NCBI GenBank assembly: GCA_051652765.1
Contig: JBOFUV010000068.1
Span: forward strand, 1 to 33,429
From: Microcoleaceae cyanobacterium
GTDB lineage: Bacteria; Cyanobacteriota; Cyanobacteriia; Cyanobacteriales; Microcoleaceae
Reading direction: 5' to 3'
Length of the DNA stretch: 33,429 bases
A program made the translations under genes and the position numbers. The notes under the pieces are model-generated. The model did not search any database, had not been told where the DNA came from, and was given only the letters and a program-made list of their open reading frames with translations. Numbering within the stretch: the first letter of the stretch is position 1; each line of letters starts with the position of its first letter. This document shows positions 1 to 33,429 of the stretch, in pieces.

Positions 1-45
1 TTCAGTCTAAAATCTTCACAATTCGATGCTAAGCCGAAAAAACCT

Positions 46-218
46 GGATAACCTGCGGAAATATACGGAAATTTCCCATCTAATCCGCTGTTCTGGGTGG
101 ATTAGACTGCGAATTTCAGCCTAATCCGCTTAAAGTGTGCGTTAGACTGAAAAAGTCAGCCTAACATACTCAAATAGTGCGATTAGACTGAAAATTTCAA
201 CCTAATAACTAGTTATGC
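46..218 (+). other. Putative long attC-like recombination site enclosing the palindrome array
   Basis: GGATAAC (46-52, R''-like) and GTTATGC (212-218, R'-like) bracket the array. GTTATGC matches 6/7 the complement of the R'' ACATAAC of the downstream attC. Confidence 0.45.
60..206. repeat. Array of four 25-bp imperfect palindromes with 40-41-bp period
   Basis: ATTAGACTGCGAATTTCAGCCTAAT (101-125), GTTAGACTGAAAAAGTCAGCCTAAC (141-165), ATTAGACTGAAAATTTCAACCTAAT (182-206), degenerate AATATACGGAAATTTCCCATCTAAT (60-84). Spacers are 15-16 bp. A right half-unit TTCAGTCTAA is at 1-10. Confidence 0.85.
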
Positions 219-373
219 CGCTAAGTCCTGGGTAAGGGCATAGCCGAGAGTTTTTCTGTTCGTGCTAAAAGTTAAGGCTGAAATATTTCAAGTTAAGCAC
301 CCTGTTTAGGTTCTACAGGATAAACTGTTTACAGTGTTGATGCTGACTACTAATCAGGAGCTTTGCAGTTTGA

Positions 374-1540
374 ATGATCGACTTGCAACTTGAGAAAATC
401 CAAACCCACTACTGTGAGATTTGCAATGGCTGGTTAGAGTTTTGCTTTGATAGACATGCCGTAACATTTGAAGGCGTAAATCTATCCTTGTCAAATATTC
501 CTCTTTTGCGTTGTGATAGCTGTGCTAGATACTATTTTACGGAGAAAACAAAAGCAATAATACTAACTGTTAGTGAGCAAGCAAAAGAGCAAGGAAAGCC
601 GGAGGTAAAGTTGTCTCCTCGACAAGACTTTAAAAGACGCTTTAGTTATGGACAGGTCGAGTTTTTATATGACTATAGAGACTACGAAAACATCCCTGGA
701 TTGCAGAGACCTTGGGATGATGGTTTTTTGACTCCAGTTTTCTTTAACCTTGCGGTTTTAAACAAATACTCTCAACATCCTGATTATCGCCTGGATTTAT
801 TCTCTAAAACTTATGGAAGTATAGACAACAAAGATGAGTTTGATATTTCTTTCGGTATTAATAGAAATCGGAAAGTGATCATGTGGCTGGGTGATATTGA
901 TAAATTGCCACTAAATGAACAGCATTATCTCAGATCTGAAAACGTAGAATCTGATCATGATTTATGCTCGGAGTTTTATGAATCACAAATAGAAGTGCAG
1001 TTCTCAAACCCCTCTCCTGAAAATGCTTTGTTCCATGCTAGATCAGAAGCTGTTCAGGCTTGTCAAAGAAATCGAGGAGGATACCTTCATACATTTGAAG
1101 GAGAAATAAGTAAAGTCATTGAGAATCTTGACCGACCAGTATTTTGGCAAGAAAAGCATGTCAATCCGGTCATAGAGGCTCTTAACCGAGTTATGGTTGA
1201 AAGCCTAGATTCGCAGTTTCTCAAAAATGAACTTAAAGATGTAATCAGTAAAGATGAACTCAAGGGGCTTAGATCTCTAAAACTCTTTGAAAGGTGGTTG
1301 GAAAGGGTTCTTAATCTATCTAGTTTTTCAGATGTATCACTTCCATTCTATGTACTGTACGATTTTCGTATTTTGAGTTCTCATCTAACTTCAGAGTCTA
1401 AAAAGCAAGAAACTCTTAAAAGCATCAATCAAAGGCTTAATTTGCCAGAGAAAAATGAAAATAATGAGGTGATCTATGAGGCGCTAATTAATAGACTGCG
1501 AGAATCATATGAAACTATTCTTGTCGAACTTCAGGCGTAA
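374..1540 (+). CDS. Hypothetical protein with N-terminal YgiT/MqsA-like zinc ribbon and C-terminal Rx4H (HEPN-like) motif; probable cassette cargo
   Basis: 388-aa ORF; C14xxC17 and C47xxC50; R332-ILSS-H337 in a helical-looking C-terminal region; AT-rich, no HIP1; AGGAG at 356-360. Confidence 0.8.
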   Translation: MIDLQLEKIQTHYCEICNGWLEFCFDRHAVTFEGVNLSLSNIPLLRCDSCARYYFTEKTKAIILTVSEQAKEQGKPEVKLSPRQDFKRRFSYGQVEFLYDYRDYENIPGLQRPWDDGFLTPVFFNLAVLNKYSQHPDYRLDLFSKTYGSIDNKDEFDISFGINRNRKVIMWLGDIDKLPLNEQHYLRSENVESDHDLCSEFYESQIEVQFSNPSPENALFHARSEAVQACQRNRGGYLHTFEGEISKVIENLDRPVFWQEKHVNPVIEALNRVMVESLDSQFLKNELKDVISKDELKGLRSLKLFERWLERVLNLSSFSDVSLPFYVLYDFRILSSHLTSESKKQETLKSINQRLNLPEKNENNEVIYEALINRLRESYETILVELQA

Positions 1541-1568
1541 TTGTATGAAGAGCAGAACAGTTGGCACG

Positions 1569-1655
1569 ACATAACAACGCTGTTGCAGCAGACTGAATCA
1601 AGCTGCTGGTATGGATGCCAAGATTATCGACAGCCGCTGAACAGCACCGTTATCT
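1569..1655 (+). other. attC site (integron cassette recombination site)
   Basis: R'' ACATAAC (1569-1575); GCTGTTGCAGC pairs with GCTGAACAGC leaving one unpaired base; R' GTTATCT (1649-1655); 87 bp, starting 28 bp after the ORF stop. Confidence 0.75.
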
Positions 1656-1705
1656 TGCCAGCGCACCACAGTCTTCCTGTGGAGTTGAACCGAAGAGTTA
1701 CTGAC

Positions 1706-1973
1706 TATAGAACCCATTTGGTATCTATCTAACCCGTAGCAAGTCTTTTGAGCATCAACCGGACAAAGCAAAGATTAACCTTGTCTGTACTTGCATTACA
1801 AGTATTTTTTTTACCACTATAGCGTCTAAGATTTATCGCTTGCTCCATTTTGGCGGTCTAGTTCTCTTCTTTTGGGGGGTTCAATAATGTCCCACTCTTT
1901 GTCTGTCAAGCCGCTTGTATACTTCATTTTTTCAGTCTTGCTTCTCTCTCTAAAATACCAAATGGGTTCTATA
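1706..1973 (-). mobile_element. Internally deleted IS5-family element (MITE-like)
   Basis: Perfect 19-bp inverted repeat TATAGAACCCATTTGGTAT (1706-1724) / ATACCAAATGGGTTCTATA (1955-1973). The outer TA or TATA may be the target duplication. Transposase remnants lie inside. Confidence 0.85.
1729..1927 (-). pseudogene. IS5-family transposase remnant (N- and C-termini only)
   Basis: MKYTSGLTDKEWDIIEP, frameshift, KRTRPPKWSKR*ILDAI, then the C-terminal ...KVNLCFVRLMLKRLATG*. The DDE core is missing. Confidence 0.8.
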
Positions 1974-2051
1974 TATCAGGCTCACCAATCTTGAAGTGTT
2001 AATCCAATAGTATTAATAATCCAATTCAGTCATAATTGATTTGGCTCAGTC

Positions 2052-2999
2052 ATGACTCAAAATGTCAATCCTTCAACATCTCTGAACGTCGGCAGGATCT
2101 TGAAAACTACCTCAGTCCTTTGCCGATCGAACCTCAAATCATATCTGGGAGTTGCTCTAAGATCCTGGTTGTGGGGCAGTGCATACCTTCTGATTATCCT
2201 GGGTTTTGTTGGTTTAACTATTCTGACATTTGTGGCTTCCAAGTCTATTTTTGGGGAAGGTATGCCCTCCTGGGTCATTGTTCTTTTAGTCATTGGTTTA
2301 TTGATTCCGCTGTTTTACAGCATTTTTTTCTGTTTAGGTAAATCCTTGGTGAACCTAGCCTTAATTTCTCGTTTAGTCTACCGAGAACTCACCAATCAAC
2401 CAGAAACTCCTCGTACAGGTCGTCAACAGATTTCATTCCAGCACTGGCGATTTTTTCGGTTACAACTTTTTTTGAGTTTCCTCTTATCGGCAGTGAGTCT
2501 GGGTTTGCAGATTGCTCAAGTCTGTTTACTTTTACCAATACAGTTAATCTTTGAAGCAGAATCTTTGGCAACTGTTCTGGGAGGATATTTGGCTCTAGCC
2601 AGCTATGGAATTTATCTATGGTTTTATGCTCACTGGTTTATTTCAGAAGTCATTTTGGCTGTTGAAAGCAATGTTAGTAGTTCAGCAGCAATTGAGCAGA
2701 GTTGGGACTTGTCTAAACGAAATTCGTTCAGAATTTTACTGGTTGTTATTGTGGCAAGCTTAATCACAATTCCGCTTTACTTCGGGGTGATTTTTCTGGC
2801 CCTGATCACTCTTCTTCCAGCAATAATTATTACGGTTCAATCGGGTGATTGGACATCATTGGCGGCTCAAGCTTCTCTGTGGGTTAGTATTGCCTGGGCT
2901 TTCTTTTTATTCATGACCCTCGGCTTTTTAGTTGCTCCTGCTTGGCAAGTCCTGAAGGGAGTAGTGTATTATGAACTGCGATCGCAAATGAACCCGTAA
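2052..2999 (+). CDS. Multi-pass integral membrane protein of unknown function
   Basis: 315 aa with about six hydrophobic segments. PSTSLNVGRIL and AIEQSWDLSKRNSFRILL resemble a conserved cyanobacterial membrane family. Confidence 0.8.
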   Translation: MTQNVNPSTSLNVGRILKTTSVLCRSNLKSYLGVALRSWLWGSAYLLIILGFVGLTILTFVASKSIFGEGMPSWVIVLLVIGLLIPLFYSIFFCLGKSLVNLALISRLVYRELTNQPETPRTGRQQISFQHWRFFRLQLFLSFLLSAVSLGLQIAQVCLLLPIQLIFEAESLATVLGGYLALASYGIYLWFYAHWFISEVILAVESNVSSSAAIEQSWDLSKRNSFRILLVVIVASLITIPLYFGVIFLALITLLPAIIITVQSGDWTSLAAQASLWVSIAWAFFLFMTLGFLVAPAWQVLKGVVYYELRSQMNP

Positions 3000-3022
3000 T
3001 TCCCATAAGCTCGTGATTTGAA

Positions 3023-4138
3023 CTACAGAAACGTTCTGGCTTCGTAGAACTGTTGCCAAGGTTTGCTTTTTCGACTTTTCACAACATGGTTAAAGTAATG
3101 GTCGAGTTTTTTAATATCTTCCCCTGAATCTTTTAACACCGACCCTTTCAAGCTTTGCACTAAATGTTCAGGGGTAATTTCCCCTTGATTGTAATAGTAG
3201 GCATGAATTCCAGCCGCATAGCCCACAGAAACTGCTTCTGCTGTACTCATGACACTGCTGAGGGATTCTAACGCTTTTCCCTCTGCCGTTTTGCCTGCTC
3301 GCAACTCATGAAATGTGGTGACCAGAATTTCTGTCAGTTCAGGGGTTAACGAAGCGGGAATCTCGGCCCGAGCCAACAGTTGATCCGTTTCTCGCTGTAC
3401 CAATTCTATCTCTTGGCGAATATCGGCAATTGGATGTACCGTCTCAAAGTTTAACCGTCGTTTCAGAGCTGCACTCATTTCATTCACACCGCGATCGCGG
3501 GTATTAGCCGTGGCAATCACGTTAAACCCGACTTGAGCGTAAAGGGTGCGAGATGCATCAGGCAGTTCAGGAATTGCCAGAACGCGATCGCTCAGTACGG
3601 ACAACAAGGTGTCCTGAATTTCCAAAGGGCAACGGGTGATTTCCTCGAACCGTACCAGTTTGCCATCCTTCATGCCGCGATAAAGAGGGGCTGGAACTAA
3701 GGCGCGATCGCTCGGCCCTTCTGCCAAAAGTAAGGCATAGTTCCAGGAGTATTTGATATTATCTTCCGTCGTGCCAGCGCTGCCCTGAATGGTTAAGGTC
3801 GAGTCATTGCTGATGGCGGCAGTCAGTAACTCACTCAGGTAACTTTTGGCAGTTCCTGGTTCACCAATCAACATCAGCCCCCGATTCGTAGCGAGGGCGA
3901 CAATGCAGCGTTCTAAAAAGCTGCGCTGACCGACAAACTTGGGCTTGATCCCCTGGTCTTGATCCCCCAAAATAAACTTCAAAACGGATTGAGGAGTCAG
4001 TTGCCATCCGGCAGGGCGGGGGGCATCCCCATCGAGTTCAACCAACTGCTTTAGTTCTTCTGCGTAGAGCAATTCAGCCGCCGGACGTTGCAGGTGGTTA
4101 ACATCAGAAGTTGCTAATTTTCGAGTTCTACGTACCAT
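3023..4138 (-). CDS. MoxR-type AAA+ ATPase (YehL-like)
   Basis: Walker A GEPGTAKS, Walker [26 protein letters not shown] sensor/arginine-finger region. Confidence 0.9.
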
Positions 4139-4388
4139 CTAACGATCTACCCAGAAATTGATTGATGGATTGAGCGGTTTTGTGTTGATCGGAAGCAGGG
4201 CCTAAAATCTCAAGAAGGATTTTATCACCCGATTTTAGCCCCAAATAGATTTCATAGATTGTACTTCCCTCACCGTCATCACCTTCAATGACCTGCGCTG
4301 CTTTAATCTCATCTAGACGCTGTTCTATTATTTCCGACTTGAACGCATCCGCTGTGTCAAATACATTCGACCTGAGCGTTTGTAGCAT
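4128..4388 (-). CDS. Small hypothetical protein
   Basis: 86-aa ORF overlapping the ATPase start by 11 bp; GGAAG upstream. Confidence 0.55.
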
Positions 4389-4471
4389 CAGCGTTGGGCA
4401 CTTCCTTCTGAGAACACGTTACTATTTTTAGGTAAGTACTTTCAAGTTAAGTAAAATTCTAAGTCTGTCGA

Positions 4472-5209
4472 ATGTTTGAGAACCTGCAAACCCAGCTATA
4501 TGACATTGCTCAATATGCGAACAACTTGGTTCAGAGCCAGTTAACCCAGTTGAGTGGAGTGAGCATTGGGATCATTTTTGTGGCGGGATTGCTGACGAGC
4601 CTGACTCCCTGCATGTTGTCTATGCTGCCGATTACGATTGGCTACATTGGTGGCTATGAGGCTCAGGGACGCTCACAAGCAGCCCTTCAGTCTATTTGGT
4701 TTGCCCTGGGATTGGCGACAACTTTGGCTGGGTTGGGAGTATTGGCAACCTTGTTTGGGAAAGTTTACGGGCAAATTGGCATAGGTCTGCCGATTGCTGT
4801 GAGTCTTATTGCGATCTTAATGGGACTAAACTTGTTGGAAGCTCTACCGTTACAGCTTCCTGCCTTTGACACCTTAGGCTGGATGCCGCAGAACTTGCCC
4901 CGCAGTGCCCGATCTTATTTCCTGGGGTTAACGTTTGGGTTGGTGGCTTCTCCCTGTAGCACTCCAGTTTTGGCAACATTGCTAGCTTGGGTATCTACCA
5001 CTCAGGATATTGTCTTGGGGAGTGTATTGTTGTTAGCTTATGGGGTGGGTTATGTGACTCCCCTGGTTCTGGCAGGCACCTTTACGGCAACGATTAAAAA
5101 TTTACTGTCTTTGCGGCAATGGTCAGGTTGGATTACCCCCGTCAGCGGGGTGTTGCTGGTAGGATTCGGTGTATTTTCTTTACTCTTTCGCCTTACCCCA
5201 ATTGCGTAA
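4472..5209 (+). CDS. ccdA: Cytochrome c biogenesis protein CcdA
   Basis: SLTPCMLSMLP and ASPCSTPVL redox-Cys motifs; about six TM segments; upstream of ccs1. Confidence 0.95.
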   Translation: MFENLQTQLYDIAQYANNLVQSQLTQLSGVSIGIIFVAGLLTSLTPCMLSMLPITIGYIGGYEAQGRSQAALQSIWFALGLATTLAGLGVLATLFGKVYGQIGIGLPIAVSLIAILMGLNLLEALPLQLPAFDTLGWMPQNLPRSARSYFLGLTFGLVASPCSTPVLATLLAWVSTTQDIVLGSVLLLAYGVGYVTPLVLAGTFTATIKNLLSLRQWSGWITPVSGVLLVGFGVFSLLFRLTPIA

Positions 5210-5226
5210 ATCATTGAAGTGAGTGA

Positions 5227-5357
5227 TTTGAGCAAAGTCTTTGAGTAACCTTTTTGAGTACTTTTTTAAGTGCTTTTTAAGTACTTTTTTAAAAGAGTTC
5301 AACACACCATAAAAGACACCTATAAAAGACACCTATAAAAACACCTAGAAAGATACT
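5227..5357. repeat. Two short tandem repeat tracts
   Basis: About five degenerate TTTTT(G/A)AGTAC-like units, then about four ACACC(T)ATAAAAG units. Confidence 0.8.
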
Positions 5358-5361
5358 TGGA

Positions 5362-6780
5362 ATGACCACAAAAAATGAATTTTCATCTCAGCCATCAGCT
5401 TGGAAAGTTGGCTTTGAAACTCTCCTTCACAAGGAAATTTTACCGATTCTGGCCAATTTAAGATTGGCAATTGTTTTACTTTTACTAATTGCCTTGTTTA
5501 GTATCTCCGGTACGGTCATTGAACAAGGGCAATCCCTGGAATTTTATCAATCAAACTACCCAGAAAAGCCTGCTTTATTTGGCTTCTTGACCTGGAGAGT
5601 GCTGGTATTTCTCGGGCTAGATCATGTTTACCGAACTTGGTGGTTTTTGGCCTTGTTAATCTGGTTTGGGTCTAGTTTAACAGCGTGTACGTTCACGCGG
5701 CAGTTACCCACTTTGAAATCTGCTCGGCGTTGGAGTTACTATGAACAGCCCAAGCAATTCCACAATCTGGCGCTGAGTGCTGAGGTTGAGTCTTGTTCGG
5801 TAGATACTTTGCAGCAACTCTTGCAAAAACGCCAATATAAAGTTTTTCAGGAGGGAAATAAACTCTACGCTCGCAAAGGAATTATTGGCCGAATTGGCCC
5901 GATTGTGGTTCATGCCAGTATGTTAGTGATTCTGGCAGGTTCAGTGTTGGGATCGCTCACGGGGTTTATTGCCCAGGAAATGGTGTCGAGCGGAGAAACC
6001 TTTCAGGTAAAACGGATTATTGATGCAGGGCCTTTTGCAGCGGCACAACTGCCGAAAGATTGGTCAGTTCGGGTGAATCGATTTTGGATTGATTACACAG
6101 CAGATGGGGTGATCGATCAGTTTTATTCTGACTTGTCTGTGCTAGATCGAGCGGGTGAGGAAGTAGACCGCAAAACCATTCATGTGAACAAACCCTTGCG
6201 CTACCAGGGAGTCACGTTTTACCAAGCCGATTGGGGCGTGGCTGGGGTACGAATTCACTTCAATAACAGCCCCGTTTTGCAACTGCCGATGGGGTTGCTA
6301 GATACCGGTGGACAGGGCAGATTCTGGGGGACTTGGATTCCAACTAAACCTGACTTAAGTGAAGGCGTTTCTTTGATTACCAAAGATCTTCAGGGAACCC
6401 TTTTAATTTACAACAACGAAGGAAAATTAGTGTCTACTGTTCGGCAAGGACGGTCTGTTCTTGTCAATGGGGTTAATTTGTCCATTGATGAAGTCGTGGG
6501 GAGCACGGGCTTACAAATCAAAGCTGATCCAGGAATTCCCATGGTTTATTTGGGGTTTGGATTACTAATGATCAGTGTGATGATGAGCTATGTTTCTCAC
6601 TCTCAAATCTGGGCATTACAAACCAGTGATCGCCTTTATATTGGGGGCAAAACAAATCGGGCTAAAGTTACTTTTGAACGGGAGGTGGTGGCAATTCTGG
6701 ATGATTTGGAGGAGAGTTCACAACCGACTGCTGAAGCAAAATTTGTCGGCGATGCCACTGACGGATTAGTCTCAAGCTAA
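5362..6780 (+). CDS. ccs1: Cytochrome c biogenesis protein Ccs1/CcsB (ResB/Ycf44 family)
   Basis: [58 protein letters not shown]. Confidence 0.93.
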
Positions 6781-7252
6781 TAAAGTAGGACGCGATCGCC
6801 CCCAGAACTCCTAAAACAAAGCAACCCATCAGCAAGGTTCCGACAAAACCAATTCCTAACTCCAAAAAGTCTTGGGGAGACTGTAATCGATCAAATGCTA
6901 ACTGAGTTTCTTGAGAACCCAACAACCATTGACCAAACCGATAACTCAAGAAATAGATCGGAATGCTGGTTAACGGATTGCTAACCCAGGTTCCGGCAGC
7001 AGCCAAAAGCTTATCTCCTCGGACAATAATCGCTAGGGTTACCCCAAAGGCAATCTGCAATCCAAAAAAAGGAAACCATCCCGCAAACACACCAACAGCT
7101 AGCCCTCGGGCCAGATAATCGGGGTTACCCTGCAACGTACTCAAACGCCAACAGATGCGGCGAAACCAACGCCACCATCGATTGCGTGAGAGTTTGAATC
7201 TTGAGTGGATTGCTCCGTTAGTCTCAAGTGAACGAGTCAGGCGACGGGTCAC
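6668..7252 (-). CDS. DUF2062 family membrane protein
   Basis: [20 protein letters not shown] and GTWVSNPLT motifs. Confidence 0.88.
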
Positions 7253-7519
7253 AACATAAATTCTCCTCAGCGTTCCCGAACCTATCTCATCTTAAGTTTT
7301 ATTTTAAGGGTCTTGAACTGGCCTTGGGAAATCTCGGTAACGCTCTAAAAGTTCGGTAAAAGTTCGGTTATCTCTTCAACTTGTACCCTAGGAATTGACC
7401 AAAACCCAGGGCACTATATTGATATGGATTAGTAAGCTATTTCCCAAAGTATGATAAGATAATGGATTCAGGGGTTAAGTAGTGGGTCTCTTTGTCTATT
7501 TTGTGTCACAATGCAAATA

Positions 7520-7537
7520 AATGTAAATCTTTGTGAA
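7520..7537 (-). promoter_or_regulatory. Candidate HLR1 (RpaB) direct-repeat site
   Basis: Minus strand TTCACAAA-GA-TTTACATT versus consensus (G/T)TTACA(T/A)(T/A)-N2-repeat; a further in-phase half-site TTTGCATT at 7510-7517. Confidence 0.45.
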
Positions 7538-7976
7538 TAGGCTTTACTTTTCTGAGCAGAGGCTTAGTCTATAGGATAAAGATTTGGATTTTGTTAAGGC
7601 GTACGTGATAAAGGGTAGGGGTTACGTAGAGCTAAAGCTTTTACAACGCACAAACCTCAAGCAAAAGCAGGTAGAGGTTCAACTTACATAATCCAGTATC
7701 CCTATCTGAATCAGTAAGTAGTCGTTTCACCCATAGGGAACTTAGAAGTTCTGGCTAGGTTGCCAACTGTTAACCCTTGCACTTGAGAAGATCCTACGAA
7801 TCCACCATTCTAAATTCAAGCTTTTAGTTAATTTAGTGCATTCCAACTAGGCACAACCCCAAATCCCAGTTGTTTTGGGAGCAGCATTCTACCCTCTGCA
7901 GTTCTCTCTATCTTTAGGGGGAAGGAAAAGAATTTTTAGTTGTTTTAGTCTGTAAAAGGGAGTTTGAATATTTATT

Positions 7977-8978
7977 ATGTCTACTGTTAACCCTGAGAAA
8001 AAAAATCCCTCGACTCGGACAAAAGCTCGGCCTCGAGTCCCGACAGATACAGTGCGCTCCTATCTGCATGAAATTGGTCGTGTTCCGTTGTTGACTCGAG
8101 AAGAAGAGATTATCTACGGCAAGCAGGTTCAGCAAATGATGAACTTGTTGCAGGCTAAGGAGAGCCTGACTAAACAGTTGCAGCAAGAACCAACGCCAGC
8201 TGAATGGGCCGAGCAGGTTGGGATCAGCGAAGCTCAGTTGAGTCAGGATTTGAGCTTGGGGCATCGGGCGAAGCAAAAAATGATTGAGGCTAATCTGCGC
8301 CTAGTTGTTTCGATTGCAAAGAAGTACCAAAAGCGGAATATGGAGTTCCTTGATCTGATCCAAGAGGGAACGTTGGGGCTGGAGCGAGGGGTGGAGAAGT
8401 TTGACCCAACTCGAGGCTACAAGTTTTCTACCTATGCCTACTGGTGGGTCAGGCAAGCGATTACTCGGGCGATCGCACAGAATGGCCGAACGATCCGTTT
8501 GCCAATTCACATTACAGAAAAGCTGAATAAAATTAAGCGCGTTCAGCGGGATCTGTTTCAAAAGATGGGGCGATATCCAACTCCTAGTGAGATTGCAGAA
8601 GCTTTGGAACTAGAACCTGCTCAGATTCGGGAGTATCTATTGGCCTCTCGCCACCCGATTTCTCTGGATTTGCGGGTTGGGGACAATCAAGATACTGAAT
8701 TGCAGGAGTTATTGGAGGATGAAACAGCCTCGGCGGATAACTATGTCACCCATGAACTGCTGCGCCAAGACCTCCAAAATCTGATCAATGAACTCACGCC
8801 TCAACAGCGGGAAGTGATTAACTTACGCTATGGTTTGGCGGATGGCAGAGAGTTATCGCTCTCGAAGGTCGGTGCTCGCATGAATATTAGTCGAGAGCGG
8901 GTGCGGCAGTTGGAAAACCAGGCTCTTAATCATTTGCGTCGCCGCAAATCTCAGGTGCGAGAATATTTGGCAAGCTAA
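7977..8978 (+). CDS. sigB: Group 2 sigma-70 factor (SigB-like)
   Basis: [56 protein letters not shown]; no region 1.1. KYQKRNMEF resembles SigB more than SigD; the subtype is less sure than the family. Confidence 0.85.
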
Positions 8979-9008
8979 CTTTAGCAGTTCAGAGGATGTT
9001 TAGAAAGT

Positions 9009-9053
9009 TTGGCCGTGCGTCACAATCTTAGATGATGCACGGCCAATTACTTT
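9009..9053 (+). terminator. Stem-loop after sigma factor gene
   Basis: TTGGCCGTGCGTCA / TGATGCACGGCCAA 14-bp stem followed by TTACTTT. Confidence 0.7.
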
Positions 9054-9234
9054 GCGTTAGGGGAAACCAGAGGCTGAGGATTGATCAAGGATATTAGTGA
9101 GCGCAGCCATTTCCGTGATAATCATCGGTGTCATAGAACCCATTTTTTGTGCCGAAGAAAAGGCAAGCGATAGAAAAAACAGCAGTTAATCCAACGAGAA
9201 TCAATTTAACATCCATTGCAAAACGCTCCTAAGT

Positions 9235-9897
9235 ATGAGTTCAACGACAAGTTCAACTACAACCACGGCAATTGTAGACGCTACTTGGCTGTCCCGTCCA
9301 GCTTCTACTGTAGCGCCAGACCTATTGGGATGCACGTTAGTTCGGCAAATGCCTGATGGGGAAAAGATTCGGGGGGTAATTGTTGAGACAGAAGCCTATG
9401 GGCCAGGAGACCCTGCTTGTCATGCCTATCGTCGTCGAACTCCCCGCAATGCAGTCATGTTTGGGCCTGCTGGCATGACCTATGTCTACTTAATCTATGG
9501 GATATACCATTGTTTAAATGTGGTTACAGATTTGGATGGGCAACCGAGTGCCGTGTTGATTCGGGCCTTGCAGTTAGAAACCCTTCCGAATTGGCTGTCC
9601 CAGAACCCGGTTTCTGACAGCCGCTGCTCTCAGAATTCGTCTCAAGCTCAGACCCTGGCTCGTTTCGCTGCAGGGCCAGGAAAACTGTGTCGAGCTTTGC
9701 AAATTGATCGGAGCTTAACCAGTTTACCGTTGAACCCCAGTCAACCCTTGTGGTTGGAGCATCGCAGTTCAACCTTTCAAACTGAAAGTCAAGGAAAGAC
9801 TGAGATTGTCCAAACAACCCGAATCGGCCTGACTCAAGGCGCGGATATTCCGTGGAGATGGTACATCGCAGACTGCCCGTCTGTCTCCAAAGTTTAA
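9235..9897 (+). CDS. mpg: DNA-3-methyladenine glycosylase
   Basis: [44 protein letters not shown] motifs. Confidence 0.95.
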
Positions 9898-10001
9898 GAG
9901 GCCAGATTTGTAGATTTATATCTTGCTGATATGAATTATTTAAAAAAGTAAGGTATTATAGTAATTTGTCGAATTAATAAAATTCTAGGCAATTATTTCT
10001 C

Positions 10002-10187
10002 ATGGCTGTTCCAAAGAAACGAACCTCTAAATCTAAGCGCAAGAGCCGCCAAGCAGTCTGGAAGCGCCAAGCTTACCATGAGGCACAGAAGGCGCTTTCT
10101 CTGGGTAAATCCATTCTTACAGGTCGTGCTAGAGGCTTCTTCTATCCTCCGAATGAAGAAGACCAAGAAGAAGACACCGAAGAATAA
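10002..10187 (+). CDS. rpmF: 50S ribosomal protein L32
   Basis: [13 protein letters not shown]-terminus of the cyanobacterial/plastid type; acidic tail. Confidence 0.97.
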
Positions 10188-10199
10188 GTTCACTCAGCA

Positions 10200-10228
10200 G
10201 GGTTGGCAAATTGCCAGCCTTTGTTTTC
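10200..10228 (+). terminator. Intrinsic terminator of rpmF
   Basis: GGTTGGCAA/TTGCCAGCC hairpin followed by TTTGTTTT. Confidence 0.65.
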
Positions 10229-10571
10229 CTGGGGGGTTTCCCTGGGAGTATTCGGCGGGCATTCTCAGCTCACAAGATACTCACAAGATAAAGGTTAAAG
10301 GTCTGGGCGATCGCCAGAACTCAGGAAGAGTAGTTAAAAAAACACTCTCCAACAAGTGAAGAGTGATGACATGATCTCTACGGACTGACTTGGAACCCTT
10401 AGTAATACATATGTCTGATGATCTGAGCTTATGCACTTTAGTTCAGATTTTTTTAGAAAATTTTTGAGGAGTTTTGCAAAATTCCCTCTCTACATCCCCT
10501 GTCTACAGTGGGTGGAGCACACTCAGAGTCTAGTCTGAATTTATAATCTATAATCTGGACGCTGTGGTTGA

Positions 10572-12308
10572 CTACTCCTCCAAGGTTGAAACGTAGTTCA
10601 CCAATTGTCCAATGCGTTGGCGCAAGGTCTCTAACCCTAGGCCATTCCCGGCTGAAATAAACACCGACTGGGGATACTCCTCCCGAGCAAACTGCAAGGA
10701 TTCACCATCAGCTTGATCAATCTTGTTGAATGCAAGGATAGCAGGGCCAGGAGTGATGGGCAGGCTCATCAAAATTTGCATCACCGACTCAATATGGTTG
10801 CGCCAAGAGGGATGAGACAGATCAACGACATGAATCAAGCCATCTGCATCAGTCACTTCTTCCAAGGTTGCGCGAAACGCATCGACTAACGCGGGAGGAA
10901 GTGCATGAATAAATCCGACGGTGTCTGTGAGAACAACGGTGAGGGGTTCTCCGGTCACTGCATTGGGAACGGTGAGGCGGCGACTGGTCGGGTCGAGGGT
11001 CGCAAATAACTGGTCAGCCGCATAGATTTCGGAGCGGGTGAGAATATTCAGTAAGGTCGATTTTCCAGCGTTGGTATATCCAACAATCGCCAGGGTTGGA
11101 ACCTCCTGATGATGCCGTCGCTCTCGTAAGCGCGAGCGATGGGCCTGCAATTGATTGACTTCCTGTTGCAACCGAGCAATCCGCCGCTGAATTGCTCGGC
11201 GTTCCGTTTCTAGCTTTGTTTCTCCAGGGCCCCTTGTCCCAATTCCACCCCCTAAACGAGACATGGCCTGCCCCCGACCCGTCAAACGCGGGAGGCTATA
11301 TTCCAGTTGGGCGAGTTCGACCTGGAGTTTTCCAGCGCCAGACTGGGCCCGTTGAGCAAAAATGTCAAGAATCAGTTCAGTGCGATCGACAACTCGAACC
11401 CCGATTTGAACTTCTAAGTTGCGAACTTGAGCTGGGGAGAGATCTCGATCAAACACCACCAAATTTGCCCCAACTGTCTGAACCGTCAGGGCAATTTCCT
11501 GCACTTTTCCAGACCCAACCACCGTTTGAGGATGCAGGTGTGATCGCTTCTGACGCAGAGCATCAAGAACTAGACCCCCAGCAGTATCGACCAACCGAGC
11601 TAATTCAGCCAATCCAGTTTCAAATCGCTGGGCAGAGAGGTTATCGGTTTTGACTCCCACCAACAAAACCTTATCTTGACCTGTATCAACCGTACGAGCC
11701 ACAAACTCTCGCTGGAGTTCCCCTTCTAGATCATCAACTAAATCTAGGAAATTCTGCTTTGAAAGCTCGTCCACACTGAGCGGAGTTGATAAGTAATAAG
11801 GAATTGGAGCTAAGGGATTCTCAAGGTTGCCATTGTTTTCCAGTTCTGTTCTAGGCGTAAGATGAGCCAAATAGGCTTCTCGAACGTATCCTGTTCCACC
11901 CCCGCCTCGACGCTGAAAGCCTCCCCCTGTCAAAATCAAGACAATTAAAATATCCAAGCGCTGAACCGCCATTGCAGTTAGGGCAGATTCACCGGGCGGA
12001 TCACCCTCAAGCTGAGTTGACAGACATCGAATCCCGCTTAAACGTCCTCCTCCATAACGTGGCAACTCTAGAGGTGGAATCTGTGTTTGGCGAGGCGTTC
12101 CTACTCCAACTCGAATCACCTGACCCCGACGGTTGACATAGACACAAACAGGCTGATCGACCTCCGTACTAATTGCAGCCAACCGCTGAGCAAACTCAGC
12201 AGTGATAATACAGTCACCTGGCAATCGCTGATGATACAGGCGCTGCAACTGCTTTAGTTGACTGGGCTTGAGACCTTGAAGCTGACCATAAATCGTTTCG
12301 ATAGGCAC
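10572..12308 (-). CDS. hflX: GTPase HflX (long cyanobacterial form)
   Basis: GYTNAGKS, DQLFATLDPT, DTVGFI, NKID, GIGTRGPGETKLE. Confidence 0.97.
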   Translation of the reverse strand: MPIETIYGQLQGLKPSQLKQLQRLYHQRLPGDCIITAEFAQRLAAISTEVDQPVCVYVNRRGQVIRVGVGTPRQTQIPPLELPRYGGGRLSGIRCLSTQLEGDPPGESALTAMAVQRLDILIVLILTGGGFQRRGGGGTGYVREAYLAHLTPRTELENNGNLENPLAPIPYYLSTPLSVDELSKQNFLDLVDDLEGELQREFVARTVDTGQDKVLLVGVKTDNLSAQRFETGLAELARLVDTAGGLVLDALRQKRSHLHPQTVVGSGKVQEIALTVQTVGANLVVFDRDLSPAQVRNLEVQIGVRVVDRTELILDIFAQRAQSGAGKLQVELAQLEYSLPRLTGRGQAMSRLGGGIGTRGPGETKLETERRAIQRRIARLQQEVNQLQAHRSRLRERRHHQEVPTLAIVGYTNAGKSTLLNILTRSEIYAADQLFATLDPTSRRLTVPNAVTGEPLTVVLTDTVGFIHALPPALVDAFRATLEEVTDADGLIHVVDLSHPSWRNHIESVMQILMSLPITPGPAILAFNKIDQADGESLQFAREEYPQSVFISAGNGLGLETLRQRIGQLVNYVSTLEE

Positions 12309-12418
12309 CTCTAACCAGAAAACTGGTTCTCCCGATCAAGTACGTCAAATTAATTGCTATAGATCATCATCATACCCATCTTTAAGATGCGATGGATTGA
12401 TCTGAGCAAAGAATCTTA

Positions 12419-12754
12419 TTACGGGTTCGAGGTTGAGGGAGTCAAGTTGTTATCCGTTGTCAGCACAGCTTGAATAGCTTTCAGTAAGGAGTCCAATAGG
12501 TCAGAACTCGGGACTGGGGAACCCCCAGCATTTTGAATCTTAGCCTGAAGCGCCTGATTTACGTCTGGATTCACATCACAGAAATCCAGAATAGCATAGG
12601 CAACCATGTCCATTTGCTGTTCTTCCTGCTCCAGTTCAGCTTGTTCAAGAGCGGTGTTCAATCGCGGCAGGTCTTGTTTTGCGTCTCCGGCAAAGTATTC
12701 AGGCTGACTCACTAAGATCTCTAGAAACGCACGACTCACTTGTTCAGACTGCAT
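12419..12754 (-). CDS. Hypothetical acidic helical protein
   Basis: 111-aa ORF with GGAGG RBS; divergent from the XRE gene. Confidence 0.75.
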   Translation of the reverse strand: MQSEQVSRAFLEILVSQPEYFAGDAKQDLPRLNTALEQAELEQEEQQMDMVAYAILDFCDVNPDVNQALQAKIQNAGGSPVPSSDLLDSLLKAIQAVLTTDNNLTPSTSNP

Positions 12755-12911
12755 CTAGTTATTTGCCTCCAATTTTAGGTTCAATCTGAATTGACTCAGC
12801 CCTTGGGCAACCCCCGGCTTCCAAGGGGAGATTCTTGATTCATCGATCAGAAGTTTTATTCGTCGCTTAACATCAGCGAAATTTTCCCTTAGTCACATTA
12901 TATTTTCAATC

Positions 12912-12950
12912 TTGATATTTTTTTCAATCCTGGCTTGAAAAAGATATCAA
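12912..12950. promoter_or_regulatory. Pair of TTGA-N8-TCAA palindromes (candidate operators)
   Basis: TTGATATTTTTTTCAA (12912-12927) and TTGAAAAAGATATCAA (12935-12950); minus-strand TATAAT at 12902-12897. Confidence 0.6.
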
Positions 12951-13230
12951 TGAGCGTTTGTGTCGGATTTTAAATTTTCTAAAGATTCTTCTTGCTTGTT
13001 TTCGCATTGAGGGATCTGTCAGAGTAGAATAAATGTTGAAGCCTTCGCCATCTTTGAACTAATATCCAGGTTGAAAATCTAGTTCATGGTCTACCCAGAT
13101 TTCACAGGATTTGTTGATAGTTGAACTCAGAACGATGGCTCGATCTAGGTTGATTCGATCACCTTGGAATAGGGTACAACCACTCTGGAACAATCACTAA
13201 TCAAAACCTGGGGAATCGTTTAGACCAATG

Positions 13231-13280
13231 CTGAAGTTTTGTTCAAGAGGGTTGAAAATTTATTCAAAATGACTTACAAT
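13231..13280 (+). promoter_or_regulatory. Sigma-70 promoter of the XRE gene overlapped by an operator pair
   Basis: -35 TTGAAA (13252-13257), 17 bp, -10 TACAAT (13275-13280); boxes CTGAAGTTTTGTTCAA (13231-13246) and TTGAAAATTTATTCAA (13252-13267). Confidence 0.65.
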
Positions 13281-13302
13281 CTTAGCTAGGAGGGAAAATA
13301 CC

Positions 13303-13737
13303 GTGGAACAAATATCTGCAAAAGAGCAAACATCTGTGAAGGAACTAGCACTCGCAAAAGATCCAGTCCCCGCAAGAGAGCAAACCTTTGGAAAGCTGAT
13401 CCGTCAAGCCCGCAAAGACAAAGGCTATTCTCAGCGACAGCTTGCAGGTCTCTTACAAGTTGATTTTACATACCTTTCCAAGCTTGAGAATGACCGAGCC
13501 GATTATCCTCCCAAGGAAGATGTGATCCGGGGCCTCGGGCGCAACTTGGGGTTAGACGAAGAGGAGTTGATTTTCTTGGCAGGCAGGATTCCACAACAGT
13601 ATGAAGGATTCCTGAAGCAAAATCCTAGAGAATTAGCTGCTTTGTTCCGTCATATGGAAAATCCTAAATTTGCTAAGGAAGTGTTTGAGAAGTTTAATGG
13701 AGGAGCGCTAGAAGGAAAAGCGAGTGGGGATTCTTAG
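13303..13737 (+). CDS. XRE-family HTH transcriptional regulator
   Basis: FGKLIRQARKDKGYSQRQLAGLLQVDFTYLSKLEND; GGAGG RBS before GTG. Confidence 0.92.
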   Translation: MEQISAKEQTSVKELALAKDPVPAREQTFGKLIRQARKDKGYSQRQLAGLLQVDFTYLSKLENDRADYPPKEDVIRGLGRNLGLDEEELIFLAGRIPQQYEGFLKQNPRELAALFRHMENPKFAKEVFEKFNGGALEGKASGDS

Positions 13738-14365
13738 ACCATACGAGTTCTACCCCAAACAGTTTATTGAACGGCAAGCCAACCGACTTCTACATCAAAT
13801 GGAGGCAACGCCGTTCGCTCCAGCTTGGCCATTTGATGCGGCTTCTGTTGCTGATTTTTTGGATTTGGGGGTGGTTTGGGAAGCGATTCCACCCGATCAG
13901 GGCGGAGCGATCGCTGCCCGGATTTTGCCGACTCAGCGCATGATTGAAATCAATGAAGCGATCCTGCAACTGAAGCTAGATCCAGGGTTTATTGAGTCTA
14001 CCCTTGCCCATGAAGTCGGTCACTGGATGCTGCATATTAATCAGGATGCAGTAGATGCTGAAGTGCTTGACGAAGCGGAAGAACCTTTTGTCTGTCGAGG
14101 AACTACGGATGAAACCAAGGTTGCCTCAATGGAATGGCAAGCTCAATACTTTGCGAGCTGTCTCTTGATGCCCCGTTGGGTTTTGGATCAAAAGTTCAGC
14201 AATCGTAGTTTTACAAATTGGTCTCATTTGTATGAGGTCAAAGATGAATTGGGAGTAACGATTTCCAATCTACTCCACCGCTTGCGGGACTTGGAGTGGA
14301 TTAGTCGCGATCAAAAAACTCGAAAGCTTGGTCAAGGGCAGCTTAGAGCGAATCGTTCGACCTAG
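13724..14365 (+). CDS. ImmA/IrrE family zinc metallopeptidase
   Basis: TLAHEVGHWMLH (HExxH) and EWQAQYFASCLLMP; overlaps the XRE gene by 14 bp. Confidence 0.92.
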   Translation: MGILRPYEFYPKQFIERQANRLLHQMEATPFAPAWPFDAASVADFLDLGVVWEAIPPDQGGAIAARILPTQRMIEINEAILQLKLDPGFIESTLAHEVGHWMLHINQDAVDAEVLDEAEEPFVCRGTTDETKVASMEWQAQYFASCLLMPRWVLDQKFSNRSFTNWSHLYEVKDELGVTISNLLHRLRDLEWISRDQKTRKLGQGQLRANRST

Positions 14366-14440
14366 TAGGTTGGTCGTTTAATTATTGATGGCATGGGTTA
14401 AACGCACTCCAGAACCGAATTTTTAGAATCCATTCTTAGG

Positions 14441-15505
14441 ATGGCTCACTCCATCTGCCCCGAAGACTTTTTTCGGCAGACCACGCCAATTTTAGATGTT
14501 CGAAGTCCAGCAGAATATATCCTGGGCCATGTTCCTGATGCACTTTGTTTTCCCCTATTTACAGATCAAGAACGAGTCCAAGTTGGAACGTGCTACAAGC
14601 TCCAGGGACGTAATCAAGCTGTAGAACTGGGATTCGAGATCGCGGGCCCCAAATTTGCTCAGTTTATTGCCCAAGCTCAAGAGCTTGCTCCCGAACGCCG
14701 AATTCGATTGTATTGTTGGCGGGGTGGGATGCGAAGTGAGGCTGTGGGTTGGGTACTAGAAATGGCAGGGTTTCAAGTCTCGCTTCTTCAGGGAGGGTAT
14801 AAAGCCTTTCGGCATTGGGGACAGTCTTTATTTGAACAGCCTCAAAATATCATTATTTTGGGGGGAATGACTGGAACTGGAAAAACCGAAGTCTTACAGG
14901 CACTAAAAAAACTTGGCGAACAAACCTTAGATCTAGAAGCTTTAGCAAATCATCGTGGCAGTAGCTACGGAGCCTTGGGTCAACCCCCTCAACCCACAAA
15001 TGAGCAGTTCTGGAACTTAATTACCGTTCAGTGGTCTCAGTTAGATCGGCAGCGTCCGGTCTGGATAGAGGCGGAAAGCAAGCGCATTGGCCTCTGTCGT
15101 ATTCCAGAGAGCCTATTCCTGCGGATGGAGCAGGCCCCTGTTGCAGAAATTCAACGACCTCGAGCTGAACGCCTCAATTTGCTCGTGAAAGTCTATGGTG
15201 AGTTTACGGTTGAAGATCTGGTGAAAGCAACAGAACGAATTCGCAAACGCTTAGGGGGGCTGAATACCCAAATCGCTGTCGAGTTGCTAAACCAAGGAAA
15301 TCTGCTTGAAGCATTCGACCTGATCCTTCAGTACTACGATAAAACCTACAGTTATGATTTGAAGCGACGCTCAGTTCCCATCTATCCGATTAACGTAGAG
15401 CAATGCAATGCTTCTGAAGTGGCACAACAGCTTCAAGCATTGATTCAAACAATGCCGACTCTGCTCGAAAAAATAGTGTTAGGCAAGGAACAACGAATCT
15501 TGTAG
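14441..15505 (+). CDS. mnmH: tRNA 2-selenouridine synthase (MnmH/SelU)
   Basis: Rhodanese domain DVRSPAEY...CWRGGMRS, P-loop GMTGTGKT, DLEALANHRGSSYG, EAESKRIG. Confidence 0.95.
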   Translation: MAHSICPEDFFRQTTPILDVRSPAEYILGHVPDALCFPLFTDQERVQVGTCYKLQGRNQAVELGFEIAGPKFAQFIAQAQELAPERRIRLYCWRGGMRSEAVGWVLEMAGFQVSLLQGGYKAFRHWGQSLFEQPQNIIILGGMTGTGKTEVLQALKKLGEQTLDLEALANHRGSSYGALGQPPQPTNEQFWNLITVQWSQLDRQRPVWIEAESKRIGLCRIPESLFLRMEQAPVAEIQRPRAERLNLLVKVYGEFTVEDLVKATERIRKRLGGLNTQIAVELLNQGNLLEAFDLILQYYDKTYSYDLKRRSVPIYPINVEQCNASEVAQQLQALIQTMPTLLEKIVLGKEQRIL

Positions 15506-15704
15506 GCTGTAACGTCTCAGAAAAAGATTGCTAACTTTAGTTGACCTGCCAACAAGTTGCTGCTTGAAGGTCGGGCTTTGAAGGTTGGTCTCAATAATCT
15601 GAAGACGACTTAGAAAAAAAATCAACAAGCGATGCTCGGGGGACTAGGTTCTAGGAGAGCAATACAAAAACTAAAGGCTCATTCAAAGTTATTCTGTAAT
15701 TAAG

Positions 15705-16133
15705 CTAAGCAACATCTGGCTGCTTTTCCTCAACTGGAAGCCGAGATTTAATCTCAGCAACAAACGCTTTTTGATCCACAACAGGCTTGGAAATATAGCC
15801 ATCAGCACCACTCTTCCCAATAAAGTAGTCGCGATCGCCTTCACCACCATAGGCAGTCACTAAAATGATGGGAAGATTTGCAGTTTGAGGGTTCGCCTTT
15901 AACATCTGAGTAATTCTAATCCCGTCCACAGCCTGACCTTCGTAATAACTATTAGTCAGAGAAACGTCCATTAAAATCAAGTCAGCTTGCTTAGACTCAG
16001 CCATTTGCATCACCATTTCCACATCTTCGGTGTGTTTAGCAGCAAGTCCGCCCCGCTTGGTCAGAATTCGCTCAAACACCTTCCAATTCATCTCATTGTC
16101 TTCAACAACTAAAACAGTTTGCATATCTACCAA
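15705..16133 (-). CDS. Single-domain response regulator (CheY/DivK-like)
   Basis: VLVVEDN, LILMDVSL, ILVTA, GADGYISKP. Confidence 0.92.
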   Translation of the reverse strand: MVDMQTVLVVEDNEMNWKVFERILTKRGGLAAKHTEDVEMVMQMAESKQADLILMDVSLTNSYYEGQAVDGIRITQMLKANPQTANLPIILVTAYGGEGDRDYFIGKSGADGYISKPVVDQKAFVAEIKSRLPVEEKQPDVA

Positions 16134-16292
16134 TACCCTCCGACCAGCAGTAGGGACACTTTATATTAATCTATTCATTAGTGTGATGGAATACACCTCA
16201 ATCGTCGATAGGGATAAGTTCAGGAATTCAGAGTAACTACCACCGATCAACATAAAAAAGGATGAAAAAGTTCAGGTTACCTTCCCGGTTGC

Positions 16293-17150
16293 TCATCTAG
16301 GATTGAGATGTTCAATGAACAAAGTATATCGCATTTGAGATTGAACGCCTTCCATTTTTCCTTTAAATCCACCGGTAATAGGAGCGGCGTGGCGAGGAAC
16401 AGGGCTAGCAGTCAGGGCAATATGGCGATCCGCAACTGCTAACCCAGCCATCGGATCATAGCCTCGCCAGCCAGATCCCGGTAAATACACCTCAACCCAG
16501 GCATGGAGATGGCGATCTGCTTGGGAAATATCTCCCTCTTGGTACCCACTCACAAATCGAGCTGCAAGTCCCATGGCTCGGCACGCCTCGATCAAGACCA
16601 TTGCCAAGTCTCGGCAAGAACCAACCTGTTTTGCCCAGGTAATCCCTGGAGGGAGAGGAGCGCCTGTTTCGCGAATCGTAGAACGACAAGTTTGATAAAT
16701 GCGCTGGTTGAGGGTCATCAGAAAGGAAATTACTTCCCCGTTCGTGCTCTGCCAGACCTCTTGAGCCAACTGAATCATCACTGGGTCAATGGCCGGAGAT
16801 AAGTAAGGCTGGAGCTGGGCCAACATCGGTGCTGGATAGTCATAAATCGGGAGTTCCGTTGCCCAAGGTTCTAAAAGATAGTTGAAAGGGTTAATGCAGT
16901 GAGTTTCCACCTCCGAGCTTGCCGTGATTTTTAGTTCGGCGGTGGGATTGAGAAACCAAAGTTTCACAATATCATTTCCCTCCAGATCAGCAATCACTGA
17001 CTGTCCCGTCGGAGCAGGAGACACCTCCAGGGAGAACTCTCTTAAGGTTTGAAAGGCATCAGATCGAGGACGAAGTCGAACCAGATGGGGGGCCAAATCA
17101 ACCACTTGACTGTAGGTGTAAAAGGTCGTGTGTTCGATCTTGTAGTGCAT
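16293..17150 (-). CDS. Transglutaminase-like protein with bacterial N-terminal domain
   Basis: YKIEHTTFYTYS, GSCRDLA, ARFVSGY, HAWVEVYLPGSGWRGYDP (Cys-His-Asp triad). Confidence 0.93.
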   Translation of the reverse strand: MHYKIEHTTFYTYSQVVDLAPHLVRLRPRSDAFQTLREFSLEVSPAPTGQSVIADLEGNDIVKLWFLNPTAELKITASSEVETHCINPFNYLLEPWATELPIYDYPAPMLAQLQPYLSPAIDPVMIQLAQEVWQSTNGEVISFLMTLNQRIYQTCRSTIRETGAPLPPGITWAKQVGSCRDLAMVLIEACRAMGLAARFVSGYQEGDISQADRHLHAWVEVYLPGSGWRGYDPMAGLAVADRHIALTASPVPRHAAPITGGFKGKMEGVQSQMRYTLFIEHLNPR

Positions 17151-17156
17151 CGCAGA

Positions 17157-18146
17157 TTAGTTGTTTTGATTTGAGCTGAATGGGATGGAGCCAGAGACAA
17201 CAGGTTCTAAGGCAAAAAAGGTTTCAAAAATCCGTTTTCCCACTTGATTGGTGCGTTTTTGCAGACCATCTAAGAATTCATGCAATCCTCGCTGCATAAT
17301 TTCATCCACTGTGAAGTAATCCAGTTCAGAGCGCAAGCGCCCTAATTCCCGTTCGGCGGGGTTACACCAGGTTCCAGGAATCGAACCAGTAATCTGGCAG
17401 AGCGATCGCTCTGCCTGCAAAAAACAATATTGAATGGATCGGGGAAACTCCCGATTGAGAACCAGAAACTCAACGACACCATAGGGAGTAATCCGGTGTT
17501 GTTGGTGCTTGCGGTACATTTCATAGGCACTCGCAGAACGCAACAGTGCAATCCATTGAATCTCGTCTAGGGCCGTTCCCACATCCTGCACTGAAGGCAG
17601 AAGAATGTAATACTTCACATCCAGAATTCTGGAGGTTTTATCCGCCCGCTCCAGTAACCGTCCGATCAAGCCGAAATGCCATCCTTCCCCGTGGGTCATG
17701 GTCGCATCCATCACTCCAGCAAACAAATGTCCCCATAGTTTGACCTGATTAAATAACTCTGGCAGTTCACAGAGTGTTTCCGCCTGAGCCGCGTCTCGCA
17801 CCATCATATAAAACTCGTTCACCTGTTCCCACATTTCTGAGGAAATAATCTCTCGCACAGAACGGGCATTTTCACGGGCAGCTCGGAGACAAGAAATAAT
17901 GGAGTTGGGATACTCATGATCAAAGGTGAGAAATTGAATCACATTCTCAGCCGTCGCCTCTCCGTAGCGATTTTGAAACAAGCCCAAATCTCCCGTGGTG
18001 AGGACTAAAGGCTCCCACTGCTGTTGCAGCCCTGGGGGAGAATCCAACAAAAGATTGCGATTGACATCAACAAATCGAGCAATATTTTCTGCCCGTTCCA
18101 CATAACGATTGAGCCAATAGATTGAATCTGCAACCCGACTTAACAT
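17157..18146 (-). CDS. Alpha-E domain protein (DUF403)
   Basis: MLSRVADSIYWLNRYVERAENIAR and LERADKTSRILDVK (ER motifs); FPRSI. Confidence 0.93.
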   Translation of the reverse strand: MLSRVADSIYWLNRYVERAENIARFVDVNRNLLLDSPPGLQQQWEPLVLTTGDLGLFQNRYGEATAENVIQFLTFDHEYPNSIISCLRAARENARSVREIISSEMWEQVNEFYMMVRDAAQAETLCELPELFNQVKLWGHLFAGVMDATMTHGEGWHFGLIGRLLERADKTSRILDVKYYILLPSVQDVGTALDEIQWIALLRSASAYEMYRKHQQHRITPYGVVEFLVLNREFPRSIQYCFLQAERSLCQITGSIPGTWCNPAERELGRLRSELDYFTVDEIMQRGLHEFLDGLQKRTNQVGKRIFETFFALEPVVSGSIPFSSNQNN

Positions 18147-18655
18147 GCTTAGGATTTTAGTCGTTACTTAATCTACCTCCCGAATTTACCTGATTTCCGA
18201 GGGTGTAAAGTGCGTTCCATCCTATTTTTGTTACCTATTCTTAACAAATTTAACGATGTAGAAATATATCAAACCCTTAACTATAGAAACATCTGTATAC
18301 CTCTGTCTTTAAGAATTTGTTAAGATCAAGGTTCATTATCATTAAAGAGTCTGAAGCCTTAGGAATCTAAGAGTTCTGAAGCCTAGGGCTTGGAGATCAG
18401 GGGAGTTGGTGGTTTCTCAAGAGAGTTGGGATACATTGCCTGTAGCAGGGTAATAGGTGCTGTGACAGTTAGTCTTTGAAACAGAGGATAGCTAATCTGA
18501 TTGAAGGATGAACGTGGCGTGGGCATCCTGCTCGTATAGGTTGGAAGCTTGTACCACAGACCCTTTATCAATCATTGCTGATTGCTACAAACAGAACCAA
18601 CACAATCATTGACTAAATAGACCACTGACTAAATAGACGTTTTAAAAAAACTCAG

Positions 18656-19021
18656 TTGAGCAAGATGACATCTAACAAACAAAATCTCGATTTACTCTTT
18701 GATTCAATTGCCGAAGGAGGGGCGCGAATCGCCTATGAAGAAGAGTTTCAGTGTCGGATGGGGGTTTTCCCTTTGGCCTTCAACGATACAGGAGCCCATG
18801 TCAGCATTGTCTTTAATAACAATCCCAATCCCAAACGCCCCCTGTTGCTAGAACAAGTCAAAAACTATCTGGGTGACGCAGGGATGTTTGTGATCGCTGA
18901 AGCCCGCTATCCATTGGAGGGAAGAGTCAAGGACTACAGTGTGGCCATGGTCATTATGGCCCCTGTAAATTTTGTTCAACCGATTGTCGAACGGGCCGTC
19001 GGGGCATTCTATAACCATTAG
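18656..19021 (+). CDS. Hypothetical protein
   Basis: 121-aa ORF (ATG at 18665 also possible); protein-like composition; ends 9 bp from the ATP-grasp stop. Confidence 0.6.
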   Translation: MSKMTSNKQNLDLLFDSIAEGGARIAYEEEFQCRMGVFPLAFNDTGAHVSIVFNNNPNPKRPLLLEQVKNYLGDAGMFVIAEARYPLEGRVKDYSVAMVIMAPVNFVQPIVERAVGAFYNH

Positions 19022-19030
19022 TAACGTCCC

Positions 19031-20458
19031 TCAGTGTGTCAGCACCCAGGTATCTTTACTGCCCCCGCCTTGAGAAGAATTCACCACTAATGACCCTTTT
19101 CGCATGGCAACTCGGGTTAACCCACCCGGATGCACATAAATCTCTTCTCCATACAGAATGTAGGGCCGCAAATCAACATGACATCCTTCAAATTGTTGGT
19201 TAACTAAAGTGGGAGCACGCGACAAAGAAATAGTCGGTTGAGCAATGTAATTTCTCGGGTTTGACTTGATCTTTTCAGCAAACTCCTGACGCTGTTCTGC
19301 TGTGGATTCAACCCCGATTAACATGCCATAGCCCCCGGCTTCATTGGCTGATTTCACCACAAGCTTGTCAAGATTATTCAACACATAACTCAAATGAGTT
19401 TCATTCCAACACAAATACGTTGGCACATTGGACAGAATCTGGTCTTCACCCAGGTAATAACGAATCATTTCTGGAACGTAAGCATAGACCACCTTGTCAT
19501 CAGCCACTCCAGTTCCCAGGGCATTGGCCAGAGCGACTCGCCCTTCAGCATAGACCTGAGTCAAACCAGGAACTCCCAACAGAGACTCTGGATTAAAGAC
19601 AGTTGGGTCGATAAATACATCGTCAATCCGACGGTAAATCACATCGACTCGTTGTAATCCTCGGGTTGTCTTCATCTGAACATACCCGTCAGCAACGACC
19701 AAATCCCGTCCCTCAACTAGTTCTACCCCCATCTGCCGAGCCAGAAAGGAATGTTCAAAATAGGCGGAATTGTACAGCCCCGGAGTCAGAACGACAACTG
19801 TGGGATTGGGAATGTGACGGGGAGATAGGTTGAGTAAGGTATCCAGTAAACGACCGGGATAGTCATCCACAGGCTGAACCCCCAGGGTGGCAAAAACCTG
19901 GGGAAAGGTAGTTTTCATGACCCGCCGATTTTCCAACACGTAAGACACTCCGGAGGGACAGCGAAGATTATCTTCCAGAACGTACCATTGACCATCGCGA
20001 TCGCGGATTAAATCAGTTCCGGTGATATGACACCAAATCTCTTCAGGTGGCTTTAGCCCCACACAAGCGGGGAGGAATCCTTTGGACGACAGAATTAATT
20101 CTTGGGGAATCACACCGTCTTGAATAATTTTTTGCTCTCCATAAATATCCTGCAAAAATAGGTTAAGGGCATGAATTCGTTGCTTTAACCCTTGCTCCAA
20201 CTGAGTCCACTCTGAGTTGGCAATAATTCGAGGAATAATATCAAAGGGCAAAACGCGCTCCATGTCTTGGCGATCGCCGTAAACCCCAAAGGTAGCACCC
20301 AGTTTTAACATTGCAGTCACGGCGGCTCGATGCCGCACTTCTAGTTCTTCAGGGGAGAGGGAGTTAATTCGTTCAACTAATAGCCTTGCCTCAGGACGGG
20401 GTTGTCCTTCGGCAATGAACAGTTCATCATAAAAATCTCCGGGATTATAATCATTCAT
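19031..20458 (-). CDS. Circularly permuted type 2 ATP-grasp protein
   Basis: [47 protein letters not shown]. Start moved from 20545 to the ATG at 20458 because the extension is tandem-repeat DNA. Confidence 0.92.
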
Positions 20459-20461
20459 ATT

Positions 20462-20519
20462 TGCTAGTTTTTGTTGGTTAGTTTTTGTTGACCAGCTTTT
20501 GTTGACCAGCTTTTGTTTG
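20462..20519. repeat. 13-14-bp tandem repeat
   Basis: About four degenerate TTTTGTTGACCAGC-like units. Confidence 0.75.
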
Positions 20520-20577
20520 CACAGTGCTGCTGCGAGGATCTCCATCGAGATATAGAAGGGACTCAGGTCAGTGGACT

Positions 20578-20591
20578 GTAGCAGCCGATAC
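20578..20591 (-). promoter_or_regulatory. Candidate NtcA box
   Basis: GTAGCAGCCGATAC = GTA-N8-TAC; imperfect -10 TATATC 23 nt downstream on the minus strand. Confidence 0.6.
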
Positions 20592-20712
20592 TATTTACAG
20601 TAGAACGCTGTTCTAGCGATTGCGGTGAAGTGCTGTGGAGTATTGAGAGCAATCCATTCCTTTTGGAGCTTTCCCAGTGAGGGGAGTCCTATGTTGATTT
20701 TTCCACACCTCT

Positions 20713-20825
20713 TATAGCAGTGCTAAATGATTTGTAAGACGGGGTGGAGGGGGCAATGCCTCTCCTTGGGAACTTTGTCCCACACCCCTCTATGGTTTTC
20801 TCATGATTGATTGAGGATCGCGATC
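20713..20825. repeat. Degenerate cyanobacterial dispersed repeat / MITE-like element
   Basis: Left TATAGCAGTGCTAAATGATTTGTAAGA and right TCTCATGATTGATTGAGGATCGCGATC form imperfect inverted ends around a GC-rich palindromic core (GGGGTG...CACCCC). Confidence 0.55.
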
Positions 20826-20838
20826 GGGTACAACTCTG

Positions 20839-20871
20839 ATTGACAAATTATTGACAAATTATTGACAAAAT
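20839..20871. repeat. 11-bp tandem repeat x3
   Basis: ATTGACAAATT ATTGACAAATT ATTGACAAAAT. Confidence 0.85.
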
Positions 20872-21007
20872 AGAAAAAAGTCAGATGTACTATATTAAGA
20901 GTAAATAAGGTTGGTTTCAAAGCATTTGAGAACTACAAAAACCTTAATTAAATGTATTTCTTGGTATTTTGTTAGATCGCTCCTGCGGTTAGGAGTAACG
21001 TTGGGAA

Positions 21008-21493
21008 ATGATTAAAGCTAAAGTCCTTGGAAGTTTTTTGAGTTATGACAGCGAGTATCCTTGTCCTGTTTGTCGCTGTGGTCAGTTGTCGGGCATTACT
21101 CTGATGGAGGCATTTGGATGTAACACTTGCCGTCATCTCTTCACCGTGGGGGCTCGGCAAAATCAGCTAAAAATTGCGGATCGAGAGCCAGCCATTACCT
21201 GGCAATGGAATGGTCAAACGTGGCAGGGGGAACATATTGGCAATCTTGAGCTGTCCTGGATTTACTGGCTGGCGGCGGCTGCTTTAGTGTGTTTTCCTCC
21301 TAGCCTGATTGGACTAACTGCGCTGATTTTTCCTCCTCCCGGCGGCGGTTTGGCTTGGTTCCCGATCATTTGGACAGGGGTTGCATTTTTAGCTCACTTA
21401 AGCTTAGTTCTGTGGTTGGTGACAGAAGCCTATCAGTTTCCGGTGTTGCTTTATCTTAAGGTTCGCTGGCAGCAATGGTTTCAGGTGGGCTAG
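21008..21493 (+). CDS. Hypothetical zinc-ribbon membrane protein
   Basis: YPCPVCRCG...FGCNTCRHLF plus two C-terminal TM segments. Confidence 0.85.
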   Translation: MIKAKVLGSFLSYDSEYPCPVCRCGQLSGITLMEAFGCNTCRHLFTVGARQNQLKIADREPAITWQWNGQTWQGEHIGNLELSWIYWLAAAALVCFPPSLIGLTALIFPPPGGGLAWFPIIWTGVAFLAHLSLVLWLVTEAYQFPVLLYLKVRWQQWFQVG

Positions 21494-22068
21494 AGGGCGA
21501 TGTCTTGTCCCTGATGCGTGAAGTGAATCTGTTGGATCTGAAACTCCGAATTAGCGGTTAGGGTTTTCCGCAAAGTCCCAAACAAAGCTAATTGTTCACA
21601 GGTTGAGAGGGCCGTGAGGGGGCGTTTGGCCGTAGTTGGAATTCGGAAATCGATGGTTGCACTTTGATGATGGGGATCAACTTGCAACCGATAGGCAACC
21701 GGGAAATCCTCATTAGGATTTAGCTCGAAAACCTGAGCCACAGCAAATTCCAGGGCTTGCTCTGTAGGAGCAACTAGTTTTTGAGGAATTAGAGTTTGAC
21801 AGTGATTATCCACCTGATACACCGTTACTGAAGTAGTGCTGTCTGTAGAAGTTGGTTGTTTCAGGGGCGGTGGGGACAATGGCGGTAAGGGCTTGGACGG
21901 GGTTGAGTTTGGGATTGTAGAAGAGATGACTGGTGCAGGAGAAGATTCTAACTTGGGGTCTCTAGCTGGAACACTACAGCTCGATAAACCCAGGCTAGAG
22001 AGAACTGCAGCGCAGATAATCCACGGGATGGGATGGCGTTGAATATTGTCCATGATTTTTGATGTCAA
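21490..22068 (-). CDS. Probable lipoprotein with GerMN-like domain
   Basis: Lipobox-like LSSC, Pro/Ser-rich linker, ALSTCEQLALFGTLRKTLTAN. Confidence 0.8.
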   Translation of the reverse strand: MTSKIMDNIQRHPIPWIICAAVLSSLGLSSCSVPARDPKLESSPAPVISSTIPNSTPSKPLPPLSPPPLKQPTSTDSTTSVTVYQVDNHCQTLIPQKLVAPTEQALEFAVAQVFELNPNEDFPVAYRLQVDPHHQSATIDFRIPTTAKRPLTALSTCEQLALFGTLRKTLTANSEFQIQQIHFTHQGQDIAL

Positions 22069-22170
22069 ATACTAGCACCCTCACTGGTGCCCAGCCAGCT
22101 TCTGAGCCGGACAGGATGTCTAACCCACACTATTCCAGAAATGGTTAGGTATTCTGCCAATGTCTAGCTG

Positions 22171-22220
22171 GCCTAAAAGTAACTAGCTTAAAAGTCATTA
22201 GCCTAACAGTAACTAGCCTA
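22171..22220. repeat. 15-bp tandem repeat x3.3
   Basis: GCCTAAAAGTAACTA GCTTAAAAGTCATTA GCCTAACAGTAACTA GCCTA. Confidence 0.8.
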
Positions 22221-22307
22221 CTTTTCCCTACCATAAATAACGGTAGGAATCCGGATTGTCCTTAAACTTTCTGATTAGAGCAGATGGTACAAATCTCCAA
22301 AAAATTC

Positions 22308-23747
22308 CTAAATAAACTGAATCGGACTCCCAGGTTCACCCACATTTTCACCAACCCCAAGCTCAGTAATCCCGGCTAAGATTGCAATTGGTTCATTCTC
22401 TGGTGTGCCGCGCAGAAAAATCACCAACCCTTCAGGTAAGCCCAATTCCTCTGGGGCAGTGCCAAAGAGATATTGGCCCGTACTGAGAAGGATAGTGTCC
22501 TCGGCTGAATTAAAGTCTGAAATCAGAGCATAGTCACTAAAGCCTGGAATAGACGCATTATTCAGGTTGTAGTAAACATTGCTACCATCGCCCAGGAAGA
22601 ATGTATCGTTACCCTCACCCCCGTAAAGGGTATCAATTTCTAGAATTCCAGGTGGAAGTTCAGAGTTTGGATCAACTCCCGTCACAGAGTCATTCCCCTT
22701 ATCTCCACTAACAAAATCTTGGCCCGTTCCCCCAACTAACGAGTCATCTGCTCGCCCGCCGTAGAGTTGGTCAGCATCAGCACCGCCTTCAATGAGATCA
22801 TCCTGCTTGTCGCCCCGTAGAAAATCGTTGCCTGCTCCGCCAGAGAGACTATCTTGATCCTGACCGCCATAAAGTAGATCTTCATCATTACCGCCGTCCA
22901 GGCTATCTCCTCCTTGATTCCCAATTAATAAATCGTTTCCGATGCTGCCCAGCAAAACGTCATTATCTTCGCCGCCGTAGAGGCTGTCGTTGCGATCGCC
23001 CCCATCTAGACGATCATCGCCTTTATCTCCGGAGAGGAAATCATCTCCGATATTCCCTAGGAGAGTATCCTCATTCAATCCACCGAGAGCTGTATCGTTG
23101 CCGCTGCCGCCATCGATAAAGTCATCTCCTCGGTTTCCTTGGGACAAGTCATTCCCTGAATCTCCCAACAGGGTGTCACTGTTACGTCCTCCGTAAATAA
23201 TGTCATTGCCGCTGCCGCCGTCCAAGGAATCATCGGCCTCTAGGCCAGAGAGAGTGTCATCTCCCCCTAAGCCAAACAGACCATCTCGGGTATTAGAACC
23301 CTCAAGGGAATTATTGCCTTCATCCCCTTCCATCACTCGAATCGGTAAATTTGGAGTGGGGGTGGGAGTGGGGGTCGGGGTCGTAGGGTCTGTGGGGGTG
23401 GGCGTTGGTGTGGGTGTAGGGGTTGGAGATGTTGTTGGCGTTGGTGTGGGTGTAGGGGTTGGAGACGTTGTTGGAGTGGGGGTTGGGGTAGGCCCTGGCG
23501 TTGGGGTAGGCGCAGGAGTTGGAGCGGGGGTTGGTGTTGGCGTTGGCGGGAATGGAACTGGAGGAGTGGGTGGATTAATGACAGGAGGTTGAGGAACTTC
23601 TATTTCATCTTGCCGAGAGCGTCGATCTGTAATCTCCAAATTCACCGGTGAACTGGAATCTAATACGGTGAATGTAGAAATCGGAATCAAGATAAAATCG
23701 GGAGCATTCTGATCCCCTCCCGCCGAGCTAGCCCTGGAAATGCTCAT
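22308..23747 (-). CDS. RTX/hemolysin-type calcium-binding repeat protein with Pro-Thr linker
   Basis: Many GGxGxDxLx nonapeptides; (PT)n tract near the N-terminus; C-terminal DYALISDFN. Confidence 0.92.
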
Positions 23748-23979
23748 TGAACTTGCCTCACACTCAATACAGTCAAAACCTAATCTAGACTAATAGAGTT
23801 TAGCAGTTGCTCATCCTTTCTTTTACAAACTGATGCTTTTATGAACTGAGAGGAGGTTTGGAGACTGGCTCTTGGGGCAAGATGCTCTGTGATTTACAAG
23901 CAAGTGAGCAAGATGCCCGCACTACAAACACTTTTAAGGGAAGTTTTCATGTTTTCCATCATGCATACCTGCTGTAACT

Positions 23980-25200
23980 ATGGCTAAAAAACGCTCTCGA
24001 CTGCCCAGAATCATTGGTTTTCTTGCGGCGATTTTGACCCTTTGTGGCGCGTTGGTTTCAACCCTGTCTATTGGAACTGAGTTACAACCGTCTTCTGAAC
24101 CGTCCTCTGAACTGCGGGCAGTCTGGCTGACCAATGTTGATAGTGACGTGTTGTTTTCAACCCAAGGAATTCGAGAGGCTTTAACTCGTCTCAGTCGCTT
24201 GCACTTCAACACAATCTACCCAACAATCTGGCAAGGAGGATACACGCTTTATCCAAGCGCGATCGCCCAGAAAACCTTGGGCAAGGCCCTTGATCCGACT
24301 CCGGGCTTACAGGGGCGAGACCCGTTGAAAGAGGTGATTGAAATTGGGCATCGCCAAGGGCTGACGGTCATTCCCTGGTTTGAATTTGGGTTTATGGCTC
24401 CTGCTGATTCGGAACTAGCAAAGCGCCATCCTGACTGGTTAACCCGCCGCTTGAATGAAGCAACCGTTCAACCGGAAGGCATTCACGAACGAGTTTGGCT
24501 CAATCCGTTTCACCCCGAAGTTCAGCAATTTATTTTAGATTTGATTACTGAAGTGGTGAGCAATTACGATGTTGATGGGATTCAATTTGACGATCATTTT
24601 GGCTTGCCTGTGGAGTTTGGCTATGATCCGTTCACAATTCAGCTTTATAAAGCTGAACATGAAGGCCAATCACCCTCAGAAGAATTTTATGAAACCTATT
24701 GGATTCGATGGCGAGCAGATCAACTGAATCGTTTTATGGAACGGGTTTTTCGAGAAATTAAAGCGATTAAACCAGATTGTATTATTTCCCTCTCACCAAA
24801 TCCATTGCATTTTGCTTTACCTGCTTCTCTGCAAGATTGGTTTACCTGGGAACGTCGGGGTTGGGTCGAGGAAATTGTCTTACAAGTTTATCGTCCTGAC
24901 ATGAAGCGGTTTTTATTGGAACTAGATCGCACCGAGGTCGAACTCGCAAAGCATCATATTCCCTTTGCCATTGGCATTTTGAGTGGGTTAAGAAATGATC
25001 CAACTTCTATTGAAACCGTCACTCAACAGGTTCAGGAGGTTCGTCAACGGAAGTTTGCAGGCGTTTCCTTCTTCTTCTATGAAAGTTTGTGGAATTGGGC
25101 CAAGGAGACTCCGGCACAGCGTCAAGCAGAAATTCAAAAGATTTTTACCCAACCCGCAGCTCGGCCTGTTGGGCAAACGTTTAATTCTATTAAGCCTTGA
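23980..25200 (+). CDS. GHL10 (DUF187/YddW-like) glycoside hydrolase
   Basis: N-terminal TM/signal, ELRAVWLTN, WFEFG, WLNPFHPEVQ, YDVDGIQFDDHF. Confidence 0.9.
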   Translation: MAKKRSRLPRIIGFLAAILTLCGALVSTLSIGTELQPSSEPSSELRAVWLTNVDSDVLFSTQGIREALTRLSRLHFNTIYPTIWQGGYTLYPSAIAQKTLGKALDPTPGLQGRDPLKEVIEIGHRQGLTVIPWFEFGFMAPADSELAKRHPDWLTRRLNEATVQPEGIHERVWLNPFHPEVQQFILDLITEVVSNYDVDGIQFDDHFGLPVEFGYDPFTIQLYKAEHEGQSPSEEFYETYWIRWRADQLNRFMERVFREIKAIKPDCIISLSPNPLHFALPASLQDWFTWERRGWVEEIVLQVYRPDMKRFLLELDRTEVELAKHHIPFAIGILSGLRNDPTSIETVTQQVQEVRQRKFAGVSFFFYESLWNWAKETPAQRQAEIQKIFTQPAARPVGQTFNSIKP

Positions 25201-25250
25201 ACACCTAAGTCTTGAACACCTAAGCCTTGAACACCTAAGTCTTAAATACA
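25191..25250. repeat. 15-bp tandem repeat x4 beginning inside the gene end
   Basis: TAAG(C/T)CTTGAACACC x3 plus TAAGTCTTAAATACA. Confidence 0.9.
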
Positions 25251-25267
25251 AATGAGTTTAGTTTGTT

Positions 25268-25348
25268 AAGATCCCCCTAAATCATATTGAATCAGGGGGA
25301 CTTTGACCCTAGCCCCCTCCTTTTTTAAGGGGAGCTAAAGGGGGCTTA
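25268..25348. repeat. Cyanobacterial REP-like dispersed palindrome
   Basis: ATCCCCCTAAATC...AGGGGGACTTT...CCCCCTCCTTTTTTAAGGGGAGCTAAAGGGGG nested hairpins. Confidence 0.6.
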
Positions 25349-25504
25349 CCACGATTTGCTTCTAACTCAAAGATTCTTATTCTTGTACACAGCCGCCAAA
25401 AATGGAAGCCAAAAATGGAAGCGGGAATATAAGGAATTCGGATGAGATCTGCATGAAGGAGACTTAGACACCACAAGCATGATTAGGATTTAGGAAAAGT
25501 TGGC

Positions 25505-26593
25505 ATGAACCTTGATACTCCTCAAGCTAAAATTCGGGCAGGACGGTTAGCCATTTTGCTGCATAACGGTTTACAAGGAACAGGTGGCAAAACGGGACTG
25601 TCGCTGCTGCGCTATAGTCAGTCCGAGATTGTTGCCGTGATTGACCGAACCTGTGCAGGAGAGTCTTTAGTCAAACTCACAGGAATTGATCGCCCGGTGC
25701 CAATTGTTGCTTCGGTAGCTGAAGCATTGCAGTCCGATCCAAATATTTTGATGATTGGCATCGCACCTCCCGGCGGCGGCCTACCAGAGGAATGGGGGCC
25801 AGAATTGCATCAAGCTTTAGCGGCTGGGCTGTCCATTGTGAATGGCCTTCATACTCAACTGACTGTCTGGGTAGAACGACAGCACCAGACTTCGATTGAG
25901 ACCATTCTGCAGCCAAGCCAATGGATTTGGGATATTCGTCAGGAACCCTCCGGCTTGAACATTGGCAGTGCGGCAGCGCGATCGCTTTCTTGCCAGCGAG
26001 TATTAACGGTTGGGACGGATATGGCCATTGGCAAAATGTCTACGGCGTTGGAGTTGAACAGAGTGGCCCAACAGCGCGGAATCAAGTCTAAATTTCTGGC
26101 CACTGGTCAAGGGGGTTTGATGTTGGGGGAAGACGGGATTCCTCTAGATTCTGTGCGGGTAGACTTTGCTGCAGGAGCAGTAGAACAAATCGTCATGCAG
26201 TTTGGCCCGAACCATGACCTGTTAATTGTGGAAGGTCAAGGGTCTCTACTTCACCCCGGCTCAACGGCGACGTTGCCATTACTCCGAGGAACCCAACCCA
26301 CCCATTTGATTCTGGTACACAAAGCCAGACAAACCCACATCCGCAATCATCCCCAAGTTCCAATTCCGCCGCTTCCCCAAGTGATTCAGATGTATGAGCT
26401 AGTGGCTCAGGCTGCCGGAGCCCTGCAATCGGCCAAGGTCATCGGCATTGCCCTCAATACCTCCGGTCTAACGGAGGCAGCGGCGCAGCAGGCCATCTAT
26501 CAAATACAGGCGGAAACTCACTTACCCTGCACCGACGCGGTGCGGTTTGGAGCGGAGCGTTTGCTGGAGGCCATGCTAAATCCTCAGATGTAA
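25505..26593 (+). CDS. DUF1611 family P-loop protein (DgcN-like)
   Basis: TVGTDMAIGKMST, FLATGQGG, VEGQGSLLHP, LLRGTQP. Confidence 0.9.
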   Translation: MNLDTPQAKIRAGRLAILLHNGLQGTGGKTGLSLLRYSQSEIVAVIDRTCAGESLVKLTGIDRPVPIVASVAEALQSDPNILMIGIAPPGGGLPEEWGPELHQALAAGLSIVNGLHTQLTVWVERQHQTSIETILQPSQWIWDIRQEPSGLNIGSAAARSLSCQRVLTVGTDMAIGKMSTALELNRVAQQRGIKSKFLATGQGGLMLGEDGIPLDSVRVDFAAGAVEQIVMQFGPNHDLLIVEGQGSLLHPGSTATLPLLRGTQPTHLILVHKARQTHIRNHPQVPIPPLPQVIQMYELVAQAAGALQSAKVIGIALNTSGLTEAAAQQAIYQIQAETHLPCTDAVRFGAERLLEAMLNPQM

Positions 26594-26680
26594 TACAATC
26601 AACGTGAGCTAATTGCCCTTTGCTTTTCAAGGTTTCAACTAATTTTTCAACTGTTGTGTAACTTATAACAAGCTTCTGCA

Positions 26681-27544
26681 ATGCCTGCACTAACTTTGGT
26701 GAATGAAAGTGTTTGTTTTGGGGGAAAGGTTCAGTTCTATCGCCATTTCTCCTCAAGTTGTGATGCAGACATGCGGTTTTCGATTTATTTACCGCCACAG
26801 GCTGAATCCCGCTCATTGCCAGTACTTTATTTTCTATCCGGCCTCACCTGCACGGAAGAAAACTTTATGGTCAAGGCTGGAGCCCAACAACTGGCTGTGA
26901 AGTACGGCTTGATTCTGGTTGTACCCGATACCAGCCCCCGAGACACAGGAACCCCTGGAGAAGATGAAAGCTGGGATTTGGGAACAGGAGCCGGATTTTA
27001 TATCAATGCGACAGCGGAACCCTGGAAAAATCACTATCAAATGTACAGTTATGTGGTTCAAGAATTACCAGAGTTGATCAATCAATCCTTTCCGGTGATT
27101 CCGAATAAAAAAGGGATTTTTGGGCATTCCATGGGGGGTCATGGGGCGTTAATTTGTGCGCTAAAAAACCCCCAAGTGTATCAATCCGTTTCTGCCTTTG
27201 CGCCGATTGCTGCTCCGGGGCGATCGCCCTGGGGCCAAAAGATTTTCACGGCCTATTTAGGGTCTGATGAGCAGCAATGGCAGCAATATGATGCTAGTCA
27301 ACTGGTTTTGCGAGGAGACTTTGATCAACCGATTTTAATTGATATTGGCACTGCTGATCCTTACCTGGCTCAAGGGCAATTACTCCCAGAAGTGTTTGAG
27401 CAAACCTGTGCAGAAGTTGGACAGGTTTTAATCCTGCGAATGCAGGAGGGTTACGACCATGGTTATTACTTTGTGGCAACGTTCATGGAGGATCATATTC
27501 GTCACCATGCGGTAGCCCTCCTAGAAATCCAGCCAAGTTCGTGA
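26681..27544 (+). CDS. fghA: S-formylglutathione hydrolase
   Basis: LSGLTCTEENF, GAGFY, GHSMGGHGA, SAFAPI, GYDHGYYF. Confidence 0.95.
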   Translation: MPALTLVNESVCFGGKVQFYRHFSSSCDADMRFSIYLPPQAESRSLPVLYFLSGLTCTEENFMVKAGAQQLAVKYGLILVVPDTSPRDTGTPGEDESWDLGTGAGFYINATAEPWKNHYQMYSYVVQELPELINQSFPVIPNKKGIFGHSMGGHGALICALKNPQVYQSVSAFAPIAAPGRSPWGQKIFTAYLGSDEQQWQQYDASQLVLRGDFDQPILIDIGTADPYLAQGQLLPEVFEQTCAEVGQVLILRMQEGYDHGYYFVATFMEDHIRHHAVALLEIQPSS

Positions 27545-27609
27545 TCCTTGCTTCAAGGTAGTTTTAAGGTGATTTTAAGGTAGCGTTAACATAACCGACA
27601 AGCAATGCC

Positions 27610-27646
27610 AAAAAAATAACGGGAGTAAAACTACATCCACTCCCGC
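27610..27646 (-). terminator. Terminator of the pentapeptide gene
   Basis: CGGGAGT/ACTCCCG stem with an A-run on its left (U tract on the minus strand). Confidence 0.6.
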
Positions 27647-27695
27647 TACTTGCTCACTCAATTCTAAATATAAGAAGTTCTGAAAACCAGGATAT

Positions 27696-28358
27696 CTACT
27701 GCCGGGTGTTGGTCAAGTTTGTCTGATGAAAGTTAGTATTATCTAGCTTTGCCCCTGCTAGATCGGATGCACTGAGGTTCGCTCCGCTCAAGTTGGCATC
27801 GGTCAAATTGGCATCCCGTAAGTTGACTCCACTAACATCAATTCCCTGCAAACTTCCTTCCTGAAGCTGGATCTGACCCAGCATTTGGATGGATTGTTGA
27901 GCATCCTTGAGAGTTGCTCCTGTTAGGTTGGCACTCTCCAAATTGGCCCCAATTAAATTTGCCTGACTTAAGTTGGCATTGCTCAAGTCAGCAATGACTA
28001 AACCCGCAAGACTTAGGTTTACCTCAGTCAACTGAGCTTGGCTCAAGTTTGCTCCGTGCAGCTTTGCTGCAACTAAGCTGCTGCCGAACAGATTGGCCTC
28101 AACCAAACTTGCTTGAACTAAGTTCGCTTCGTTGAGATTTGCGCCTGCGAGGTTGGCTCCGTCCAGATTCGCCAATTCCAAATTCGCGCCTTGAAGATTC
28201 GCACCTGGTAACTGCACACCTTTGAGATCACAGCCCCTACAGCTCTTTGTTTCAAGTAGCTGTTTGAGGTGGGCGGGATCTGCGGCCAGGGTTGGAGTTG
28301 CCAGACTTCCTATCATTAGGAATGCTGCGGTGGCTAGAGTTACAAATTTCATTCGCAC
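27696..28358 (-). CDS. Exported pentapeptide-repeat protein
   Basis: Signal peptide, LLETKSCRGCDL, A(N/D)LxG-type repeats. Confidence 0.93.
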   Translation of the reverse strand: MRMKFVTLATAAFLMIGSLATPTLAADPAHLKQLLETKSCRGCDLKGVQLPGANLQGANLELANLDGANLAGANLNEANLVQASLVEANLFGSSLVAAKLHGANLSQAQLTEVNLSLAGLVIADLSNANLSQANLIGANLESANLTGATLKDAQQSIQMLGQIQLQEGSLQGIDVSGVNLRDANLTDANLSGANLSASDLAGAKLDNTNFHQTNLTNTRQ

Positions 28359-28454
28359 ACCCTCGGTAGACTGAATGATTTCTACTATGCTTCATTCTAC
28401 TGGAATCAGAAATGAGTCATGTCTTGTCTAAGTGTGATCTCGACAAATAATTTG

Positions 28455-28470
28455 GGTGACAAAGATCACA
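28455..28470 (-). promoter_or_regulatory. Candidate CRP-type box
   Basis: Minus strand TGTGA-TCTTTG-TCACC, 9/10 match to TGTGA-N6-TCACA. Confidence 0.4.
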
Positions 28471-28511
28471 GTTATGAAAGAAGTTCTCAAAGAACACTTC
28501 TTTCAGAGTGC

Positions 28512-29588
28512 TCATGCTAACGTCTTTTGAATTAAATCAGCAAGCTGTTCAGCGCTGTCTGTAACAGCCAGAGACTTTGCTGATTCAGCCATGGTTCGTA
28601 GGGTTTCAGGGGTCTGCAATAGGTATAAAACTTTACTGGCCAAGAGCTCGGGAGTGAGTTGCTGTTGGACTAGCATCACAGCAGCTCCCCGATCTGCAAA
28701 CGCTCTGGCATTGTAGGTCTGATGATCTTCTGCTGCGTAAGGATAGGGGATCAGAATCGATGGAGTGCTGGTGATGGCTAACTCCGTCAGGGTTCCTGCC
28801 CCTGAACGACTCAGGGCTAAATCTGCCCGATGGAGCAAGGCAGCCATGTTATCAAAAAAAGGCATTTCCAAGTATTGCGGATGCTTCAGGATATTCACAT
28901 CCGGATCGTTAGTGCCCGTCAGATGAACAACCCAGGCTCCCTGCTCGAACCAGCTTGGGGCTGCCTGCCGCACCAACTGGTTGACTGAAACAGCTCCCTG
29001 ACTACCACCAATCACAACAATTACCGGAGCCTCAGGGGGAATTCCAAAGGGTAAAGGTTCAGCCTCAAACTGGAAGGCTGCTCGTACAGGAGTTCCAACG
29101 GTCAAGGTCTTTCGAGCCCGAGGCAAATACTGTTGAGTAGCAGCAAAACCCAAAGCTACAACGCTACACCAAGGGCTGAGGAATCGCGTGACTTTCCCTG
29201 GCAACACATTAGACTCATGCAGAACCACCGGTAACCCTAACCAGCGAGCCGCTAAAATTGCTGGAGCGGCAATATACCCTCCCGTCGTAAACACGCCTTG
29301 AAATTGACCTTGTTTAAGAATCTGTCGGACTTGCCAGATAGCATTCACAAACCGGGCGAAAACCCCCAGAGCTGCCAGACCTTTAGTTTGAAAGCCCTCA
29401 ACCTTAACCGTATGAAGGGGGTATTGTTGAGGAACAATCTGGGTCTCTAATCGATCGGGAACACCTAGCCATTCAATCTGATAAGTTCTGAGGTGAGCTA
29501 CAGTGGCGATCGCAGGAAACAAATGTCCCCCTGTTCCACTTGCGGCAACTAATAACCGCTTCGATGCATGAGTTGATGGGTTTGTCAT
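28512..29588 (-). CDS. murG: Lipid II GlcNAc transferase MurG
   Basis: SGTGGHLFPA, HESNVLPG, GGSQGA, SRSGAGTLTEL, DHQTYNA. Confidence 0.97.
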   Translation of the reverse strand: MTNPSTHASKRLLVAASGTGGHLFPAIATVAHLRTYQIEWLGVPDRLETQIVPQQYPLHTVKVEGFQTKGLAALGVFARFVNAIWQVRQILKQGQFQGVFTTGGYIAAPAILAARWLGLPVVLHESNVLPGKVTRFLSPWCSVVALGFAATQQYLPRARKTLTVGTPVRAAFQFEAEPLPFGIPPEAPVIVVIGGSQGAVSVNQLVRQAAPSWFEQGAWVVHLTGTNDPDVNILKHPQYLEMPFFDNMAALLHRADLALSRSGAGTLTELAITSTPSILIPYPYAAEDHQTYNARAFADRGAAVMLVQQQLTPELLASKVLYLLQTPETLRTMAESAKSLAVTDSAEQLADLIQKTLA

Positions 29589-29750
29589 TCGTTACTTCAC
29601 GGTTCAGCAAACCTGGGCCGTCTTTTCCCTCTGGATACTAACTTCTAGCTAACCGATGGCGACTGACCGCTGGTTTCTGTGTGTTCAATTGTTTCAGAAT
29701 GTAAGGTCTAAGATACCATAAACGTAGTACTGGTCAAGAAAACCTAGCCC

Positions 29751-30560
29751 ATGACTTTTTTTCAAGCTTGGCAGCGTCACATTTTAACGGTTTCGTTCTC
29801 AGTGTTAGTCGCATCTGTTCTTTCGGGAATAGACGGATTGCGGCTTCAGCCTGTCCAAGCCGCAGAAGTGTCAGGAACTGCGCCAGCAGAGATCACGAAT
29901 CTGCTTACCGGAGTTGAAGCCGCAGCAAATCGCCAGGATATTGAATCCGTAATGGGGTTTTACAGCGAAGCGTTTACCACGTCAGATGGCTTGAACCATC
30001 AGGGTTTGGAACAGGCGTTGACACAGTTTTGGCAGAATTACAAAATGGTTGACTACAAGACCGAGCTGCAATCTTGGGAACAGGATGGTTCAGCATTTGT
30101 GACCACAACTGTAACCCAGGTTTCAGGCACTCAGGAACTGAACGGTCGAGAGTTTCAGCTCACTTCGATGATTACATCTAAGCAACGGATTGAAAATCAA
30201 AAAATTGTTCAGCAGGAAATTTTAACGGAACGAACAGAAGTAAAAGCCGGAGACAAACCACCCACGGTGACGTTTAGGCTGCCAGAACAGGTCAAGGTTG
30301 GGGGAGATTTTAATGTTGATGCGATTGTTCAGGAGCCTTTAGGGGAGGAAGTGTTACTGGGCACTGCTATTGAAGAACCCGTCAGAACCAGAGGATACTT
30401 TGCTCCTGCCCCTTTTCAGTTAGAATTCCTTGTGTCTGGAGGGCTATTCAAAATTGGAACAGCTCCCAGTACTCCTCAAGCCAACTGGGTTTCAGCGATT
30501 CTGATTCGCCGAGGGGGCATGACTCTGGTCACTCAACGGTTGCGAGTCGTTGAAAAGTAA
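29751..30560 (+). CDS. Exported NTF2-like domain protein
   Basis: Signal peptide; AAANRQDIESVMGFYSEAFTTSDG NTF2/SnoaL-like pattern. Confidence 0.8.
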   Translation: MTFFQAWQRHILTVSFSVLVASVLSGIDGLRLQPVQAAEVSGTAPAEITNLLTGVEAAANRQDIESVMGFYSEAFTTSDGLNHQGLEQALTQFWQNYKMVDYKTELQSWEQDGSAFVTTTVTQVSGTQELNGREFQLTSMITSKQRIENQKIVQQEILTERTEVKAGDKPPTVTFRLPEQVKVGGDFNVDAIVQEPLGEEVLLGTAIEEPVRTRGYFAPAPFQLEFLVSGGLFKIGTAPSTPQANWVSAILIRRGGMTLVTQRLRVVEK

Positions 30561-30595
30561 AATGTGGAGAAACTTAGATTCTCTAGCATCACTTT

Positions 30596-30669
30596 CTAAC
30601 CCCTTATGAACTAGCCCCTTGTGAACTAGCCCCTTGTGAACTAACCCCTTGTGAACTAACCTCTTGCAA
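30596..30669. repeat. 15-bp tandem repeat x5
   Basis: CTA(A/G)CCCCTT(A/G)TGAA x4 plus CTAACCTCTTGCAA. Confidence 0.9.
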
Positions 30670-30712
30670 GCTGCAAACCGGATTACTTCGTTTCACTCTT
30701 CTTGGAACAATC

Positions 30713-31366
30713 ATGTCTTCAACACTCTCTCCTGACTATGTAATACAGCAGTTGTATTGGCGCTATGCTGTCAAAAAGTTCGATCCGACTCAAACCATTC
30801 CTGATGACGTTTGGACGGTGCTAGAACAAAGCCTCGTGCTTGCGCCCTCATCCTTTGGTCTACAGCCTTGGAAGTTTTTTATCGTCCGTGATCCTGACAT
30901 TCGCCGTCAGCTCGTCGAACATTCCTGGGGACAAGCCCAAGTTGTTGATGCGTCTCATCTTGTTGTCCTCGCCATCAAAAAGGATGTGGGCAGCGCAGAT
31001 GTTGATCAGTATATTAACCACATGGCGGAAGTTCGGCAAACTCCTGTTGAAAAGCTGCAAGGATTGGCCAGCATGGTCAAGGGGTTTTTGACTCAACCGC
31101 CCTATCCTTTGGATATTAACGACTGGTCAGCCCGACAGGTTTATATTGCCCTCGGACAATACATGACCTGTGCAGCCATGTTGGGAATTGATACGTGCCC
31201 AATGGAGGGATTTGTCCCCGATCAATACGACAAAATCTTAGGGTTACAGGAACAGGGTTATCAAGCCGTTGTGGTTTGTCCTGCCGGGTATCGCGCCCCC
31301 GATGATAAGTATGCCAGTATGCCTAAGGTGCGCTATGCCACTGAAGCCGTAGTCGAATATATCTAG
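30713..31366 (+). CDS. NAD(P)H nitroreductase (NfsB-like)
   Basis: WRYAVKKFD, LAPSSFGLQPWKF, GIDTCPMEGF, PKVR. Confidence 0.93.
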   Translation: MSSTLSPDYVIQQLYWRYAVKKFDPTQTIPDDVWTVLEQSLVLAPSSFGLQPWKFFIVRDPDIRRQLVEHSWGQAQVVDASHLVVLAIKKDVGSADVDQYINHMAEVRQTPVEKLQGLASMVKGFLTQPPYPLDINDWSARQVYIALGQYMTCAAMLGIDTCPMEGFVPDQYDKILGLQEQGYQAVVVCPAGYRAPDDKYASMPKVRYATEAVVEYI

Positions 31367-31367
31367 A

Positions 31368-32099
31368 GTGGATTTACCACGGGAGGAAAACCCCATGACA
31401 CCGGATGAACAAATTCTGACTCAGTTTCCCTCCCGTCGGCTGATTGCGGTGTTGGGCGTTCTTCAGCGACTCCGAACCCAGGCCAAGGCAGGAGAGCTCA
31501 CGCAAGTTCCCGATGCAACCTTTCACCTGCGCGGGGGTCGAGATATTCGGGGTCGGTTCCTGGATCTAGCTGAGGATTATGGCCAAATGATGATCTTGAT
31601 TCACGCCATTTCCGGTGAGCCCGATCCTCAACCAGATGTCTGTTACTTCGAGCTGGCTGAACTTCAGGCGATCACCTTACACAATGCCGTTGCTGCGGCT
31701 GAGGCACTGTCCTTTGGGGTGATTGAAATGCCCTCTGGAACGGCCTCCCCAACTCGGATCAACCTGCGGCGACGGGCTGAAGACTTGGCACAGGAGATTT
31801 CCTCCCTACTCCATCACCCACTCCGAATTACGATTGAGCCGCCCCCGGATACGATAGATGAATTGAGCCGACAGCAGTTGGGCCTAGGGCTTGAACGGGT
31901 TGCGGCAATCCTGAGAGTGCTAGGCGGGTCAGCTGTTGGTCAGGAAGCCTTAGCTAGCCGAGTTTCTGAGGTTCGGCTCGTTGCCTCTGCTGAACTACGG
32001 CAAGTAGACTTAACCATGGGAGTCCTGAAAATTTCCTTTGGTCATGAACCCGTTCCGAGCGAGGAAGAATTGCAGGACTTGATTACAACAGCGTTCTAA
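31368..32099 (+). CDS. Hypothetical protein
   Basis: 243-aa ORF 1 bp after the nitroreductase stop; alternative ATG at 31395 with GGAGG upstream. Confidence 0.75.
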   Translation: MDLPREENPMTPDEQILTQFPSRRLIAVLGVLQRLRTQAKAGELTQVPDATFHLRGGRDIRGRFLDLAEDYGQMMILIHAISGEPDPQPDVCYFELAELQAITLHNAVAAAEALSFGVIEMPSGTASPTRINLRRRAEDLAQEISSLLHHPLRITIEPPPDTIDELSRQQLGLGLERVAAILRVLGGSAVGQEALASRVSEVRLVASAELRQVDLTMGVLKISFGHEPVPSEEELQDLITTAF

Positions 32100-32110
32100 C
32101 CCGCAAGACC

Positions 32111-33429
32111 TTACAAACCCGCCGTCAAAGTTTTCAACTCAGAGGCTCCAGCTTGACGCAGATGGCGATGAAGTTGAAAATTCAGGATGACTGAAACCGT
32201 CCACTGGCTGAGAATGGCAAAGGCGATCGCCCCCATGGAAGCATGTTCAATGGCGCTAAATGAAAGCACGGAGAACAGGAATGGCAAGGGGACTGAATGG
32301 GGTTGAGCTGATACAACTCCTAGCACTATCAAAGGCAAGATAACTATCGTACCTACTATTCCCGCTGCCCAGACCATACGCTTGCGATGTTTCATCATTA
32401 AGGCTAACTGGGTCAGGCTCGCACCCAGAAAAATCAGGCTCATGTTCAAGACCAGACCACAGGTCATGCTGAGATATTCTGCGGGTTCAGCATAGAACAG
32501 CATGGTCAGGGTAAACAAAGCCGCAACAATCCCTAAGTTGAACACAATCGCCAACAACGCCGGACTATTCTCTCCTAGGGCCAAATCCCGAACTTGATTT
32601 TGCCAGGAACGCTGGTGCTGCCAACGGTAACGGGCCCAGTCTTGCAGAGCTTGACGTTGGGGAGACAGAGCCGCAATCAACAAACCGAACAAAATCAGGT
32701 TCCAACCCAGGGCGATCGCATAGTATTCAGCCGGAGCATAGTCTGGGTTTTTATTGTCGATCAGCTCAAAGCGTTGGGCCGTGAACCCTAGGTTAAACAG
32801 GGTAAAACAAGCCGTGAATCCGTAGCTTTGGGCTTTGCTCAGGACAGTTGCATTGGGACTATGGAAGCAGCGCCGCAATCCTTGCCAGATCCAGGCTGTC
32901 CAAACCCCGTAATGAATAAACGCAAAGACAGCAATGAATAACCCGGCAATGCCAATAGGCAAGCTAAACCAGGTTAAATTCTGCACATTTTGAAAGCTAA
33001 AGGGAAAGGTTAAGTAGGAATCTCCGGTGCGGTTGATGAGATAACGCAGGAGAATTGTGGGGCTAAATATATTCATCCAATCTAAACCATCGCTGCTTAG
33101 GGATCTAGCATTCATCATTGTCAAACCCATAAACACGGCCCCACTTCCTAACCACGCTTGGAAGCTGCCCAACCAAGAAGTGACTGACCCAAACAACAAC
33201 GCAAAACTATTGAAAAAAATCGCACTGCCAATTACTAAACTGTCAAACAGTACCATTTCATCTAGGGGGATTTTGGCTGACAATCCCACAAATAATTGAA
33301 AGGGAATCATCAAGATAATTCCCAGGTAAAGTAGAATGGGCGTACCTAATAGTTTGCCCAGGAAAATTCCTTTGTAGGATTGAGGACTGAGGCGAATAAA
33401 GTTCAGAGTTCCCCGGCGTTCTTCCGTGG
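32111..33429 (-). CDS. ABC-2-permease-like membrane protein (5'-partial)
   Basis: The frame stays open to the window edge and reads EERRGTLNFIRLSPQS...GKLLG; many TM segments. Confidence 0.8.
   Translation of the reverse strand, partial: TEERRGTLNFIRLSPQSYKGIFLGKLLGTPILLYLGIILMIPFQLFVGLSAKIPLDEMVLFDSLVIGSAIFFNSFALLFGSVTSWLGSFQAWLGSGAVFMGLTMMNARSLSSDGLDWMNIFSPTILLRYLINRTGDSYLTFPFSFQNVQNLTWFSLPIGIAGLFIAVFAFIHYGVWTAWIWQGLRRCFHSPNATVLSKAQSYGFTACFTLFNLGFTAQRFELIDNKNPDYAPAEYYAIALGWNLILFGLLIAALSPQRQALQDWARYRWQHQRSWQNQVRDLALGENSPALLAIVFNLGIVAALFTLTMLFYAEPAEYLSMTCGLVLNMSLIFLGASLTQLALMMKHRKRMVWAAGIVGTIVILPLIVLGVVSAQPHSVPLPFLFSVLSFSAIEHASMGAIAFAILSQWTVSVILNFQLHRHLRQAGASELKTLTAGL

Follow-up and report, generated by a model that had tools for sequence, protein, structure and literature searches.

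The window is the first 33,429 nucleotides of contig C68 (C68:1-33429) in a 5.04-Mb genome (G000) assembled in 158 contigs. It begins with a regular array of palindromic units on the forward strand. Four 25-nt units are located at 60-84, 101-125, 141-165 and 182-206, with a period of 41, 40 and 41 nt and spacers of 16, 15 and 16 nt. The unit at 60-84 has a degenerate left arm and is 64% self-complementary, compared to 72-80% for the other three. The contig opens inside the unit nearest to the integron integrase gene intI. The right half of this unit is at 1-11 (forward strand), and its left half and the intI start codon are off the contig. The full intI-proximal unit is seen in the aligned copies in contigs C22, C45 and C34 and in the same-genus genome G002, 5-6 nt from the ATG of intI on the minus strand. 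A decayed unit is located at 28-52 (forward strand), and a unit homologous to it is present at other cyanobacterial loci. The original prediction gave the units correctly, with their period and spacing, and likewise the half unit and the flanking GGATAAC (46-52) and GTTATGC (212-218). The look-alike reported near 272-296 is also present (271-296), but it is located inside the first cassette, scores a weak 4.7 bits and is probably incidental.

Positions 1-218 are the intI-attI spacer of a cyanobacterial integron, because 1-215 is 83.8% identical, over 216 nt, to the DNA that begins immediately ahead of the start codon of a full-length intI in G002. We regard the identity of the segment as attI as practically certain. 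A recombinase gene was expected upstream of the array. The window's own intI is off the contig, intI adjoins the array at the orthologous locus in G002, and stubs of the 5' end of intI are found beside the copies in the window's own genome. The simple site is located at 200-218 on the forward strand. It consists of a degenerate L box (ACCTAAT, 200-206), the 5-bp spacer AACTA and an R box of the GTTRRRY type (GTTATGC) contributed by the first cassette, with the G/TT crossover between G212 and T213. The L box is the right arm of the last array unit, 182-206.

A search of the genome for the unit showed that it is multi-copy. There are 22 matches to the unit pattern, and all ten of those with 0-1 mismatch are in copies of the same element. 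A profile search gave 22 copies with a recognizable core, after three further matches without a core (C88, the second C61 locus and C48) were dropped. Column conservation among them averages 0.88 over the 20 nt before GTT, versus 0.42 over +10 to +39. GTT is present in 20 of the 22, and all 22 diverge after the crossover point. C45 has lost three units, and one of its internal arms now acts as the L box. Co-oriented cassettes follow the site, and the R'' box of their attC complements the R box. The segment thus fits attI on every feature examined, and its recombination with attC is predicted. A sigma-70 promoter scan of window 1-450 found no promoter.

The first gene cassette occupies 213-1649 on the forward strand and is unique in its own genome. 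It is shared with public sequencing runs, where it is under unrelated flanks. None of the four runs covers window 1-211. In three of the four, homology starts exactly at 212 and is preceded by foreign DNA; two of these flanks are attC-end-like and one is array-arm-like. One contig of run X6 spans 212-1652 with unrelated flanks and then departs, X1 covers 212-1626, and X20 begins at 212. The cassette is a real mobile unit. It carries a forward-strand ORF of 388 amino acids at 374-1540, with an alternative ATG start at 428, which has no match in Pfam, NCBIfam or PADLOC. Its look-alikes in Atlas (0.97-0.98) are hypothetical proteins of about 400 amino acids. The ORF belongs to a widespread unnamed family of ~400 amino acids with two N-terminal CxxC motifs, which is also found in glacier and other metagenome runs.

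The genuine attC of the cassette is located at 1569-1655 on the forward strand and was identified by an attC profile and by its fold. It has an R'' box ACATAAC, a single bottom-strand hairpin and an R' box GTTATCT, although the z score of the hairpin fold is only -1.6. The R'' box complements the cassette's own 5' GTTATGC at six of seven positions. The partner of GTTATGC is ACATAAC at 1569 in the downstream attC, and not the GGATAAC that brackets the array with it in the original prediction; GGATAAC belongs to the right arm of the decayed unit 28-52. The attC profile, built from 15 heuristically found sites, has 87 matches in the genome, 45 of them with callable ends. Within 10 kb downstream of an attI are 43 of the 87, and 42 of these 43 are co-oriented. 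Twelve arrays have a callable first attC, and its R'' box agrees with the R box at attI at 7/7 positions six times, at 6/7 three times and at 4-5/7 three times.

The array had been proposed to be an attC-like site of an atypical integron-like cassette system. It is not an attC. It spans 173 nt and lacks a single-hairpin fold, its GGATAAC and GTTATGC ends are unpaired in the fold, the only match to the attC profile on the contig is 1569-1655, and the array precedes the cassettes and adjoins intI in orthologues. The length of attC is given as 57-141 bp in PMC4909258. The integron and the expanded att site stand, whereas the system is conventional. Ordinary attC sites of the genome are 83-105 nt, and the IntI of G002 scores 478 bits on the integron integrase model TIGR02249 (matches over the cut-off were found in 4 of the 41 genomes searched).

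The arms of the array resemble attC boxes. We scanned the region with a nine-position matrix trained solely on attC boxes of the same genome (29 R' and 38 R''). It marks 60>, <84, 101>, <125, 141>, <165, 182>, <206 and 212>, which includes all eight arms of the array, in alternating orientation. The units at 101-125 and 141-165 each have arms of 9.6 and 10.5 bits, and the right arm of the decayed unit 28-52 has 8.3. In 60-206 the matrix finds eight boxes of at least 5 bits, whereas shuffled sequences average 1.4 and none of 500 has as many as eight. One of these eight is an off-phase match at 134; the arm at 60 is weak, with a score of 3.1. Since a matrix trained on attC alone finds all eight arms, these are likely to be extra IntI sites. 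On this resemblance, the tandem recombinase-binding array suggested in the original prediction is the likely reading.

The arms of a tyrosine recombinase core face head to head across an overlap of 6-8 bp. Within each unit of the array, the two IntI-box-like arms are arranged tail to tail relative to the true core, so that the 7-bp center of the 9-7-9 unit is not the strand-exchange overlap that it had been said to resemble. Arms of neighboring units face each other across 15-16 bp, versus 5 bp in the core, which would correspond to about one more helical turn. The array is thus not a tandem row of dif/lox-like core sites, and the final gap of 5 bp is the exception. Across 140 arms, the consensus is RTTAKRCNGA, in which T3, A4, G9 (138/140) and A10 (135/140) are nearly invariant. 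The G of GTT is not fixed (65/140). The spacers have a conserved CCC/GGG flank where the core has A/T.

We propose that the array is probably a phased row of non-cutting IntI binding sites, which would help to load IntI onto, or to gate, the single cutting site at 200-218. Each arm would bind one IntI monomer. The last arm alone has its partner on the far side of an A/T-rich gap of 5 bp and could recombine. The upstream head-to-head pairs, which are 15-16 bp apart, padded with C/G and without the fixed G of GTT, would be bound without being cut. Phased bound arms may then play the part of DR1 and DR2 in attI1, enhancing attI x attC insertion or filtering it topologically, but the sites number 8-14 or more. 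Judging from the letters of the arms, IntI is the likely binder. The enhancer or filter role is drawn by analogy with attI1, and we consider the chances for and against it to be about equal. DR1, DR2 and the L box of attI1 bind IntI1 in vitro according to PMC12901181. On a plasmid-borne class 1 integron, the arm matrix gives 8.3 bits to DR1, 7.1 to DR2 and 3.6 to the L box, although it is loose, with three further matches in the 217 nt of the class 1 spacer and the class 1 R box missed.

One observation counts against IntI as the sole reader of the arms. Few attC boxes have A10 (9 of 38 R'' sites and 3 of 45 R' sites), whereas the arms fix G9-A10, so another protein could read them. Letters common to the arms and the L box could arise from unit duplication alone. 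The array could instead be recognized by a host or accessory protein distinct from IntI, as an operator or architectural element through which this protein regulates intI or shapes the attI synapse. The near-invariant TA..C.GA arms and the CCC flank exceed what attC boxes conserve, and host factors are reported to be needed for attIA recombination in Vibrio (PMC8946536). Against such a protein, 36 whole units are found inside integron platforms and three elsewhere, and one shuffled genome has four. Units outside platforms are thus at chance level, and a global regulator is not indicated. No gene is located between intI and attI in the loci examined, the last arm is the L box itself, and LexA is ruled out as described below. 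We consider an operator of this kind unlikely.

The cyanobacterial LexA operator is described as a 14-bp palindrome, RGTACNNNDGTWCB / AGTACWNWTGTACT (PMC3091678), and cyanobacterial LexA is reported to read a divergent motif (PMC3108266). The array is not a LexA operator. Its motif differs, its own genome has no detectable lexA, and LexA-like boxes are a separate motif in 10 of 27 cyanobacterial loci. At these ten loci, the box (at most two mismatches) lies ~20-27 nt away from the start codon of intI, with the array starting at a greater distance. At six other loci and in the own-genome copies, the first arm is at most 12 nt from the start codon and no LexA-like box is present. We did not find lexA in five genomes of the family (G000, G001, G002, G016 and G017). 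It was found in G036, and 27 of 30 host genomes have lexA over the cut-off. The idea that the array replaces LexA where lexA was lost is not supported. Four of the six hosts in which the array reaches the start codon have lexA, so the layout does not track lexA loss. Because the array occurs in both layouts, its main job appears to be at attI. Where it reaches the intI start codon, as in the window's lineage, it could also repress intI, and autorepression is a possible second job there. The LexA-like boxes belong to one IntI clade (L056-L068 and L073), and their sequence suggests SOS control of those integrons.

The palindromic units raise the question of structure. The array might work via a cruciform, via single-strand hairpins as an attC-like substrate, or via a processed small RNA. 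The region folds far more stably than shuffled sequences (z = -4.1 to -5.4 for the bottom strand, and none of 200 shuffled versions matches its stability), and both of the exclusive registers described in the original prediction, within units and across spacers, appear in the predicted folds. Pairing at variable positions was tested on 27 loci, which gave 92 distinct units and 92 spacers. Two of the three tests show more pairing than global shuffles. In the unit register, pairing clearly exceeds these shuffles (0/2000) and is borderline against within-locus shuffles (p 0.07). Against within-locus shuffles, neither the spacer register (p 0.52) nor the pairing of arms across spacers (p 0.45) shows an excess. 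Poorly palindromic units are common among the copies, and the array has no attC profile match. No Rfam family is near threshold among the seven matches listed, and neither this nor the pairing results support the small-RNA array that had been offered as a less likely alternative. A fixed motif that is repeated accounts best for the palindromy, and a function through secondary structure is highly improbable. CRISPR arrays have unique, acquired spacers of about 20-70 nt between identical repeats. Here the spacers have 15-16 nt, and they are conserved among paralogues as well as across species; there is no Rfam match, and the array is not a CRISPR.

We examined the distribution of the array at 80 intI loci from GTDB, of which 15 with less than 250 nt upstream were left out. 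In this sample, which is biased to the close relatives of the query and contains non-independent kin, at least two chained units were found upstream of intI at 20 of 27 cyanobacterial loci, 0 of 1 labelled Gracilibacteria, 1 of 4 from Chloroflexota and none of the 33 from other phyla, using a matrix trained on cyanobacteria. Equal-length controls inside intI contain no chained units. A motif-free test (self-match at lag 39-43, at least 35/70 identities) was positive at 23 of 27, 1 of 1, 1 of 4 and 2 of 33 loci, respectively. The period is 40-42 in 48 of 50 steps between chained units, and the gap is 15-16 in 48 of 50. A quick tree was built of 58 IntI rows, with two frameshifted rows dropped and labels set by us, partly by eye. 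It places in one clade (98% SH-aLRT) 24 loci that carry an array and a further one whose upstream region is disrupted. Arrays are also found in a second cyanobacterial IntI lineage (L025 and L029), where the arms and the L box mostly share C at position 10, compared to A in the main lineage. One named cyanobacterial plasmid has an integron with the array. At L053, labelled Candidatus Gracilibacteria, IntI and its array are nested among cyanobacteria, which may reflect misbinning or transfer. The complete chromosome of G016 (C1:4450106-4498212) contains three near full-length intI and several fragments within about 50 kb.

Repeated units could also be a functionless by-product of attI half-site duplication, through aberrant attI x attI events or slippage. 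Unit number varies among own-genome copies by the loss of whole units, the units at L068 are near-identical (69/70 matches at lag 41), and all own-genome platforms are without an intact integrase, as expected for such a by-product. However, many cyanobacterial families have kept the spacing (gap of 15-16 bp, unit of 25-26 bp) and five positions of the arm, with other positions varying freely, and the array recurs in the second IntI lineage and at one Anaerolineae locus. A functionless by-product is very unlikely. The array is not essential for cassette retention, since C146 and C71 keep one unit and still hold cassettes.

The closest intI relatives of the window's own genome are cyanobacterial. 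No intact intI was found in the assembly, which is fragmented and could contain a collapsed copy; the longest piece corresponds to residues 1-117 with a frameshift. Seven PF00589 matches are present in the genome, none of them with an integron-type C-terminal match. The opposite strand of six copies examined reads (M)EQR(P/L)KK(L/P)L(D/E)QV...HY and then a stop, and stubs of the form MEQRPKKLL... are found beside the own-genome copies, most of which have only a short piece of intI. A 27-amino-acid stub is too short for Pfam, and its identity comes from DNA similarity to the G002 intI and from longer stubs. The longer pieces match TIGR02249 from position 1. The G002 intI itself has one in-frame stop at residue 290. 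Because no intact intI was found in the assembly, the window copy is an orphan that works only if IntI comes in trans.

The heads are scattered, and some are joined to the end of an insertion sequence (IS). The same fixed truncation on the intI side is found in 14 of the 21 cores other than the window's, and in most of them it is followed by 22-bp tandem repeats. The truncated block abuts one and the same IS-like end in C45, C67 and C101, each time with a different flank. In C50, the opposite IS end directly follows the last attC, and the left end is truncated. The IS-like end at these platforms is the element at window 1706-1973, a MITE-like remnant with perfect 19-bp terminal inverted repeats and 15 end matches in the genome. 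It derives from a DDE-transposase insertion sequence, and a longer copy in C50 has weak matches to DDE_Tnp_1_2 and DDE_Tnp_1 below the cut-off. The integrase-less attI platforms at the IS-derived end are located at G000 C45:25845-26700, C67:14935-15884, C101:1-641 and C50:600-5986. They could possibly be a non-autonomous mini-integron transposon. The bracketing may be of the MITE/IMU type: the same left junction stands at three flanks, and C50 has the right end and a truncated left end, with no target duplication resolved. C101 ends within the stub; measured on C45, the window would begin 148 nt further on, and C101 probably continues into it. At least six heads are present in G002; their first cassettes differ, and none of the six has the 22-bp repeat. 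The 22-bp repeat beyond the intI stub forms 22 clusters in G000, each with 1-13 exact-pattern copies (for example C64:22249-22513 and C67:15152-15418). Clusters without a platform match are found in C63, C109, C134, C144, C145 and C22:13278.

The remnant at 1706-1973 cuts a short cassette without an ORF, the 5' part of which is located at 1650-1705 on the forward strand (16 genome matches, itself included). The complete cassette of ~210 bp is at G000 C67:15876-16085 directly after attI, and elsewhere it follows attI or attC sites. It is possibly a promoter or small-RNA cassette.

The attI1 site is described as 65 bp long, with an L and an R box as well as two direct repeats, DR1 and DR2 (PMC12901181, PMC3146285, PMC8946536). 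DR1 and DR2 are reported to favor attI x attC recombination and were proposed to be topological filters (PMC8946536). Like attI1, the window type has an L box, 5 bp and G/TTRRRY beside a divergent intI, with extra box-like sites upstream, and DR1, DR2 and the L box score on the arm matrix. Unlike attI1, it is ~200-400 bp long and has 8-14 or more arms with a fixed 40-42-bp period, the last of which is the L box. In the window, eight or more arms in alternating orientation are found in place of two direct repeats. Most likely, it works like attI1 with DR1/DR2 but is not of the two-direct-repeat type. The window type also resembles the attI of environmental or sedentary chromosomal integrons in being chromosomal, adjoining intI and having a canonical crossover and cassettes with ordinary attC. 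Those sites are described as mostly without accessory repeats (PMC3146285), and attIA as having none (PMC8946536), whereas the window type has the array.

The own-genome cassette arrays are similar to CALINs in that no intact intI is found nearby or anywhere in the assembly. They differ in keeping an intact attI head and a 5' stub of intI, with 22 heads scattered in one genome. Class 1 integrons mobilized by MITE/IMU elements, as described in PMC3575428, are likewise defective integrons joined to non-autonomous transposon ends. The platforms described here are cyanobacterial, intragenomic and present in many copies, and only some of them carry the end.

No description of a phased array in a cyanobacterial attI was found in the titles, abstract beginnings and passages searched, including those of bioRxiv 10.1101/2022.02.06.479319; supplementary attI alignments could hold such sites unremarked. 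IntegronFinder is described as searching solely for the attI of classes 1-3, with attI unknown for most integrons (PMC4889954). We tentatively suggest that the array represents an undescribed attI design, in which 8-14 or more helically phased non-cutting IntI sites would form a nucleoprotein enhancer that replaces host factors and, in one lineage, also represses intI. The window's own genome would then be a distributed integron with more than 20 integrase-less heads, each holding cassettes of its own and supplied with IntI in trans, and some of them spread by IS-derived ends. The array provides a recognizable attI signature for the whole phylum, and it finds heads that tools based on intI or attC would call CALINs. 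Work on the role of accessory IntI sites has centered on attI1 with its two repeats. The natural series found here, in which the phased units number from one to seven or more, makes this role (enhancer, topological filter or autorepressor) directly testable. Many integrase-less attI heads in one genome bear on the origin of CALINs and on the spread of cassette genes round the chromosome.

Several other elements are found in the window and its genome. The octamer GCGATCGC, which we take to be the cyanobacterial HIP1 repeat, occurs 3,231 times in the genome. At window 13303-14365, an HTH gene overlaps an IrrE/M78 peptidase gene, presumably resembling an ImmR/ImmA-type pair. Short 15-bp tandem repeats, which are typical of filamentous cyanobacteria, are located between genes at 22171-22220, 25191-25249 and 30596-30670.
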